From an uncultured delta proteobacterium (GTDB lineage Bacteria; Desulfobacterota; RBG-13-43-22), in contig CAWBOS010000006.1 of NCBI GenBank assembly GCA_963790475.1, positions 480,001 to 544,000 on the forward strand: a stretch of 64,000 nucleotides of DNA. Direction: 5' to 3'. Numbering within the stretch: position 1 is the stretch's first letter; the number at the start of each line of letters is the position of its first letter. A program made the translations under genes and the position numbers. The notes beneath the pieces were generated by a model. That model saw only the letters and a program-made list of their open reading frames with translations, did no database searches and was not told the DNA's origin. Shown piece by piece: positions 1 to 64,000 of this stretch.

Positions 1-92
1 TCAACTTGGCTATTTTTTGCAATTTTTCCATTGGATTCATTTTCAAACCCCCCTTAGGTCAAAAATACTTTCCTCAGTCCCTGGGATCCGGA

Positions 93-1658
93 TCAGGCCT
101 CTATTGATTTCTTTTCTTCGGAGTTCTTACAACGATGGATGGCCTCCTGGTACTGATGAATATTGGGCATTACCCAACTACGACTGTCTTGGGCAATTAA
201 ATATTCCGCCGATTCCGGACCCCAGCTGCCGGACGGGTAATTGGGAAAGTTGGCTGGGACCACTGATTCCCAGGCCTCAAGAATAGGGGCGATAACGCGC
301 CAGGCCGCCTCGGCCTGATCCCCCCGCATAAAAAGGGTGGCATTCCCCAACATCACATCCAGCAGCAGGGTCTCATAAGCCTCGGGAGAAGGAACTTTAA
401 AGGCTTCTTGATAATAAAACTGCATATCCACGGGACTCAAACGCATGGTCTCTCCCGGATGTTTAGCCTGAAAGCGAAGCAGGATGCCTTCCAGGGGATG
501 GATGGAAATAAGGAGGCGGTTCGGCGTCCAATCCAAAACCGTAGAGGGAGGAAAGATTTGATGCGGGACAGTTCGAAATTGGATATTGACTTCTGAAACT
601 TTTGCGGGCAGACGTTTTCCGGTTCGCAGATAAAAAGGGACATCCTGCCAACGCCAGTTGTCCACAAAAAGCTTAACGGCAGCGTAAGTTTCGATCGAAG
701 AGTCGGGAGAGACGTTTTTTTCACTCCGATATCCCCGGACCTTTTTCCCTTCGATCCAACCAGTGTCATACTGGCCGCGGACGGCAAATTTATGGATCTC
801 ATCGAGAGGGATAGGACGTACGGCATGGAGGACATCCACTTTTTTATTGCGAATTTCTTCGTCTTTAAAAGAGATCATCGGCTCCATGGCGATCAGGCAG
901 AGGACCTGGATAAGATGATTCTGAATCATATCCCTCAACGCCCCGGCCTTATCATAATAATGGCCGCGATCCCCGATGCCGTCCTGTTCGGATACGGTAA
1001 TCTGCACATGATCGATGTAACGCCGATTCCAGATAGGCTCAAACAGGGCATTGGCAAAACGGAAAGCCAGGATATTCTGTACGGTCTCTTTGCCCAAGTA
1101 GTGGTCGATCCGGTAAATCTGGGATTCGAGAAAGGTCTTGGTCAGATTTTTATTTAAAGATCTGGCCGAGGCCAGATCACGGCCGAAAGGTTTTTCGATA
1201 ACGATACGGGTTCGTTCCCGTTCAAAGGATAAGCGGGCGTTACCCAACTGTTCTACAATTAATTCAATAGACTGTGGTGGAATAGCCAGGTAGAAAATCC
1301 GGGTGGCCGGGGTGTCCCATTCTTTATCCAGGGTTTTGAGTTGCTTGGTCAGTCGGGAATAGATCTTTGGATCACTAAAATCGCAGATTTGAAAACTTAA
1401 ATGGGAGACGAAGGTTTTCCAATCCTTTTTATCCACTTCCTTGCGGCGAGAGAACTGCTTTACCCCTTGATGCAGATTTTGGATTTGGGCCTCATTGCTC
1501 AGCGACCGATGACCCAGACCGATGATCCGGAAATTATCCGGAAGCCAGTCGTCCAGATAAAGATCATATAAAGCCGGAATCAATTTACGCCGGGCCAGAT
1601 CGCCGGCAATGCCGAAGATGACAAAAACAGTCGGTTTGGGATGATTATCAACCGTCAT
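93..1658 (-). CDS. zwf: glucose-6-phosphate 1-dehydrogenase
   Basis: [15 protein letters not shown]-binding motif, [25 protein letters not shown]; start taken at ATG 1658 (MTVDNH). Confidence 0.97.
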
Positions 1659-1668
1659 TCGGATGTCC

Positions 1669-3087
1669 TTAATCCCTTCTCCACCGGGTATGAAAGGTGC
1701 CCGGGATATCGGTTCGTTTATAGGTGTGGGCACCGAAATAATCCCGTTGGGCCTGGATGAGATTGGCCGGCAGCCAGGAACTGCGGAAACTGTCGAAATA
1801 AGCTAAAGAGGCCATAAGACCGGGTACGGGTATGGCCAGATCAACGGCGGCCTTAATCACCTCTCCCATATCATTCTGACAGGACTTCATCTTTTCGGCC
1901 AGTTCGGTAGCGGTCAACAGGTGGATGAGATTCGGTTCAATCCGGTAGGCGGCCTGGATTTTGTCCAGGAGGGCCGCCCGGATGATGCACCCTCCGCGCC
2001 AGATCCGGGCCACCTCATCCAGAGGCACCCCATAATGATAAATTCGGGAGGCCTTCTGGAGCAGGGCCAGACCCTGGCTGTAAGTCACCATCATTCCACC
2101 ATAAAGGGCCTGACCGACCTGGGCTATCCATCCTTGTTGCTCTCCTCGGAACAAGGCTCGAGAGTTTTCAAAAACCCGACTCATGGCCTGCCGCTCCTGC
2201 GCATAGCCGGAGAGGTCCCGCATCATCACGGCCAAGTCGATGGTCGGCACCGGTATCTGTAATTCCAAAGCATTGGTGGAAGTCCAGAGGCCGGTCCCTT
2301 TTTGCCCGGCCTGATCCTGGATCCAATCGATCAGACGGCCTTTGCCCATTTCGTCTTCTTGAAGAAAGATACGGGCGGTGATCTCAATCAAATAAGACTT
2401 AAGTCCGGTCTGGTTCCATTGTTCAAAAATCCGGGACAACTCATCATCGTTCAGCCCCAGTCCCTGTTTAAGAAGCTGATAGGTTTCGGCAATCAATTCC
2501 ATTAAACCGTATTCAATCCCGTTGTGGACCATTTTGACGTAATGGCCGGCCGACCCTTGGCCCAGATAAGTCACGCAGGGTTCCCCCTCCACCTTGGCGG
2601 CGATAGTCTCAAGGATCGGACGCACCCGTTCATAGGCCTGGGGGGAACCGCCGGGCATCAGACTGGGGCCGTAACGGGCACCCGACCCGCCACCGGATAT
2701 ACCCAGACCCATATAAAGGATTCTTTTTTCGGACAAGGATTTTTCCCGGCGATCGGTGTCGCTGAATAAAGAATTACCGCCATCAATAATCAGGTCGTTG
2801 TCTTCAAGGAGGGGGAGAAGTTCCTGGATCATTTCGTCGACCGCTCGGCCGGCGGAGATCATCAGCAGAATAGCCCTGGGTCTGCGCAGCAGCCCAACGA
2901 ATTCGGACAGGTTGGTGCCCGGCCTGATGGGTCGTGAACCGGCCTCTTTTTCCATGAATTCCCTGGTTTTTTCCTGAGTCCGGTTATAAACCGCTACAGA
3001 AAAGCCGTGGTCGGCCATATTCAATACCAGATTTCGGCCCATTTCCCCCAGACCGATTAAACCGATCTCAACCCTCTGGTCAGCCAT
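1669..3087 (-). CDS. gndA: NADP-dependent 6-phosphogluconate dehydrogenase
   Basis: [38 protein letters not shown]; GGAG RBS before ATG 3087. Confidence 0.97.
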
Positions 3088-3375
3088 TATCGAATGCTCC
3101 GAAAAATCAATCCATGATAAATGTTTGGTGTTTGGAATAAATGTAGACTTGAATCCTAAAACCGCAAACCATTTCAATTTGATAATTTATTATTATACAA
3201 TAAAAGATGAGCTTGATAAGTAAATAATGCCATTTCTGTATTCGCAGGTCGAAAAGGGTGTATTTTCACTTTTGGCGGATTGGATAGTCGACTGAATAAA
3301 AAAGAGTTGATCTGAGGCCCATCAACATCCTGATAACAAAGGTCCTTTTAGAAGGAATCCACAGGTCATAGCCGT

Positions 3376-4737
3376 TTAAAATAAAATACTTCTCTGTCCA
3401 CTGACGGTTAATGACATGTCTTTTAAAGAAAAATCTTCATCTGGAGTAAATGTCCTATCAAATTCGATGAATTCAAACCTTCTCCACATGCCGTTGGAAT
3501 TGTCCTCTATGGGAGGCATTTCATTCATGGCAATAAAATGCTTGGCAAATGGTCTGAATTTAACCGCTGTTTTATAAGGATACCTCCAGGAACCCAATCA
3601 CCACTGACCACTTCCTTTATTCTGTCGGTATTAGTAGCTATTCTATTAGGGGTTTCACTGGAAACATTCAACATTTTTCCAAACAAATCGAGGACATAAT
3701 ATTCATCGGAGAGACGAGTCAGGTTAATATTGGAGGTATTATCTTCTCCAAACAAACTGGTTATCGTATTAATCAGGACTGATTTCCCAATACTTCCATT
3801 CCCCACTAATAGAAATAAGGTATGCACCGGAATAGACCTTTGAAGGATGTACCCAACAGCCTCTTGTAGAAAATCAATTTGAGCCTGCTTACCTAAGAAT
3901 ATTTCATCTAAATACTTGAAAAATATAGGGCAGGTGGCATTAGGATCAAAGGCATAGGGCAACATGTTAGTAGAAAAGACATCAGGGGTATGGGGGGATC
4001 AATAGCTCAGTTTTAAGATTAAGAATACCGTTAGTAAAGGTCAGAAAATTCAGGATTTCTTCATTACTACTATCATGGCAGATGTTCCCCTTCGGCATAA
4101 TGAATAAAGTTCTCCAATTGGGTTTTAGTAAACAATTCCCTATGGATGCCCAATTTTGTTTGGCATAATGAATTTAAGGCCTTGTTGGATAGAGGTTCAT
4201 AGAAGCGGCCGTTATATCGAAAGAAGACATCCTCGTGAATCTTCATTTTAAAGGTCTGGGAGATAAACTCCTGGAATTTGACAATTTTAAAATTGTAATT
4301 ATCCTTGTTTTTTTGAAGTGAACCCGTGACGAATAATGGATCGAGTCGTTCCTCATCAGACAGCTGAGAAAACGTTCTCGCCTTTTCAATGGTATGGTTT
4401 AGGTATTTTACTTTATCGTTGTGTTCACGATACTTTTCCCCAACGGGATAAATTTCAAGAATCTTTTGAATGAGGGTTTCACTTACCCCTTTATTGATCA
4501 ATCCAGCGACAACAGCCATTTCAACTTCAGACCGAGATTGATAGGTGCCATCATTCCCACGTACTCAATTGACTCCTTTTTCCCATTTCTTTGCATCCGG
4601 GGATTTACTCCACAGTAGACGTTATATCCAGCTTGGGCTAATTCCGAGGCATAGGAAACTGCTCCGTCAATCGAATTAAAAAAATCCTGTTTAATATTTC
4701 CTTTTTTATCAAAGGCCCTAATTTCTATCATGCCCAT
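3376..4737 (-). pseudogene. fragmented phage/plasmid primase-D5/SF3 helicase (P4-type)
   Basis: Four collinear fragments: N-terminal primase-like IEIRAF..NVYCGVNPR (4498-4737), middle region (4073-4519), YAFDPNATCP..Walker A GNGSIGKS (3525-3965), NGMWRRF (3376-3597); joined by frameshifts and stops. Confidence 0.8.
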
Positions 4738-4909
4738 ATCAAATTTTAAAGCCCTTTCAAAAAGAGCTTCAAAAATGAATTAAATATTAATTTTAAATTT
4801 GTCCTAATTGGTAACCACGAAAGGAACACCGTTTAGGTCTGGAAATACGTTAAGGAGGATTTTTGAGATGGAAAAAATACGAAAATATTAGATTCTGAAA
4901 CTGTAACGA

Positions 4910-5047
4910 CTACAAGGAATAATGAGACAGACGTTTGATGATTTGGGACGGGTGGTACTGGGGTTGAAGATTAAGAAAGGTAGATTCTAATTCATGTCTC
5001 GGTAGGATTTTTAACATTTGCAAAAAGATTGTGTTATAATGGGTCAT
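4910..5047 (-). pseudogene. IS4-family transposase N-terminal (DUF4372-like) remnant
   Basis: MTHYNTIFLQMLKILPRHELES resembles the N-terminus of IS4-family transposases; similarity ends after about 22 aa. Confidence 0.5.
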
Positions 5048-5202
5048 GGCTTGAATCTCCTTCTTTGTTAATAGGTTGGACAAACCCTTTTTAACAAATG
5101 AAAGCAAGATTTCAAGCCTTTTTTATATTTTTTACCGGTCACTAATGCTATTTTAATAGGTATGAAAAGGGTGTAATTTGCCGGCCCAAGGAGAAACAGG
5201 CT

Positions 5203-6573
5203 ATGGACAGGAGTCTCGGAATTGATCTCACCACGGGCAGCATACCGCGGCATTTATTGAGCTTTTCTCTTCCCATGCTGGCCGGTAACCTCATCCAGAT
5301 CGGTCAGAGCATCATTAATACCATATGGGTGGGCCACTTGGTGGGAGAAAATGCCGTGGGGGCCATTGGCGTCAGTTTTCCCGTGATCTTCATTCTCATG
5401 GGCTTTGCCATGGGTATGTCCATGGCCACGACCATCCTCGTATCCCAGTATTACGGATCCAAGGATCTGATCTTGGTGGAAAAAGTCATCCATAACTCAT
5501 TTTCCCTTGCCCTCATACTGGGTGTTGTCCTGTCCGTGGCAGGTATGACTTTTGCCGATTCCATCCTCAGAATCATGAAGACCCCGCCTGAAAATTTCAC
5601 CATGGCTTCGATCTACCTTAAAATCATCCTCGGAGGTTTTATACTTTTCTATGTCACCTTTATTATAAACTCCGTCCTGCGGGGGATCGGCGATACAGTA
5701 ACACCGCTTATATTCATGGCCGTGGCCATCGGTCTCAACGCCCTGCTGGATCCTTTTTTCATCGGCGGGTTCGGTCCCTTCCCGCATTTCGGTCTTATGG
5801 GAGCGGCCTGGGCCACGGTGATCTCACAGGCCATAGGGTTCGGCACCGGCATCGTCTATCTCAACCTGAAAAAGCACTTGGGGGCTTTTAATCCAAAGAA
5901 ACTCATTTTAAACAGAACTATCACGGGTAAGCTCTTCAGGATCGGACTGCCCTCCATCGTTCAGCAGCTGCTGATCTCCATGAGCTCGCTCCTGGTAACC
6001 ACTATGGTCAATACCTTCGGGGCCGCAGCCACCAATGCCTTTGGCGCCGTGATGCGGGTGGAAATGTTTGCCATCCTGCCCGCCAGTTCCATAAGCATGG
6101 CCGTTTCAGCGCTGACGGGGCAGAACCTCGGGGCAGGCAAACCGCAAAGGATCAAAGCGGTCTTCCATTGGGGCCTTCTGCTGATCTCCTCGATCACCTT
6201 GATCATCTCTCTTATTGCGGTTTTTCTCTCGGGCCAGATCCTCACCATATTCGGTCTCGGTAAGGACGCACTGGTAATGGAAATCGGGATCAACTACTTA
6301 CACATCGTGGGCGCCTGCTATTTGATTTTCTCCATAGGCTTTGTGTCGAACGGCGTCATCAACGGAGCCGGTCATACCATCATCACCATGATGTTTTCTC
6401 TCCTTTCCTTGTGGGTGCTCAGGATACCCCTGGCCGGGGTCCTGTCCAGGACCGGCCTGGGCATCACGGGTATATGGGTCGGTATTGCGCTGAGCTTTTT
6501 TGGATTTTCGTCGGCAAGTCTCAGCTATTACCTCACGGGAAGATGGAAAAAAAGCGCCATTGCACCCCGTTGA
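5203..6573 (+). CDS. MATE family efflux transporter
   Basis: DLTTGSI start, SQYYGSKD, LRGIGDTVTPL, GQNLGAGK; about 12 hydrophobic segments. Confidence 0.95.
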   Translation: MDRSLGIDLTTGSIPRHLLSFSLPMLAGNLIQIGQSIINTIWVGHLVGENAVGAIGVSFPVIFILMGFAMGMSMATTILVSQYYGSKDLILVEKVIHNSFSLALILGVVLSVAGMTFADSILRIMKTPPENFTMASIYLKIILGGFILFYVTFIINSVLRGIGDTVTPLIFMAVAIGLNALLDPFFIGGFGPFPHFGLMGAAWATVISQAIGFGTGIVYLNLKKHLGAFNPKKLILNRTITGKLFRIGLPSIVQQLLISMSSLLVTTMVNTFGAAATNAFGAVMRVEMFAILPASSISMAVSALTGQNLGAGKPQRIKAVFHWGLLLISSITLIISLIAVFLSGQILTIFGLGKDALVMEIGINYLHIVGACYLIFSIGFVSNGVINGAGHTIITMMFSLLSLWVLRIPLAGVLSRTGLGITGIWVGIALSFFGFSSASLSYYLTGRWKKSAIAPR

Positions 6574-6993
6574 CGAGTCCTTTTGGAACTAAAACCTGGA
6601 CCACAGAATGGTACTCTCGGCGAGGTTGAAGTCTCAGCGCCGGAATAATCGATACCGATGTAACCTCCAAATGAAAGCCCTGGAAAGGGAGAGTATTTGG
6701 AGGCCGGCTCATTCGGATAAGATCCGTAAGACAGGCCGGGGGTTAGGATTGATAAACGTACTTAAAGATACTTTTCCATCAGTGGCCCTAGATAGAAACG
6801 AAACGAAGCTATACAGGGGCTTATACTCGTCAGAACCAGGTGGGAGGGTTATTGAAAAGATGGGTGGTAAGAAATTAGATAAAGTGAATTAAAAATTGAC
6901 AGTATTAATGATTTAGTTTTTTTCAGAAATGAATGGTTCAGGCGGGGACGTTTGGATGAATGAGTTTTAAGGGATTCCCATATATTGTTGAAA

Positions 6994-7287
6994 TTAATTA
7001 TCAGCTCTATTTCTCGAATAGGGAAAAATACTCAGAATAAAGTACCCTATTAAAGCATAAACGATAAGCGCAGCAAGGGTGGCAAAATCAACCACGAAAC
7101 CTGAAAATTTATAATCTGGAAGAATTTTGGCAAATGGCGCTACAAGTCGCGCTGTGACACGATAAAGCCAGGCAACGAACGGCGTGCTTGCATTAACTAC
7201 CAAAAACTTAAATATCAATCTGACACTTAAAAGTAGTTCAATAACGCCCATCACAATATTAATGAATGCCCGTATAATTCTAAACAT
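6994..7287 (-). CDS. YggT family membrane protein
   Basis: Two TM segments, TPFVAWLYRVTARLVAPF..VDFATL. Confidence 0.8.
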   Translation of the reverse strand: MFRIIRAFINIVMGVIELLLSVRLIFKFLVVNASTPFVAWLYRVTARLVAPFAKILPDYKFSGFVVDFATLAALIVYALIGYFILSIFPYSRNRADN

Positions 7288-7482
7288 AATTTGTTTTAAT
7301 TCTCTTTTGCTTGAGTTAATCCAACTCTTCCGCTCTTTGATAAGACTTTGCTTTTAGATTCAAAAGTATAAAATAAGATGAAATAGCAGTCAAGGAGAAA
7401 AAAGGAAGAAAAAACAGGGGTGATGGAATGAGAATGGAGATTAAATAAAGGGGGCTCACTCCTTTAGAAAGGGGGATAAAGC

Positions 7483-7734
7483 ATGGCAGCATTTGATTGG
7501 AGCAAAGGACTGGTCAAGGGATTATTTTGGGGTGGCTTAATGGGTGTAGTTGTCGGCATCCTCTATACCACCAAAAGGGATAAGGGGACATGGGAGAGCG
7601 TCGGTAAATCTGCGGATGAGTTGGTTGATAGAACCAAGGAGCAGATTGGGCAAGCGCGGAGGAAAATAGAGGAACTGGCGAACCGTGGAAAGGATTTATA
7701 CGAAGGGGACAAGGAAAGTCTAAAGGAAGTCTAG
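7483..7734 (+). CDS. YtxH-like protein
   Basis: GLFWGGLMGVVVGILY helix followed by a charged coiled coil. Confidence 0.7.
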   Translation: MAAFDWSKGLVKGLFWGGLMGVVVGILYTTKRDKGTWESVGKSADELVDRTKEQIGQARRKIEELANRGKDLYEGDKESLKEV

Positions 7735-8422
7735 GTACCTCAGGGTTAGAGGACATTCTGATATGACCCCCCGTTCCTACTGGCTGATTAAGGAATCATA
7801 CCGAATAACGACGAAAAGCTGGAAGATAGCAAATCAAAAAACAAGCGGATAGTATCCTAATGCTTATATTCTGGGTGATTACAGTGATAGTGACGATGCA
7901 AAGGGGGGAAAGGGTTGGTGTGTAGTAACAAGATGGGAGGTTAACTTTTATAACTGACGGTAATCACAAACAGTAATCCCTCTTATTGTTTTCTTGGTCA
8001 GCTTCCCTAAGAGGCGGAGAACCTCTTCGCCTGCGGGAGTTAGCTGGAGGTTATGGCGGACTAATCGGTAAGGTCAAGAAAATCCTGGGAAAATAGTAGA
8101 AGTCAAGACAGGGTTTGATCCGGCAAAACCACCCGTTGGCCTCCATAACGTTCATATCATCCCAAAGAGCGTGGACTATTTCGGGTGATAAGTCCCCGCC
8201 TTGATGCCCGGGGGTATACCGTAAGATAGCAGTAATTGGCCATACTTTGGTGTCTTGAATAAGAGAGCTTACCGGGCTCGGTGGTTTGCTAATCACTATC
8301 ACCGAGCCCCGGTGTTTAGTCGGGCTTAGAAACCCTAGTCCTTTGGACCAGGGCACGGTCAGGCTTCGGGATGCGAGCCAACTGATCTGCGAACTTGTCA
8401 GGGCGAGGAATGCACAATAGCG

Positions 8423-10036
8423 CTATGAATGTAGCGCGCCGACCTCTAAGGCTCGTAGCACGTTGAGCATTTCATCCTGCGATTTGCCACGGACTGCTTC
8501 TGCAGGCGGAAGTTCTCCACGACGCATCAATTCTTCGAAGGCACTCAGCTTTTCACTGTGCGGGCTAATCATCGCAAGGAAGCGGTTGTTCTTAAGCAGG
8601 TACGCAACGAAGTCAGATTTGGAAACGTCGCCACTGATAATGACTTCGTCCCACGTGTGTGCCCATCCCATATAGGCAAGCGACACGCCGCATTGTTCAG
8701 TCCAGAAGAACGGCACCGCGTCGAACGGCTTGCCGTTTCCTACCATCGCCCGAGCAGCGGCGCGTCCCTGCTGCAGAGCCAGGCGCCAGTGTTCTATCCG
8801 AATACGCTGACCCTCATTGTGCGGATCCATATAACGGGCCACGTCTCCGGCAGCATACACACCCGCAGCCACGCGAAACTCTCCATCCACATCGAGACTA
8901 CCATCCGGGTTCAATTGCACGCTTTTCACGAAATCGGTAGCTGGGCGGACTCCAATACCCACCACAGCAAGATCGCAATCAATAGTAGTGCCATCATCGA
9001 GGGTGACACTCGACACTTCCTTGCTGCCGTTGAACCGGCTGACCGTACGTCCCGATCTGAATATGGTGCCCTTGGATTCGTGAGCCTTCTTCAGGGTGTT
9101 CGCGATTTCTTCTCCAAAAACCTGCTTGAACGGCACAATAGCACGTCCGATAATCGTCACCTGGACCCCGCGATTTGCGAGACTGGACGCCACTTCCATG
9201 CCGATGAAGCTGTCGCCGACGATTACCGCTCTTTTGCCCTTTTGTGCCAGGGCAATAATCGCATTGCAGTCGTTAAGCGAACGCAGAACAAGCACATTTC
9301 GCATGTTGGCGCCAGGCACATCGAGTTTGCGCGGGATGGACCCACTGGCGAGCAACACCATATCAGGCACGAGTGTTGTCCCGTCGTCAAACTGAATGCT
9401 CCTTTGGGGGACGTCGAACGCCATGACGTGTCTGTTCATGCGCTCGATGTGGTGCCGTTTATAGAAGTCTTCGGAGCGGATGTCCAACGATACCAAAGTC
9501 GAGGCGGGATCTCCCGCCAGATAACCCTTGCTGCAGTTCGGGCGGTCATATGGAATGTGATCCTCCTGGCTGATCATCAGGATCCGCCCTCGATAGCCTT
9601 CCTGTCGCAGCGCTTCCACTGCAGCGGCCGCCGCAGCCCCCCCGCCAATCACGGCAAAGACACGTTTGTCACGGGCGGGCTCAAATCGCGCCATGGGCAT
9701 CTGGCGGCTGCCTTCCTTCTTGTCGGGCATGTCCAGATAGATGTTGTCGTGTTCGATGTGCCCATCATAATGTTCCAGTCCGTCGAGAGAGCAAGGTTCC
9801 AAAAGATCACCGGTTTTCACGTCGAACTTCGCCTGATGCCACGGACAGATGATGTGCCCGTCGTGAAGCGTACCTTCGTGCAGCGGCGCGCCATAGTGTG
9901 GACAAGTACCACTTAAAGCCTGAAACCTTCCATTCCACTTGGCAAGCAAAATCGGCGAATCATCCACTTTGACCTGCTTCATCTGATTATCCTGAAGGTC
10001 ATGAGTGCTTCCTATCTTAACTTTCTTGGCTTTCAT
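8423..10036 (-). CDS. Rieske [2Fe-2S] + FAD/NAD-dependent reductase (AIF3-like)
   Basis: CPHYGAPL..CPWH Rieske motifs; GGGAAA, PYDRP, GDSFIG, GVYAAGD, RIEHW, VPFFWT; GGAG RBS before ATG 10036. Confidence 0.92.
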   Translation of the reverse strand: MKAKKVKIGSTHDLQDNQMKQVKVDDSPILLAKWNGRFQALSGTCPHYGAPLHEGTLHDGHIICPWHQAKFDVKTGDLLEPCSLDGLEHYDGHIEHDNIYLDMPDKKEGSRQMPMARFEPARDKRVFAVIGGGAAAAAAVEALRQEGYRGRILMISQEDHIPYDRPNCSKGYLAGDPASTLVSLDIRSEDFYKRHHIERMNRHVMAFDVPQRSIQFDDGTTLVPDMVLLASGSIPRKLDVPGANMRNVLVLRSLNDCNAIIALAQKGKRAVIVGDSFIGMEVASSLANRGVQVTIIGRAIVPFKQVFGEEIANTLKKAHESKGTIFRSGRTVSRFNGSKEVSSVTLDDGTTIDCDLAVVGIGVRPATDFVKSVQLNPDGSLDVDGEFRVAAGVYAAGDVARYMDPHNEGQRIRIEHWRLALQQGRAAARAMVGNGKPFDAVPFFWTEQCGVSLAYMGWAHTWDEVIISGDVSKSDFVAYLLKNNRFLAMISPHSEKLSAFEELMRRGELPPAEAVRGKSQDEMLNVLRALEVGALHS

Positions 10037-10097
10037 GTTACGTCTCCTTTTAATTCTGGTTACTGAAACTGTCTCTCTAATAGCGCCCAATTCCCTT

Positions 10098-10225
10098 GCC
10101 AATACTGATTCAAAAGATTTACGAAGTGGATCTCCTTACCTGCCCAATGGTGGGAGGCGATGCGGATTATCAGCATTATCGAGGATCAGGAAGTGATCAA
10201 CATGATTTTAGGGTACTTGGGTTTG
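10098..10225 (+). pseudogene. IS91-family transposase C-terminal remnant
   Basis: LIQKIYEVDLLTCP, then after a frameshift MRIISIIEDQEVINMILGYLGL; matches the IS91/ISCR C-terminal zinc-finger tail pattern. Confidence 0.65.
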
Positions 10226-10239
10226 AGGACTGTTCTTTA

Positions 10240-10386
10240 CTACCCTCGTCGCCCTTGAATGAAGCCGACTATCAGAACGATAATAGCAATTACCAGCGCG
10301 ATGTGAATGAAACCTCCCATCGTATAACTGGTCACCAAACCCAGCAGCCACAGAATTATCAGTATTACAGCAATCGTCCACAACAT
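10240..10386 (-). CDS. lmo0937-family (DUF5670) small membrane protein, 48 aa, below the ORF track cutoff
   Basis: MLWTIAVILIILWLLGLVTSYTMGGFIHIALVIAIIVLIVGFIQGRRG; AGGAGGAG RBS. Confidence 0.9.
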   Translation of the reverse strand: MLWTIAVILIILWLLGLVTSYTMGGFIHIALVIAIIVLIVGFIQGRRG

Positions 10387-10434
10387 GGGATTCTCCTCCT
10401 TTTATTAATTTATTTTAAGAATACCTAATACAAA

Positions 10435-10451
10435 TGCAAGTAGCTTACCAA
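10435..10451 (-). promoter_or_regulatory. sigma54 -24/-12 promoter
   Basis: TTGGTAAGCTACTTGCA = GG-N10-GC, about 50 bp upstream of the lmo0937-family gene. Confidence 0.7.
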
Positions 10452-11006
10452 CAGCCGGGGGAAAAAAGAAGTATGAAAACAGGCCTGATATCGTAAGGTT
10501 TGACGAATAGGAGATAATAATAAGGAAGGTTGAAACTATTTTTCAGCCTCAATATTTGGTGGAACCACCATATATGGAGGAAAACTTTGAGGTAGTCGGG
10601 CAACTTAGCGCGTGTTGAATCTGGGATTGTAAAAAAGAAAAAAAGATTTTGTTTGCTCAGAGATAGAAAAATATCTTTTAGGATAATACCACACCATTAC
10701 CGATTACCGATTCAACTCTTGAATAATCAGGAAGATGCGAAAAGCAATGTTACAGGAAGAAGTCATATGCTATAGAATAAGAGTGTGAAACCCTCCTGTC
10801 CATGATATGCTTAAGCTTTGCCTTTGCTCGCTCGGGGTGACAGTCAAAGATGTTCTTGCCCATGAGCTCCACGCCACCAAACTTTTTGAACATCACTCCA
10901 CAAAAATACTGTCTTGTTTCCCCCAAAATACAGCCTTTAAGGCATTCCTATTTTCAAATGTTCCCGCTACCGTAATCAATAGAAAATAATCTTTAGGAGG
11001 TGTGGC

Positions 11007-11366
11007 ATGGCCAATCCATTTGTTCACCTTGAATTGCATACCAAAGACGTGGAGAAGTCAAAAAAGTTTTACACAAGTCTGTTCGACTGGAAGTTGGAAG
11101 AATTTCCAGGCATGGACTACACGATTATCAACGTTGGGGAAGGAACAGGCGGTGGAATGATGAAGAACCCTATGCCAAACAGTCCCGACAACTGGCTTCC
11201 CTACATCCTGGTAGACGATATCGCAGCATCGACAAAAAAAGCGAAGTCGCTCGGAGCTGCCATTGTCCAGGAGGTTACCGAGATTCCCGACATGGGGTGG
11301 TCCAGCGTGATTTTGGATCCGACGGGTGCGCCCTTTGGACTCTTTCAACCAAAAGCAAACCAGTAA
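11007..11366 (+). CDS. VOC/glyoxalase family protein
   Basis: FVHLEL, WLPYILVDD, DPTGAPFGLFQ; AGGAGG RBS. Confidence 0.92.
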   Translation: MANPFVHLELHTKDVEKSKKFYTSLFDWKLEEFPGMDYTIINVGEGTGGGMMKNPMPNSPDNWLPYILVDDIAASTKKAKSLGAAIVQEVTEIPDMGWSSVILDPTGAPFGLFQPKANQ

Positions 11367-11405
11367 GGTTGCGAATTCGAAAGACCGGACGGAGGGAACA
11401 GCAGA

Positions 11406-11470
11406 TGAGCATCGGCGGATTATCCAAGGTGCGACATGATGTCATGGCAGGCTATGTCGAGCGTGACAGG
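11406..11470 (+). pseudogene. serine hydrolase (beta-lactamase-like) N-terminal remnant
   Basis: GGAGG RBS, then MSIGGLSKVRHDVMAGYVER, then loss of similarity. Confidence 0.35.
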
Positions 11471-11753
11471 ATTACTTTGACCTTGGGGAAAAAACGAACC
11501 ATAGTTCCTTCTCAGTGTTGACTTTTCATAGATCCTCTTTGGGTGGAGGACTCTTGGAATGGTCTAATTTGAGGAAAGCAATCCTCTGGACAGAAAAAGA
11601 GTTAAGCGTCTTGCCGCCGGCATGGAAACCCTGAAGGTGAACCTGGGCTAGTGAAATCTTCTCAGATCCAGAGGATTCAATAGCGTCAACCAATCACTAC
11701 TTTTTATACAAAGTTGTCGTTATTATGAAAAAACTCTTCACAAAAGGATTTTG

Positions 11754-12150
11754 TCAAACGGAATTTTCCCCATATAGAATATTTTTAACTTGTTTAATCA
11801 TCGTTTTGTTACCAGATTTGTCTCTTGGAAAGAATCTCCTTGGAATTGAGAGATCAATAGTTTTATTTCTAATACTTCTCGGGTATTGATAATCGGATGT
11901 TGAATTTATTTCAATTCTTCCGAACTTACCAGTTGGACCATCAATAATATAATCAGCGACCATCCTATCCATTCCTTCTATTTGAGGAACTTTGATATTT
12001 CTCGCTTTATAATTGATGTCCTTCGCTTCTTGTGCAAGAGGACCTTTAAAAATATCTTCCTCAATTCCCCAAAAAAAATAATCGGGATAACGAAAAACAA
12101 TTTAAGGGAGAGTTTTCCCTCTATATCTCTTCAGATTTACTTTCGTATAA
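11754..12150 (-). pseudogene. degraded hypothetical gene
   Basis: The frame of ORF 11754-11972 continues upstream (YRGKTLP*IVFRYPDYFFWG) through an in-frame stop; abuts the IS21 left end. Confidence 0.4.
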
Positions 12151-12416
12151 ATCATTTTATCCTCCTTTTTTTCAACTTGGGCATTAATTTGTGAATCAGA
12201 CTGACCTTGTATTACCACCGGTCAGAAGGTCTACCAATTTCTCCGGTTAAAAAGTAGTCCAGACCGACCGATTTAAAGACCTACCAAGATTCTTTTCTTT
12301 CTTCTTCCTAATATTTTCTTACCCTATTTTTTTTCTTAACTATCCCATTCACTTTTTTTATTTTCTTTTCAAACTGAGGATCAATAGCCGATTAATGATT
12401 TCCCTGGAGGGAAGTC

Positions 12417-12851
12417 ATGAACCAGAATCGATGTCGGCATTGCCATACTATTTTTCTTCCGAATCCCCGAATAAAAAAACAACGATATTGTAACCGTCCG
12501 GAGTGCCAACGGGCCAGGAAGGCTCTTTGGCAGAAACAAAAGATGTATCAAGACCTGGATTACCAGACCACCCATAGGGAGTCTCAAAAAACCTGGATGG
12601 AACAGCACCCCGGCTATTGGAAAACCTATCGAGCGGAACATCCCGCCTATATCCAAAAAAACCGCCAGAACCAGCAAAACCGGGATCGGAAAAGGCGGTT
12701 GGCCCGTCTTGCAAAGATGGACGCGTTAGCTCAAAAAGTATTCCTTATTCCAGATACTTCCACAGATTTAGCCCTTCTTGCAAAGAAGGACTCGATAGAC
12801 CCGGCCTCTGGTTTTTCTTATCATGGTCCCCAAACAGGAGGCCCTTTATGA
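12417..12851 (+). CDS. IS21-borne hypothetical protein, putative Zn finger plus basic helix
   Basis: CRHC..YCNRPEC..RKALWQKQK; GGAGG RBS; stop overlaps the next ATG (ATGA). Confidence 0.75.
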   Translation: MNQNRCRHCHTIFLPNPRIKKQRYCNRPECQRARKALWQKQKMYQDLDYQTTHRESQKTWMEQHPGYWKTYRAEHPAYIQKNRQNQQNRDRKRRLARLAKMDALAQKVFLIPDTSTDLALLAKKDSIDPASGFSYHGPQTGGPL

Positions 12852-13174
12852 TGGAAAAGCAACCTCTCAACCCGGCACGCATTCGGAAGATCAACGGCAG
12901 TTTCGCCTTTATCGAACACCGCTTCCGCTACTTTATCAAGACCCTGACTCATCAGGAGCTTTTGTTGTATCTCTTTCTGGTCCTGGCCGCTGATAAGCAG
13001 GGGCTTTCCTATTACAGCACCGATACCATCTGTGCCTGCCTGAAGATCAGTCTGAGACCATATCTGAAGGCCCGGCAGGCCTTGATCCGCAAGGACCTGA
13101 TTGCTTTCGATGGCCGGTTCTTCCAGGTCCTTTCCTTACCTTTTTTTACTCCCCTGGGAGGTCCTTATGATTGA
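12848..13174 (+). CDS. IS21-borne winged-HTH-like protein
   Basis: RIRKINGSFAFIEHRF..ELLLYLFLVLAADKQGLSYYS..ARQALIRKDLIAF; overlaps the istA start. Confidence 0.75.
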   Translation: MMEKQPLNPARIRKINGSFAFIEHRFRYFIKTLTHQELLLYLFLVLAADKQGLSYYSTDTICACLKISLRPYLKARQALIRKDLIAFDGRFFQVLSLPFFTPLGGPYD

Positions 13175-14633
13175 CCGCCGTCTGGTTTTCGAGATCCACC
13201 GCCTGTCCCATGAAGGCTATAAAATCCGCCAGATCGCCCGGACCCTTAAGCTCAGCCGGGAGAGTGTCAAAAGATACTTGGATAATCCCCATCCGCCCAG
13301 ACCGGTGATTGTCCGAACCGGCAAGTTGGACTCCTTTAAACCGGAGATCCAAAGGCTATTAGAGCAGGACCCTTCGGTCAGCGGCGCGGTTCTGCTGCAA
13401 CGCTTAAAAGCCCAGGGCTATACCGGGGGCCGGTCCATCCTGGGGGAATTCCTGCAACAGGTCCGGCCCAAACAAAAGCGGGCCTATCTCCGGTTCGAAT
13501 CCCCTCCGGGGGAACAGTTCCAGATCGACTGGGGCCACTTCGGGGCTTTGGTCTATGGGAAGACTCCACGCAAGCTTTATTGTCTGGCGGTTATCGAAGC
13601 CCATAGTCGGATGCTTTATGCCGAGTTCACCCATTCCCAGAAACAAGAAGCTCTCCATCAGGGGTTACTCAATGCCTTCCGGTTTTTTCAAGGCACTCCC
13701 AAGGAGATCGTCACCGATAATATGCTCACCGCGGTCTTAGAGAGAGAAGGCTCTATCATCCGCTTTAATGAGGCCTTCCTGGAGTTCCTAAGACCCTTCC
13801 GGATTACTCCCAGGGCCTGTCATCCCTATCAACCTCAGGAAAAGGGCAAAATCGAAAAAGGGGGTATCCATTACCTCCGGCATAACTTCTGGCCCCTCCG
13901 ATCCTTTACCGATTTGCCCGATATCAATCGCCAGTGCCGGCACTGGCTGGACACTCAGGCCAATATCCGACTCCACAGCACGACCGGCGAAAGACCCCTG
14001 GATCGTTTCAACCCCCAGGCCCTTCAACCCTTGCCCGAGTTTACTCCCGACTGCCGGGAGACCCTCTCGCTTAAGGTCCACGCCGACTTTGCTATCCGTT
14101 TCGACAGCAACTTTTATTCCGTCCCTCCCTGGGCCATTGGTAAAACGGTGATCGTCAAGGCTGATCTAAAAACCGTCACCATTTACCTTCACGAGAAAAC
14201 CCTGGCTACCCATACCCGCTGCTGGGAAAAAAAACAACGCTTAGAACTTCCGGATCATCGGGAGGCCGCCTTTAAACGCCGGCCTCAGGAATGGCTGGCC
14301 ACCGAGGTCTCTGCCTTTATCTCCTTAGGCGAAGAGGCCAAGACCTTCCTGGAAGGTTTATCTCATACCGGCCAGCCGATTAAAAAGAACCTGGCCAGAC
14401 TCCTGGCTTTAAAAGACCGCTTTGGAACCCCTTTATTCGTCCAGGCCCTTAAGCGGGCCATGGATCACAAGGCCTATGGCGCCCATTATGTGGAAAACAT
14501 CCTCCACCAGGAAAAATCTCCCAAACAGGATCATCCCCCGGTCCAACTCCAACGTCAGGACCTGAACCATATCCGTCTGGAGGAGCCCCTCCTGGCCGAT
14601 TATGACGCCTATATCCTCAAGCGAAAGGATTAA
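13167..14633 (+). CDS. istA: IS21 transposase IstA (DDE)
   Basis: N-terminal HTH (IRQIARTLKLSRESVKRYL), FESPPGEQFQIDWG, TDNM, QEKGKIEK, NFYSVP. Confidence 0.95.
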   Translation: MIDRRLVFEIHRLSHEGYKIRQIARTLKLSRESVKRYLDNPHPPRPVIVRTGKLDSFKPEIQRLLEQDPSVSGAVLLQRLKAQGYTGGRSILGEFLQQVRPKQKRAYLRFESPPGEQFQIDWGHFGALVYGKTPRKLYCLAVIEAHSRMLYAEFTHSQKQEALHQGLLNAFRFFQGTPKEIVTDNMLTAVLEREGSIIRFNEAFLEFLRPFRITPRACHPYQPQEKGKIEKGGIHYLRHNFWPLRSFTDLPDINRQCRHWLDTQANIRLHSTTGERPLDRFNPQALQPLPEFTPDCRETLSLKVHADFAIRFDSNFYSVPPWAIGKTVIVKADLKTVTIYLHEKTLATHTRCWEKKQRLELPDHREAAFKRRPQEWLATEVSAFISLGEEAKTFLEGLSHTGQPIKKNLARLLALKDRFGTPLFVQALKRAMDHKAYGAHYVENILHQEKSPKQDHPPVQLQRQDLNHIRLEEPLLADYDAYILKRKD

Positions 14634-14635
14634 TC

Positions 14636-15376
14636 ATGTCTGATCTGGAAACACTCAAAAATAAACTGATCCAAATCCGTCTCAAAACCATGGCCCAACA
14701 ACTGGACGCCGTCCTCGATCAGGCCGCTCAAAAAAATCTCAACCTCCCCCACGTCTTGAACCGTCTGGCCGATTACGAACTGGAGGCCCGTCGTCAAACC
14801 GCTATCACTCTCCGGTACCGTCAATCTCAATTATCCGATAAACCCACTATCGACCAGTTTGACTTCCAGCATCATAAGTCCCGCCAGGATCAGAAAACCT
14901 TGATCCTGAACTTATTCTCTCTCGATTTTATCTCCAGGCATCAGGATGTCATCCTCATCGGCAATCCCGGGACCGGTAAAACCTTCCTGGCCAAGGCCCT
15001 GGTCTTTGCCGCCTGTAATGCCAATATCAAGTGCCTCTTTACCAATACTATGGATATGATCAATCATCTTATTGCCGCTGAAGCCGATCATTCTTTACTC
15101 AAAAAGCTTCACTATTATCAATCTCCGGACTTCTTAGTCTGTGACGAGCTCGGTTATCTCTCCCTCGGCCCCCAGGGTTCGCACCTTTTCTTCCAGGTCA
15201 TCAGTCAAAGGCATCAGGTTAAATCAACCCTGTTGACCACTAACCTGCCCTTTGCTGACTGGGGAAAGGTCTTCGATTCCACCCCCGTGGCCACGGCTAT
15301 CGCTGACCGTCTCGTTCATAACTCCGAGGTCCTTATCCTGGGAGGGCCTAGCTATCGAAGAAAAAATAAATCCTAA
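14636..15376 (+). CDS. istB: IS21 helper ATPase IstB
   Basis: GNPGTGKT Walker A, CDELGY Walker B, TTNLPF, AIADRLVH. Confidence 0.96.
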   Translation: MSDLETLKNKLIQIRLKTMAQQLDAVLDQAAQKNLNLPHVLNRLADYELEARRQTAITLRYRQSQLSDKPTIDQFDFQHHKSRQDQKTLILNLFSLDFISRHQDVILIGNPGTGKTFLAKALVFAACNANIKCLFTNTMDMINHLIAAEADHSLLKKLHYYQSPDFLVCDELGYLSLGPQGSHLFFQVISQRHQVKSTLLTTNLPFADWGKVFDSTPVATAIADRLVHNSEVLILGGPSYRRKNKS

Positions 15377-15849
15377 CTTGTAAAATAAATTATGGCGGAA
15401 ATAGGTAGGGCGGTATTCCTTTCTTGGTGTACCCCGCAGTGGCGTGGCTTGCTTTTAGGTTTGTCCCGAGTCGCTGAATACCGCCCTTTCCTGCCTTTGG
15501 CTGGTTTCTTCACCGGTCAGCTTGGTAGGTTTTTAAACCAGCGATAATACGTCAAGCCGATTTCTCTATTTCCTAAGTAATAGATTAATTTTGTTTAATT
15601 TTTAAACCAAATAGCGTTGTCTCCCTCATAACACTTCAAAGGGAAATAGGTGGTCATGAAAGAAAAAAGAAGCGCCGTGAGATAGAAAAAGGAAGACATA
15701 AAGGTCAACCTTGAGATGTTTATAACCTTAAGATATTTAGAGATATTTTATGGCGCATTGATAGCACCTACGAATGCTCCCTCGCAAAAAATTGAAGATT
15801 TCAGACTGAAAGAGTGAATAGCTATAAATTGAGCCGGCTGTTAGAAAGA

Positions 15850-16500
15850 TTAATCAGAAGAGAGCTTAATACATGTGCCGTGTCCAGGTGCAATCAGAGA
15901 AACAGGCAAAGTCAATAACGTATTTTGAAGCTTTTCCAATGCGGTGGGAGATGGAACTCTTTCAGGAGTAATGCTGGTGATCTGCTTTTTCCAATTGGAT
16001 GCCACTGGGCTATTTTCTACTTTTCCAAATTGGATAAATAGGTCACTGCTAAAAAGCACCGATCGTTTTCTCTCAAACAGCAACAATCCTTCCCAGAGAT
16101 GCATTTCAGAGGGATAGGCAATAAATTCGAATTGACAGTCTTGAGTTTGAAGGATTTGACCAGGAGCTTGGATGAGAGTATCATTAGTTATCCCAAAACC
16201 GCTAAGTTGCCTGGCAGTAATCGAGGAACAAATAGGTTTAATGTCAGGATAATTCTGCAACAACAAACTTAGTCCACCGCATTCATCACTTTCAAAATGT
16301 GAGATAAATATATACGCCAATTTCCTGCCGCGAAGAACTCGGTTCAATTGCGGCAATAAAGCCTTGGTATCCATATGGGTACCTGTATGTACCAGCAGAG
16401 GCGCTGATCCCAATAACAGGAATTGATTGAAAGACAAGTTGACCGGCTCAAGATAACTATTGAATTGCAGTAGATCATTTTGAATTTTTAAAGTTTTCAT
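15850..16500 (-). CDS. metallo-beta-lactamase-fold protein (FprA/ODP-like)
   Basis: SHFESDECG, MHLWEG, LFSSDLF, APGHG. Confidence 0.88.
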   Translation of the reverse strand: MKTLKIQNDLLQFNSYLEPVNLSFNQFLLLGSAPLLVHTGTHMDTKALLPQLNRVLRGRKLAYIFISHFESDECGGLSLLLQNYPDIKPICSSITARQLSGFGITNDTLIQAPGQILQTQDCQFEFIAYPSEMHLWEGLLLFERKRSVLFSSDLFIQFGKVENSPVASNWKKQITSITPERVPSPTALEKLQNTLLTLPVSLIAPGHGTCIKLSSD

Positions 16501-16836
16501 TCTATTTAATCCTTCCGGAAAAGGTTTGAATCAGAAAATTATTGATTATTACCAATTACAAATTGATTAGTTAATAATATAGTATAACGAGCCAAAAATT
16601 AAATCAACATTTCAGGAAAAAGTACTCTAAATTACTTTTGAAAAATTGTCTTCTTTCCCCAATTAACCTCTTACGCCTACAAGTTCCACTGCTGAGGTCG
16701 TTCGGAAAATTACTGGTTGAACTGCGCATTAAGAAGCACAGCCATTTCTGACCCTGCCTCTGAGTTGACTCTGAGCTTACCACATTGTCCAATTTTTGGG
16801 GACCACACATTAACTTCGCCACGGTCGTGGAATAAG

Positions 16837-17292
16837 CTATCTCATGCTGTTCTTTAATCTCTCTCTTTCCATTAGGAAACCTTCGAAGATGGCCTGCATC
16901 TGTTCTCTGCTCAGGAGTTTGGCCGCAGCTTTAAATATCTTATCTTCTTCCTCTACAATGTGGTGTTCCACAACTTCTTTGCAGACCCGAAGTTTTGCCC
17001 GCCATTGATCCAGCTGCTTTGGCATCAGGTCCAGTTCACCCAGAATCAGACTAATAACGTGATGCTCTTCAACGGATTCCAAAACGTCCTCATAGGACTC
17101 CTTGTTCTCTTTAAGAGGTGGATAGAACACCCCTTCTTCGGCTTTCGTGTGAGGCTCAATTCCCAGCTTGAACTCTCCAAACAATTCTTCCCGTCTCTTT
17201 GATTCAGTGCTGGATAGTTGTTTGAGTTTTGAGAGGATGTTCTTGAACAACTCATGATCCTTGTGAAGAACTTCAAAGAATTCTTTATGCAT
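16837..17292 (-). CDS. hemerythrin (HHE) domain protein
   Basis: DH..HTKAEE..FYP..EEH..HHIVEEE. Confidence 0.92.
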   Translation of the reverse strand: MHKEFFEVLHKDHELFKNILSKLKQLSSTESKRREELFGEFKLGIEPHTKAEEGVFYPPLKENKESYEDVLESVEEHHVISLILGELDLMPKQLDQWRAKLRVCKEVVEHHIVEEEDKIFKAAAKLLSREQMQAIFEGFLMERERLKNSMR

Positions 17293-17410
17293 TCCACACC
17301 TCCCGCTATTTTACGAAAGAGGGATCGGTCAATAACCCAAACGGACTTTATAACCAATACTTTTTTTGAATGACGTTTTGAATCCCTTGCCTTTCAAAGA
17401 AATCCCAGGG

Positions 17411-17707
17411 TTATTCTCCCACAACAACCTCATAAAATTGAGGGATCGGATGGCCGTCAAGTAGCAATGCGACTCGCCTGCCGGCTTCTTCATGAGCAGG
17501 GCTATTATGCATGGCCATGAAGGTTTCACGGGTCTGGTGTTCCACTACGGCAACATAGTTTCCTTCATCCTGCGCAGACTTTAGAAGCAATCGTTTGATA
17601 AAGCCTTTATGATTTATAAACTCCTTATTGGACCACTCAAACCATTCCCGAAACTCTGTATCCTTGCCTTTTTTAACCGCCGGGAAATTAATAAGAACTA
17701 CAAACAT
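17411..17707 (-). CDS. antibiotic biosynthesis monooxygenase-family protein
   Basis: KGFIKRLLL, YVAVVEH, FMAMHNSPAH, PQFYEV. Confidence 0.8.
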   Translation of the reverse strand: MFVVLINFPAVKKGKDTEFREWFEWSNKEFINHKGFIKRLLLKSAQDEGNYVAVVEHQTRETFMAMHNSPAHEEAGRRVALLLDGHPIPQFYEVVVGE

Positions 17708-18012
17708 GACCCGTACCTCCTTTTTTCAATTGTTTTTCATAAACTACTTTCCGATTTCATTGGGAGCCGCCTCTTACAGCTATAATCGATATCTACCTGA
17801 TCCTTGGTAATACTCCGAGGCCAAAGTCAGTCGACCAGGATTAGAAAACGTCATTCTTCGAAGAGGTTAGGTAGAAATGTTTCAATCGAATTTGGGGAGT
17901 TTCTTTTTTGATTTTTGGTGCCATCGTATTATTCCTCTGGACCATAAAGAAGATTGGAAAATACTGCATTTCTGCAATAGCAGACGATCTGGACAATTCT
18001 TCCCCCCTTGAT

Positions 18013-18201
18013 TTATTTTTCCCAGTGGATACAGGAGGCCGCACAGCTATCTATGGCCTCATCAATACACTCTTTCGGTCCTCCTTCCGGTAGGATCACC
18101 TCAGCCTTTTCCTTGCCTTCATTCATCTGAAACACTTCCGGGCAAAGTTGTACGCAAGTCTCGCAACCGAGACATTCTTCTTCATCTATGATTACTTTCA
18201 T
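18013..18201 (-). CDS. single-cluster ferredoxin
   Basis: CLGCETCVQLCPEVF..CAASCI. Confidence 0.93.
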   Translation of the reverse strand: MKVIIDEEECLGCETCVQLCPEVFQMNEGKEKAEVILPEGGPKECIDEAIDSCAASCIHWEK

Positions 18202-18235
18202 TCGGTACTCCTTTTTATCATCTATGACTAAATCT

Positions 18236-18427
18236 TTAGATTTCTCTGAGTTTCCAGATGGCCTTATTATGCGGTTCTGAAAGAATCAAATCGAATTTCT
18301 GAGTTTTCAGGAGTTGAATCGCCTGTTTGAGTGGAGCAAAGGAACGGATCATACTTCCTGGATGTTTGATAAAATAGGTCACCTTAAAATCAGGGTCGAT
18401 GTGCAGGATTTTAATTGGAGTATTCAT
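18236..18427 (-). CDS. truncated receiver-like microprotein (copy 1)
   Basis: IKILHIDPDF..LKQAIQLLK..FDLILSEP; near-identical to the N-terminus of 25233-25847. Confidence 0.65.
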   Translation of the reverse strand: MNTPIKILHIDPDFKVTYFIKHPGSMIRSFAPLKQAIQLLKTQKFDLILSEPHNKAIWKLREI

Positions 18428-18602
18428 TGTTGACCTCATTCTTTATGATATTGGAAATGCCAAGACAATAAAGGATACCGAATGCTAATAGACAAAAACA
18501 CCTTAGATTCAATATCGCCAAACTAAGTTAATAAGGGAATATAGGCAGGAGGGTATTTTGAGGAAAAAAATATTGTAGTTGAAACGGTAAGCTGTCATTG
18601 GG

Positions 18603-18857
18603 TTAGTCAGATTCGGTCGAGGGAGTTTCTTTGATTAGCGCCTTTACCCGGGTTAAGCCAATTTTTTTACAGGCCCGCCAGCGTTTTTCGCCTTCAATGA
18701 TTTGAAACCAGTAGCCGACCAGTTCCACTACCAAGGGTTCCTGAAGCCCACGAGATTTGATATCTTGACACAAACGAAGAATAACCTCTTCTTCGAATAT
18801 CAGCCGACGATTGGGCTGAATCCTGATAATATCTATCTCTCTTATTTCTTGTAACAT
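18603..18857 (-). CDS. stand-alone ParB/Srx N-terminal domain protein
   Basis: L..DIKSRGLQEPLVV..QIIEGEKRWRACKKIG. Confidence 0.8.
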   Translation of the reverse strand: MLQEIREIDIIRIQPNRRLIFEEEVILRLCQDIKSRGLQEPLVVELVGYWFQIIEGEKRWRACKKIGLTRVKALIKETPSTESD

Positions 18858-18881
18858 GGAATCCTCCCATTCAACTGGCTT

Positions 18882-19163
18882 TTATCCAAACTTGTGGCTA
18901 ACTCCGTAGCCGCCTTTGGGAAAGCGCCATTCAATGTTCAGATGAGGGCAGCCGATCCGGCAGGAGCCACATTCCAGACACCCCTCATAGTTTACACTGA
19001 TCCGGTCTCCCTCCAGCCGATAAACGTTTGCCGGGCAGAGATAGAGGCAGGCCTGATCCCGGCACTGTGTCAGGCATTTCTCTCCATCAATTATCCGCAG
19101 ATGGCTTTCGTTATCTACTTTGAACCGGTCCAGGAATAGCTTGTCTTCTATTCTCATCGTCAC
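18882..19163 (-). CDS. fixX: FixX-type ferredoxin
   Basis: CPANVY, YEGCLECGSCRIGC, EWRFPKGGYGV. Confidence 0.92.
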   Translation of the reverse strand: MTMRIEDKLFLDRFKVDNESHLRIIDGEKCLTQCRDQACLYLCPANVYRLEGDRISVNYEGCLECGSCRIGCPHLNIEWRFPKGGYGVSHKFG

Positions 19164-20464
19164 TTTACCGACCTCCAGCCCTGCCAGGCAAGTTTGAAAA
19201 GTTTGAGGAGGGACGTTTCCTTGTGTAGTTCCTCACGAATCAGTTTCTGCTTCTCCTTTTTGCTAACCCCGTTGACCGTCAGCATCTCTCGGGCCGCAAA
19301 GGAGGCAAGGCGGGGGAGCTGGTTGAAGATCTCTTTACGGTGGTATAGAAACTTGCCGAACCTTCGATATTTTTTCATGTCTTTAAGAACATAAGAATCT
19401 GCCAGCCGGCCATTATATCCGGCCAGAACTTCCTGGGAATAGTTATCTTGATGGATAGCATCAATAATCGTCTCGGCCGCCATCCTTCCCGAAGCCATTG
19501 CCAGATTGTTGCCTTCCCGGTGTAGAGAGTTAAATAGCATGGCCGAATCTCCGGCTATGAGATAGCCATCGCCATAAAGTTTGGGAATCGTGTCCAACCC
19601 ACCCAGGGCCAACCAGTGAGAAATATACTCCCGCGGCTTACCACCGGATATGAGGGGAGCCACCATAGAATGCTGCTTGAAAGTTTCCATTAACTCATAG
19701 GGTTTGAGCTTGTAAGCAGCAAAATCAGCCAGGTTGCCTCCTATGCACAAGGAGAGCGAATTGGTGTTGGTATAGATAACAGCCACTCCATCCATTCCTC
19801 CGGTGATTTCTCCCAATATCTCAATGGTGACGCCATTCCCATTAGTGACACCGAAGCGCTGCTCGATTACTTCACTGGGTAGTTCAATGAGTTCCTTGAC
19901 CGACAGGGCGACGTTCTCCGGTTTAGGCTCAGGTCGAAATAGGGTCCGGGCTGCCAGGGGAGAATTGACACCATCAGCCAAAAGAGTAACCTTGGCCTGA
20001 ACTTCTCCATCTTCCCTTCCGGTCTGGACTCCTATGACCTGACCCCTTTCGTCGCGCACAAGATCTTTGACCACCGTCGAAGGAACCACCAGAGCACCCT
20101 TTTTGCCAGCCTGTTGGGCAAACCAGCGGTCGAATTTTGCTCTGAGCACGGTAAAGGCATTGTGCTTGCGCTGGTCAGCAAAAACACTGTCCCGGTAGCC
20201 GAGACTGTAACCGCCATCTTTGGACAAATACCAGATTCGGGATTCTACAATGTTCCTTTCGACTGGACATTGGCGTTCAGCATAGTCAGGTAGAATCTGG
20301 GCCAGGTCGTGGCCGTAGAGGACACCACCGGACATGTTCTTGGCCCCGGGGTATTCGCCTCTTTCAAACACAATAGTTTTTATACCGGCATCTGCCAGGA
20401 TACAGGCGGCAGAGATACCGGCGGGGCCGGCCCCCACTATGGCCACGTCAAAGGCCTCTTTCAT
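19160..20464 (-). CDS. fixC: FixC-type ETF:quinone oxidoreductase
   Basis: GAGPAG, GAKNMSGG, LADGVNS, AGDSA; operon context. Confidence 0.92.
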   Translation of the reverse strand: MKEAFDVAIVGAGPAGISAACILADAGIKTIVFERGEYPGAKNMSGGVLYGHDLAQILPDYAERQCPVERNIVESRIWYLSKDGGYSLGYRDSVFADQRKHNAFTVLRAKFDRWFAQQAGKKGALVVPSTVVKDLVRDERGQVIGVQTGREDGEVQAKVTLLADGVNSPLAARTLFRPEPKPENVALSVKELIELPSEVIEQRFGVTNGNGVTIEILGEITGGMDGVAVIYTNTNSLSLCIGGNLADFAAYKLKPYELMETFKQHSMVAPLISGGKPREYISHWLALGGLDTIPKLYGDGYLIAGDSAMLFNSLHREGNNLAMASGRMAAETIIDAIHQDNYSQEVLAGYNGRLADSYVLKDMKKYRRFGKFLYHRKEIFNQLPRLASFAAREMLTVNGVSKKEKQKLIREELHKETSLLKLFKLAWQGWRSVK

Positions 20465-20467
20465 CGT

Positions 20468-21736
20468 TTATTCCCTTACCTTATGTAAGTTCTGGAGTCT
20501 GTCTTCGATGCCTTTGATAAGTTTCGGTACTATTTCCAGATAATCTCCGATGATGGCATAATCAGCCATCTGAACCATAGGGGCATTGTGGTCGATGTTG
20601 ATGGCAATTATCTTTTCTGAACCCTGCATTCCTGCCAGGTGCTGCACTGCTCCCGGTACCGCCACCCCGATGTAGACTCTGGGAGCCACCGTTTTACCTG
20701 TTTGCCCTACCTGGCGCATATAGGGAATCAGCCCTGCCTCTACAACCGGGCGGGAGCAGGCCATAGTACCCCCCCAAAGTTTAGCAAGCTGCTCCAGCAT
20801 CGGCATATGCCCGGCGTCGCAGGCACCCTTGCCCACTACTACCAGGACCGGAGACCGGGTGATGTCCACATCACCTGCTTCAATCGTTGTAGGAATAAAG
20901 TCCAGAATTCGTGGCAGCGCCTCTGTTTCCGGAGCCTCAAAATCAAAGGTGCGGATCTCCCCTTGACGCCCAAGGTCTTTTTTTAACATCTTCATCACCT
21001 TGGGCCTTACTGTGCTTATCTGGGGTCGCTGGTTCCGGCAAAAGATGGTAGCCATGACATTGCCGCCAAAAGTGGGGCGAGTCATAAGGAGCAGGCGCTC
21101 CTGAGGGTCGATATCGAGCCGAGTGCAGTCTGCCGTGAGTCCCGTTTCTAACTGGGTGGCCACCACGCCAGATAGGTCTCTTCCCAGCGGGGTTGCTCCC
21201 AGGAGCAGTATTTCGGGCTTGACCTGGTCACAGAGTTGAAACAAGGCCCTACCATACACCTTTGGCAGGTATTTTTGCAGGACAGGGTTGTCGATCGTGT
21301 AGACTATATCGCAGCCGTAGGCGATAGCCTCTTTAGCCACGGGCTCGATCCCCATTCCCAGCACGAATCCCAATACCTGAGTCTCCAGCTTCTCGGCCAG
21401 ATTTCTGGCAGCTCCTACCAACTCCCAGGCGACATCAGCCCCCCCGCCATCACGGGTTTCAATGAACACCGCCACGCCCTTGTAATCTTCAAGAGGACGG
21501 GGTTTTTGCCCGGCCACAGCCACCTTTTTCTTCGTGAGCTTTTCAAAGATGACCGCTGCTGCCGGGCAAACATCAAAACACCGGCCACAGCCAATGCAGG
21601 CCTCGGGGTCAATCTTGGCTACGCCATTTTTCAATTCTATGGCATTGACCGGACACTGGCCGATGCAGATCTGGCAGCCAATACATTTGTCAGGAATAAC
21701 CTCGGCAATTTCTTTACCCTGGCTATTCTTGGGCAC
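20468..21736 (-). CDS. fixB: ETF alpha subunit with N-terminal 2[4Fe-4S] domain
   Basis: Two CxxCxxCxxxCP motifs; GLTADCT, RPTFGG, QVGQTGKTV; GTG start. Confidence 0.92.
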   Translation of the reverse strand: MPKNSQGKEIAEVIPDKCIGCQICIGQCPVNAIELKNGVAKIDPEACIGCGRCFDVCPAAAVIFEKLTKKKVAVAGQKPRPLEDYKGVAVFIETRDGGGADVAWELVGAARNLAEKLETQVLGFVLGMGIEPVAKEAIAYGCDIVYTIDNPVLQKYLPKVYGRALFQLCDQVKPEILLLGATPLGRDLSGVVATQLETGLTADCTRLDIDPQERLLLMTRPTFGGNVMATIFCRNQRPQISTVRPKVMKMLKKDLGRQGEIRTFDFEAPETEALPRILDFIPTTIEAGDVDITRSPVLVVVGKGACDAGHMPMLEQLAKLWGGTMACSRPVVEAGLIPYMRQVGQTGKTVAPRVYIGVAVPGAVQHLAGMQGSEKIIAINIDHNAPMVQMADYAIIGDYLEIVPKLIKGIEDRLQNLHKVRE

Positions 21737-21737
21737 G

Positions 21738-22577
21738 TCACACCTTACCCTTGTTTAATAGTTCGTCCAGCAGCCACCCTTCCTTCTGGAAGAAGGTATC
21801 CAGAAAACCTTCGACGGCCCGCTCGCTGCCTTCTGCACTGTCGAAGACCAAACCTCCGCCCCGTAATGGGGGCACAAAGATTTCTTTTACCCAGGTGGGG
21901 GAACCTTTCAGCCCCATCTTTTCTTTCGGGCCGCCTATTTCGGCTGCTCCCCAAACCTTGATATCCTGTCTCAAAGCTCGCACCAGTTCAGGAAGGGAAG
22001 CATACCGTGGCGTAGCTAAACTCAGTTCAACCGTCAGCAACGCTGGTAGTTTACCCTCGATCGTCTCCCTGCCTCCTTCAATTTCCCTCTTGACTGTGAT
22101 AAGGCCGCGTCCTGGGTCCAGTCCCACAATTTCAGAGACATAGGTAAACTGGTTGAATCCCAGCCGGGTGGCAATACCTGGGCCGGTTTGTCCGGTATCT
22201 CCATCAATGGCCTGCTTGCCGCAAATAACCAGATCGACCGGTTCAGCAGATGCTATTTTGGATATAGCCTGTGACAGAGCAAAGCTGGTGGCCAAGGTAT
22301 CGGCCCCGGCAAAGGCTCTATCGGAAAGCAGAATAGCGTCGTTCGCTCCCAAAGCCAGGCATTCACGCAGGGGGTCTTCAGCCTGCGGTGGTCCCATAGA
22401 GATAACAGTTACTTTTCCACCGTATTTCTCCGCCAGCCGTACCGAGACCTCAGCCGCTACCAGGTCATAGGGGTTACAAATTGATTCAACCCCGGAGCGA
22501 ACTAAGGTATTGGTTTCCGGGTCGATCTTGACTTGAGTGGTATCAGGCACCTGCTTGATGCAGCATACAATATGCAT
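21738..22577 (-). CDS. fixA: ETF beta subunit
   Basis: CIKQVPDT, NPYD, GADTLAT, GKQAIDGDTGQ, GLKGSPT. Confidence 0.95.
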   Translation of the reverse strand: MHIVCCIKQVPDTTQVKIDPETNTLVRSGVESICNPYDLVAAEVSVRLAEKYGGKVTVISMGPPQAEDPLRECLALGANDAILLSDRAFAGADTLATSFALSQAISKIASAEPVDLVICGKQAIDGDTGQTGPGIATRLGFNQFTYVSEIVGLDPGRGLITVKREIEGGRETIEGKLPALLTVELSLATPRYASLPELVRALRQDIKVWGAAEIGGPKEKMGLKGSPTWVKEIFVPPLRGGGLVFDSAEGSERAVEGFLDTFFQKEGWLLDELLNKGKV

Positions 22578-22744
22578 TTCCTTGTTTTCACCCTAACAAC
22601 CGTTAGATTTTTGATAAAAATTTCCTGAGTCCTGGTGCTTTATTGAGTAACAACACAAGGACTCAAAAGAAGAAATAAGGTATCCGTTTGGATCTATAAA
22701 CCCCAGGTATCCGGAATTGGTCCTGTGTCTCACTAAATCCTGGA

Positions 22745-23038
22745 TTAAGGTTTCGCATTCCCTTTGGCATATTCCGGGGCTTCAGAATCTGCAAAAATAG
22801 TATCGAAATAACCTGTTTTCCAGTCTGAGATTGTGCTTGGAATTTCCGAAGGCTTTTGGGGATCGAGTATAGCTATTTGTTGAGGTTCTGAAAGAATCAA
22901 ATCAAATTGATCATGTTTAAGCATCTCAATGGCTTTTTCCAAGGAAACAGTCGATTTTATCACTGTCCCGTCGAAGATAATGATATAGATGACCTCAAAA
23001 TTATTATCAATATGAATGATTTTGATGAATCTTTTCAT
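22745..23038 (-). CDS. truncated receiver-like protein (copy 2)
   Basis: IKIIHIDNNF..LEKAIEMLK..FDLILSEP plus an acidic tail. Confidence 0.65.
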   Translation of the reverse strand: MKRFIKIIHIDNNFEVIYIIIFDGTVIKSTVSLEKAIEMLKHDQFDLILSEPQQIAILDPQKPSEIPSTISDWKTGYFDTIFADSEAPEYAKGNAKP

Positions 23039-23237
23039 GATTTTTATTTCTCAACACTAAAAACCATAAATGAATTAAACAATAACCAATTAGACAATTT
23101 ACCTGCACATTTTGCCCTCCATCCCTTTATCTTCTTTCCTTTCTGGGTCCGGTTCATCCCGGTATCTCTTCAAAGGCGTTGGTTTTTAAAAGAGCTTGTC
23201 CCTCTTCAATAACATCCGGTGACAAGTCCGAGGATTT

Positions 23238-23717
23238 TTACTCGACTTTCACCTTTATTTCTTTCTTTTTGGCTTCTTCTGTTTTGGGCATCCTGATTTC
23301 CAAAATGCCGTCTTTAAATTTTGTTTTAATTTGATCTGTTTTGACCTCGGCCGGGAGACTGAAAGTTCGGCAAAAAGAGCCATAAGAGCTCTCCCAACGA
23401 TAATAATCTTTTTTCTTGATCTTCTCTTCCTTCTTCTTTTCACCGGCAAGGGTTATGGTGTCCTCGGTTAGGGTAATATCAAGGTCTTCTTTCCTGATCC
23501 CTGGTAGTTCCGCTTTGAGCACCACGTCGCCGTCACTCTCAAAAAGGTCGACAGTCGGAATCAACTCTCCGGTTTCCGGAAATCTTGAACCGGGTAGGTT
23601 GAACAGGGAAAGGGGACGCCGGAAGAATTCATTCAGACCCTTCTCCATCTCTCCCCAAAATGGAACCGTTTTGGTCCCTTCCTGTTTGACGATTTCTTTT
23701 ACTTCTTTGCTGGCCAT
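23238..23717 (-). CDS. Hsp20/alpha-crystallin small heat shock protein
   Basis: PTVDLFE, AELPG, ESSYGSFCRTFSLP, FKDGILEIRMPK. Confidence 0.95.
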   Translation of the reverse strand: MASKEVKEIVKQEGTKTVPFWGEMEKGLNEFFRRPLSLFNLPGSRFPETGELIPTVDLFESDGDVVLKAELPGIRKEDLDITLTEDTITLAGEKKKEEKIKKKDYYRWESSYGSFCRTFSLPAEVKTDQIKTKFKDGILEIRMPKTEEAKKKEIKVKVE

Positions 23718-23863
23718 GGTTACACCTCCCTATAAATGTTAAAAATTTTCTGTTTCATGGGTTAATTATTGACCAAAAGAACCGTACCATTTTTGAATGT
23801 CTGAAAAATCGGTTCGAACAAGAATATGGTAAGTGAAAACATCACAACCTTCCATCGGTCGGT

Positions 23864-24058
23864 TTATTCTTTATTAAAAGGCAACAGCAAGGTCCCTGAC
23901 AGGTCATTTTTTAAAATATCGACTACTTCGGACCGGACCCCTCTCTTTAGCTTAGGGGAGTAAATTTCATCTATGGAAGGTTCCAATAAAATAAAGTTAA
24001 TTTCATCCTGGTTCATAAAAGAGGGATTCAAAAATTCATAATTTTTCATTTTATCCAT
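23864..24058 (-). CDS. hypothetical small protein
   Basis: AGGAGG RBS upstream; co-oriented with neighbours. Confidence 0.4.
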   Translation of the reverse strand: MDKMKNYEFLNPSFMNQDEINFILLEPSIDEIYSPKLKRGVRSEVVDILKNDLSGTLLLPFNKE

Positions 24059-24350
24059 TTGAATAGTCCTCCTGGAATTTTTCCTTAGAAATTTTCCTTT
24101 CCTTAAGGAAAGGGATCTCCTTTTACAAGTAGGCGAAAGGAATGAGTCCTTAAGAAAAACAAAAACCTTAATCAGGGATCTTCCGGGGGCCTCGTTAGCT
24201 TTAAAATTTATCGATCTCTGTTTGAATTTTTTCGGCCAAAGGGGAACCTATGGAATCGGGCCAAGACCTGGTACATCTCCATAACCTGGAGTTCACATCC
24301 ATTAAAAGGCAAAGATTCACAATTCTCGGTCAGGAGGGTAGATAGGTTCC

Positions 24351-24782
24351 CTACTTTTTTGGTTCCAAACTTCGGAGAGCATCCACCATCGTTGGGGAAA
24401 TATCAGCGTGGTGGTGAACAGCCTTCCATGCCCCGGCTTCTCGGCGATAGATGTTGGTGACACGATGCTGCATGGAGACCTGCTGTCCGCCAAGCATCAC
24501 CTGCCCTTCTTCGGTACCCACTTCGTAGGCTATATCCCCTTCGATTCGAATAAGTTGATCCCTCAATCTAATCTGCCCGTCTGAAGTTAGCCTGGCTAAT
24601 TGATCCCACTTTTCTCGAACCTGGTCCCATCCGACTTCCCGACCGCCAACCGGGTGCATTGTCGTCACGTCTGGGCTGTGCGACCAAATGCCTTCCATTA
24701 GGCAGGAGTCCCCGTTGAGCATGTGGTGCAAAGCATCGTATAGATGTTCTGATGCTTTGCGGCATTCATCTAATGGAGACAT
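24351..24782 (-). CDS. SnoaL/NTF2-like (DUF4440) protein
   Basis: MHPVGGREVGWD, RVTNIYRRE..WKAVHHH. Confidence 0.88.
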   Translation of the reverse strand: MSPLDECRKASEHLYDALHHMLNGDSCLMEGIWSHSPDVTTMHPVGGREVGWDQVREKWDQLARLTSDGQIRLRDQLIRIEGDIAYEVGTEEGQVMLGGQQVSMQHRVTNIYRREAGAWKAVHHHADISPTMVDALRSLEPKK

Positions 24783-25232
24783 GAAAAATCCTCCCTGATA
24801 AGTCTTTTCATAATAGGGGGTTAAATTTTTTATAGAAAAATCATATTTTATTAGAGATGGTGCCGAAAGAAAATAAGGTCAATACAGTATTTTTGAATCA
24901 ATATTGATATATTATTTTGTGTTCTCAGGGGGATTCGAACCTAATAGATTTTGTTTCCTTTCCCAATGATTTATCTAACAATCATCTAATAGCATTTTAG
25001 ATTTTTTAATAAATAAATAAGCAGGTTAACGGTGGAGAGAGTTGGATTCGGACCTACGAACAATATTATATTAATCAACTACTAATTTCACCACTGTTAA
25101 TCTGAGGCATGTGTTTGCCTTAGCGATTAAGATTTGAGATAGATAATCTGTTCCAAGGTCCCCGGACGGCCACCATCGGATGAAAGGAATGTAAAAGAAA
25201 TCCAAAGATGGGCAAGGAGATAATGAAAAAGA

Positions 25233-25847
25233 TTAGCGGGGAGCCTCTTCCGTGATGCCCGTATGAAGTCCTTGCTTTCCATCCAGAATATCTTCGATGG
25301 ATTGAATCAATTCGGCCCGGGAAGAATCTTTGGAAAGATACATGTCCGCACCAGCCTTAGAGGCGGCCGCCTGGTATTCGGGGGTTTTATGAACGGTGAA
25401 GACCAGGATTTTAGTGCCCGGCCATTTTTTCTTGATTTCACTGGTAGCCGCTAAGCCGTCCATCCGGGGCATGGATATATCCATCAAAACCAGGTCGGGA
25501 AGCAATCTTTCGACAGAATTAATTGCTTCCACCCCATCGGCCGCTTCACCGACAATATCGAAAACCGGGGAATGGGAAAGAACGGACTTTATTCCCTCGC
25601 GGAGAATGGGATTGTCATCGACGATTAGGATGCGGATCTTATTATCCATAGTTAAAGATTTAGCTTGAGGTCTCATGATCGCTTTATTGTGGGGTTCTGA
25701 AAGAATTAAATCGAATTCCTCGGTTTTCAGGAGTTGAATGGCCTGCTTGAGTGGAACAGAGGAATGGATTATACTTCCAGGATTTTTAATAAAATAGGTA
25801 ACTTTAAAATCGGGGTCGATGTGTAGGATTTTAATTGGAGTACTCAT
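25233..25847 (-). CDS. half-receiver microdomain fused to a NarL-type receiver lacking an output HTH
   Basis: N-terminal FDLILSEP module (copy 3); then ILIVDD, DLVLMDISMP, FT, YLSK; no LuxR domain. Confidence 0.85.
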   Translation of the reverse strand: MSTPIKILHIDPDFKVTYFIKNPGSIIHSSVPLKQAIQLLKTEEFDLILSEPHNKAIMRPQAKSLTMDNKIRILIVDDNPILREGIKSVLSHSPVFDIVGEAADGVEAINSVERLLPDLVLMDISMPRMDGLAATSEIKKKWPGTKILVFTVHKTPEYQAAASKAGADMYLSKDSSRAELIQSIEDILDGKQGLHTGITEEAPR

Positions 25848-26121
25848 TTTAATAAATCCATCCCGCCTAAAGTCTAATGAAATAGAAGATACCAACTTAC
25901 TGATTGAAAAAACACTTATGGATTATTTTTGCATAAATTAGCCCAATAAAGAATATAGGCAGGAATGTATTTTGAAGAAAAAAATACTGTAGTTTTAAGG
26001 GTGGGCTATTCCACAAGATACAAATTTGTTAATCCCGCAAAGGGAGCAGTCTGTTTCAATTTGTCTACATAGTCCTGGTTTACTATTCGAACCAAGTTCC
26101 CGGATGGCCAGGCTTTCATAA

Positions 26122-27465
26122 TCAGACGGGCCAAACGGCCCGGACAACCGTCCCTTTTCCTTTGGCGGACTTGATGGAAAAAGAGCCGTTTAAGAATTCA
26201 ATCCTTTCTTTCATGCTGGAGAGCCCCAAGCCTTTCGTTGAAATTTCCCTGGAGGACAGATTTTCCGGATCAAATCCTTCTCCATTATCTTTGATATACA
26301 GTTCTATGGCGCCGTCAATTTTTCGCAGCCCGAAATGCACCGAGTCGGCCTTGGCATGTTTGCCGATATTATTCATAGCCTCCTGGGTAATTCTAAAAAG
26401 AACGATCTTTAGATGATCCGGCACCTCCTCTTCCCTGATGGTAATCACTGGTTCAACCTCGATGTCAGAGTAAATCGTTTTAAATCTCCGGCAAAACCAG
26501 GAAAGGGCGGCCACAATACCCAGATCGTCCAGAAGAGGAGGCCGCAAATCGGCCTGAATTCTGCGGGTCTCTCCAATCGTTTCCTGGATGAGGGGGATGA
26601 GGGTCTCCAGGGGTTTGGAAATATTAAAGGTCTCATCATACTTGGGGAGATGCTGTAAGGCCTCTTCCGCCTTGAATTTGATGGCACTTAAGTTAGACCC
26701 CAGGACATCGTGAATCTCCAAGGCGATTCGTTTCCTTTCATTCTCCTGGGCGGAGAGAACCTGGGCGGCCAGGATTCGAAGTTGTTCTTTTGATTCCTGC
26801 AAGGCCTGCACCATCTTCAATCGTTCATCGATTTCGATGGTTAGTTCTTCATTTCTTTGAGCCAACTCTGCGGTTCGTTCTTGAATCCGGGCCTCCAGTT
26901 CGTCGTACGATTTGCGAAGCTCTTTTTCCAGTTGCTTGCGCTTGGTGATATCGTGGATGTTGCACTGAATCACTTCTTTATGGCCAACGAGATAGATATT
27001 ACTGACAAATTCCACGTCAATGAGCCGCCCATCTTTTGTTTGAAGCGGTAAATCTTCATAGCGAACATATCCCTTGGTTTGCAGTTCCGAAAAAGTGGTT
27101 TTGGCCTTCTGAATATCTTTAAAGGCACCAATCTCCCAGAGTTGCTTCCCAAGAAATTGATCGTATGAATAGCCTAACATTTCAATTAAAAATGGGTTAA
27201 CATCGGATATCCGACCTGTATCGGCATCGAGGATTAATATTCCATCCTGGGCTGTTTCAAAGAGACGCCGGAAACGAACCTCAGAATCCTCCAGTGCCTC
27301 CTCCATCTGCTTGCGCTCCGCGATTTCAGACTGTAATAGTTCATTAGCCTCTTTTAATCGCTGTTCCGCACTATCAAGCCTCTCTTCCATCTCAACGAGT
27401 ATTTGTTGTTTTGTTTTGGCATCTCCTTTCATAAGATCAATCCTCCCTGATTTGGGAATCTTCAA
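26122..27465 (-). CDS. cytoplasmic PAS histidine kinase (HisKA_3/NarX-UhpB type)
   Basis: PAS domain with DIT motif, ERKRIALEIHD, QEAMNNIGKHA, DNGEGF, GLGL. Confidence 0.93.
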   Translation of the reverse strand: MKIPKSGRIDLMKGDAKTKQQILVEMEERLDSAEQRLKEANELLQSEIAERKQMEEALEDSEVRFRRLFETAQDGILILDADTGRISDVNPFLIEMLGYSYDQFLGKQLWEIGAFKDIQKAKTTFSELQTKGYVRYEDLPLQTKDGRLIDVEFVSNIYLVGHKEVIQCNIHDITKRKQLEKELRKSYDELEARIQERTAELAQRNEELTIEIDERLKMVQALQESKEQLRILAAQVLSAQENERKRIALEIHDVLGSNLSAIKFKAEEALQHLPKYDETFNISKPLETLIPLIQETIGETRRIQADLRPPLLDDLGIVAALSWFCRRFKTIYSDIEVEPVITIREEEVPDHLKIVLFRITQEAMNNIGKHAKADSVHFGLRKIDGAIELYIKDNGEGFDPENLSSREISTKGLGLSSMKERIEFLNGSFSIKSAKGKGTVVRAVWPV

Positions 27466-27682
27466 CCTTTTATCTTATCAATTTTATAAACAAATTATAA
27501 AAAAGGCTGCTCCCATGGTTTGCGAAACCCCATGATGCGATAAGATCTCCCTCATGAATACCAGGCCAAGAATTCATTACATTATCATTGTGAACGCATC
27601 CTACAAACAAAAATTAATAAAAAAAGGAGATACATAAAAATATTTTATTCATACTTGCCCCATTAATTTGATACGATTTAAT

Positions 27683-27716
27683 AAAAAGCCCCACCTCTCT
27701 GTTGAGAAATGGGGCT
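27683..27716 (-). terminator. intrinsic terminator in the kinase leader
   Basis: AGCCCCATTTCTCAACAGAGAGGTGGGGCT followed by a T-run. Confidence 0.75.
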
Positions 27717-27785
27717 CTATTTTTCCATTAGACACTCCTGGCTAAAGGTTGCCAACGAGAAAATGTATATATTTTATAAACTCTT

Positions 27786-27814
27786 AACTTATCAGGATAT
27801 TCCTAACGAGTCAA
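27786..27814 (-). promoter_or_regulatory. sigma70-like promoter
   Basis: TTGACT-17 bp-TAAGTT. Confidence 0.55.
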
Positions 27815-28156
27815 ATCATTTCTTAAGTTATGTCATTTCTTAAGTTATATTCATTATCGTTTGAACTCTTCCGTTTCATTCAATCGGTTTTTAACTTGTT
27901 GGGTTTCCCTTCCGTCCCAACAACACCATGATTGTGATCCGTACACTTGTCCTGAATAGCATCGCTGTGATGCTGATTAACGACACCGGTGCCTTGAAAG
28001 CGATGGATTAAATGGGTATGCTGAAGAAGAGACCGGTTGGAGCTTGCCGCCTTCATCCCCGCCACTACGATGATAAAACTGGTCAAGATCAATAGTGCGG
28101 GCGCCTTGGCCGCGAGTTCCACATTCTTATCTATGGGACTTCCTTCTTTGCCGAAG

Positions 28157-30331
28157 CTACCCAATAGGGAAATCGTGCGTGTTGCCGTCAGGCTCAATGA
28201 TGCGGAAGCAGACTTGATGCTTGGGATGATCTCGCAACTTCCCCCACGCTTTTCGAAAACGCGCCGCCTGCCCTTTGGGCGGCAGTACGGGTGAAGGTCC
28301 CTCGATGATTTCCGCCGAGTCGAGTTGCGCGGCAGTGAGGGCGATGGCGTCGAGAACATTCGAGGATGGTACGACGAGCAAGTGCACCGGCTTGCCTTCC
28401 TTTTCCGCAAGCGCGACTACGTGAGTGAACAGCAATTGCTTGTGGCTCGTGAAAAGATAGTGCTCAGCAATGCCTTTGTACCCGGTGTCGGGTCCTTTTA
28501 GAATTTGCACGGTCATCACCACCAAGTCTTTTTTATGCGTGTTTGTTAGCTCCAGAGTTTTACGAAGGTGGTCGAGCGTGTGGTAATCACGAACGAAACA
28601 GAGCGTGTTGCCGGGACGCACGCCGAGGCTCTCGTTTGAAACGTTTTCTTGCGGGTGGGTCTGGAATTGATCCATCTCGACGCGGGATGTTGCACCTTGT
28701 TTTCGTTGGTTGATGCGTTCCGAGATGATAAAGATGAGGAAAAATACCAGCGTGAAGGTAACCCCACTGATCGTCGCTACCTCTTTAGTGATCAAGTTTA
28801 TTCCGGCTATGGAGAACAGCAGCGTTGCAATCGCACCCAGACCGATCGGAATCTCGTTACTGCCCAGATACATATTGAAGGGGACCTTCCACTCGCGTGG
28901 CGATTGGTCTTTGAAGCGCAGCACAACCATCGCCAATCCCTTGAATGCGAATGACCAAATCACGCCGAAGGCGTAAGCCTCACCCAGAACGTAGACGTTG
29001 CCGCGCGAGCCTATGATCGTTGCCAGTTGCAGGAGAACGATGAGGTTGATCATCCGATGAGTGGTCCCGTATTTTTTATGGGGTTCGCGAAACCAATCCG
29101 TCATCACGCCGTCTTCTGAGACCCTGTTGAGGACACCGTTGGATCCGATGATAGCTGTATTCACTGCGCCCGATAGCATAAGAAAACCCACGATGACGAT
29201 GAAAGCTTGAAAGAGCAGTCTTAACGGTGTCGGGCCGACCAGGTATAACGCAATGCCACTGATCAGATTGTCGAAATACTTCGGCCGAATGTGGTCGGGG
29301 ATGATTGCATAGGCGAAGAACGAAACCAACGAGGTGAACAGTAGTGAGTAAACAAAGATGACAAATCCCGCCCGCACCAGGTTTTGGTGTTTGGGGTATT
29401 CCAATTCGCGGTTGACCTGGGCGAGAGATTCTTCGCCCGACATGGCCAGAAACGAGTGTCCGAAGGCGATCAGGATGCCGATCAGCCCCAATAGAGCACC
29501 TGCGTTGGGCGCGAGACCATAGAGCGGTTCCGCTGCTGATTGTTCGGGCGCGGGCCTCGTGGCTGGCGGCGCTTCAATGGGAAGTTGCCTCAGAGCACCT
29601 GGGGTGATTTTGGGCAACCACCCAACGGCATCGTGATTGAACGTGAGGTGGCTCGGGACAGGCGTGGGCGGAAAGCGCTGCATGGAGGGCTGCGTCAAGA
29701 TTGTTAACCCGCACCATCCAATCAGGAAGACGATCATCACCGTCGTCGCATACATGATCCTTAGCGCATCGTCCGATGATTCGTGGATGCCTTTCGTGTT
29801 GCGCCACCAGAAATAAAGGGTAACCAGCACGGCAAGGCCGGCGGCCAGCAAGTTTATCGTTGCCTTCGAGGGAGTCCACGGATGTCCGAAATAGGTGACT
29901 GTCTGGGCAACGAGTCCAATGATATACTGCCCTGCCGAAACACCCGAGATCGGCCCGGTCAGAATGTAGTCGAACATCAGGGCGGAAACTGAAAGTTTGG
30001 CGAGGGTACCGCCCATCGCCTCTTTGACGACTCGATAGACCCCGCCGCGCGTAAACATGCCGCATGATTCGATATAAACAGCCCGAACGGCATAAGAGAA
30101 GAGCATCACCCCGAAGATGAACCAGGGAGCCGCACGTCCGACCGCTTGCTCGGCAATTCCTCCAACATAGAAAGCCGACGAACCGAGATCGTTGAGGACG
30201 ATGGCAGCAGCACGCCAGAAGGAAATGAACGAGAGCATCACCGATGTGACGACGACTACTTTCGTCGTCTGTTTGGCCGGCTTCATCGAACCCCCGAATA
30301 TCTGGAAAACCTTGGGGCCGTACTCTAACAC
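28157..30331 (-). CDS. APC family permease with a cytoplasmic C-terminal domain
   Basis: NDLGSSAFY, RGGVYRVVKE, AMSGEES, AYAFG; about 12 TM segments; start may be 30286. Confidence 0.88.
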   Translation of the reverse strand: MLEYGPKVFQIFGGSMKPAKQTTKVVVVTSVMLSFISFWRAAAIVLNDLGSSAFYVGGIAEQAVGRAAPWFIFGVMLFSYAVRAVYIESCGMFTRGGVYRVVKEAMGGTLAKLSVSALMFDYILTGPISGVSAGQYIIGLVAQTVTYFGHPWTPSKATINLLAAGLAVLVTLYFWWRNTKGIHESSDDALRIMYATTVMIVFLIGWCGLTILTQPSMQRFPPTPVPSHLTFNHDAVGWLPKITPGALRQLPIEAPPATRPAPEQSAAEPLYGLAPNAGALLGLIGILIAFGHSFLAMSGEESLAQVNRELEYPKHQNLVRAGFVIFVYSLLFTSLVSFFAYAIIPDHIRPKYFDNLISGIALYLVGPTPLRLLFQAFIVIVGFLMLSGAVNTAIIGSNGVLNRVSEDGVMTDWFREPHKKYGTTHRMINLIVLLQLATIIGSRGNVYVLGEAYAFGVIWSFAFKGLAMVVLRFKDQSPREWKVPFNMYLGSNEIPIGLGAIATLLFSIAGINLITKEVATISGVTFTLVFFLIFIISERINQRKQGATSRVEMDQFQTHPQENVSNESLGVRPGNTLCFVRDYHTLDHLRKTLELTNTHKKDLVVMTVQILKGPDTGYKGIAEHYLFTSHKQLLFTHVVALAEKEGKPVHLLVVPSSNVLDAIALTAAQLDSAEIIEGPSPVLPPKGQAARFRKAWGKLRDHPKHQVCFRIIEPDGNTHDFPIG

Positions 30332-31077
30332 GGCGCCCTTAGCACCACAAACGTGGTGATTGTCGAATTTTCTCCTTGCTACCCTTAGAAATCGACTCGG
30401 AGCAAAAATCGTGCGTGCAGGTATGGACCACGGGGCTACCCGACGTCTTTCTCGGCTGCTTCACCGATAGCAAGCACAAGCAACCCGGCACTTACGTTGT
30501 GCCTTAACCCTGCCATACTATAGTCCAGCTGAATGTTTGTTATACCAGATGTGCCGGACTCAGTTATCAGCACCCCCAGGCTGGGTCCTGCGGTCAGCTG
30601 CCTGCGGCGGTTGTTCATACCTCGACCGAGTGTCCCTGACGGTCATCGACCAGGAGAATCACTTTGTCGTGTCGCTCGACGCCATCAACGGTCACACTTG
30701 CTTCCCATTCCCGGCGTGCGTTTGGTTTGATAAGACTTTGCTTTTGAATAGGAAGAGTATAAAATAATGTTAAGATAGGTTCAAGGAGAAAAACAGGGCG
30801 GAAGGCAAGAGGACAGAGGTCGTTTTCTTGCGAAAATGGGACTTTGCGGGGCTGATTTGACAAATTGATTACCGTTTGAACTTCTCTGATTTTTCAAACA
30901 TGCCAAGTAAACGATTTCACGAAGTAATTATAGGGACGTCCACATTTTTTTTTGGGGGAGTCGCCTGGAGACGTTACGATAAAAATCTGATACGGGTTAT
31001 CGTTCAACACCTAAACACTTTGAGATTTCTCCTTAGTTGCATAAAGGTAAAGGTTCAATGTTGAATCATTTGGCCTA

Positions 31078-31953
31078 TTAGCTCTTAAGATATAAGGGGG
31101 ATGAGGCCTTCATAAACCGGGTCATATGGCGCATTTCTGCGATAACTGTATCGGTGCCTTTTTCTTTCAACGTTGAATCGTACCAGAAATATTCAGTTTT
31201 AGGACTTGCCCCAACACAGATCAATTTCCCAGTTGCTTGGTAGGGTATGCCGACTTTTACCGGACCTTTCACATTTCTGATTTCGGTGGCTCCAAAGAAA
31301 CCAACAGCCTCAATTCTCCTACCATCGGGAGGATGCGGGGTCAGCATCATGGCGTGATACATATGCGATGGATTCACCACCGGTTCACCCCAGGGGGACT
31401 CTTTTGTGTACCATTCCAGAGGATCGGTTATAGTAGTCAGGACTTTATCCGCTGTATCCAAGGTCATGAGAACATCAGTGGTGGGCAGTTCCTGCCCGGC
31501 CTTAAGCCCAGCCAGGATTCGAAGCTCATCCGGGTCAGCATTTTTCAGCTCAATCGATCGAACGTATGATGTTTCCTGGGGATTACCCACAGATACGGTT
31601 CCCTTAGCTACCACTGTGCCGTTTTTCATCACCACCCGTGCTTCGAGCGATACGTTATCCTGGTCTTTTGGGGGCACCGGCATTTCCACCCGTACTTCCT
31701 CGCGATCCAGAGTGGCGTAGACGTAAAACATGCTAATTGAGCCGGTCTCAAACCAACGCTGACCAAAAGCCTCAAGCAATACGGGTGGAAAGAGGTTTAG
31801 ATGAATGGTGCCAGGAATAGTCCCCCCCCGCATGCCTACTTTCTGAGCCACCTCATCAGTGTGAATTGAACCAGGGGCTCCTTGCCAGACATTGACTGGT
31901 TTGCGCCAACCGCCATAATACATTCCGTCTTTAATAATAATATCGCTGGACAT
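31078..31953 (-). CDS. hypothetical protein, probable double hot-dog fold
   Basis: GSIHTDEVA..GGTIPG..H (MaoC-like) and SPWGEPVV motifs. Confidence 0.65.
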   Translation of the reverse strand: MSSDIIIKDGMYYGGWRKPVNVWQGAPGSIHTDEVAQKVGMRGGTIPGTIHLNLFPPVLLEAFGQRWFETGSISMFYVYATLDREEVRVEMPVPPKDQDNVSLEARVVMKNGTVVAKGTVSVGNPQETSYVRSIELKNADPDELRILAGLKAGQELPTTDVLMTLDTADKVLTTITDPLEWYTKESPWGEPVVNPSHMYHAMMLTPHPPDGRRIEAVGFFGATEIRNVKGPVKVGIPYQATGKLICVGASPKTEYFWYDSTLKEKGTDTVIAEMRHMTRFMKASSPLYLKS

Positions 31954-32165
31954 AATCCTCCTCTTTTCCTATTTTTTTAAGATTCATACCTACTCTTTTT
32001 GATAAGATATTGTTTTTTGATGGAATAAGTATAAAGAACGAAAAAAGTACGGTCAAGCGGAAAAGCAGGACCGGAAGCCTGATTTTCTTTTTGACGAAGC
32101 CCCCCGGGAGATGTTATTATAAAAGCCGAAATAGCACACCATTTATAATTGTAGGAGGAACCCAT

Positions 32166-32598
32166 ATGGCCAATCTAAATATATTTTACCCTACATGGTC
32201 GCTCCGCCTGCTCAGTATTCTGGGAATCGTTATCGCATTCCTCTTTTTGTCACACGGAAGCGCAAAATTATTCGGCATACCTGTCGTCCAGCACCCCGGT
32301 TTGGTTCCGCTCTTCTCGATGTTGGGATTGGCCGGAGTCCTGGAATTCTTCGGCGGGCTATTCATTCCTTTTGGGGCTGTTTATACGCCCGGTAGCCTTT
32401 ATTCTGTCGGGAGAAATGGTCGTAGCCTACTTTATGGCCCATGCACCGAAGGGGTTCTGGCCAGTTCTGAATGGAGGGGAGTTGGCCGTACTGTATTGCT
32501 TTGCATTCCTTTATTTGGTTGTAGCCGGAGGAGGCTCGTGGAGCGTCGATCATCTATGGCGGAAGGGCCAGAGTTTAAGAAATCCCAATGCCAATTAG
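32166..32598 (+). pseudogene. DoxX family protein, frameshifted
   Basis: HGSAKLFG..LEFFGG in one frame; GLFIRPVAF..GEMVVAY..NGGELA..GGGSWSVD in another; +1 shift near 32367. Confidence 0.85.
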
Positions 32599-33078
32599 AC
32601 GTTTGACCCTAAGCCCGTTTGCGGTTGCCGCTCCATTCTGCCATTAAAACAACTATTAAACTCTAAAGAGTTGTTGACGAGTATTGATATCTTGACTTGT
32701 GTTTAAATATACTACTTTATCAATTTAGCAACACCCGTTCCCCTTATCTTGATTACTTTTGAACTCTTCCATTTATTCAAAATGATGGTTAGAGGAAGAA
32801 GTCATCATCTCACTTGTCAATGTCTGGATAGTCAAATCCTGATTTTTTACGATTTATTTGATGCAGACCCTGGACAGAAGGGATGCTCGGTAACCATTGA
32901 TGTTATTCCTTCAGAAAATATGATATAGATGGACAACTATGTGAAGGTTAGGGGCCAACTGAGAATGATCCAGATATTGTGGCACCGCTGGGAATCCCGG
33001 CGGGTAAACGAGAAAACAACCCTCAATTTGTAGTATCGGGAGAAACCGGTCTACTCGACTAAAAAAAAGGAGGCCATC

Positions 33079-33444
33079 ATGGCAAAGCTTACCGAAGAGG
33101 CAAAGAAGGTAATCGGAGAAATCCGTCCATCACTTGTGGCTACAGCAAGTAAGACTGGCAAGCCCAATGTCTCGGCAAAGGGCTCGCTACGCGTTCTGGA
33201 TGATGAACATGTTCTATTTGCTGACGTTGCTTCCCCACGCACCATCGCCAATATAAAAGAGAATCCCCAGGTTGCTGTCATTTGTCTGGATGCTGCAACG
33301 CGTAAGGGCTGCCGCATCTGGGGAAAGGGTGAAATACTCAACTCGGGCGAACTCTTCGACAAGACTGTAGCCGAGCTTGCCAACAGAAAAATGAAGGTAA
33401 GAAACGTAGTGAAGGTGACTGTGGAAGAGGTTGAGACATTCTAA
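33079..33444 (+). CDS. pyridoxamine 5'-phosphate oxidase-like FMN-binding protein
   Basis: VATASKTGKPNVSAKG, TIANIKENPQV. Confidence 0.9.
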   Translation: MAKLTEEAKKVIGEIRPSLVATASKTGKPNVSAKGSLRVLDDEHVLFADVASPRTIANIKENPQVAVICLDAATRKGCRIWGKGEILNSGELFDKTVAELANRKMKVRNVVKVTVEEVETF

Positions 33445-33886
33445 GCAGATTGTAACTTTTCGGGGGGAAAGTCACCCCCCAATAGACGAAACTGCATCGG
33501 AATTACTTAGTACTATTTTGTCGAAAAAGAGGCGGGGTAGTTTTAAGGTTCTTTAGTTACTAATTGATGGAGACGGCGGACAAAATGATGATTTTTCTCA
33601 ATACTCCGGAACTAACTGAAATTATACATTATATGTCTTGTTAAAAAAAATTTACTCACCAACCCTAATCACATGACAATTTTGATCCAGTGAGACCCTC
33701 ACTATCCCCAACCCATTTAGCTCCTTCGCATAAAGTATAAGCAGTGGATTATTGTATTCAACCATTAACGAAAAACCCAATTCACAGTTTGGTTCACAAT
33801 CAGGGTAAATGTATAGTTTTAAGTTAGAGACGAGAATTTGATGGAAATAACGAAGGTCAAAATAAATATAAAATACAATCAGATAA

Positions 33887-33956
33887 GTCATGGCGGAAGT
33901 GCATGGGAATCGAACTCACCTGCCGCCCTCTTCAGACGGCACACCGGATTTGAAGT
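33887..33956 (-). repeat. 70-bp duplication of the tRNA-Sec 3' part (att site)
   Basis: Matches 40117-40186 with one mismatch (CGAACTC vs CGAACCC); ends at the anticodon loop. Confidence 0.95.
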
Positions 33957-34248
33957 TTTAGCACCCCTTTTTTAAATTCCTAAATAACTGAATTTACAAA
34001 GTATTAAAAAATACTAGTGGATAGTTTTGCTCTGATTTTACCTGGTTTACCCATTAACCCCTCCCACAACCTCCCCAGAAAAAGGGAAGATAGGTTCGCC
34101 TAATGGATATCACTATTACGACCAAATTTCTATAATAACTTTCCATAAATTACAACCCTCTGTAAGGGGTTTTCCATTAACTGGAATTTTAAGCCTTTTA
34201 AAGAAACCTTGTTTTATATAACCCATTGAATGAAGGGAATATATTATT

Positions 34249-34265
34249 TTGGCATGGGTTATGCT
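34249..34265 (+). promoter_or_regulatory. sigma54 -24/-12 promoter
   Basis: TTGGCATGGGTTATGCT = GG-N10-GC, upstream of 34340. Confidence 0.7.
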
Positions 34266-34339
34266 TTATAATAGGATGAGATCATTTTTATAAGTCTTAA
34301 AAACTTTTCGATACTTTATTAAAAGGGAGGTGAATCGAT

Positions 34340-34567
34340 ATGAAAAAGATGATTATGTTGGTTATGGCCATGGTTTTCGCAATGACCGTTTCCTTTGCTT
34401 TCGCGGCTGATGATACTACTACCCCGGCCCCAGAAAAAAAGGCCGAAGAAAAGGCCCCGATGAAGAAAAAGGTGGTAAAGAAAAAAAAGATGGTAAAGAA
34501 AGCCAAGAAGGCCGCTCCTAAGGAGGAAGCTCCTGCGGCTCCGGCGGCTCCGGCGGAAAAGAAGTAA
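34340..34567 (+). CDS. small secreted Lys/Ala/Pro-rich protein
   Basis: GGAGGTG RBS, signal peptide ending AFA, low-complexity basic mature part. Confidence 0.8.
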   Translation: MKKMIMLVMAMVFAMTVSFAFAADDTTTPAPEKKAEEKAPMKKKVVKKKKMVKKAKKAAPKEEAPAAPAAPAEKK

Positions 34568-34585
34568 TTTTTTTCCCAATAAAAC

Positions 34586-34619
34586 AAGAGGGGGGATTTT
34601 AAACTAATCCCCCTTTTTT
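34586..34619 (+). terminator. intrinsic terminator
   Basis: AGGGGGATT..AATCCCCT followed by a T-run. Confidence 0.7.
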
Positions 34620-34802
34620 ATTTCCCCTCCTTACAACCCTATCTTTTAACACCCCTTTAGATTTTTCGTTTTTTAATCTCCAGAAATCCCCTCAACTTTT
34701 AAGCTTCAGGCCATCCCTTATCCTGTTGATATTGCCTTGTCTTCTCAAATTGGTAGAATGTGGTATTATTATAAGTAGTTATAATCTATATAAAAAACAA
34801 AA

Positions 34803-35141
34803 ATGAAAGGACCTCAAATACGCCAACTATTTTGGGGATTTTTAAGGAATTCAGATTTCCAAAAAACAAACTTCAATTCAAATAAGTCAGGATTTTTTCG
34901 TTTGACCATTTTCTTCTCAATCTTATTGGAAAGTTTTTTGTTTGTGAAGGGAGCCAGCGCGGCGACCTATTACGTGGATAATTCCTGCACGGCTCATAAT
35001 GGAAATGGTTCTTGCAATGGAACTGATCCTAATTGCCAATGTGCCGGAAGCGATAATGGAGACGGGCCTTTCAACTCCATTGCCAATATGCAAGCCTCTC
35101 GGCGATATTCAGCCGCTGTGAACAAACATCACCAAAGTTGA
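34803..35141 (+). pseudogene. N-terminal remnant of a large secreted beta-helix-type protein
   Basis: ASAATYYVD..G.G..DGPFNSIA, then abrupt truncation. Confidence 0.5.
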
Positions 35142-35155
35142 AGCGGAGAGGATTT

Positions 35156-35638
35156 ATGCCAGAATCTATCATTACAGGGATTTTCACCCTTCTTGGTATT
35201 ATCATCGGCAGTTTTATTGGATATATGACCGCCATAAGAATCTCCGATCGGAAAGAATTCCAAAAAGCCGCCCTTGATTTTCATGATGCTTTTCTCGATT
35301 CCCTGATGAGTCTCGATGATAGGTATCACCGTGAGGAAAATACCGAGACAAATGTCTGTACAATTCTTAGTAGAGATTTCGCTAAACAAGTGAGGGCCAT
35401 GTTGAGATTTCAGATTTTTCTGTCGGCTGATCAAAGAAAAGTCTTCGATAAAGCATGGCACGAATATTGTCATTATGACGTAAATGGTGGACCATCATTT
35501 CCGTTTCTTGAACAATATTTTGAAGACTCCTTGGATGGCCAACCAACTAATAAATTGGCACTTAGTCGCATTAGAAAACTTATGACATTTGTCGAATCGG
35601 CGAATAAGTCCCATTTTGACATCAAAAGAAAAAGCTAA
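35156..35638 (+). CDS. hypothetical protein with N-terminal TM anchor
   Basis: GAGG RBS; single TM segment followed by a helical domain. Confidence 0.7.
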   Translation: MPESIITGIFTLLGIIIGSFIGYMTAIRISDRKEFQKAALDFHDAFLDSLMSLDDRYHREENTETNVCTILSRDFAKQVRAMLRFQIFLSADQRKVFDKAWHEYCHYDVNGGPSFPFLEQYFEDSLDGQPTNKLALSRIRKLMTFVESANKSHFDIKRKS

Positions 35639-35738
35639 AAAACTGTCCTTGAAGAAAAATAGATATTTAAAACAATAGCAAGTTTATTATGCAGGATTAG
35701 CTGATCGTCAAAAAAAGATTGTATCAGCATAAAAAATA

Positions 35739-36266
35739 ATGTTAGGAGACACACCCTTCAACCTTCAAACCATCCAAATTGCAGTAGCCATCGTCATTGG
35801 CCTTCTCACTATTCTCAGCACTATTTTCGGGTGGTTTGGAAAAGTTTTGCGTTGGGTTTCTTCAGCATTCAAGTCCAAGCCGCCTGTTGGCATTATTGAT
35901 GTTCCAAAAAAGACAATGGTCCTTATCCCTGAGTCAAGGCAGAATGCACTTTGGTGGCATATGGGCTCAAAGGTTGATCAGCCAATAATGCAAATTGTCG
36001 GTGACCTAACCGTTACAAATATCTCAAAATACGGTGTCTTTATTGCGGGTGCCAAACTTAGGAAACCCAAAACGGTAGGTCATGCATCTGTAAGAGGGCA
36101 AAATTCAAATATGATTCCGCAAGGGGGCGTCAGCGGCCTTCGCTTTCTCTTTTTCGTCCAGCCACCCAGATGCGAGAAGGGGGAAACGTTTAGGGCGGAT
36201 GTTGCCATCATTGATCAATTCGGGAATAAGCATTGGTTGAAAAGGCTGGAGTTTCCGTATATATAA
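35739..36266 (+). CDS. hypothetical protein with N-terminal TM anchor and beta-rich domain
   Basis: 175-aa ORF followed by an ACCTAAC attC-like start. Confidence 0.65.
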   Translation: MLGDTPFNLQTIQIAVAIVIGLLTILSTIFGWFGKVLRWVSSAFKSKPPVGIIDVPKKTMVLIPESRQNALWWHMGSKVDQPIMQIVGDLTVTNISKYGVFIAGAKLRKPKTVGHASVRGQNSNMIPQGGVSGLRFLFFVQPPRCEKGETFRADVAIIDQFGNKHWLKRLEFPYI

Positions 36267-36574
36267 TGGTCTCGGCACCTAACTATTTGTTCCAGGGACC
36301 GCCGAGAAGCACAGTTTCTCAGTTTCCGCTCCGCTTTAAACCAATCCAGAATTAATTCTTTGAATTTTTCCCTCAATATAAAACTTGGAAATCAATTCTT
36401 GCGCTATTTTTCCGGAAGAGAGATTTCAATTTTATTGCCAAACTACAAAGTCTTTTATCCGAAAAGCAGAGTCTCTCATGCCCAAAATTGAAAAATTAAT
36501 AGATGAAGGAAAATTGACAATCGATGATTTTAACTGTCCAGCATTAGAATTAATAGAGGATATTCCCTAATTTT

Positions 36575-36802
36575 TCATAGAAAAGCAATCTTCTGAATTC
36601 GGTCTTCCATTAATAACTTTATCTTTAAGGGACCCGGAAATCCCTTAAAACTCAATTGTCCAAACGTCCCCGCCGACTCAATCATTAAATCCCCAAATCC
36701 AAGAATCCTTCCCCAAATCTCAATCTCAATCGTCAAGTCCTGTATTTTATATAACCAAACAGAAACAAACCATTTTCCAATAATACCCCTTTCCTTGATC
36801 AC
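36575..36802 (-). pseudogene. bacterial PH-domain protein fragment
   Basis: KIQDL..WGRILGFGDLMIESAG; N-terminus missing. Confidence 0.6.
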
Positions 36803-36899
36803 CCGGGGGTAGTTGACAGGAACCTTTCCTATCTACTAAAATAAGAAGAGCGGAAGCCTGTAAGGGTAGCATCCGGCAAAACAAAAGGAGGAGCAAAAA

Positions 36900-37052
36900 A
36901 TGGCAAAAATAGTAAAAACCATCAGGGCAGTCTCAAGATCCCCAAAACAAAAGGACGTGTTAGAGAGCACTGCTGGCGGATGGAAGGGGCTGGTCAATGC
37001 CGAAAAACTGAAAAGAAATATTTACGCCGACCGACTGAATCGGCCAGTTTAA
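36900..37052 (+). CDS. short antitoxin-like ORF (AF2212/DUF104-like), probably internally deleted
   Basis: AGGAGG RBS; MAKIVKTIRAV..TAGGWKGLVNAEKLKRNIYADRL. Confidence 0.5.
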   Translation: MAKIVKTIRAVSRSPKQKDVLESTAGGWKGLVNAEKLKRNIYADRLNRPV

Positions 37053-37309
37053 GGAGGTCGGTTTTTTTAGCAAAGAATATCTCTCAAAATATGGGAAATG
37101 TGCCGGAATAAACGAATTATTTATAATCTATACAAAATTTTTAAAAATCCGACAAAAAACCTTCCGCAAGAGTCCATCTTTAACTTTCAAGAAATCGCTC
37201 ATAAACGTTTAACCTCATAAAATAATTATAGTTTTTTCATAATGCACTTATGGCCCAATTGTTGCATTTAAGTATGTGATAATATTGATTATACATCAGG
37301 AATCCAAAA

Positions 37310-38122
37310 ATGGTGTCATGCAAAATTTGTAGCGGGAGCGTTTCTGAGGGTATTCCTCTTTCCGATGGAGGGATGATCCATGATTCGTGTTTGGAATCTA
37401 TTAAAGGTAAGGAACTTAAAATTAAAAATGAGATATATGATCGAAGAGAAAATATAACAAGATTAAAGGGTGAAATTAAAAAACATGAAGGACTCATATT
37501 TAAAGTCATATCATTATTTTCAAAGCCTGAAATAAGTGTCGTTGATCTTGAAAAGAAAATCCGGATAATTGAGGAAAATATCAAACAGTTGACCAGCAGC
37601 TTGGCCTCCTTCCAAGCCAATTCCGCAAAACTCTACGATTACTTTCTAACATATCCCCCAGATTGGGAGGAGAGGAGGAGACAAGTAGAAGAAAGGGACA
37701 GCGATCAATGCTGCAAGTGCGGTAATTTGAGATATCTTCACTTGCACCATATAAAGTCTCTCTCTGAGGGCGGCAATAACAAGATCTCAAACTTGATGTT
37801 GCTTTGCGAGAAATGTCATTCAAAAAAACACGGTGGAAGAGATTTCTCCGGTGAGTTTAACCCTTCTGAAACAGCTTTTTCCAAACGCATAGCAAATATT
37901 CGCTATGCCATAGCAAATGGTAAGCAAATTACTTTTGGCTATAGAAAACCAGAAGAAAAAAGACATAAAAACAGAACTATTAAACCTGCTGAGATTATCA
38001 ATATTGATCATCATAGAGATAGCGGATCAACTCTTTGTGTTAGTGGTTATTGTTACCTTCGGAAAGCGGAGCGCATATTTGCATTAAAGTGAATGAGAGG
38101 CTTGAAAGTAATAGAGGCATAA
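37310..38122 (+). CDS. HNH endonuclease + C-terminal WYL-like domain; in-frame TGA at 38090
   Basis: CKIC..H..C, coiled coil, YPPDW, CCKC..LHLHH..GGNN..NLMLLCEKCHSKKH; ITFGY..RTIKP..GYCYLRKAERIFALK*MRGLKVIEA. Confidence 0.8.
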
Positions 38123-38192
38123 CCACTTCATAAATTTTGATTGATAATTCCGCTATGCTCCACTTTTCGCGCAATTATATGGAGCGTTAGAC
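38117..38192 (+). other. integron attC site
   Basis: GCATAAC..GTTAGAC cores; CTTCATAAATT pairs with AATTATATGGAG with one extra base; upstream stop lies in the R'' core and the next gene starts 17 bp later. Confidence 0.7.
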
Positions 38193-38208
38193 GACTAGGG
38201 AGAACGAA

Positions 38209-38691
38209 ATGGCAGAGTATAATATTGGGTTCAGTGAGAAACTCATTGAGGCCGCTATAGCAGTGGCTGGGGAAGACTTCAACGACATCGATGCAGTCCG
38301 TACAGTTTTATACCTCAGCTCGCTTGCCTCGGAAATTGCACTGAAGGCTTTGCTTGAAAAAGCCGGGATACCCATCAAGAAGATCAGGGCACGCGGTCAT
38401 AGTCTGAGTGGTCTTTTGACCGATCTCGGTAAGTGCCAGATCCATGCTAAAGTCACAGCGGGTTCGCACACTTGGGTCTCCGCGACGCGACTTCGCTCCA
38501 AGGTTGTTGACAGTCGGTATTCTAACGCAACAGTGGGCACACTCCTTACAGGAGAGGAACGCGGCGCATCAAAATATCCGAGTGAATTGCGTTACGGAGA
38601 CCACTTGAAAGATTACCCACCCGAATTTAAAATGAGAGCAAGTAAAGCAGTCATCGACTTTGTAAAAAAACACTGGGAGGAAATTCGTTGA
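38209..38691 (+). CDS. HEPN-like domain cassette protein
   Basis: ASEIALKALL..GHSLSGLL..LRY pattern. Confidence 0.7.
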   Translation: MAEYNIGFSEKLIEAAIAVAGEDFNDIDAVRTVLYLSSLASEIALKALLEKAGIPIKKIRARGHSLSGLLTDLGKCQIHAKVTAGSHTWVSATRLRSKVVDSRYSNATVGTLLTGEERGASKYPSELRYGDHLKDYPPEFKMRASKAVIDFVKKHWEEIR

Positions 38692-38848
38692 CAGCACCGG
38701 TGCGATCTGTGAAATGGTGGGGAATTATTCCCTCCCTATATAGTTTTTATCTCAGCCAGCCTAAACGGGTTGGCTTTTTTTAGCGATAGAATTTATAAAT
38801 CCAGTTTTTAATAAATCTGAGTTTCTTCTTCAATCAATTCCTTAATCT

Positions 38849-39193
38849 TCATCGGCTCTGGAAATCCTTTCGGTTTTTTATTGTTTCTTTAGAAAACTTT
38901 TGTAGCAATCTTAATGTCCTTTGCAGAGTTTCCCTTAAGGGTATTTGTTCAGAAACGATAATTCCCCAATGGTCCTGCTGATTTTTGACATAAAAATTAT
39001 GGAGAATCACGAAGTCTTTTACATTAAAAGTAAACAGACATCTTTGGTCACGAACAGCAAAGGCGAGTTGTTCGGAATCGGATCGTCCTTTCCCGTCTAA
39101 TTCCTGGGCATGATAAACATCCTAACCCCTTTTCCGTAAGGCGTTGGCCAACCCCGAGTGTACATCTTCGTCAAGAAAGAGCTTAACCTTCAT
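38849..39193 (-). pseudogene. DUF5615 PIN-like toxin with an internal stop
   Basis: MKVKLFLDEDVH..LRKRG*DV..SDSEQL..TFNVKDF..HWGII. Confidence 0.8.
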
Positions 39194-39501
39194 CAGGGGA
39201 GATCAATTTGGTTGGGATGTGGAATTATTTGTTTCTTCCAATACTTTTCGTCTGAGGATTCACTTAGATCGGCATCTATTTCTGCCTGATGATCAAAATA
39301 ATAAGCAAGTGCACTATGAATCTGGGAGGATGTTAAATGATGGATCGTGTTTAAAATCTCATCAACCGTCATTCCCCTTTGATAATAGCCTGCAATAGTG
39401 CGGACAGTAATTCGAGTTCCCTCAATGACAGGTTTTCCCCCCGCTATTTTTGGATTAAACCCGATATAGGGGTAGGTTTGTTTTCTTAGTGGAACTCCCA
39501 T
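39193..39501 (-). CDS. DUF433 antitoxin
   Basis: NPKIAGGKPVIEGTRITV..ALAYY. Confidence 0.92.
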   Translation of the reverse strand: MGVPLRKQTYPYIGFNPKIAGGKPVIEGTRITVRTIAGYYQRGMTVDEILNTIHHLTSSQIHSALAYYFDHQAEIDADLSESSDEKYWKKQIIPHPNQIDLP

Positions 39502-39552
39502 AATACCTTCCTTTATTCAATAAAAATAATTAAAGTAGTTAGGGTCGCAATC

Positions 39553-39795
39553 TTAAATGATGACAATTAATCCACATCCCTGGCGAACACAGGCTCCGGC
39601 CTTTTGGGACATTATTCTTTTTCGGACCGTAATTGCCTCCTGTTCCTTGAGGATTTCAAAATTTCGCACCACCGAATCAATCGTTTTGTCGTCCTTAATA
39701 AACCCGTTGCGATGGAAGCCGGCCGTATACCGTTCAACTTTTTCGATGGCTTCCCAAAGGTCTTCGATCAAAAGATCAGCCGATCTATATGACAT
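39553..39795 (-). pseudogene. DUF86/HepT toxin, truncated
   Basis: DLWEAIEKVERY..DSVVRNFEI, then loss of similarity; no RxxxxH motif. Confidence 0.8.
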
Positions 39796-40078
39796 CTATC
39801 AAATCCTTTTGGATAACGTTCCAATATCTTGGTTTGATAGAGCGACTGGAAACGACATCTGTTCGAACCCCCAGGGTGATCTCTATTTCTTCGGCCAATT
39901 CTACACACCGGAGTCCAATGGCCGGATCCACCTCCACCATGATATCCACATCGCTTTCTTTGGCATAATCCCCCCTGGCATATGAGCCAAAGAGCGCCAG
40001 CCGGGAAATACCAAACCGTTTGGTCAGGTCTGGTTTATACTCTTTGAGAATATTAAGAATTTCTTCCCTGGTTTTCGT
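39785..40078 (-). pseudogene. MNT nucleotidyltransferase antitoxin, start codon ACG
   Basis: (T)KTREEIL..LFGSYARGD..SDVDIMVE..DVVS; open frame of 97 codons lacking an initiator ATG. Confidence 0.8.
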
Positions 40079-40120
40079 AAGTGGATCAACTTCTTAGAAG
40101 ACTTTGGATTCTCGGTGTCA

Positions 40121-40218
40121 TGGCGGAAGTGCATGGGAATCGAACCCACCTGCCGCCCTCTTCAGACGGCACACCGGATTTGAAGTCCGGGAGCCCCACC
40201 AGTGAGCTTTCCACTTCC
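40121..40218 (-). tRNA. selC: tRNA-Sec (UCA)
   Basis: GGAAGTG/CACTTCC acceptor stem plus GCCA; anticodon loop CTTCAAA; long variable arm; GGTTCGATTCC; 98 nt. Confidence 0.95.
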
Positions 40219-40226
40219 GTAAAAAG

Positions 40227-40255
40227 AATATAAAATATCCAATCGGAATAGTCAA
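40227..40255 (-). promoter_or_regulatory. sigma70 promoter of selC
   Basis: TTGACT-17 bp-TATATT. Confidence 0.7.
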
Positions 40256-40445
40256 GCTGCGCTTTTTCACCAAAAATGGATAGGTTTATGCTATATTTAA
40301 ATAAATCATCGCCTTAAGTTCCATGCATGCTGACCAGGATTTCAGAAAGCATGAAAATTAATCTGATATCGACCATAGGCTATGGGTTGGAAGATCTTCT
40401 CCAACCTTATTGCCTATTGCCTCGTGCCTATCGCCTGGATTTTCT

Positions 40446-41417
40446 ATGAAACTGGGATCTCAAACCATAACTTTTCCCTATGTAATGGCCCCCATGGCCG
40501 GGTATACGGACCTGCCTTTCCGTTTACTGGTTCGGAAGTTAGGCTGCGAACTGGCCTATACCGAAATGGTCAGCGCTGAAGGATTGGTTCGACATATCCC
40601 CTTAACCTGGTCAATCCTCAAAACCGTTCCGGAGGACCACCCCTTATCGGTTCAGCTGTTCGGTTCCAACCCGGAAGTCATGGCTCAGGCCGCTGTTCTG
40701 GCCGGAGAGGCCGGGGCCGATATTATCGATATCAATATGGGCTGTTCGGTAAAGAAGGTCGCCAAATCCGGCTCGGGAGCGGCTTTACTGAAGGATTTGA
40801 AAAAAGCGGAACAGTTGATAAAAGCCGTCAGGAAGGCTACCCCTCTTCCCCTGACCATCAAGATACGTTCCGGCTGGAAGGAGGGGGAGTTCACCTACCG
40901 GACCATGGCCCAAATCGCTGAGGACTCCGGGGTGGACGCTCTGGTCATCCATCCCCGTTATGCGGTTCAGGGTTTTTCCGGTCAGGCGGACTGGCGGGTT
41001 GTGGCGGAAATCAAGGCGATGGTGCGGATTCCGGTCTTGGGCAGCGGAGATATCTCCACCCCGAAACAAGCCCTGGAACTCAAAAAGCAAACCCATTGCG
41101 ATGGCGTTATGATCGGCCGGAAAGCCTTAAGGGCCCCCTGGATCTTTAAACAGATCAAGGAAATGGAGGCCGGTGGCCCTCCCACCACTCCCGACCCCAC
41201 GGAAAGGCGGGGTTGGCTGGTTTCATATTGGCAATGGATTGAAGAAAATTATCAGGGACCGGCCCAAATCAAAGCCTTGCGCCGGACCTTATTCGTCCTG
41301 ACCCGGGGACTGCGGGCCTCGGGCGAGTTCAGACAAAACGTGGCCCTGGCTCCGACTAAGGAACGGTTAAGGGGCCTTTTTGAAGAATATTTTGATTCCC
41401 TGTCTTCATTGGAGTAA
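40446..41417 (+). CDS. dusB: tRNA-dihydrouridine synthase
   Basis: MAPMAG, TEMVS, IDINMGC, TIKIRSGW, GVMIGR. Confidence 0.92.
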   Translation: MKLGSQTITFPYVMAPMAGYTDLPFRLLVRKLGCELAYTEMVSAEGLVRHIPLTWSILKTVPEDHPLSVQLFGSNPEVMAQAAVLAGEAGADIIDINMGCSVKKVAKSGSGAALLKDLKKAEQLIKAVRKATPLPLTIKIRSGWKEGEFTYRTMAQIAEDSGVDALVIHPRYAVQGFSGQADWRVVAEIKAMVRIPVLGSGDISTPKQALELKKQTHCDGVMIGRKALRAPWIFKQIKEMEAGGPPTTPDPTERRGWLVSYWQWIEENYQGPAQIKALRRTLFVLTRGLRASGEFRQNVALAPTKERLRGLFEEYFDSLSSLE

Positions 41418-41584
41418 AATTAACGCATAGTAAAACTTTAGGTGTTTGATAAAAGTATCTTTCACCGCAAAGCTTGCTATATTTTAGAAAGTAGTTAAGC
41501 CGTACAAAAAAGGCTATACTCTTTCTTGATTTGAGGTCCAATTTGCAAGTTGGTTAAACCCAAACCAAGGAAAGGAGTATAGCC

Positions 41585-42844
41585 ATGAATAAGATTGAAA
41601 CAAAAAAACTTAAGAAGGTCAATGAAAAAACCCTTATCGGTACCGTGGACATAGGCAAAACGACCAATATGGGATATGGCCGCTGTCCAGACCGGACGGA
41701 AATCAAACCTTTTGAGTTTTTCAATAATGATCAAGGATTTACGAAATTTTGGAATCGGATGGTTGAGGCCAAAGAGGCCAATCACTTGGAAGAAATCGTG
41801 GTTGGTTTTGAATCCACCGGGTCTTATGGAGAACCCTTGCAACATTTTCTGATGAAACGGCCGGTGACACTGGTTCAGGTTAATCCTATGCATACGAAGA
41901 AGTTGAAGGAAGTCCAGGGTAACTCGCCCAATAAGACGGATAGGAAAGATCCCAAAGTCATTGCGGATATTATTGAGCTGGGTCATGCCCTTACCGTGGT
42001 CATTCCCGAAGGCGCGGCAGCTGAACTTCGCCGACTGACCCATGCCAGGGAGAGAGCCATACGAAGACGAACGGGCCTTTTGAACCAGATTCAGGATTTG
42101 GTCTTTATTGTCTTCCCCGAGTTTCTGCAAGTGATGAAGAATATTAAAACCCGCAGTGCCCAATATCTGTTGCGGCATTATCCGTGCCCGGAAGATATTA
42201 TCCAATGTGGTCTTGGGACCTTGAGGGCCACGCTGAGACGGGTTAGCCGAGGGAAGCTGGATAAAGAGCGAGCCCCGGCCCTTTATGCGGCCGCTGGCCA
42301 TTCCGTAGGTCTTCAAGAAGGCCGCAAGGCGATTCTTTTTGAGATACGAGAACTTCTTTCTGAGATTGAATCTTCTGACCAGTTTATTGAGAAGGCGGAA
42401 CAGGAGATGGCGGCCCTTCTTCCCGAGATCCCCTATAGTCATTCGATTCTGTCCTTGAAAGGGATAGGAGAGGTTACCACCGCCGGACTGATTGGAGAAG
42501 TCGGGGATTTTCGTAAATTTCATACGCTGGCTGAAGTCCTGAAGTTGGCCGGACTGAACCTCTTTGAAATCAGTTCTGGAAGGCACCAAGGGAATCGTCA
42601 TATATCCAAAAGAGGCCGGTCGCTTCTTAGGAAAATCCTCTTTTTTGCCGCTATCAATACGGTTCGAAAAGGGGGAGTGATGCATACGGCCTATCAAAGG
42701 CATCTGGATCAAGGAATGCCCAAGATCAAGGCCCTGGTAGCCATTGCCCGGAAGCTTCTCGGTGTTATTTTTGCCTTGGTGCGTGATCATAACGAATATA
42801 TGGAAAATTATTCAAAAGGAGCAACGTTAAAACTGGCTGCTTAG
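41585..42844 (+). CDS. IS110 DEDD recombinase
   Basis: VDIGK, FESTG, VNP, KTDRKD, LKGIG..GEVGD, SSG, ISKRG..LR, ALVAIARKL. Confidence 0.96.
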   Translation: MNKIETKKLKKVNEKTLIGTVDIGKTTNMGYGRCPDRTEIKPFEFFNNDQGFTKFWNRMVEAKEANHLEEIVVGFESTGSYGEPLQHFLMKRPVTLVQVNPMHTKKLKEVQGNSPNKTDRKDPKVIADIIELGHALTVVIPEGAAAELRRLTHARERAIRRRTGLLNQIQDLVFIVFPEFLQVMKNIKTRSAQYLLRHYPCPEDIIQCGLGTLRATLRRVSRGKLDKERAPALYAAAGHSVGLQEGRKAILFEIRELLSEIESSDQFIEKAEQEMAALLPEIPYSHSILSLKGIGEVTTAGLIGEVGDFRKFHTLAEVLKLAGLNLFEISSGRHQGNRHISKRGRSLLRKILFFAAINTVRKGGVMHTAYQRHLDQGMPKIKALVAIARKLLGVIFALVRDHNEYMENYSKGATLKLAA

Positions 42845-42855
42845 ACCTTCTTAGC

Positions 42856-43005
42856 GTGTAAGCGGAGAGATTATCGTTTGCGGCATCTAAGGCGACTAAG
42901 TCGACCTTCTCGCAGAGCTTAAATAACTCTCCGCTTGCACCTTAACCCCAATAAAGCAAGGTTAGAGCTCTGTTGAGACTCTCAAATTACCAGAGTTGGG
43001 CAAGG
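42856..43005 (+). ncRNA. predicted bridge/seek RNA in the IS110 3' non-coding end
   Basis: Two stem-internal loop-stem modules whose loop strands match the target and the donor junction (see finding). Confidence 0.8.
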
Positions 43006-43072
43006 TGTCACTCTAAGATAGTTACCAGTTTGTTTAATAATATTTAAAAAACTCTTGACAACAATAAACCAG

Positions 43073-43250
43073 ACGCAAAGAACGCAGAGAGATTTTTTTG
43101 AACAATTCCAAGAGAGACGGGATTGTTCAAACCAGCTCTGGCCTCCAGCCAAACTGACCTCTGGAGGGTAGCGAAGGCTTTTCCCTTTCTGGCCTCTCAA
43201 CAGAAAGGGAAAATTATTTCTTCTTTGCGCCCTTTGCGACTTTGCGGTGA
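43073..43250. repeat. REP-like inverted repeat element built from CGCAAAG units
   Basis: ACGCAAAGAACGCAGAG..CTTTGCGCCCTTTGCGACTTTGCGGTGA; first 11 bp stranded at 41462-41472. Confidence 0.75.
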
Positions 43251-43292
43251 GAATATTAATTTTAAAATTTAAAAGGCAAACTGATACAAATT

Positions 43293-45020
43293 ATGAAAGT
43301 CCGTCTGGCAAAAAAGGCCGGGTTTTGTATGGGGGTCCGCCGGGCAATGGAACTGGCCCTGGAGGCCAGCTATCATTTTCCCGACCCCGTTTACACCTAT
43401 GGGCCCTTGATCCATAATCCGCAGGTTTTATCGATGCTGGAAAAAAAAGGCATCCGAATCCTGGACCCTGTTGAAGATCGGCAAACGGGCACGGTCATTA
43501 TCAGGGCCCACGGCATAGCTCCCCTGGATCACGAGCGGTTGAAAAAGAGCGCCTGTACCATCATTGACGCCACTTGTCCCAGGGTGATTAAGGTCCAGGC
43601 CATTATCCGGAAATACGCCCAGGAAGGATATACCACGATCATTGTCGGTGATCGGGATCATCCGGAAGTCATCGGGCTGCTGGGCTATTCTAAAGGCCAG
43701 GGGATTGTCCTGACCCATCTGGATCAGGTTAAAGACCTGCCGGATTTAGACCAGGTGATTGTGGTGGCCCAAACTACCCAGGACGAATCCCTCTTTCAGG
43801 CGGTGGTTGAAAAAATAAGAGATCGGTTTCCCAACAGCCTGGTTTTTAATACCATCTGTAATGCCACTCATCAACGGCAGGAAGAGGTGCGCAACCTGGC
43901 TCGGCAGGTGGACGGGTTGGTCATCGTGGGGGGCTACAACAGCGGGAATACCCGGCGTCTGGTGGCGATCGCCGAATCCGTGGGTACCCCTTGCTTTCAC
44001 GTGGAGTCGGATGACCAATTGGATAAGAAAGAAATCAGCCGGTTCAAGACCGTCGGGGTTACCGCCGGGGCCTCAACCCCCAACTGGATGATTCGAAAAG
44101 TGGTCCAGGAACTGGAGATAACCAAGGGACAGGGCGAATATGTCTGGAGTGCCTTTCTCTTTCGCTGGGTACGTTTCTCGTTAAAGAGTAATCTGATGGT
44201 CGCCCTGGGGGCCGGGTGTTTGACCCTGGCGGCCTCCCGGTTACGGCAGACCCCTTTAAACTGGATATACTTTGCCGTAACTTTTTTCCATATTTATGCT
44301 ATGCACATTCTGAATCATCTCCTCGATCGAGGGGCCGCGGAATATAACGATCCGGATCGTTCTCGATTCTATCAGACGTACCGATCGGCGTTCTTCATTT
44401 CAGGGGCCGGGGCCGCAGTATTTTCCTTGGCCCTGGCCTTGACCCTGGGTTGGGCACCGTTCTTTTTCCTGGCGGCCATGAGCGCCCTGGGTATCCTCTA
44501 TAGTTTTCAGATCGTGCCGGCAGTTTGGCAGCGCTTTACAAGGATGAAAAAAATCAAAGACATCCCCGCCTCCAAAACGCTTTCCGTGGCCCTGGGTTGG
44601 GGCGGCGTAACCACCCTGATCCCGGCCATGGCCGAACATCAGCCGCTGAGTCTTTCCCTGGTTATTATCTTTTTTATCATTTGTTCTTTTGTTTATATCC
44701 GTTCCGGTCTTTTTGATGTCTTGGATATCCAGGGGGATTTGATCGTCGGCAAGGAGACCCTCCCGATCATTATCGGAGAAGAAAAAACCATCCGTTTCCT
44801 GAAAAGGTTAAGCCTGGGGACGATGCTCGGCTTATCGGCAAGCGCCCTGGGGGGTCTTCTGCCCCATTGGAGCCTATGGCTTTTGATCTGTCTTTTGTAT
44901 CAATTTGGTTTTTTAATCATTTATGAAAAGAACCGGGCTTTGCCCGGGAATGTCTTTTTCGAAGCGATGGTGGAAGCCGGGTTTATCCTGGCCGGATTGG
45001 CAGCCCTCTTAATACCTTAG
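43293..45020 (+). CDS. ispH: IspH fused to a UbiA-like prenyltransferase domain
   Basis: AGFCMGV, LIHN, IRAHG, DATCP, TICNAT, AGASTP; C-terminal TM domain with NHLLD and DVLDIQGD..GKETLP. Confidence 0.93.
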   Translation: MKVRLAKKAGFCMGVRRAMELALEASYHFPDPVYTYGPLIHNPQVLSMLEKKGIRILDPVEDRQTGTVIIRAHGIAPLDHERLKKSACTIIDATCPRVIKVQAIIRKYAQEGYTTIIVGDRDHPEVIGLLGYSKGQGIVLTHLDQVKDLPDLDQVIVVAQTTQDESLFQAVVEKIRDRFPNSLVFNTICNATHQRQEEVRNLARQVDGLVIVGGYNSGNTRRLVAIAESVGTPCFHVESDDQLDKKEISRFKTVGVTAGASTPNWMIRKVVQELEITKGQGEYVWSAFLFRWVRFSLKSNLMVALGAGCLTLAASRLRQTPLNWIYFAVTFFHIYAMHILNHLLDRGAAEYNDPDRSRFYQTYRSAFFISGAGAAVFSLALALTLGWAPFFFLAAMSALGILYSFQIVPAVWQRFTRMKKIKDIPASKTLSVALGWGGVTTLIPAMAEHQPLSLSLVIIFFIICSFVYIRSGLFDVLDIQGDLIVGKETLPIIIGEEKTIRFLKRLSLGTMLGLSASALGGLLPHWSLWLLICLLYQFGFLIIYEKNRALPGNVFFEAMVEAGFILAGLAALLIP

Positions 45021-45029
45021 AAAAACAAG

Positions 45030-45869
45030 ATGTCCCTTCCCCTCGTCAGTGTAATTGTTCCCACTTACAACCGGTCTTCCCTGGTCCTTGAGGCCGTTGA
45101 TTCGGTCCTTAAGCAGACCTTCAGGGGCTTTGAGTTGATCGTGGTCGATGACGGGTCCAGTGATGGAACGGCAGAGGCCCTTAACCCCTATAAAGACCGA
45201 TTTGTATATTGCCTCCAGGACAATCGGGGGGTCAGTGCAGCACGCAATCAGGGCATCCGGATGGCACGGGGGCAATGGATTGCCTTTCTGGATTCCGACG
45301 ACCTCTGGCTGCCCGAAAAACTGGAAACTCAGATTCATTTCTTTTCCCAAAACCCGGAAGCCCTGATTTGCCAGACGCAAGAGATCTGGATTCGCAACGG
45401 CCGCCGGTTGATTCCCCTCAAAAAACATCAAAAATTTTCCGGCGATATTTTTGCCCCTTCTCTCCGGCTTTGTCTGGTCAGTCCTTCGGCGGTGATGATT
45501 AAGAAAGATTTGTTGGAGCGGGTGGGCTGTTTTGATGAGGCCCTGACGGCCTGTGAAGATTATGACTTGTGGCTCAGGATTTCAGCCCAATTCCCCGTTT
45601 TTTTGATCGACCAGCCCCTGGTGGTCAAACGGGGCGGACACCCGGACCAGCTTTCCCGAACCACACCGGCCCTGGATCGCTTTCGCATCCAGACCCTGAT
45701 TAAAATCCTGAATTCCAGGGAGTTAACGGTCCCCCAATACAACCTGGCCTCTAAGGAATTGGAAACCAAATGCCGGATTTATGGACAGGGATGCTTGAAA
45801 CGGGGCCGGATGGAGGAAGGCAACTTTTATCTTCGTCTGCCGGGTTCAATATTAAAGGCCCCATTTTAA
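45030..45869 (+). CDS. GT2 family glycosyltransferase
   Basis: VSVIVPTYN, VDDGSSD, FLDSDD, CEDYDLWLR. Confidence 0.93.
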   Translation: MSLPLVSVIVPTYNRSSLVLEAVDSVLKQTFRGFELIVVDDGSSDGTAEALNPYKDRFVYCLQDNRGVSAARNQGIRMARGQWIAFLDSDDLWLPEKLETQIHFFSQNPEALICQTQEIWIRNGRRLIPLKKHQKFSGDIFAPSLRLCLVSPSAVMIKKDLLERVGCFDEALTACEDYDLWLRISAQFPVFLIDQPLVVKRGGHPDQLSRTTPALDRFRIQTLIKILNSRELTVPQYNLASKELETKCRIYGQGCLKRGRMEEGNFYLRLPGSILKAPF

Positions 45870-46064
45870 GGCGAGCGCTTCAATTTCAGATCAAGACTAA
45901 TCTAAGACCCCTAATGATAAGTCCCGTAGAACCTTTAACCCTTCTCGTCCGATTCTGTTTTTCCTTGCCGGCTTTCCTATTGCCTTTCTAATAAATTCAT
46001 TTAATAATACCTTAATAGACTTAGAATCCTGGTGACAAGATTTTATTCCCTGGGGAAAGCCCTT

Positions 46065-48431
46065 ATGATTTCTGAAAATTTTCTTGAACTGCTGGAATAT
46101 CGCAAGCTCCTGGTGATCATAGCTGAACAGGCCCGTTGCCCGGCTACCCGTCAGGCGGTTTTGGCAATCCGCCCTTATGGAAACCTGCCTGATATCCGGC
46201 AACGTCAGCGCCTGGTGGAAGAACTGAGAAGGCTAACGGCGGAAGGGGCCCCCTTGCTGATTTTCAACTTTGCCGATATCAAACCATTTCTGGAAAAGGC
46301 CCGGCCCGTTGGGGCGGTCCTGGACCCCTTGGAACTTTCGGCCTTTATGCCTCTGATGCAATTATCCTCGGCCATAGCTGGCCAAATAAGAGAAGCCGAA
46401 GAAATCCCGTATTTAAAAATACTGACCCGGAATTTAAAAGGTTTTCCTGAGCTGATGGCCTTTCTGGAAAGGGCCTTGGATCAGGAAGGCAATATCCTGG
46501 ACCAGGCCTCCCCTTTACTGGCGGAGTTAAGAAGAGAGATCCGGCAATTGGAGGCCCAGATCCGCAGGAAATTGGAGGAGATCGTTCGAGAGCCCCGGGT
46601 TGAGGCATTTTTACAGGATGATTTTATCACCCAGAGGTCAGGACGGTGGGTCATCCCGGTGCGTATGGATTCCAAAACCCAGATTCCGGGAGTGGTACAC
46701 GATGTCTCCAGAACCGGTGAAACGGCCTTTGTCGAACCCTTGAATATAATCAGCCTGGCCAACCAATTGGAAAATTTGATGGCCGAGGAAAAGGCCGAGG
46801 TGATCCGCATCCTTCGGGAACTTTCCATCATGGTTCGCCAAAAAGCCGATGAAATAGAAAACGAACAAGCCATTCTGGTCCATTTGGATCTCCTTTCCTG
46901 CCTGGCCCATCTGGCCGATCGGATGCGTATGGAGACGCCGGAGATTCATGAGGGAACCGGAATACATCTGATCAACGCCCGTCACCCTTTGCTTTCCCTT
47001 TCCTTCGAAAAAAAGGGACCCGGGAAACAGGTCGTTCCCCTGAATCTTGAACTGGGCACGGAGACCACCGTGATGGTTATTACCGGAGTCAATGCCGGTG
47101 GAAAGACCATTGCCCTCAAAACCAGCGGACTGCTCCTGCTTATGGCCCTTTCCGGGATGCCGGTTCCGGCTGACTCGGCCTCGAGGTTTCCCTTGGTGGA
47201 TGGTCTTCTGGCGGATATCGGGGACGAACAATCCATTGAAAGCAGCCTCTCCACTTTTTCGGCGCATATCCAAAGGATTACCGGCATCATCGATCAGGCC
47301 GATGAAAGGACCCTGGTGCTGATGGATGAACTGGGGACCAGCACGGACCCGGTGGAAGGGGCAGCCATTGCCTGCGCCGTGTTAAAAGATCTGCAAGACA
47401 AAGGGGCTTTGGTCATGGGCACAACCCACCTGACCGAAATCAAAGGGTTTGTGCATCGCAGCGCGGGAATGGTCAATGCCTCCATGGAATTTGATCAAAA
47501 GACGCTTACTCCCTTGTATCGACTGCGGATGGGTGAGCCGGGTCAATCCCATGCCCTGGAAATCGCCAGGCAGTATGGTCTTCCGGAAACGATTCTGGAA
47601 ACGGCCCACAAACTGTTGAGCGGGCGGGAAGAGGGTTTTGAACAATTAGTGGCCGATTTGAACCTGAAGAGAAGGGAATATGAAACCGGCCTTGAGGAAT
47701 TAAAAAGGCTCCAGGGACACCTGGCCGAGGAAAACCGGAGAATAGAAGGGATACTCACCGAAACGGAAAAGCAGCAGAAAGAGATCCTGGCCAAGGCCTA
47801 TCTGGAGGCCATGGAGATTGCCGCTCAGACCAAACGGCAGATGAATCTTCTTTTGGAAGATATTAAAAAAACGGATAAGGCGACCCGGCGTTTGGCTCTT
47901 CAAAAATTAAGGGAAGAAGAGGAGGCCCTGTCCAGGAAACTGAGGGAATTTAAGGGCCAGAGGGAGGATGGCCCGGCCATAGAGTCTCTCCGCGAAGGGG
48001 ATCGCATCTTTATCCGCTCCCTGGGCTGTGATGCTGAAGTACTGGCTGTTTCGTTAAAACATAATCGTATAAAGGTGATGGTGGAAGGCCGGGAAATCGA
48101 GGTCCCCATAACGGATGTGGGATTTAAAGAAGGTAAATCAGGGCCGCATAAAAAAGCATCCGCATCGGCACTGGCTTTTCAGGAAACGACCCCTTCCCGA
48201 ATCAACCTGATCGGCCAGAGGGTGGACGATGCCCTGTATCTGATCGAACCCTTTCTGAATCATGCCTCTTTAGACGGTTTGCCGGAAGTCACCATCGTTC
48301 ACGGAATCGGCACCAGGATTTTGGCCAAGGCGGTACGCGATTTTTTGAAGGGCCACCCTTTGGTGAAAGGATTCCGAAAAGGGGATCGTTCCGAAGGGGG
48401 GGAAGGAGTCACTATCGCCGGGTTGGAATAG
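46065..48431 (+). CDS. mutS2: endonuclease MutS2
   Basis: ITGVNAGGKT, SLSTFSAH, DELGTSTDP, TTH, Smr domain IVHGIGT..GGEGVT. Confidence 0.95.
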   Translation: MISENFLELLEYRKLLVIIAEQARCPATRQAVLAIRPYGNLPDIRQRQRLVEELRRLTAEGAPLLIFNFADIKPFLEKARPVGAVLDPLELSAFMPLMQLSSAIAGQIREAEEIPYLKILTRNLKGFPELMAFLERALDQEGNILDQASPLLAELRREIRQLEAQIRRKLEEIVREPRVEAFLQDDFITQRSGRWVIPVRMDSKTQIPGVVHDVSRTGETAFVEPLNIISLANQLENLMAEEKAEVIRILRELSIMVRQKADEIENEQAILVHLDLLSCLAHLADRMRMETPEIHEGTGIHLINARHPLLSLSFEKKGPGKQVVPLNLELGTETTVMVITGVNAGGKTIALKTSGLLLLMALSGMPVPADSASRFPLVDGLLADIGDEQSIESSLSTFSAHIQRITGIIDQADERTLVLMDELGTSTDPVEGAAIACAVLKDLQDKGALVMGTTHLTEIKGFVHRSAGMVNASMEFDQKTLTPLYRLRMGEPGQSHALEIARQYGLPETILETAHKLLSGREEGFEQLVADLNLKRREYETGLEELKRLQGHLAEENRRIEGILTETEKQQKEILAKAYLEAMEIAAQTKRQMNLLLEDIKKTDKATRRLALQKLREEEEALSRKLREFKGQREDGPAIESLREGDRIFIRSLGCDAEVLAVSLKHNRIKVMVEGREIEVPITDVGFKEGKSGPHKKASASALAFQETTPSRINLIGQRVDDALYLIEPFLNHASLDGLPEVTIVHGIGTRILAKAVRDFLKGHPLVKGFRKGDRSEGGEGVTIAGLE

Positions 48432-48442
48432 ATGTCTTCTAG

Positions 48443-50108
48443 GAGCCTGTCGGACTTAAATTTGTCCGGTTAAATTTTCGTTTAAAAAATCTATTAAAAA
48501 TGTGCTCAAAAGACAAGATTTCTCTTGGCATAAGTTGGATTCTATGATAAAATACAAATTAATTCAATTAGTTAAATATATTCGACTTTAAAATTACGTA
48601 GAGAGAAAATATGAATCCTCCACGATTTAAGTGTTGTGACCGCGATACCCTATACCTGATGCCTCCCTCTATTCATGATTGGCTACCACGAAATCACTTG
48701 GCCAGATTTATTGTGGAGGTGGTCACCAAACTTGACTTGAGGCCCATCGAAAACGCCTACGACGGCCGGGGTTCCGAGGCTTATTCTCCGACCATGCTGG
48801 TGGCATTGTTGTTTTACGGTTATGCCACGGGCGTCTTCTCCAGCCGCAAACTGGAATTGGCCACCCATGAGTCGGTAGCTTTTCGTTATATTACGGCCAA
48901 TCAACACCCGGATCATGACACGATAGCTGCCTTCCGCAAACGTTTTCTGGAAGAGTTAAAGCCTCTATTCGCCCAGATCCTGATGATTGCTCAAACAATG
49001 GGTATAGCCAAACTGGGCCAAGTGGCCTTAGACGGAACTAAGATCAAGGCCAATGCCTCCCAACATAAGGCCTTGAGTTGGGATCATGCCTGTAAACTGG
49101 AACAACAGATTCAGGCAGAAGTTGACTCGCTCTTACGTCAGGCCGAAGTAGCGGACCGGGAAGCGGTTCCCGAAGGGATGAGTATCCCGGAGGAACTTTC
49201 TCGAAGAGGGAAACGGCTTGAAACTATAGAACTGGCCAAGCGAGAGATTGAACGTCGAGCCGCTGAGCGTTATGCCAAAGAGCAAGAAGTCTACGACCAA
49301 AAGATGGCCGAACGTTATGCCAAGGAGCAAGAGGGTGGTAAGAAACCCCGAGGACGTGAACCTAAACCACCCGAGTCCGGCCCTAAAAAAACCGATCAAG
49401 TGAATCTGACCGATGAAGATTCCCGGATTATGCCCGCTGCCGGCGGGACCTTTGAACAAGCTTACAACGCCCAAGCCGGGGTGGATCTTTCAACCATGCT
49501 TATTGTCGAAAATCATGTTACCCAACAACCCAATGACAAGCAAGAAATCCAGACGACCTTGGAAAACCTGATTTCCTTACCAGACCAGTTAGGCACGGTG
49601 GACACCCTAGTGGCCGATTCAGGCTATTTTAGTGAGGCCAACCTGGATAAGTGCGCAGCCGAGCAGATTACCCCCTATATTGCTGTAAATCGTGAAAAAC
49701 ACAATATTCCCTTAGAAGAACGTTTCGCCCAGCCCGAACCTTTGCCGGAAGAGGCTGATGTGCTTACCCGAATGAAGCATCGGCTAAAAACATCAGAGGG
49801 CAAAAAGATATACGCCCAGCGGAAGAGTACGGTCGAACCGCTATTCGGCATTATCAAGGCCATTATGGGCTTTCGACAATTTTTCCTTCGCGGGTTAGAG
49901 ATGGTCAGCGGCGAATGGAATTTAGTCTGTATGGCCTACAACTTAAAAAGAATGTATGCCCTAGCTGCCAAATAAAAAAATCCACAAAGAAAAATTACAA
50001 AAAAAGGCCTTATTCTATTATCTTGAACTTACTATAACCCTTTGGAGTCCTCAAAATAAAATCGGACCTCTCGGGAGACAATATCTTTAGCTCAAGATCG
50101 ACAGGCTC
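48443..50108 (+). mobile_element. IS1182-family element
   Basis: IRs GAGCCTGTCG / CGACAGGCTC; CTAG target duplication at 48439-48442 and 50109-50112. Confidence 0.92.
48611..49975 (+). CDS. IS1182 transposase
   Basis: WLP..HLARF, PDHDTIAAFR, LDGTKIKANAS, ADSGY, Y..RK.TVEP.FG.IK. Confidence 0.95.
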   Translation: MNPPRFKCCDRDTLYLMPPSIHDWLPRNHLARFIVEVVTKLDLRPIENAYDGRGSEAYSPTMLVALLFYGYATGVFSSRKLELATHESVAFRYITANQHPDHDTIAAFRKRFLEELKPLFAQILMIAQTMGIAKLGQVALDGTKIKANASQHKALSWDHACKLEQQIQAEVDSLLRQAEVADREAVPEGMSIPEELSRRGKRLETIELAKREIERRAAERYAKEQEVYDQKMAERYAKEQEGGKKPRGREPKPPESGPKKTDQVNLTDEDSRIMPAAGGTFEQAYNAQAGVDLSTMLIVENHVTQQPNDKQEIQTTLENLISLPDQLGTVDTLVADSGYFSEANLDKCAAEQITPYIAVNREKHNIPLEERFAQPEPLPEEADVLTRMKHRLKTSEGKKIYAQRKSTVEPLFGIIKAIMGFRQFFLRGLEMVSGEWNLVCMAYNLKRMYALAAK

Positions 50109-50428
50109 CTAGGTTCCGTAAATTTGAGGAGGGCCGAAGTCAGGTCCATTTTCTTTGCATTTACTGTAACGCGGGACGCTCTTTTAAAATTTAGTAACTT
50201 AAAAGATGCCGAGAGCATCTATCCTTACTGTCCTTGGCATAATATGTTTTTGACCATAGCCAGACAGTTTGTTAATTGAAGTATTAAAGATTGTCCCTTC
50301 TTTTTAGGGGATATGATAGGATAATATGTTAGTATAGGCTTCAGGGAAATTTGGGAAAAAATGTAACCCCGGGGTGTCTGTTTTGACCCGGAGCAGAAAA
50401 AATCAAAGTGGATCGGAAAGGAGGAAAA

Positions 50429-51865
50429 ATGGCAGGTATTGTATCATTCGGCGCATACATTCCTTATTACAGGTTGCCTCGAAGCGTCATCGGGCAGATG
50501 TGGGGTCAGCCCGGAGGACGCGGGGAGAAGGCAGTTGCAGGATCCGATGAAGACCCGGTGACCATGTCGGTCGCCGCCGGATTGGACTGTCTGAAAGGTA
50601 TTGAAACAAAAACCATCAACGCCCTGTTTATGGCGACAACCTGTTCTCCTTATCGAGAACGACAAGGTGCGAACATCGTGGCTAATGCTCTGGATATTCC
50701 CAGAGCATCCCGGAACGCGGACTTTGGAAACTGCCTCCGGGCCGGGACAACGGCCATGCTCTGCGCTCTGGATGCCGTTAAAGCCAGATCTTTAAATAAG
50801 GTACTGGTCACGGCCGCGGATATGCGATTAGGCGGTGCGGCCGGTGGTGATGAACAGGGCTTTGGCGATGGGAGTGCCGCCCTGCTTTTCGGGGATGAAA
50901 AGGTCGTGGTTGAAGTGGAAGGCTTCCATACTTTTTCTGATGATTTATGCGATTTGTGGCGGGACAGCGATGATAAATTCGTCCGTCACTGGGAGGATCG
51001 ATTCGGACGTGAACAGGGATACTTGAAAATCCCGGCCGAAGCCGTTGAAGCCGTATTGAAAAAATGCAACACGGCCAAAGGAGACATCGCCAAAGTCTGC
51101 CTTTACGGCGCCAATGCCCGGGTTCAGGCCACCCTGGGCAAACAAATGGGCTTTAAACCTGAGCAACTTCAGGATCCCCTGCTGAACATGGTGGGGGACA
51201 CCGGCGCGGCGCTTCCGTTGATGATCCTGGTGGCCGCTCTGGAGGAGGCCAAGCCCGGAGACCGGATACTGCTGGTGAGCTATGGCAACGGGAGTGATGC
51301 CATCCTGCTCCGGGTGACCGAAGAGATTAAAAATATCAAAAACCGGAGAGGCATCAAACAACACCTGAACATCAAAAAAACCCTTAACAGCTACGGCAGA
51401 TACTTGAGATGGCGGGAAATGGTCTCCCTGGCGCCGGCGGCCAGACCCCCGGCCGGTGCGGCCTCCATGTCGGCCCAATGGAGGGAACACGAAACGGCTA
51501 TACCGCTCTATGGGGTAAAGTGCAGACAATGCGGGACTCCACAGTTGTATCTCAGCCAGAGTTCCACCCGGGCCCATATCTGCCTGCAATGCCAGGCCAA
51601 AGATGATTTTGAGCCCTATCGATTTGCCGACAAGCCGGGAACGGTAAGGAGCTTCAGTCATGACTTTTTGGCCGGTGGAATCGATCCTCCGGCAACGGCC
51701 GCGGTCGTTGACTTTGATGGAGGGGGACGGGGTCAATTTCTTATGGTTGATCGTGAACCGGATGAATGCCAGGTGGGTATGCGGGTCGAGATGACCTTCA
51801 GACAGCTTCGACATACCCTCGGGGCTCACACCTATTTTTGGAAATGCAAACCAGTAAGGGATTAA
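50429..51865 (+). CDS. HMG-CoA-synthase-like domain fused to a Zn-ribbon/OB-fold (DUF35) domain
   Basis: GAYIPYYRL, DEDPVTM, GDGSAA, VSYGNG; C-terminal CRQC..CLQC and VGMRVEMTFR..YFWK. Confidence 0.88.
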   Translation: MAGIVSFGAYIPYYRLPRSVIGQMWGQPGGRGEKAVAGSDEDPVTMSVAAGLDCLKGIETKTINALFMATTCSPYRERQGANIVANALDIPRASRNADFGNCLRAGTTAMLCALDAVKARSLNKVLVTAADMRLGGAAGGDEQGFGDGSAALLFGDEKVVVEVEGFHTFSDDLCDLWRDSDDKFVRHWEDRFGREQGYLKIPAEAVEAVLKKCNTAKGDIAKVCLYGANARVQATLGKQMGFKPEQLQDPLLNMVGDTGAALPLMILVAALEEAKPGDRILLVSYGNGSDAILLRVTEEIKNIKNRRGIKQHLNIKKTLNSYGRYLRWREMVSLAPAARPPAGAASMSAQWREHETAIPLYGVKCRQCGTPQLYLSQSSTRAHICLQCQAKDDFEPYRFADKPGTVRSFSHDFLAGGIDPPATAAVVDFDGGGRGQFLMVDREPDECQVGMRVEMTFRQLRHTLGAHTYFWKCKPVRD

Positions 51866-51889
51866 GTTGCCTAAAAAAGGAGGTCTAAA

Positions 51890-53098
51890 ATGCCAGGAAG
51901 TATTAGAAACAGGGTAGCCATCCTGGGAATGGGATGTACCAAGTTTGGCGAACGTTGGGACGCCAGTGAAGCAGACCTGATCGTTGATGCCGCCTATCAG
52001 GCCTATAAAGATGCCGGGATAGGGCCTGATGAAGTTCAGGCCGCCTGGGTCGGGACGTCCACCGGCAGAACGGGAATGACGATCTCAGAACCATTGAGGC
52101 TTCAGTATATTCCGGTGACACGGGTGGAAAACGCCTGTGCCACCGCCTCGGACGCCTTTCGAAATGCCTGCTATTCCGTGGCGGCCGGGATTTACGATAT
52201 GGTATTAGCCATCGGCATCGATAAGTTCAAGGACAGCGGAATCAGCGGTCTGGGGGATGGAGGAACCCCCGGCCCCAGCCATTCCATGATCGCCGAATCC
52301 ACGCCGCCGAGATCTTTTGCCATGCTGGCCACCACCTATTTCGCCAAATATGGCCTGAGCTATGAAGAGGGGAAACACATGATCGGGAGGGTTTCCTGGA
52401 AAAGTCATCAGAACGGCATGCGCAATAAAAATGCCCACTTCCAGGGAAATGTGACTATGGATCAAATTATCAATGCCCCCATGGTTTCCTGGCCCCTGGG
52501 TCTGTTTGACTGTTGCGGAGTCAGTGATGGCTGTGCCGCAGCCATTATAACGACGCCTGAAATCGCCAAAGCCAGAAAGAAAGATCCGGTATTTGTCAAG
52601 GCCCTTCAGATTGCCATGGCCCCCAGAGACGGCAATTTTAATCAGAATTTTGACTTTTTGCACGTCGAAGCAACCGTCCGGGCGGGGGAAAGGGCCTTTG
52701 AAGAGGCCGGGATCAAAAATCCACGTGAGGAGATCAGTATGGCCGAGGTTCACGACTGCTTTTCCATCACCGAAGCCGTGACCATGGAAGATTTGAGATT
52801 CAGTCCCCGCGGGAAGGTCAGGGATGACATTGAAAACGGTTTCTTTGACCTGGACGGTAAACTCCCCGTTCAGCTTGACGGGGGGCTGAAATGCTTCGGC
52901 CATCCCGTTGGGGCCAGCGGGCTGCGAATGCTTTACGAGATGTATCTGCAGCTTCAGGGCCGGGCCGATGAACTGCTGAATCCAGGATTTCCTTCAAGGC
53001 AACTGCCGAATCCGAAACTGGGTTTGACTCATAATCTGGGCGGTGCCCCTGATGGCTGTGCTATTTTTGTGGGTATTGTCGGTTTAGAAGGGGCCTAA
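51890..53098 (+). CDS. SCP2-type thiolase / acetyl-CoA acetyltransferase
   Basis: VENACAT, SDGCAA, EVHDCF, GHPVGASG, HNLGG. Confidence 0.92.
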   Translation: MPGSIRNRVAILGMGCTKFGERWDASEADLIVDAAYQAYKDAGIGPDEVQAAWVGTSTGRTGMTISEPLRLQYIPVTRVENACATASDAFRNACYSVAAGIYDMVLAIGIDKFKDSGISGLGDGGTPGPSHSMIAESTPPRSFAMLATTYFAKYGLSYEEGKHMIGRVSWKSHQNGMRNKNAHFQGNVTMDQIINAPMVSWPLGLFDCCGVSDGCAAAIITTPEIAKARKKDPVFVKALQIAMAPRDGNFNQNFDFLHVEATVRAGERAFEEAGIKNPREEISMAEVHDCFSITEAVTMEDLRFSPRGKVRDDIENGFFDLDGKLPVQLDGGLKCFGHPVGASGLRMLYEMYLQLQGRADELLNPGFPSRQLPNPKLGLTHNLGGAPDGCAIFVGIVGLEGA

Positions 53099-53191
53099 AC
53101 CCATTCCCTTAAGGGAGGGTTGGCTGATGAACATTAAAACGCAATCGTCGGACAGCCCTCCCTGCATCAACAAAGAACTGAGCGGTGTATC

Positions 53192-53518
53192 ATGGCCAAG
53201 CCATTTGTTCATTCCCTCAATGAAGAGTTTAGAAGCATCTCGGGCTGGTACCAACTTTATAAGGAGGAGATCTTCGAGCACGACGGGAACCGGATTCTTT
53301 TTCTCCTGGGGGAAGGAGAGGCGGACTCCGCCTGCTGCGGTAGTGGCGGGTGCCGGTACGCCTTAGTCCCCGGAGCGGTCGTTGACTGGAAGAGTTCTAA
53401 AGATGAGGAAGGAAGGCCTATATCCCTGGTCGAGCCGATTGAAGATCCATTGATCAGGGAAGAAGTGCGGCGGCACATCATAAAAACCGAAGGGATATCT
53501 CAAGTACAATTCTGGTAA
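53192..53518 (+). CDS. hypothetical protein
   Basis: DSACCGSGGC Cys motif; co-oriented with the thiolase. Confidence 0.7.
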   Translation: MAKPFVHSLNEEFRSISGWYQLYKEEIFEHDGNRILFLLGEGEADSACCGSGGCRYALVPGAVVDWKSSKDEEGRPISLVEPIEDPLIREEVRRHIIKTEGISQVQFW

Positions 53519-53663
53519 CAAGAAGTAAATAATTGAGCGCTGTTCCTATTTTCGTATAATAGATTCAAAATAAAACTAAAATCTCGCATTACCCCAATAA
53601 CCCAATAGAAATCAAATTTTCCCGAGTCTCTTTCGACCCGACAGAGCAGGAAAGGATATCGAT

Positions 53664-54419
53664 ATGACAGACTGGCTTATCGCCTTTGGGAAATTATTTT
53701 TAGTAATCGGGTTGTCTTTATTGGGCATGTTATTGGTCAGAAGAAACGTCGCATTTTCTACTTTGGAAAGCCATAACGATGTGGCCGGATTTGTCTTTGC
53801 TGTGGTGGGAGTTATCTATGCCGTTCTGATGGCCTTTATGGTTCTTGTGGTTTATGAACAATTTCAAATAACAGAGACCAGGATCCAAAAAGAGGCCTCC
53901 GCTTTAGGTGATTTGTACCGGGTCTCGGCAAGTCTTCGGGAGCCGACCCGAAGCGAAGTAATGGTGATATTGAAAGCGTACGCCCGGACCATGATCGAAA
54001 AAGAATTTCCTGAAATGGAAAAAGGAAAATTCCATGAAGAACTAAAAATCCAACACGACAAACTCTGGAACCTTTTCTATAAGTATAAACCTAAAGACGA
54101 GAGGGATAGGATCTGGTTCGATCACGCCTTGTCCACCTTTATTGGTTTCGCCGATGCCAAAAGGGATCGCATGGCCAGTGTCAAACAATCATTACCCTCC
54201 TTTATGTGGTTTGTTTTATACGCCGGCGGCTTTATTACTATTGTCTACAGCTATTTTTTCGGGACAAAAAATGTTTGGGCCCAGGCAATGATTGTTATAT
54301 TTTTAGCCGGATCGGTCACCCTGGTTCTCTTGCTGATTTCAGTCTTAGAGCACCCTTTTGCCGGGATTATCCGGGTCAGCCCGGAACCTTTTGAGCTCTT
54401 TTGGGGCTATTTTAAATAA
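53664..54419 (+). CDS. DUF4239 / bestrophin-like membrane protein
   Basis: HNDVAG..GVIYAVL.AF, EA..L, LEHPFAG..VSPEPF. Confidence 0.8.
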   Translation: MTDWLIAFGKLFLVIGLSLLGMLLVRRNVAFSTLESHNDVAGFVFAVVGVIYAVLMAFMVLVVYEQFQITETRIQKEASALGDLYRVSASLREPTRSEVMVILKAYARTMIEKEFPEMEKGKFHEELKIQHDKLWNLFYKYKPKDERDRIWFDHALSTFIGFADAKRDRMASVKQSLPSFMWFVLYAGGFITIVYSYFFGTKNVWAQAMIVIFLAGSVTLVLLLISVLEHPFAGIIRVSPEPFELFWGYFK

Positions 54420-54450
54420 TTTGGGATCTCCTCCAAAGAGTTGGCGATGA

Positions 54451-54579
54451 TTGAAGGATTAAAACTCCCTGCACCAAGGTGCAGGGAATCTTTCAGATAA
54501 GGCAAATGTCTATTATCGTAAGTTCACTCGCTAACCCACTCAGCAATCTGTAGGGCTTGCGCTTGCTATCCCTGTTCAA
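54451..54579. mobile_element. non-autonomous IS200/IS605-like miniature element
   Basis: Hairpin TCCCTGCACCAAGGTGCAGGGA, a second degenerate hairpin, and a TTCAA end. Confidence 0.5.
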
Positions 54580-54728
54580 GGATTCAAGTGAAAGCCCCAA
54601 AAACTGTCCAATCCATCACGTCCACCCGAAAGCGGGTGGCTGGTCAGCACCTCTCGGCGATCTCAGTAAACAATTTGGTGCCGTTCCTGTTTTCCTCAAG
54701 AAATAAAATAATCGGGGGTAAAGAACGC

Positions 54729-55274
54729 ATGAAGAAAAGTTCACCGCTTGAAATATACAAGGAGTTATTGAAAGACCAGACCGTTGCCCTGGTCATGGAG
54801 CACGAGTTACCCGGTGTCACCCCGGGGATGATCGATTGGTGGTGGGACAACATCGAAAATGAATCTTACAAGTTATGGCATCCGCAGGAACATCACGGTT
54901 TTGAATGGCAGATTCCCCCAAAGATGGTGGGGCATGCCGGCGCTATTCACATGGCCTGTGAGGGTATAGGGGCTATCCCCGCTCATATCCTGCGTATCCG
55001 GTGGGAGGAGCCGGAAGCGGCTCTTAACAAAACCATCTACAGCCATGTGAATGTCGCCAGTCCGCTCAGCCCCGGGCCGGAGGATATTCCTACGGCCTGT
55101 GTTGTTCATGAGTACGAGGCGACTGCCCAGGGAAGTCGAATGCGTTCGACCTTCACCTTGCCCGCGATTGTTCCTCAACCGTTTCTGGATGAATTGCGAA
55201 AGCACAATTTGGCCGAAATGGGACAACTGCCTGTTTTTTTACCGCGATTATATAAGGAAAAAACCGGCCAATAG
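54729..55274 (+). CDS. PhlG/DAPG hydrolase-like protein
   Basis: PGVTPGMIDWWW, YKLWHP..H, MRS.F, H...EM..L..FLP.LY. Confidence 0.8.
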   Translation: MKKSSPLEIYKELLKDQTVALVMEHELPGVTPGMIDWWWDNIENESYKLWHPQEHHGFEWQIPPKMVGHAGAIHMACEGIGAIPAHILRIRWEEPEAALNKTIYSHVNVASPLSPGPEDIPTACVVHEYEATAQGSRMRSTFTLPAIVPQPFLDELRKHNLAEMGQLPVFLPRLYKEKTGQ

Positions 55275-55419
55275 CCGCTTAAGTCAGAGGGGACGCTGTT
55301 TGCGGTGACAACACCGAGGAGAACACAGGGCCTAGGTCTAGAGGGTTTGGGGGCAATTTGCTTTTGACTCTTGAGGAAAATAGGTAAGGATCAAGGGTCG
55401 GAAGGAAAAGGAGAGCAGA

Positions 55420-55755
55420 ATGAAAAACATCGCTACCGCACTTAAACAACTGGTCTCCAACTTCGCCGCCAACCATCGGCAATTGACAGAAGAAATAACG
55501 ACCTTAAAACTAAGTGAATCCCAATGGACTTTAAAGGAAATTATTGGTCACTTAATTGATTCGGCCTCCAATAATCACCAGCGAATTACCCGATTACAAC
55601 TTGTTGAAGAATTGCATTTCCCATCTTATGAAAATGAAAAATGGTTGGAAATGGAAAAATGGAATCTGCACCGGTGGGACGAAATTTTGAATTTATTTGA
55701 ATATTATAATCTTTACTTGGCAGATCTTATTAAGCCTGCCAGCTTTCCCGATTGA
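55420..55755 (+). pseudogene. DinB-family protein, C-terminally truncated
   Basis: WTLKEIIGHLIDSASNNHQR; C-terminal His motif missing; overlaps the convergent gene. Confidence 0.7.
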
Positions 55756-56473
55756 GGACTTGACCATTAGAGGGGCCGGACTTTTTCCCTTGGATCTTCC
55801 AGCTTAGGAATCGTCCGACGAAACTTCCCATCTGCAAAATGGAAAGAGGTTTGGTTACCACTTCAGCCTTGCCTTGGCGGATGGCCGAAAAAATCGATTC
55901 CATGTCCTTGGGGGCCTCGATAAGGGAAAAAGTGGTCCCCAATTGCTCTAAGAAATGGGCGTCGGAATTTCCCAACAAGGGCAGACCGGAAGATCGGGCC
56001 AATTCCAGGACCCGCCGATTGAAATTCAAATGGGGGGAATAAAAATGGCTATATTCCAGGGCATGGAAAAATTCCAGGTTGGCCTGTAAATAGCCGTTTA
56101 GAGAACACAGCCCCGGGAAATAGGGATGGGGGGCAATCACCAGACGATCAGGCCTATTCAGGACCGCCAGGGAAGGAAAAGAAGGATAAGTGCTGTTCCC
56201 CGGAGGGTTGAGGATCAGGACATGACGGTTTTGAATAGTGGTTTCAATGCCGGGGATGAGCAGAATGTTCATGTCCCGGGCCAAAGAAAAAAGGTCTCGG
56301 TTGAAGGTCCGGCAATGATGATTAGTGATAGCCAAAACTTCAAAGCCCTCATCAGCCGCCTTAAGAATCAACTCTTGAGCCGTATAATGAATCCTATCCA
56401 GGGGGTCTTCAGCGGTATGGACATGAAAATCGGCCTTAAGGGGTTTAGGATTTAACAGCATATTTTTAATCAT
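55730..56473 (-). CDS. PHP domain protein
   Basis: DFHVHT, AITNH, PGIE, APHPY, GNSDAH. Confidence 0.92.
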   Translation of the reverse strand: MIKNMLLNPKPLKADFHVHTAEDPLDRIHYTAQELILKAADEGFEVLAITNHHCRTFNRDLFSLARDMNILLIPGIETTIQNRHVLILNPPGNSTYPSFPSLAVLNRPDRLVIAPHPYFPGLCSLNGYLQANLEFFHALEYSHFYSPHLNFNRRVLELARSSGLPLLGNSDAHFLEQLGTTFSLIEAPKDMESIFSAIRQGKAEVVTKPLSILQMGSFVGRFLSWKIQGKKSGPSNGQVLNRESWQA

Positions 56474-56649
56474 AATCAGATTTCCTATTCTTTATACCTT
56501 GGATTGGAGAGTTTTTCAGGTTTTATAAGTCCGGGTAGCGGATTGATCAGACCTCATAGACCCCCTCCCAATGGGGAATGGCTCTTTTTGATCACAACCC
56601 TTTTGACGTCTTACTATAGATTAGGTTAATTAAAAAGTATTTTCTCAGA

Positions 56650-56790
56650 GCGTTTAATGGGAAAAGGATTAGGTTATGTGGACGTTCATCTTCTCGTCTC
56701 CGCTGCATTGACAGGCGTATTGATCTGGACTCTTGATAAGAAGCTGTTGCAAACTGCGGATAACCTGCATTTAAAATATTCCCTTGAAAA
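56650..56790 (+). pseudogene. VapC/PIN toxin C-terminal remnant
   Basis: RLMGKGLGYVDVHLLVSA..IWTLDKKL. Confidence 0.7.
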
Positions 56791-57006
56791 TTAGCCGGTT
56801 ATATTCTATAATTTCTTCCAGTTTAAATCTTTCAAATACCCTTCCTTACGATCTTGAGGAGATTCATGGCCCAGTTCCATATCTCAAAAGATCCATTGGG
56901 GCAACGAAGCCTTGCCTTTGCTTATACCCCAATACCATTGCCTAAAATAAAAATCCCCTTGGTCATCGTTATCATCAAAAAGAAAATTACTGGTTTTTCC
57001 CTATAA
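56783..57006 (+). repeat. promoter + RBS + decayed short ORF repeat, copy A
   Basis: TTGAAA-17-TATAAT; AGGAGATTCATGGCCCAG; similar to 57885-58149. Confidence 0.75.
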
Positions 57007-57186
57007 AGAGGGCATTCTGGAAAAGGTTTCAAAGGTTTTGGGAAATAATAACATTCCAGAAGACTCTGATCTAAAAAACCGTTGCTTTGAAAGTAAAAAC
57101 GATATTTGATTCTGAGCTTGACATCCCAGATAAATGTAATTACAATAATTACAAAACAACTTGGCAAAATATAAGGAGCAAAACCC

Positions 57187-57459
57187 ATGGAAAGTCAAAT
57201 ACGAGCAAGAGATGTTAAGCTGGTCCCTATTGGAAATTCTAAAGGAGTTCGAATACCTAAGGCGCTCCTTCAAAAATATGGCCTAAAAAATTCTCTTTTG
57301 ATAGAAGAAACAGACAGGGGACTGCTTCTCCGGAATAAAGAAGAAAGCAAGCTTTCCTGGGAAGATACGTATAAAGCCATGGCTAATGAAAAGGAACATT
57401 GGGACGATTTTGACACAACATTGCTTGACGGTCTGGAGGATGAGAACTTTGAATATTAA
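57187..57459 (+). CDS. AbrB/MazE-type antitoxin
   Basis: IGNSKGVRIPK. Confidence 0.92.
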   Translation: MESQIRARDVKLVPIGNSKGVRIPKALLQKYGLKNSLLIEETDRGLLLRNKEESKLSWEDTYKAMANEKEHWDDFDTTLLDGLEDENFEY

Positions 57460-57775
57460 AAGGTACGAAATATATTTTGCTGATCTCAACCCCGCCATAG
57501 GAAGCGAAATAAGAAAAGTGCGTCCCGTCATCATAATTAGCCAAGACGAAATGAATAACTACTTGGAAACTGTTGTTGTTTGTCCCTTAACTTCAAAATT
57601 ACACCCGCAATGGAGGACCCGACTTCAGATTAAATGCGCGAATAAAAATGCTGAAATTGCCGTTGACCAAATCCGCACCATTAGCAAGCAAAGATTGCAA
57701 AATAAAATTGACAAATTATCCGATATCAAAATCTCTCAATTACGAAAGCTCATAACTGACATGTACGGTGAATAA
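57440..57775 (+). CDS. PemK/MazF toxin
   Basis: DLNPAIGSEIRKVRP, CPLTS, DQIRTISKQRL. Confidence 0.93.
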   Translation: MRTLNIKRYEIYFADLNPAIGSEIRKVRPVIIISQDEMNNYLETVVVCPLTSKLHPQWRTRLQIKCANKNAEIAVDQIRTISKQRLQNKIDKLSDIKISQLRKLITDMYGE

Positions 57776-57884
57776 TCATTCGTTTCACAAGATTCCTGCC
57801 AGTAATTGCCCCTTTGGGTAAGTCTCATCGTTCAATGCGGCATTCCAAGATTGTCAATATCAAGTTTGGTATTCTTAGAGAATT

Positions 57885-58149
57885 CTTGACCAATTAGTCA
57901 GTTATGTTATACTAATTCCTATCAGTTTTTATCCTACAAACCCTCTTCCTCGAGATCTTAAGGAGATTCATGGCCCAGATCCATATCTCAGAAGATCCAA
58001 TCAGGCAACGAAGTGTTGCCTTCGTCTATGATCCTCCATTAGTAACCGAGATCAAAACTAACCACGCTCATCAGTGTGAACCAATGGGAAAATTCTGGAG
58101 ATTGCCGGACGCCAATGGTATATTGTTATCAAAAAATTTTAGGAGATAA
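57885..58149 (+). repeat. promoter + RBS + 59-aa ORF repeat, copy B
   Basis: TTGACC-16-TATACT; AGGAGATTCATGGCCCAG; ORF 57970-58149. Confidence 0.75.
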
Positions 58150-58380
58150 TTGGAAATGGAAATCGCTAACAGAATTATTGTTGATGAAAAAATTAGATTT
58201 GGAAAACCTGTAATAAAGGGGACCCGGGTTCCCGTGGATTTGGTTATAGGTAAATTGGCTGGCGGGTTATCCTATGAAGAGGTCATAGCGGAGTATGAAA
58301 TAACAAAAGAAGATATCCTGGCCGCGTTGGATTATGCAGCAAAACACCGCTCGGATGAAGAAGTCAGGGCCGTAGCTTAA
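58150..58380 (+). CDS. DUF433 protein (no cognate toxin seen)
   Basis: FGKPVIKGTRVPV..DILAALDYA. Confidence 0.9.
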   Translation: MEMEIANRIIVDEKIRFGKPVIKGTRVPVDLVIGKLAGGLSYEEVIAEYEITKEDILAALDYAAKHRSDEEVRAVA

Positions 58381-58418
58381 GATGCCTAAATGCAGGTCTT
58401 TAAGTAAAAGGGAGAAAA

Positions 58419-58601
58419 TTGATGAATATAGCAAAAGAAGAGGCAAAAAAGCTAATTGACAAATTGCCTGATCAAGCAAATTGGGACGACATAATGTATG
58501 AGTTCTATGTTAGAAAAAAATTGGAAGTTGCCTTAAAAGCAGCCGAAGAAGGACGGGTTGTGCCTCATGAGGAAGTTAAAAAAAGGTTCTCTGGATCATG
58601 A
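58419..58601 (+). CDS. putative antitoxin
   Basis: LIDKLPD..WDDIMY..EGRVVPHEEVKKR; ATGA overlap with the toxin. Confidence 0.85.
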   Translation: MMNIAKEEAKKLIDKLPDQANWDDIMYEFYVRKKLEVALKAAEEGRVVPHEEVKKRFSGS

Positions 58602-58909
58602 CAATAGAATGGACAGAACCGGCAGTAGATGATCTGGGTAGTATTAGGGAATATATTGGAAGGGACTCTGAATATTATGCTGCACGGTTTATCGAAAGAA
58701 TTATAGAAGCAGTCGAAAGGCTGGAATTTTTCCCGGAAATGGGAAGAAGAGTTCCGGAAGCAGCGGAAGAAGAGAACGTTCGAGAACTTTTATTCCAGAA
58801 TTATCGCATTATGTATCGTCCGGAGTCTCAACGTATTTTAATCCTTACCATCATCCATGCGGCAAGAGATATTTCCCAAAAAGAACCAAAACCTTGGGAC
58901 TTCACCTGA
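58598..58909 (+). CDS. RelE/ParE family toxin
   Basis: WTEPAVDDL..I.EYI..DS, FPEMGRRVPE, YRIMY, IIHAARD. Confidence 0.92.
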   Translation: MTIEWTEPAVDDLGSIREYIGRDSEYYAARFIERIIEAVERLEFFPEMGRRVPEAAEEENVRELLFQNYRIMYRPESQRILILTIIHAARDISQKEPKPWDFT

Positions 58910-59031
58910 CAAGTCAGGATCGTAGCTTAAGATGCCTAAATGGTCTGTCCAAACCCGCAAAAAGGGGTATGGAATAAATTGATTACCAGGATGGGACATC
59001 GTCGCTCATGAACTGGATGGAATAAAGAATC

Positions 59032-62000
59032 ATGCTAGAAAACCTGATAGAGCGTTACTTGACCGACATAGGGTATGTCCGAGGCACAAGGTCGAATGTG
59101 CCGGAGACTTCGTTCTATCCGGCATTGGAACGGCTGCTCACTGACATCGGGAAGACCCTTTCCCCCAAGGTCCGTTGCGTCATTAACCTGGCCAACCGAG
59201 GCGCCGGGATTCCTGACGGCGGCCTGTTCTCAGCCGATCAGTTTCGCCGCAAAGCACTCGATACGGATGCCAAGGAGAATCCTTTCCTGATTCAGAACCC
59301 GTCTCGCGGTGTGATCGAAGCCAAGCCTCCGTCAGAAGATATCCTGCGGGTGGCCGGAACAAAGCAGATGGAGCGATATTGGAAGCGGTACGGCATGGTG
59401 CTCGTGACCAACTTTCGCGCCTTCGTCCTCATTGGGAAAGGCACAACGGGACAGCCTTGCATTCTGGAATCCTTCACTCTGGCCGAGTCCGAGAGCGAAT
59501 TCTGGCGTCTGACGGCCCATCCTCGCCAGGCGGCCACCGAGCATGGCGAACGCATGCAGGAATATCTGAAGCGTGTGCTGCTACATAATGCACCGCTGGT
59601 CTCTCCGCAAGACGTGGCCGGCATTCTCGCCTCCTATGCCCATGACGCACGCCTTCGCATCGAACAGGCAGATCTCCCGGCCCTGGCCAGCCTTAGGCAG
59701 GCACTGGAAGACTCCCTTGGCCTGCATTTCGAGGGCGAAAAAGGCGAGCATTTCTTTCGTTCCACCCTCATTCAAACTCTCTTCTACGGCGTTTTCTCGG
59801 CTTGGGTTTTGTGGGCGCGTAGGCACGACGCTAAGCCCAAGGAAACAACGGGATTTGCTGACGCCCTCCGCGAGACTGCGGCACCATATTCCGTCGTCGG
59901 CGGGTTCGAGTGGCGCTCCGCCCACTATCTCTTGCGCGTTCCCATGCTCCGCGCCCTTTTCGTGCAGGTCGCTGACCCAGCCCGTCTCGGTGCCTTGGGC
60001 CTGATCGAAGTTCTTGACTGGACCGCCGCCGCTTTGAATCGCGTGGACCACGCCGAGTTCTTCAAATCCTTCGACGAGGGGCACGCCGTCCAGTACTTCT
60101 ACGAACCCTTCTTGCACGCCTTCGACCCCGAATTGCGCAAGGAACTCGGTGTTTGGTACACCCCTGAGGAGATCGTTCGTTACCAGGTCGAGCGCGTGGA
60201 TGCTGTCCTCCGTTCCGAACTCGGTCTCGCTGATGGACTCGCGGACCCGACGGTGGTCGTCCTCGATCCCTGTTGCGGAACCGGCGCCTACCTGCGGGCC
60301 GTACTCCGGCGTATCGCGGTCACCCTACATGACAAGGGCGGCGACGCTCTGATCGCCAACGATCTCAAGAAAGCCGCTATGGAGCGCGTCTTCGGGTTTG
60401 AGATTCTGCCCGCGCCGTTCGTCATTGCACATCTCCAACTCGGTCTGGAACTGGAAAAACTCGGTGCGCCTTTGAGCGACCGCAGCGATCCGCCTGAACG
60501 CGCCGGGGTTTATCTGACCAACGCCCTTACCGGTTGGGAACCCCCAAAGGGAAAACCGATACAGATTGCCTTCCCCGGTTTCGACGAGGAACGTGATGCC
60601 GCGGGCAAGGTGAAGCAGGAAAGGCCCATCCTCGTTATCCTCGGGAATCCGCCCTACAACGCCTTCTCCGGCGTCAGTCCGGAGGAGGAGGACGGACTGG
60701 TCGAGCCCTATAAAAAAGGCCTCATCTCCGAGTGGGGCATCAAGAAGTTCAACCTCGACGACCTCTATATCCGCTTCTTCCGCCTTGCCGAAAAACGTAT
60801 CGCCGAGCACGGAGGCCGAGGCGTGGTATCGTTCATCTCCAATTTTTCATATTTGGGTGACCCCTCGTTCGTGGTAGCGCGCCGTAGGTTCCTTGATGAA
60901 TTCGATGCCATCTGGCTGGACTGCATGAATGGAGACAGCCGCGAGACCGGCAAACTGACGCCCGAGGGCAAGCCCGATCCATCGGTGTTTTCTACGGAAT
61001 GGAACCACGCTGGCATCCGCGTTGGCACTGCTATCGGTCTGTTCGTGAAACGAAGCCGTGCTCGGAAAAACGAGACCTCCACTCGTTTTCGCCATTTCTG
61101 GGGCACAACGAAACGAGCCGATCTCCTCACCAGCCTCGATACACAAAATTTTGACACACAATACGAGATTTCTAACCCTCAGGAAGACAACCGCTGGAGT
61201 TTCCGACCGGCGGATGTCACAAGCGCTTATCGCGGATGGCCGACAATAACGGAGTTATGCGCCATAGTGCCCTACAATGGACCAGTGGAGCGCAGGGGTT
61301 TCGCATTGATTTCTATGGGCAGGGACTCGCTTATGGATCGCATCTCAGCCTATTTCGATCCCACCGTTTCTGATGACGAGATTAAGAACATCCATCCGTC
61401 TCTGATGATGACTGGCAACCGAATCGTTGGCCCTGAGGCTAGGAAGAAAGTCCTGAGCGAGTTTCGATACGACGAATCTCGAATCGTCCGGTATCCGTTC
61501 AAACCCTTTGATGTGCGTTGGTGTTATCTGGAGAATCTGCGCCCCTTGTTCAGCGAACCGAGTCCGCAGCTACTGAATCAGAGATTTCCGGGGAACGCAT
61601 TTTTTCTTACCCGTGACACCGCCGACAAGGTTCAGGAAGGCCCTCCATTCTTCTTTTCCCCTGTTGTGTGCGACTACGACTGCATATCCGGTCATGCACG
61701 CCATTTTCCGCTTCTCCTCAAGGTGGGGGTGCCCCGCCGAGCAGGCCACCATGCATCTGGCAACCAGATTTTTCCTGGCATGGAAACCGAATTGAAAAAG
61801 ATCACGGCCAACCTCTCCCCCTCCGCCCGCCAATATCTGGCATCTCTCAAACTGCCCGAACCGGACACTGATCAGGTAACCGCCGAGCTTATCTGGCATC
61901 ACGCCTTGGCAATCGGTTACTCACCTGCCTATCTTGCTGAGAACGCGGACGGCATCCGCCAGGACTGGCCGCGGGTTCCGCTTCCGAAAACTAAAGATTT

Positions 62001-62514
62001 GATTCTCGCCTCCGCATCCCTCGGACGACAGGTAGCGTCATTGCTGGACACAGAAACCCCTGTCCCTGGCGTTACTGCCGGGAAGATTCGGGACGAACTG
62101 AAGAGCATCGCCGTATTTCAGCGTGTTGACGGAAAACCAGCGAAACCTGAAGCTGGAGACCTTGACCTCAACGCAGGCTGGGGCCATTCGGGCAAGGGCG
62201 GCATCACCATGCCCGGCAAAGGGAAGCTCATCCACCGGGATGATGGGGCATATGACATTTTCCTAAACGAAGTTGCCTGCTGGCGAAACGTACCCGAAAC
62301 GGTGTGGGAGTACACCATCGGCGGCTACCAGGTCATCAAGAAATGGCTGTCGTACCGTGAGATGCCACTCCTTGGCCGTGGCCTGACGCCTGACGAAGTC
62401 CGTTATGTCACAGAAATGGCTCGCAGGCTATCGGCTCTGATTGCCTTGAAGACATCCTTGGATGCGAACTATCGGGAAGTGATTAAGACGACTTATCCAT
62501 GGACAAACCAATAG
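59032..62514 (+). CDS. single-chain restriction-modification enzyme: PD-(D/E)xK + N6-adenine MTase + Type ISP-like C-terminal domain, no helicase
   Basis: PDGG..IEAK, GVWYTP, DPCCGTG, GNPPY, Y.PFD, VWEYTIGGYQVIKKWLSYR. Confidence 0.88.
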   Translation: MLENLIERYLTDIGYVRGTRSNVPETSFYPALERLLTDIGKTLSPKVRCVINLANRGAGIPDGGLFSADQFRRKALDTDAKENPFLIQNPSRGVIEAKPPSEDILRVAGTKQMERYWKRYGMVLVTNFRAFVLIGKGTTGQPCILESFTLAESESEFWRLTAHPRQAATEHGERMQEYLKRVLLHNAPLVSPQDVAGILASYAHDARLRIEQADLPALASLRQALEDSLGLHFEGEKGEHFFRSTLIQTLFYGVFSAWVLWARRHDAKPKETTGFADALRETAAPYSVVGGFEWRSAHYLLRVPMLRALFVQVADPARLGALGLIEVLDWTAAALNRVDHAEFFKSFDEGHAVQYFYEPFLHAFDPELRKELGVWYTPEEIVRYQVERVDAVLRSELGLADGLADPTVVVLDPCCGTGAYLRAVLRRIAVTLHDKGGDALIANDLKKAAMERVFGFEILPAPFVIAHLQLGLELEKLGAPLSDRSDPPERAGVYLTNALTGWEPPKGKPIQIAFPGFDEERDAAGKVKQERPILVILGNPPYNAFSGVSPEEEDGLVEPYKKGLISEWGIKKFNLDDLYIRFFRLAEKRIAEHGGRGVVSFISNFSYLGDPSFVVARRRFLDEFDAIWLDCMNGDSRETGKLTPEGKPDPSVFSTEWNHAGIRVGTAIGLFVKRSRARKNETSTRFRHFWGTTKRADLLTSLDTQNFDTQYEISNPQEDNRWSFRPADVTSAYRGWPTITELCAIVPYNGPVERRGFALISMGRDSLMDRISAYFDPTVSDDEIKNIHPSLMMTGNRIVGPEARKKVLSEFRYDESRIVRYPFKPFDVRWCYLENLRPLFSEPSPQLLNQRFPGNAFFLTRDTADKVQEGPPFFFSPVVCDYDCISGHARHFPLLLKVGVPRRAGHHASGNQIFPGMETELKKITANLSPSARQYLASLKLPEPDTDQVTAELIWHHALAIGYSPAYLAENADGIRQDWPRVPLPKTKDLILASASLGRQVASLLDTETPVPGVTAGKIRDELKSIAVFQRVDGKPAKPEAGDLDLNAGWGHSGKGGITMPGKGKLIHRDDGAYDIFLNEVACWRNVPETVWEYTIGGYQVIKKWLSYREMPLLGRGLTPDEVRYVTEMARRLSALIALKTSLDANYREVIKTTYPWTNQ

Positions 62515-62559
62515 GAATTGGAAACGACCCCATCGAACCCTACGCAAAAATAAACGAGG

Positions 62560-62786
62560 GTCGGATCACTCAGAAGCTATTTTCCTGGATAACGCGCATT
62601 GCCTGTTACGCCAATAGCATGACTGCATGGGGAGTATCTCCCGTATTTAACGAGACTTCCTTCGGACGAACTCCTCGCAGTTTCGCCCTTGCCTTTGGCT
62701 CGTTTGTATGTCAATGTTTTTTACATCGACAGGATTCACGTACAGGGGACTTACACCCCATAAGGGCAAGCCCATGCCAAGCGTAC
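62560..62786 (-). ncRNA. 5' fragment (domain I) of a group IIC intron; no RT ORF
   Basis: Minus strand GTACGCTTGGCATGGGC..GGGGTGTAAGTCCCCT..GCAAGGGCG..CGAAGGAAGTC follows the class C 5' pattern; left boundary approximate. Confidence 0.75.
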
Positions 62787-62870
62787 ATACGAGCATAGAG
62801 AGGGCACAAATGGGGGTTCGTACCGTTTAACCTCTTCGCTAAATGGATACCAGGAAGGAGGGCCGTATTC

Positions 62871-63836
62871 TTGGAAGAAGAACCAAAACAACACGGGTAC
62901 ACTTTCAAGCCCACACAATTCCTCGGGACACCCAGGGTAATCGCACCTCCCAAAAATGGGCACAGATCTGCAGCCGTACTTTTTGTAATTCCCAGCCTCC
63001 GCATTGGCGAGAGGGATCGCCCCAAATTCCTAGCCATCGCTAAGGCATGCTGTTTGGATGTGTTTGATGCCGAACTTGAAATTGGCAAATTCCAACCTGG
63101 GGACCAAGATTGCACTTTAGTATCTATCGCATTCTATGTTCCGGAAGCAGCATCAGAGGACGAGACCAAACAAAGTGTAAACAATGTTGGTAGGCTGCTT
63201 TTGGAACGATTCATGGGGAGCCTTTCGTTCCTGATGGGAATGCGGTTTTCGGCATTAGCCGCCCAAACCGCCATCGCACTAGATAACGGACGGTTATCCA
63301 GTCGCTTGGAAATGCAACCCGAAAAAGCCGGGCAGAGGTATGAACTCTCTCTCCCCGACGCGCCTTTTGGCGGCAGCTCCCCCTCTGATGAACTGTTTTC
63401 TGCGATGTTCTGGCTCCGTCGAGGACTTGCTGAACGTGACTCACTCGAAACTTACGGAGCGCTCATGAACGCCTTACAAATCTTGGCACGAGAGCTTATT
63501 CACTTAGAGCAAACTGAAATCACATGTACACACTGTGGTCATATCCAGGACATGAGGGTTCCCTCCATCACATCCCTTGTGAGGGAGCTGGTCGTTACAC
63601 GTCTGGGACGCCCAAAAGATCTTTTCTCACGCATTTGGAAAGCACGAAATGCAATCATTGCCCACGGCAATCGAACAGTGACGCCGAATGTCTTTCTCGA
63701 ATTGATTGAACTTAAGTATGAGGCAATTCATCTTTGTTTTGATGGGATAAATCTGGCTCTTGGTCTTCCCCCCGAAAGTCAACCACATCCACATCAAGAC
63801 CTTTTTGTCTCGTCTGCGATGATGTATGTTGATTAG
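62871..63836 (+). CDS. hypothetical protein with C-terminal HEPN-like domain (MauJ/ApeA-like)
   Basis: WLRRGL..ALQIL..CTHCG..RNAIIAHG; start codon uncertain. Confidence 0.65.
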   Translation: MEEEPKQHGYTFKPTQFLGTPRVIAPPKNGHRSAAVLFVIPSLRIGERDRPKFLAIAKACCLDVFDAELEIGKFQPGDQDCTLVSIAFYVPEAASEDETKQSVNNVGRLLLERFMGSLSFLMGMRFSALAAQTAIALDNGRLSSRLEMQPEKAGQRYELSLPDAPFGGSSPSDELFSAMFWLRRGLAERDSLETYGALMNALQILARELIHLEQTEITCTHCGHIQDMRVPSITSLVRELVVTRLGRPKDLFSRIWKARNAIIAHGNRTVTPNVFLELIELKYEAIHLCFDGINLALGLPPESQPHPHQDLFVSSAMMYVD

Positions 63837-64000
63837 ACATGTCTGGTATTGGGTCGGACCTACTTCGATTAACTTAAGAAAAATACCCAGAGGAAGTAAG
63901 GGGCGAAAAAGGGCCTCATAATGCCAAGAAAATACGAACTTTACTTTCGTAACAAGTTAAATAATTAGCAGCATGAAATTTCGGGGGAACTCTCAGATGA

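Follow-up and report, generated by a model that had tools for sequence, protein, structure and literature searches.

An IS110-family insertion sequence with a predicted two-loop guide RNA downstream of its recombinase gene in an uncultured delta proteobacterium

The element, its copies and its insertion sites

The window analyzed here, a stretch of 64,000 nucleotides from an uncultured delta proteobacterium (contig CAWBOS010000006.1), carries an IS110-family element of 1600 bp, in which a recombinase gene is followed by a structured non-coding region. The features of the element and of the host repeats around it are, in positions of the window:

41462-41472, + strand: left target half, TCACCGCAA plus core AG (41471-72, equally 43071-72); same flank type at 10 copies
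41473-43072, + strand: IS110-family insertion sequence, 1600 bp; 10 copies, flank divergence at the ends, ends conserved
41478-41483, + strand: TATATT, -10 half of a candidate promoter formed only on end joining
41512-41584, + strand: 5' UTR hairpin, GGCTATACTCTTTCT paired with AGGAAAGGAGTATAGCC, over the ribosome-binding site just 5' of the ATG; z -4.4
41585-42844, + strand: recombinase gene, 419 aa, DEDD (RuvC-like) and Tnp domains; Pfam, NCBIfam and PDB matches
42861-42935, + strand: RNA module 1, predicted target-binding loop; outer stem 42861-74/42923-35, inner hairpin 42889-908
42875-42888, + strand: 5' strand of the target loop
42909-42922, + strand: 3' strand of the target loop
42937-43008, + strand: RNA module 2, predicted donor-binding loop; outer stem 42937-50/42996-43008, inner hairpin 42965-81
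42955-42960, + strand: AGCAAG, reverse complement of left-end bases 1-6 (CTTGCT)
42989-42995, + strand: ACCAG, the last 5 right-end bases including the core, then A42994-G42995 (handshake-like dinucleotide)
43055-43060, + strand: TTGACA, -35 half of the candidate junction promoter
43073-43090, + strand: right target half (ACGCAAAG AACGCAGAG A), comprising CGCARAG units 2 and 3 of the host repeat
43091-43132, + strand: T-run and hairpin GAACAATTCC/GGGATTGTTC that complete host repeat unit 1
43179-43252, - strand: second host repeat unit, inverted (TCACCGCAAAG-T-CGCAAAG...); T after AG, unoccupied

Excision of 41473-43072 fuses TCACCGCAA-AG (41462-41472) with ACGCAAAG (43073-43080), and the target is rebuilt around AG as an initial annotation of this DNA had proposed. 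Since AG is present at both 41471-72 and 43071-72, the element boundary is uncertain by 2 nt. Ten copies of ~100% identity were found in the genome, each matching the query exactly over 1-1600. These copies represent one recent burst. All ten have identical ends, which answers the question raised by the initial annotation of whether other copies end elsewhere. Their flanks follow the pattern ..C(G/A)C(A/G)(A/G)AG|ACGCA(A/G)AG and diverge starting exactly at the element ends; AG is found at both ends of each copy, between ..AG and ACGCA.., and empty sites have a single AG. Insertion is site-specific in 10 of 10 copies, with no duplication beyond the shared core dinucleotide, as in the IS110 family. 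The element, an intact IS110-family insertion sequence with recent activity, belongs to a well preserved and little studied branch.

Related genomes contain multi-copy homologues with the same ends and AG core, yet with different targets. A further 80 homologous loci were collected from several phyla, 24 of which were left out for the lack of one recognisable end. Loci with duplicate flanks were counted once: L041-43 and L046 have the flanks of L012, L019, L024 and L028, and L060-65 share flanks with six of L013-L037. The element ends CTTGCTATATT (left) and AATAAACCAG (right) are conserved among homologues and remain nearly invariant although protein identity to the recombinase of the window drops to 52-55%.

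The host target is a REP-like repeat, CACCGCARAG-N-CGCARAG, and solely sites with N = A are used in the source genome. We write the variants of this target as CACCGCAAAG-N-CGCAAAG, where N is the base after the core (A, C, G or T). The unit architecture of host repeat unit 1 recurs at many sites of the genome. Among 61 look-alike sites, 14 are of the A-type and 10 of these are occupied, while occupation of AG|C/G/T sites is 0/47. The 51 empty look-alike sites divide by the base after AG into 24 with C, 15 with G, 8 with T and 4 with A; four empty sites in the genome fit the strict target pattern. That all 10 occupied sites carry A has a hypergeometric probability of 1.1e-8. The occupied A-type sites are repeat units of different hairpin subtypes, plus one non-repeat context (L008).

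Recombinase gene, 5' UTR and candidate junction promoter

The 419-aa protein has the domain pair of the IS110 family, an N-terminal RuvC-like DEDD domain (PF01548, DEDD_Tnp_IS110, residues 21-178, 2.5e-24) and a C-terminal Tnp domain with a conserved serine (PF02371, Transposase_20, residues 287-371, 5.7e-20). The NCBIfam model NF033542, 'IS110 family RNA-guided transposase', matches with 216 bits vs a cut-off of 140. In the PDB, IS621 was matched over the C-terminal part (E 4.2e-8), and ISCro4 is also similar. The ESTG, NKTDxxD and SSG motifs of the recombinase align to IS621, placing E76, D119, D122 and S331 within the IS621 motifs; these four residues and D22 are invariant among five homologues. 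In plasmid records, the full-length protein matches come from Firmicutes and Actinobacteria, the best at 35.6%; their PGAP names read 'IS110 family' and give no group.

The 5' end of the element holds just the hairpin over the ribosome-binding site, and no guide modules are found there. Among 18 homologues this hairpin has 15 consensus pairs, 4 of them with compensatory change, a small number because the sequence is highly conserved. This alignment excludes 14 of 32 homologous left ends, which the start-codon rule does not fit.

Joining of the ends gives TTGACA-17 nt-TATATT (12 + 5 nt), a candidate promoter reconstituted across the junction as in the IS110 family. The same two hexamers, at 43055-60 and 41478-83, and the same spacing had been read in the initial annotation. 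Homologues point to the same arrangement: the distance between the -10-like hexamer and the best -35-like hexamer is 17 nt in 53 of 53 distinct junctions, with TTGAC[AT] in 49 and TATATT in 44. A promoter scan gave no promoter-like site on the + strand just upstream of the 3' RNA, and a terminator scan gave no terminator-like site within the 3' non-coding end. Since no promoter-like site precedes the RNA, it would have to be processed from read-through transcripts that start at the junction promoter or outside the element.

Of 20 public runs, one of them on record as RNA, the assembled contigs of X1, X2, X3 and X20 list no joints and are neutral on the circle and on the empty allele. The RNA-library run X20 includes one 479-nt contig over 42867-43090, with 3 differences, and short contigs over 41461-41500. 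Because DNA can occur in an RNA library, these contigs do not show transcription and are given no weight, nor is any given to the gap in their cover over the gene.

Structure of the 3' non-coding end

The non-coding 3' end is 228 nt long, vs 112 nt at the 5' end. After the stop codon (42842-44) it folds as two internal-loop modules, and the consensus stems lie close to those of the initial annotation. In an alignment of 35 homologues, compensatory changes are seen in 28 of 38 consensus pairs, and helix 1 of module 1 has changes on both sides in 12 of 13 pairs. Paired cells amount to 96.6% vs 31-49% with the partners slid, and 0 of 500 shuffles match the observed value on all five measures. Module 2 (helices 4-7) is structurally as conserved as module 1. 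The consensus helices contain 74 G-U cells vs 17 A-C cells, which indicates that the RNA lies on the gene strand. In the single-sequence minimum-energy fold of the 3' end (-67.9 kcal/mol, z -5.2), the two target-guide strands pair with one another, an effect of the direct repetition between the target halves; in the consensus fold both strands are open. An Rfam scan of 41000-43700 with E up to 1 gave nothing in the RNA and two chance-level matches outside the element.

Six of 75 elements were dropped for lack of the inner-hairpin pattern (L078, L080, L087, L094, L102 and L108). The RNA alignment further excludes 8 of 43 distinct RNAs: L033 as a near-duplicate of L015, L050 for its poor site fit, and L051, L069, L070, L072, L073 and L099 for having no module 2 by pattern.

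Predicted target guides in module 1

The four guide strands that the initial annotation had described as exposed (TTTGCGGC from 42877, CGCAGAG from 42911, AGCAAG from 42955 and ACCAG from 42989) are all found in unpaired loop strands of the consensus. On the 5' strand of the module 1 loop, TTTGCGG (42877-83) is complementary to the right flank from +7 to +2, C42884 forms a pair with the core G, and A42885 lies opposite the core A. The target guides stay in module 1, where they had been placed; the extent of the 5' guide was refined to 42877-83 plus C42884, with G42883 facing the right-flank +1 A and unpaired. On the 3' strand, TCGCAG (42910-15) and AG (42916-17) equal the left flank plus core. 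The CTT that follows (42918-20) repeats the start of the left end and is handshake-like, and the first base after the module 1 AG is C in 31 of 35 homologues.

Within the window alone, short guide matches are at chance level: 2 target 6-mers are shared with the 3' end, where shuffles give 1.58 and a fraction of 0.43 of them have as many or more, and 5 donor 6-mers are shared vs 2.72 (fraction 0.17). The match itself was therefore dropped as evidence, and the evidence for guides comes from homologues. For 40 distinct guide pairs, the guides match their own left flank at 4.39 of 6 positions vs 1.87 for the targets of other families, and their own right flank at 5.43 of 7 vs 2.96, statistics that overstate independence because the families are related. 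No other target scores as high in 22 of the 40 guide families, and at most 3 of 39 do so in 33. The 5' guide frame was the better of two in own and cross comparisons alike, and 4 of 55 site rows with flanks shorter than 8 nt were dropped. A poor fit to the single known site was seen in seven of the 40 families (L050, L054, L058, L069, L072, L092 and L115). The base equivalent to G42883 pairs in 31 of 40 families. In 24 of the 40, the second of the bases with which the 5' target strand faces the core is A instead of T.

Loop sequences follow target changes among homologues, a check that the initial annotation had suggested. The element of the window and L012 (82% protein identity), whose target is GAAAAAG|GATTCAAGG, are identical at 15 of 28 positions in the module 1 loops, at 22 of 27 in the stems and at 24 of 28 in the module 2 loops.

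Other pairings of the 5' guide were considered and rejected. A GCA bulge would let TTTGCG^TCT pair fully with AGACGCAAA, yet it would put the core 2 nt nearer the inner stem than in any homologue; it is also opposed by L120, which has nearly the same target and reads TTTGCGT-CA in the ordinary frame. Pairing with CCGCAAA of the left flank was set aside as well, since the same strand matches the right flank in homologues.

Predicted donor guides and handshake-like bases in module 2

The complement of the left end is present in the module 2 loop of 33 of 35 homologues, including the compensated pair CGTGCT/AGCACG in L014 and L117. The last five right-end bases are present in all 35, including ACAAG and ACTAG variants. 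Natural variants of the ends are compensated in the loop in five of seven changed families (L015, L016, L077, L014 and L117), and uncompensated donor-side changes are found in L058 and L068. Covariation among homologues supports the division first made in the initial annotation, with target guides in module 1 and donor guides in module 2. Its description of the element as intact, with an RNA-guided recombinase of the IS110 family and an AG/CT core, is likewise borne out. As in the IS110 family, the predicted non-coding RNA has separate target and donor loops that covary with target and donor.

In 31 of 34 families, the target +1 base recurs directly after the module 2 AG (Fisher test, A vs G, 1.5e-4). 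Three families are exceptions (L048, L056 and L085); in L056 and L085 the site fits the 5' guide base and departs from the handshake base. The association of A with A recurs in L090, L113, L115 and L120. This agreement fits the known handshake guide of IS621, for which pairing with non-cognate DNA is described in the available part of PMC11208158 as promoting exchange and cognate pairing as blocking it. That the module 2 base follows the target +1 base may explain why AG|A sites alone are occupied in the source genome.

Proposed mechanism and alternative explanations

We are confident that the element most likely moves by bridge-RNA (seekRNA)-guided recombination. Its anatomy, boundaries, copy number, conserved structure and the covariation of guides with flanks and ends are read directly from sequence; how the RNA is transcribed and processed, how the recombinase binds it and which chemistry follows are proposed by analogy with IS621, ISEc11 and ISEc21. 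The element would be excised as a circle, and joining of the ends across the AG core would create a sigma-70-type promoter with its -35 from the right end and its -10 from the left. The transcript would span the structured 5' UTR, the gene of the 419-aa DEDD/Ser recombinase and the 3' non-coding end, from which an RNA of ~150 nt (42861-43008) with two internal loops may be released. Loop 1 would read the target, its 5' strand pairing with the gene-sense strand of the right flank and with the G of the core. The 3' strand of this loop is identical in sequence to the left flank and AG and hence would pair with the opposite strand. Loop 2 would read the joined ends in the same layout. Viewed from the strand opposite the gene, this would be the layout of IS621, with the left guide 5', the right guide 3' and a CT core. 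The putative handshake dinucleotides after the 3' guides would be CT(T) at 42918-20 for the donor and A42994 for the first right-flank base of the target.

A region as strongly structured as this could also be an ordinary 3' UTR element (terminator, stabiliser or regulator), with the protein itself recognising the palindromic repeat, and IS110-family elements are often found in REP-like repeats. This is very improbable given the comparison of own and cross guide matches, the lack of a terminator-like site in the region, and the pair formed by the window element and L012, in which the loops differ along with the targets, against a background of similar stems and proteins. It is equally hard to believe that the guide RNA is made from the strand opposite the gene: the core would be CT there as in IS621 and the stems are largely symmetric, but the 74 G-U cells would turn into A-C mismatches, of which the gene strand has just 17, and the gene-strand layout is the order published for IS1111-type elements, top-strand match 5' (PMC11187229, in the part available). 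A closer competitor is a short seekRNA consisting of module 1 alone, in which module 2 would be no donor guide and the ends would be found via flanking target halves. For ISEc11 and ISEc21, the same excerpt of PMC11187229 describes a 70-100-nt RNA with target matches only as sufficient and a donor that needed target flanks, and the module 2 matches extend over just 6 and 5 nt, no more than expected by chance in the single sequence. We nevertheless consider it improbable, as module 2 is conserved like module 1, its strands carry the end sequences in 33/35 and 35/35 homologues with five changed ends compensated, and its base after AG follows the target +1 in 31/34 families, which is expected only if the module 2 loop joins strand exchange.

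The exclusive use of AG|A sites may have a separate cause. Rather than reading of the +1 base by A42994, it could be a product of history, for instance of a repeat subfamily, of founder effects or of the loss of other insertions, given that the 10 copies stem from one recent burst, that there are just 14 A-type sites, and that 3 of 34 families break the handshake rule, two of them (L056 and L085) following the 5' guide base. However, the range of hairpin subtypes and the non-repeat context of L008 indicate that the occupied sites are not one repeat subfamily, and none of the 47 C/G/T sites is used even though N = C would complete pairing with G42883. Together with the repeated A/A association in four other families and the handshake experiments with IS621 (PMC11208158, as excerpted), this makes a purely historical origin rather doubtful.

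Comparison with known systems

The comparisons made here refer to the available excerpts of the cited papers. The element resembles IS621 (PMC11208160, PMC11208158) in its DEDD/Ser recombinase, a junction promoter across the core and a REP-like target, in having a target loop and then a donor loop, both simple internal loops with opposite-sense 5' and 3' guides and a 2-nt core overlap, and in the handshake-like dinucleotides after the 3' guides. In contrast to IS621, the recombinase is distantly related and of 419 aa vs 328 aa in the PDB chain, the RNA lies after and not before the gene, the CT core strand is opposite to the gene, and, as a rule, just one of the two core bases is matched by the 5' guides. 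With modules at 42861-43008, 3' of the stop codon, the RNA is not the left-end RNA of the narrow IS110 (IS621-like) group, whereas the absence of a long sTIR and the two simple internal loops agree with that group.

Downstream non-coding regions with reversed order of top- and bottom-strand matches have been described for IS1111-type and some IS110-type elements (PMC11187229), and IS1111-group bridge RNAs are located in the right end (PMC11208160). The IS1111-type elements ISEc11, ISPa11 and ISKpn4 (PMC11187229) likewise have a long non-coding region downstream of the gene, a segment complementary to the top strand 5' of the bottom-strand one, and a junction promoter that would co-transcribe gene and RNA. 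The long downstream region and the top-strand match 5' of the bottom-strand match are features that our element shares with the IS1111 group, while the sub-terminal inverted repeats of 7-17 bp of that group are absent. Between the first and last 60 nt the best inverted match is 8 nt with one mismatch, a length equalled or exceeded in 90% of shuffles (mean 8.8), in agreement with the initial annotation, which had seen no obvious sub-terminal repeats. The recombinase is also longer than the 330-350 aa stated for IS1111-type elements (PMC11187229), and the donor guides lie in a simple internal loop, unlike the multi-loop of many IS1111 members (PMC11208160).

Matched by description only, the 'green' IS110 subgroup of PMC11187229 is similar in its recombinase length (395-455 aa), lack of a long sTIR and downstream non-coding region. 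We found no experiments on such long-recombinase, downstream-region IS110 elements in the excerpts of the seekRNA and bridge RNA literature cited here. ISPpu9 of Pseudomonas putida (PMC12288879), which recombines at AG on the gene strand, shares the AG at both ends on that strand, insertion into REP sequences and a structured 5' UTR, which limits translation in ISPpu9. It differs in forming no hybrid junction promoter, which is strictly conserved here, and in having a dispensable downstream RNA, Ssr9, where the downstream RNA of our element carries the predicted guides (PMC12288879).

A downstream RNA with reversed guide order is already published for IS1111-type and some IS110-type elements. 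The suggestion of the initial annotation that the element may be an uncharacterised variant, made from its downstream RNA, its lack of long sub-terminal repeats and a CT core opposite the gene, is therefore not supported, given the downstream regions and right-end RNAs described in PMC11187229 and PMC11208160 and the recombination at AG on the gene strand described in PMC12288879. The clade may already be listed in PMC11187229 (Fig. 1b, Supplementary Fig. 2) or PMC11208160 (Supplementary Table 5). We can propose only tentatively, as a possibility that falls short of our expectation, that it is an uncharacterised IS110-type clade across several phyla, with a ~420-aa recombinase, no sTIR, a two-loop RNA of the IS621 kind that follows the gene and is inverted relative to it, near-invariant donor ends, a target loop re-aimed at least 40 times, and a site chosen here by A42994 despite the mismatched G42883.

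Implications

Bridge (seek) RNA recombinases are under development as programmable DNA insertion tools. The family described here offers one near-universal donor site, AATAAACCAG|CTTGCTATATT, and dozens of natural re-targetings of a single loop. The 61 look-alike sites, used only with A after the core, are a natural experiment that bears on the share of the handshake in specificity. If A42994 does choose the site, this would be in vivo evidence for the handshake position as a primary specificity determinant, beyond a modifier of efficiency. Genome annotation should treat the 3' end of such elements as an RNA gene and the CGCARAG repeats of the source genome as landing pads of the element.

Element boundaries and insertion sites

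Searched with 41473-43072, the genome of the window (G000) contains ten places that align over query positions 1-1600 with about 100% identity, one of them with a slightly lower score and a small difference in the protein score. Identity ends exactly at CTTGCT on the left and AACCAG on the right in 10/10 copies, the same ends that the initial annotation had read from this single copy. Left flanks follow the pattern C(G/A)C(A/G)(A/G)AG and right flanks ACGCA(A/G)AG, and the uninterrupted empty-site sequence CCGCA(A/G)AG-ACGCA(A/G)AG occurs four times in the genome. Exact ends, flanks and empty sites together define an element of 1600 bp with a 2-nt AG core common with the target, and these sequence comparisons indicate that it has spread recently in this genome.

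Nine of the ten copies lie inside one repeat family, and the setting of L008 is atypical. A REP-like repeat serves as landing pad: TTCACCGCARAG is followed by a variable base N and two CGCARAG units spaced two bases apart, after which comes a hairpin that occurs in several subtypes. Repeat units occupy 41462-41472 and 43073-43252 in the window, with a second, inverted unit at about 43179-43252 whose N is T. Throughout the genome this REP/BIME-like family has three CGCARAG units plus hairpin, frequently in inverted pairs. Very similar CGCARAG repeats are targeted by homologous elements in other phyla (L056, L071, L096 and L120).

Relatives are present in six of 40 related genomes: four copies at 82% identity in G003, seven at 64% in G020, five at 53% in G013, single copies in G010 and G008, and fragments in G005. 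Their ends, fixed by comparing copies with each other, are CTTGCTATATT on the left (CGTGCTATATT in the copy L014) and AATAAAC(C/A)AG on the right, with AG preceding all of them. Their flanks vary and, written as left-right, include (A/T)GAAAAAG-G(A/G)TTCAAGG, TTTCGTAG-GGGAGGG, nTTACAG-GAAG(T/A)A, TGTGCAAAG-GTCTCACGG and GAGTTCAG-GAAGAAAG. Scanning one genome per species revealed 167 stretches encoding relatives. The best 80 of these 167 (55-82% identity) were retained; their records are labelled Desulfobacterota-like, Nitrospirota, Planctomycetota, Glassbacteria and others, and 56 of these 80 contain both end motifs. Some homologous copies are broken by an in-frame TAA (L014) or TGA (L015), and the longest ORF is shortened to 292 aa in L055 and L057 and to 371 aa in L028/L046.

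Recombinase gene and promoter

The sole long ORF within 41300-43400 is a 419-aa frame at 41585-42844 on the + strand. It matches the Pfam families DEDD_Tnp_IS110 (2.5e-24, residues 21-178) and Transposase_20 (5.7e-20, residues 287-371), as well as NCBIfam NF033542, "IS110 family RNA-guided transposase", with 216 bits against a cut-off of 140. The only solved structures matched are IS621 (E 4.2e-8) and ISCro4 (1.3e-5), mostly over the C-terminal domain. ESTG, NKTDrkD and SSG of the recombinase align with the IS621 motifs carrying the catalytic E, D, D and S, and D22, E76, D119, D122 and S331 are unchanged in five of five homologues (52-82% identity).

The neighbours of the element are a Dus gene on one side and a LytB-UbiA fusion gene on the other. 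The latter, a 575-aa ORF downstream of the element at 43293-45020 (+), joins in a single frame a LytB (IspH) domain (1.9e-93) and a UbiA prenyltransferase domain (8.3e-13). In the 5' UTR, a long hairpin at 41512-41584, in which GGCTATACTCTTTCT pairs with AGGAAAGGAGTATAGCC, covers the ribosome-binding site before the ATG. Its arms are near-invariant among 18 homologues, with compensatory change in four of 15 pairs; by analogy with ISPpu9, it is probably a translation brake.

When 43072 is joined to 41473, TTGACA (43055-60) lies 17 nt from TATATT (41478-83). In 53/53 distinct homologous junctions, 17 nt separate the best -35-like hexamer from the -10-like hexamer; the former is TTGAC[AT] in 49 and the latter TATATT in 44. 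A junction promoter across joined ends is known for the IS110 family (PMC11208160, PMC11187229). The joined ends read ATA-AACC-AG-CTTGC-TAT, in which inverted trinucleotides (43063-43065 and 41478-41480) bracket the donor site, like the 2-3-bp STIR (ATA/TAT) that Durrant et al. describe for the IS110 group.

Structure of the 3' RNA

The single-sequence fold of the window's 3' end (-67.9 kcal/mol, z -5.2) pairs both putative target guides with one another. The consensus of 35 distinct homologous 3' ends has 38 pairs in two modules, each with an outer stem, an internal loop and an inner hairpin.

Modules of the 3' RNA (alignment consensus mapped to the window)
42861-42935, + strand: module 1 (target-binding loop); stem 42861-74/42923-35, loop strands 42875-88 and 42909-22
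42937-43008, + strand: module 2 (donor-binding loop); stem 42937-50/42996-43008, loop strands 42951-64 and 42982-95

Both sides change in 28 of the 38 pairs. Paired cells amount to 96.6%, against 31-49% after sliding partners by 1-3 columns, and 0/500 shuffles reached the observed values on all five measures. The helices contain 74 G-U and 17 A-C cells, which assigns the RNA to the gene strand. No Rfam family matched the RNA, and a scan upstream of it found no promoter-like site. The junction promoter likely drives it together with the gene, by analogy with what Siddiquee et al. propose (PMC11187229). In a soil metatranscriptome library (run X20), one contig of 479 nt corresponds to 42867-43090, spanning the 3' non-coding end of a near-identical element with three differences, and continues into another flank; it is not evidence of transcription. 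Contigs of the public runs X1, X2, X3 and X20 showed no joint of a circle or of an empty site.

Target and donor guides

Module 1 follows one rule in all multi-copy families: its 3' loop strand contains the left flank plus AG, and its 5' loop strand contains the reverse complement of the first seven right-flank bases, followed by C. For example, guides TGAAAAAG and TTGAATC-C correspond to the site GAAAAAG-GATTCAA, and TTTGTAG and CCCTCCC-C to TTCGTAG-GGGAGGG. Counting strict Watson-Crick matches for 40 distinct guide pairs, guides match their own site on average at 4.39/6 (left) and 5.43/7 (right) positions, against 1.87 and 2.96 for other families' sites, which bears out the guide-target pairing that the initial annotation had proposed. 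Its expectation that loops track targets among homologues also held: the own site has no equal rival in 22/40 families, and is equalled by at most three of the 39 other sites in 33/40; seven of 40 families fit poorly. The window element's guides score 4/6 and 6/7, equalled at three other sites because several families target near-identical CGCARAG repeats. Within the window sequence alone, k-mer matches of its guides were no better than chance. Compared with its 82%-identical relative L012, differences are concentrated in the module 1 loops (15/28 identical), against 22/27 for stems and 24/28 for module 2 loops.

In module 2, AGCAAG, the complement of left-end bases 1-6, is found in 33/35 homologues, and the last five right-end bases in 35/35. 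End variants are mirrored in the loop: ACAAG by ACAAG (L015, L016), ACTAG by ACTAG (L077) and the left-end CGTGCT by AGCACG (L014, L117). Two donor-side changes, in L058 and L068, are unmatched.

The 5' guides match only one core base each (42884-42885; 42961-42962). Core-facing bases are C-A in 24/40 and C-T in 6/40 families in the target loop, and G-T in 24/35 and A-T in 10/35 homologues in the donor loop, so core G is paired by the target loop and core A by the donor loop.

Putative handshake bases and site occupancy

In IS621, the two bases behind each right-hand guide become paired to the other DNA once strands have been exchanged; donor-loop position 166 covaries with position 7 of the target, and exchange is blocked by pairing with cognate DNA (PMC11208158). 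Seen from the strand opposite the gene, the RNA of the element is laid out as in IS621, which allows the equivalent handshake bases to be named. The base behind the module 1 AG is C in 31/35 homologues (CTT in the window, 42918-20), and C/CTT are the first left-end bases. For 31 of 34 families, the base behind the module 2 AG is the same as the target's first base on the right (G/G 25, A/A 5, T/T 1), the exceptions being L048, L056 and L085; a Fisher test of A versus G gives 1.5e-4, for families that are related to each other.

Among at least 51 empty units found in the genome with a loose pattern, N is C in 24, G in 15, T in eight and A in four, while occupied sites have A in 10/10; if N were ignored, the chance of A-only occupancy would be 1.1e-8 (hypergeometric). 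This restriction may be historical. We infer that it reflects the handshake rule acting in vivo, since the window's handshake base, A42994, agrees with the +1 A at 10/10 sites, which leaves G42883, the last base of the 5' target guide, unpaired, and since N = C sites, which would complete the G42883 pairing, are unused (none occupied, 24 empty). At N = C sites, C42918 could also form a pair with its own target, and such cognate pairing is inhibitory in IS621. The base equivalent to G42883 pairs in 31/40 families; in L120, with nearly the same target, it is T.

Relation to known elements

All features listed in the initial annotation are present in place in the sequence 41300-43400; the observation is confirmed, and its main interpretation, an RNA-guided IS110 element, is supported. 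Its suggestion of a new variant is not supported: a downstream RNA, reversed guide order and AG on the gene strand are already in print. For the IS1111 group, Durrant et al. locate bridge RNAs within the right end (PMC11208160). Siddiquee et al. (PMC11187229) report a downstream non-coding region for 186 of over 350 ISfinder entries, some IS110-type, and a reversed order of top- and bottom-strand matches in IS1111-type RNAs. In ISPpu9, recombination takes place at a gene-strand AG (PMC12288879). Among the papers from 2025 on that a literature search listed (IS1111, cryo-EM, bridge RNA), titles and abstracts include no study of a 3'-RNA element.

Unlike IS1111 elements as defined, this element is without sub-terminal inverted repeats beyond chance, and its protein has 419 aa where 330-350 aa are stated for IS1111 types; unlike in IS621-like elements, its RNA sits after the gene. 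Compared by description only, it fits the exceptions of Siddiquee et al., IS110-type with a 3' non-coding region. The element is a well-preserved addition to already known IS110-type elements, and together with its homologues it forms a useful natural data set for guide and handshake specificity.
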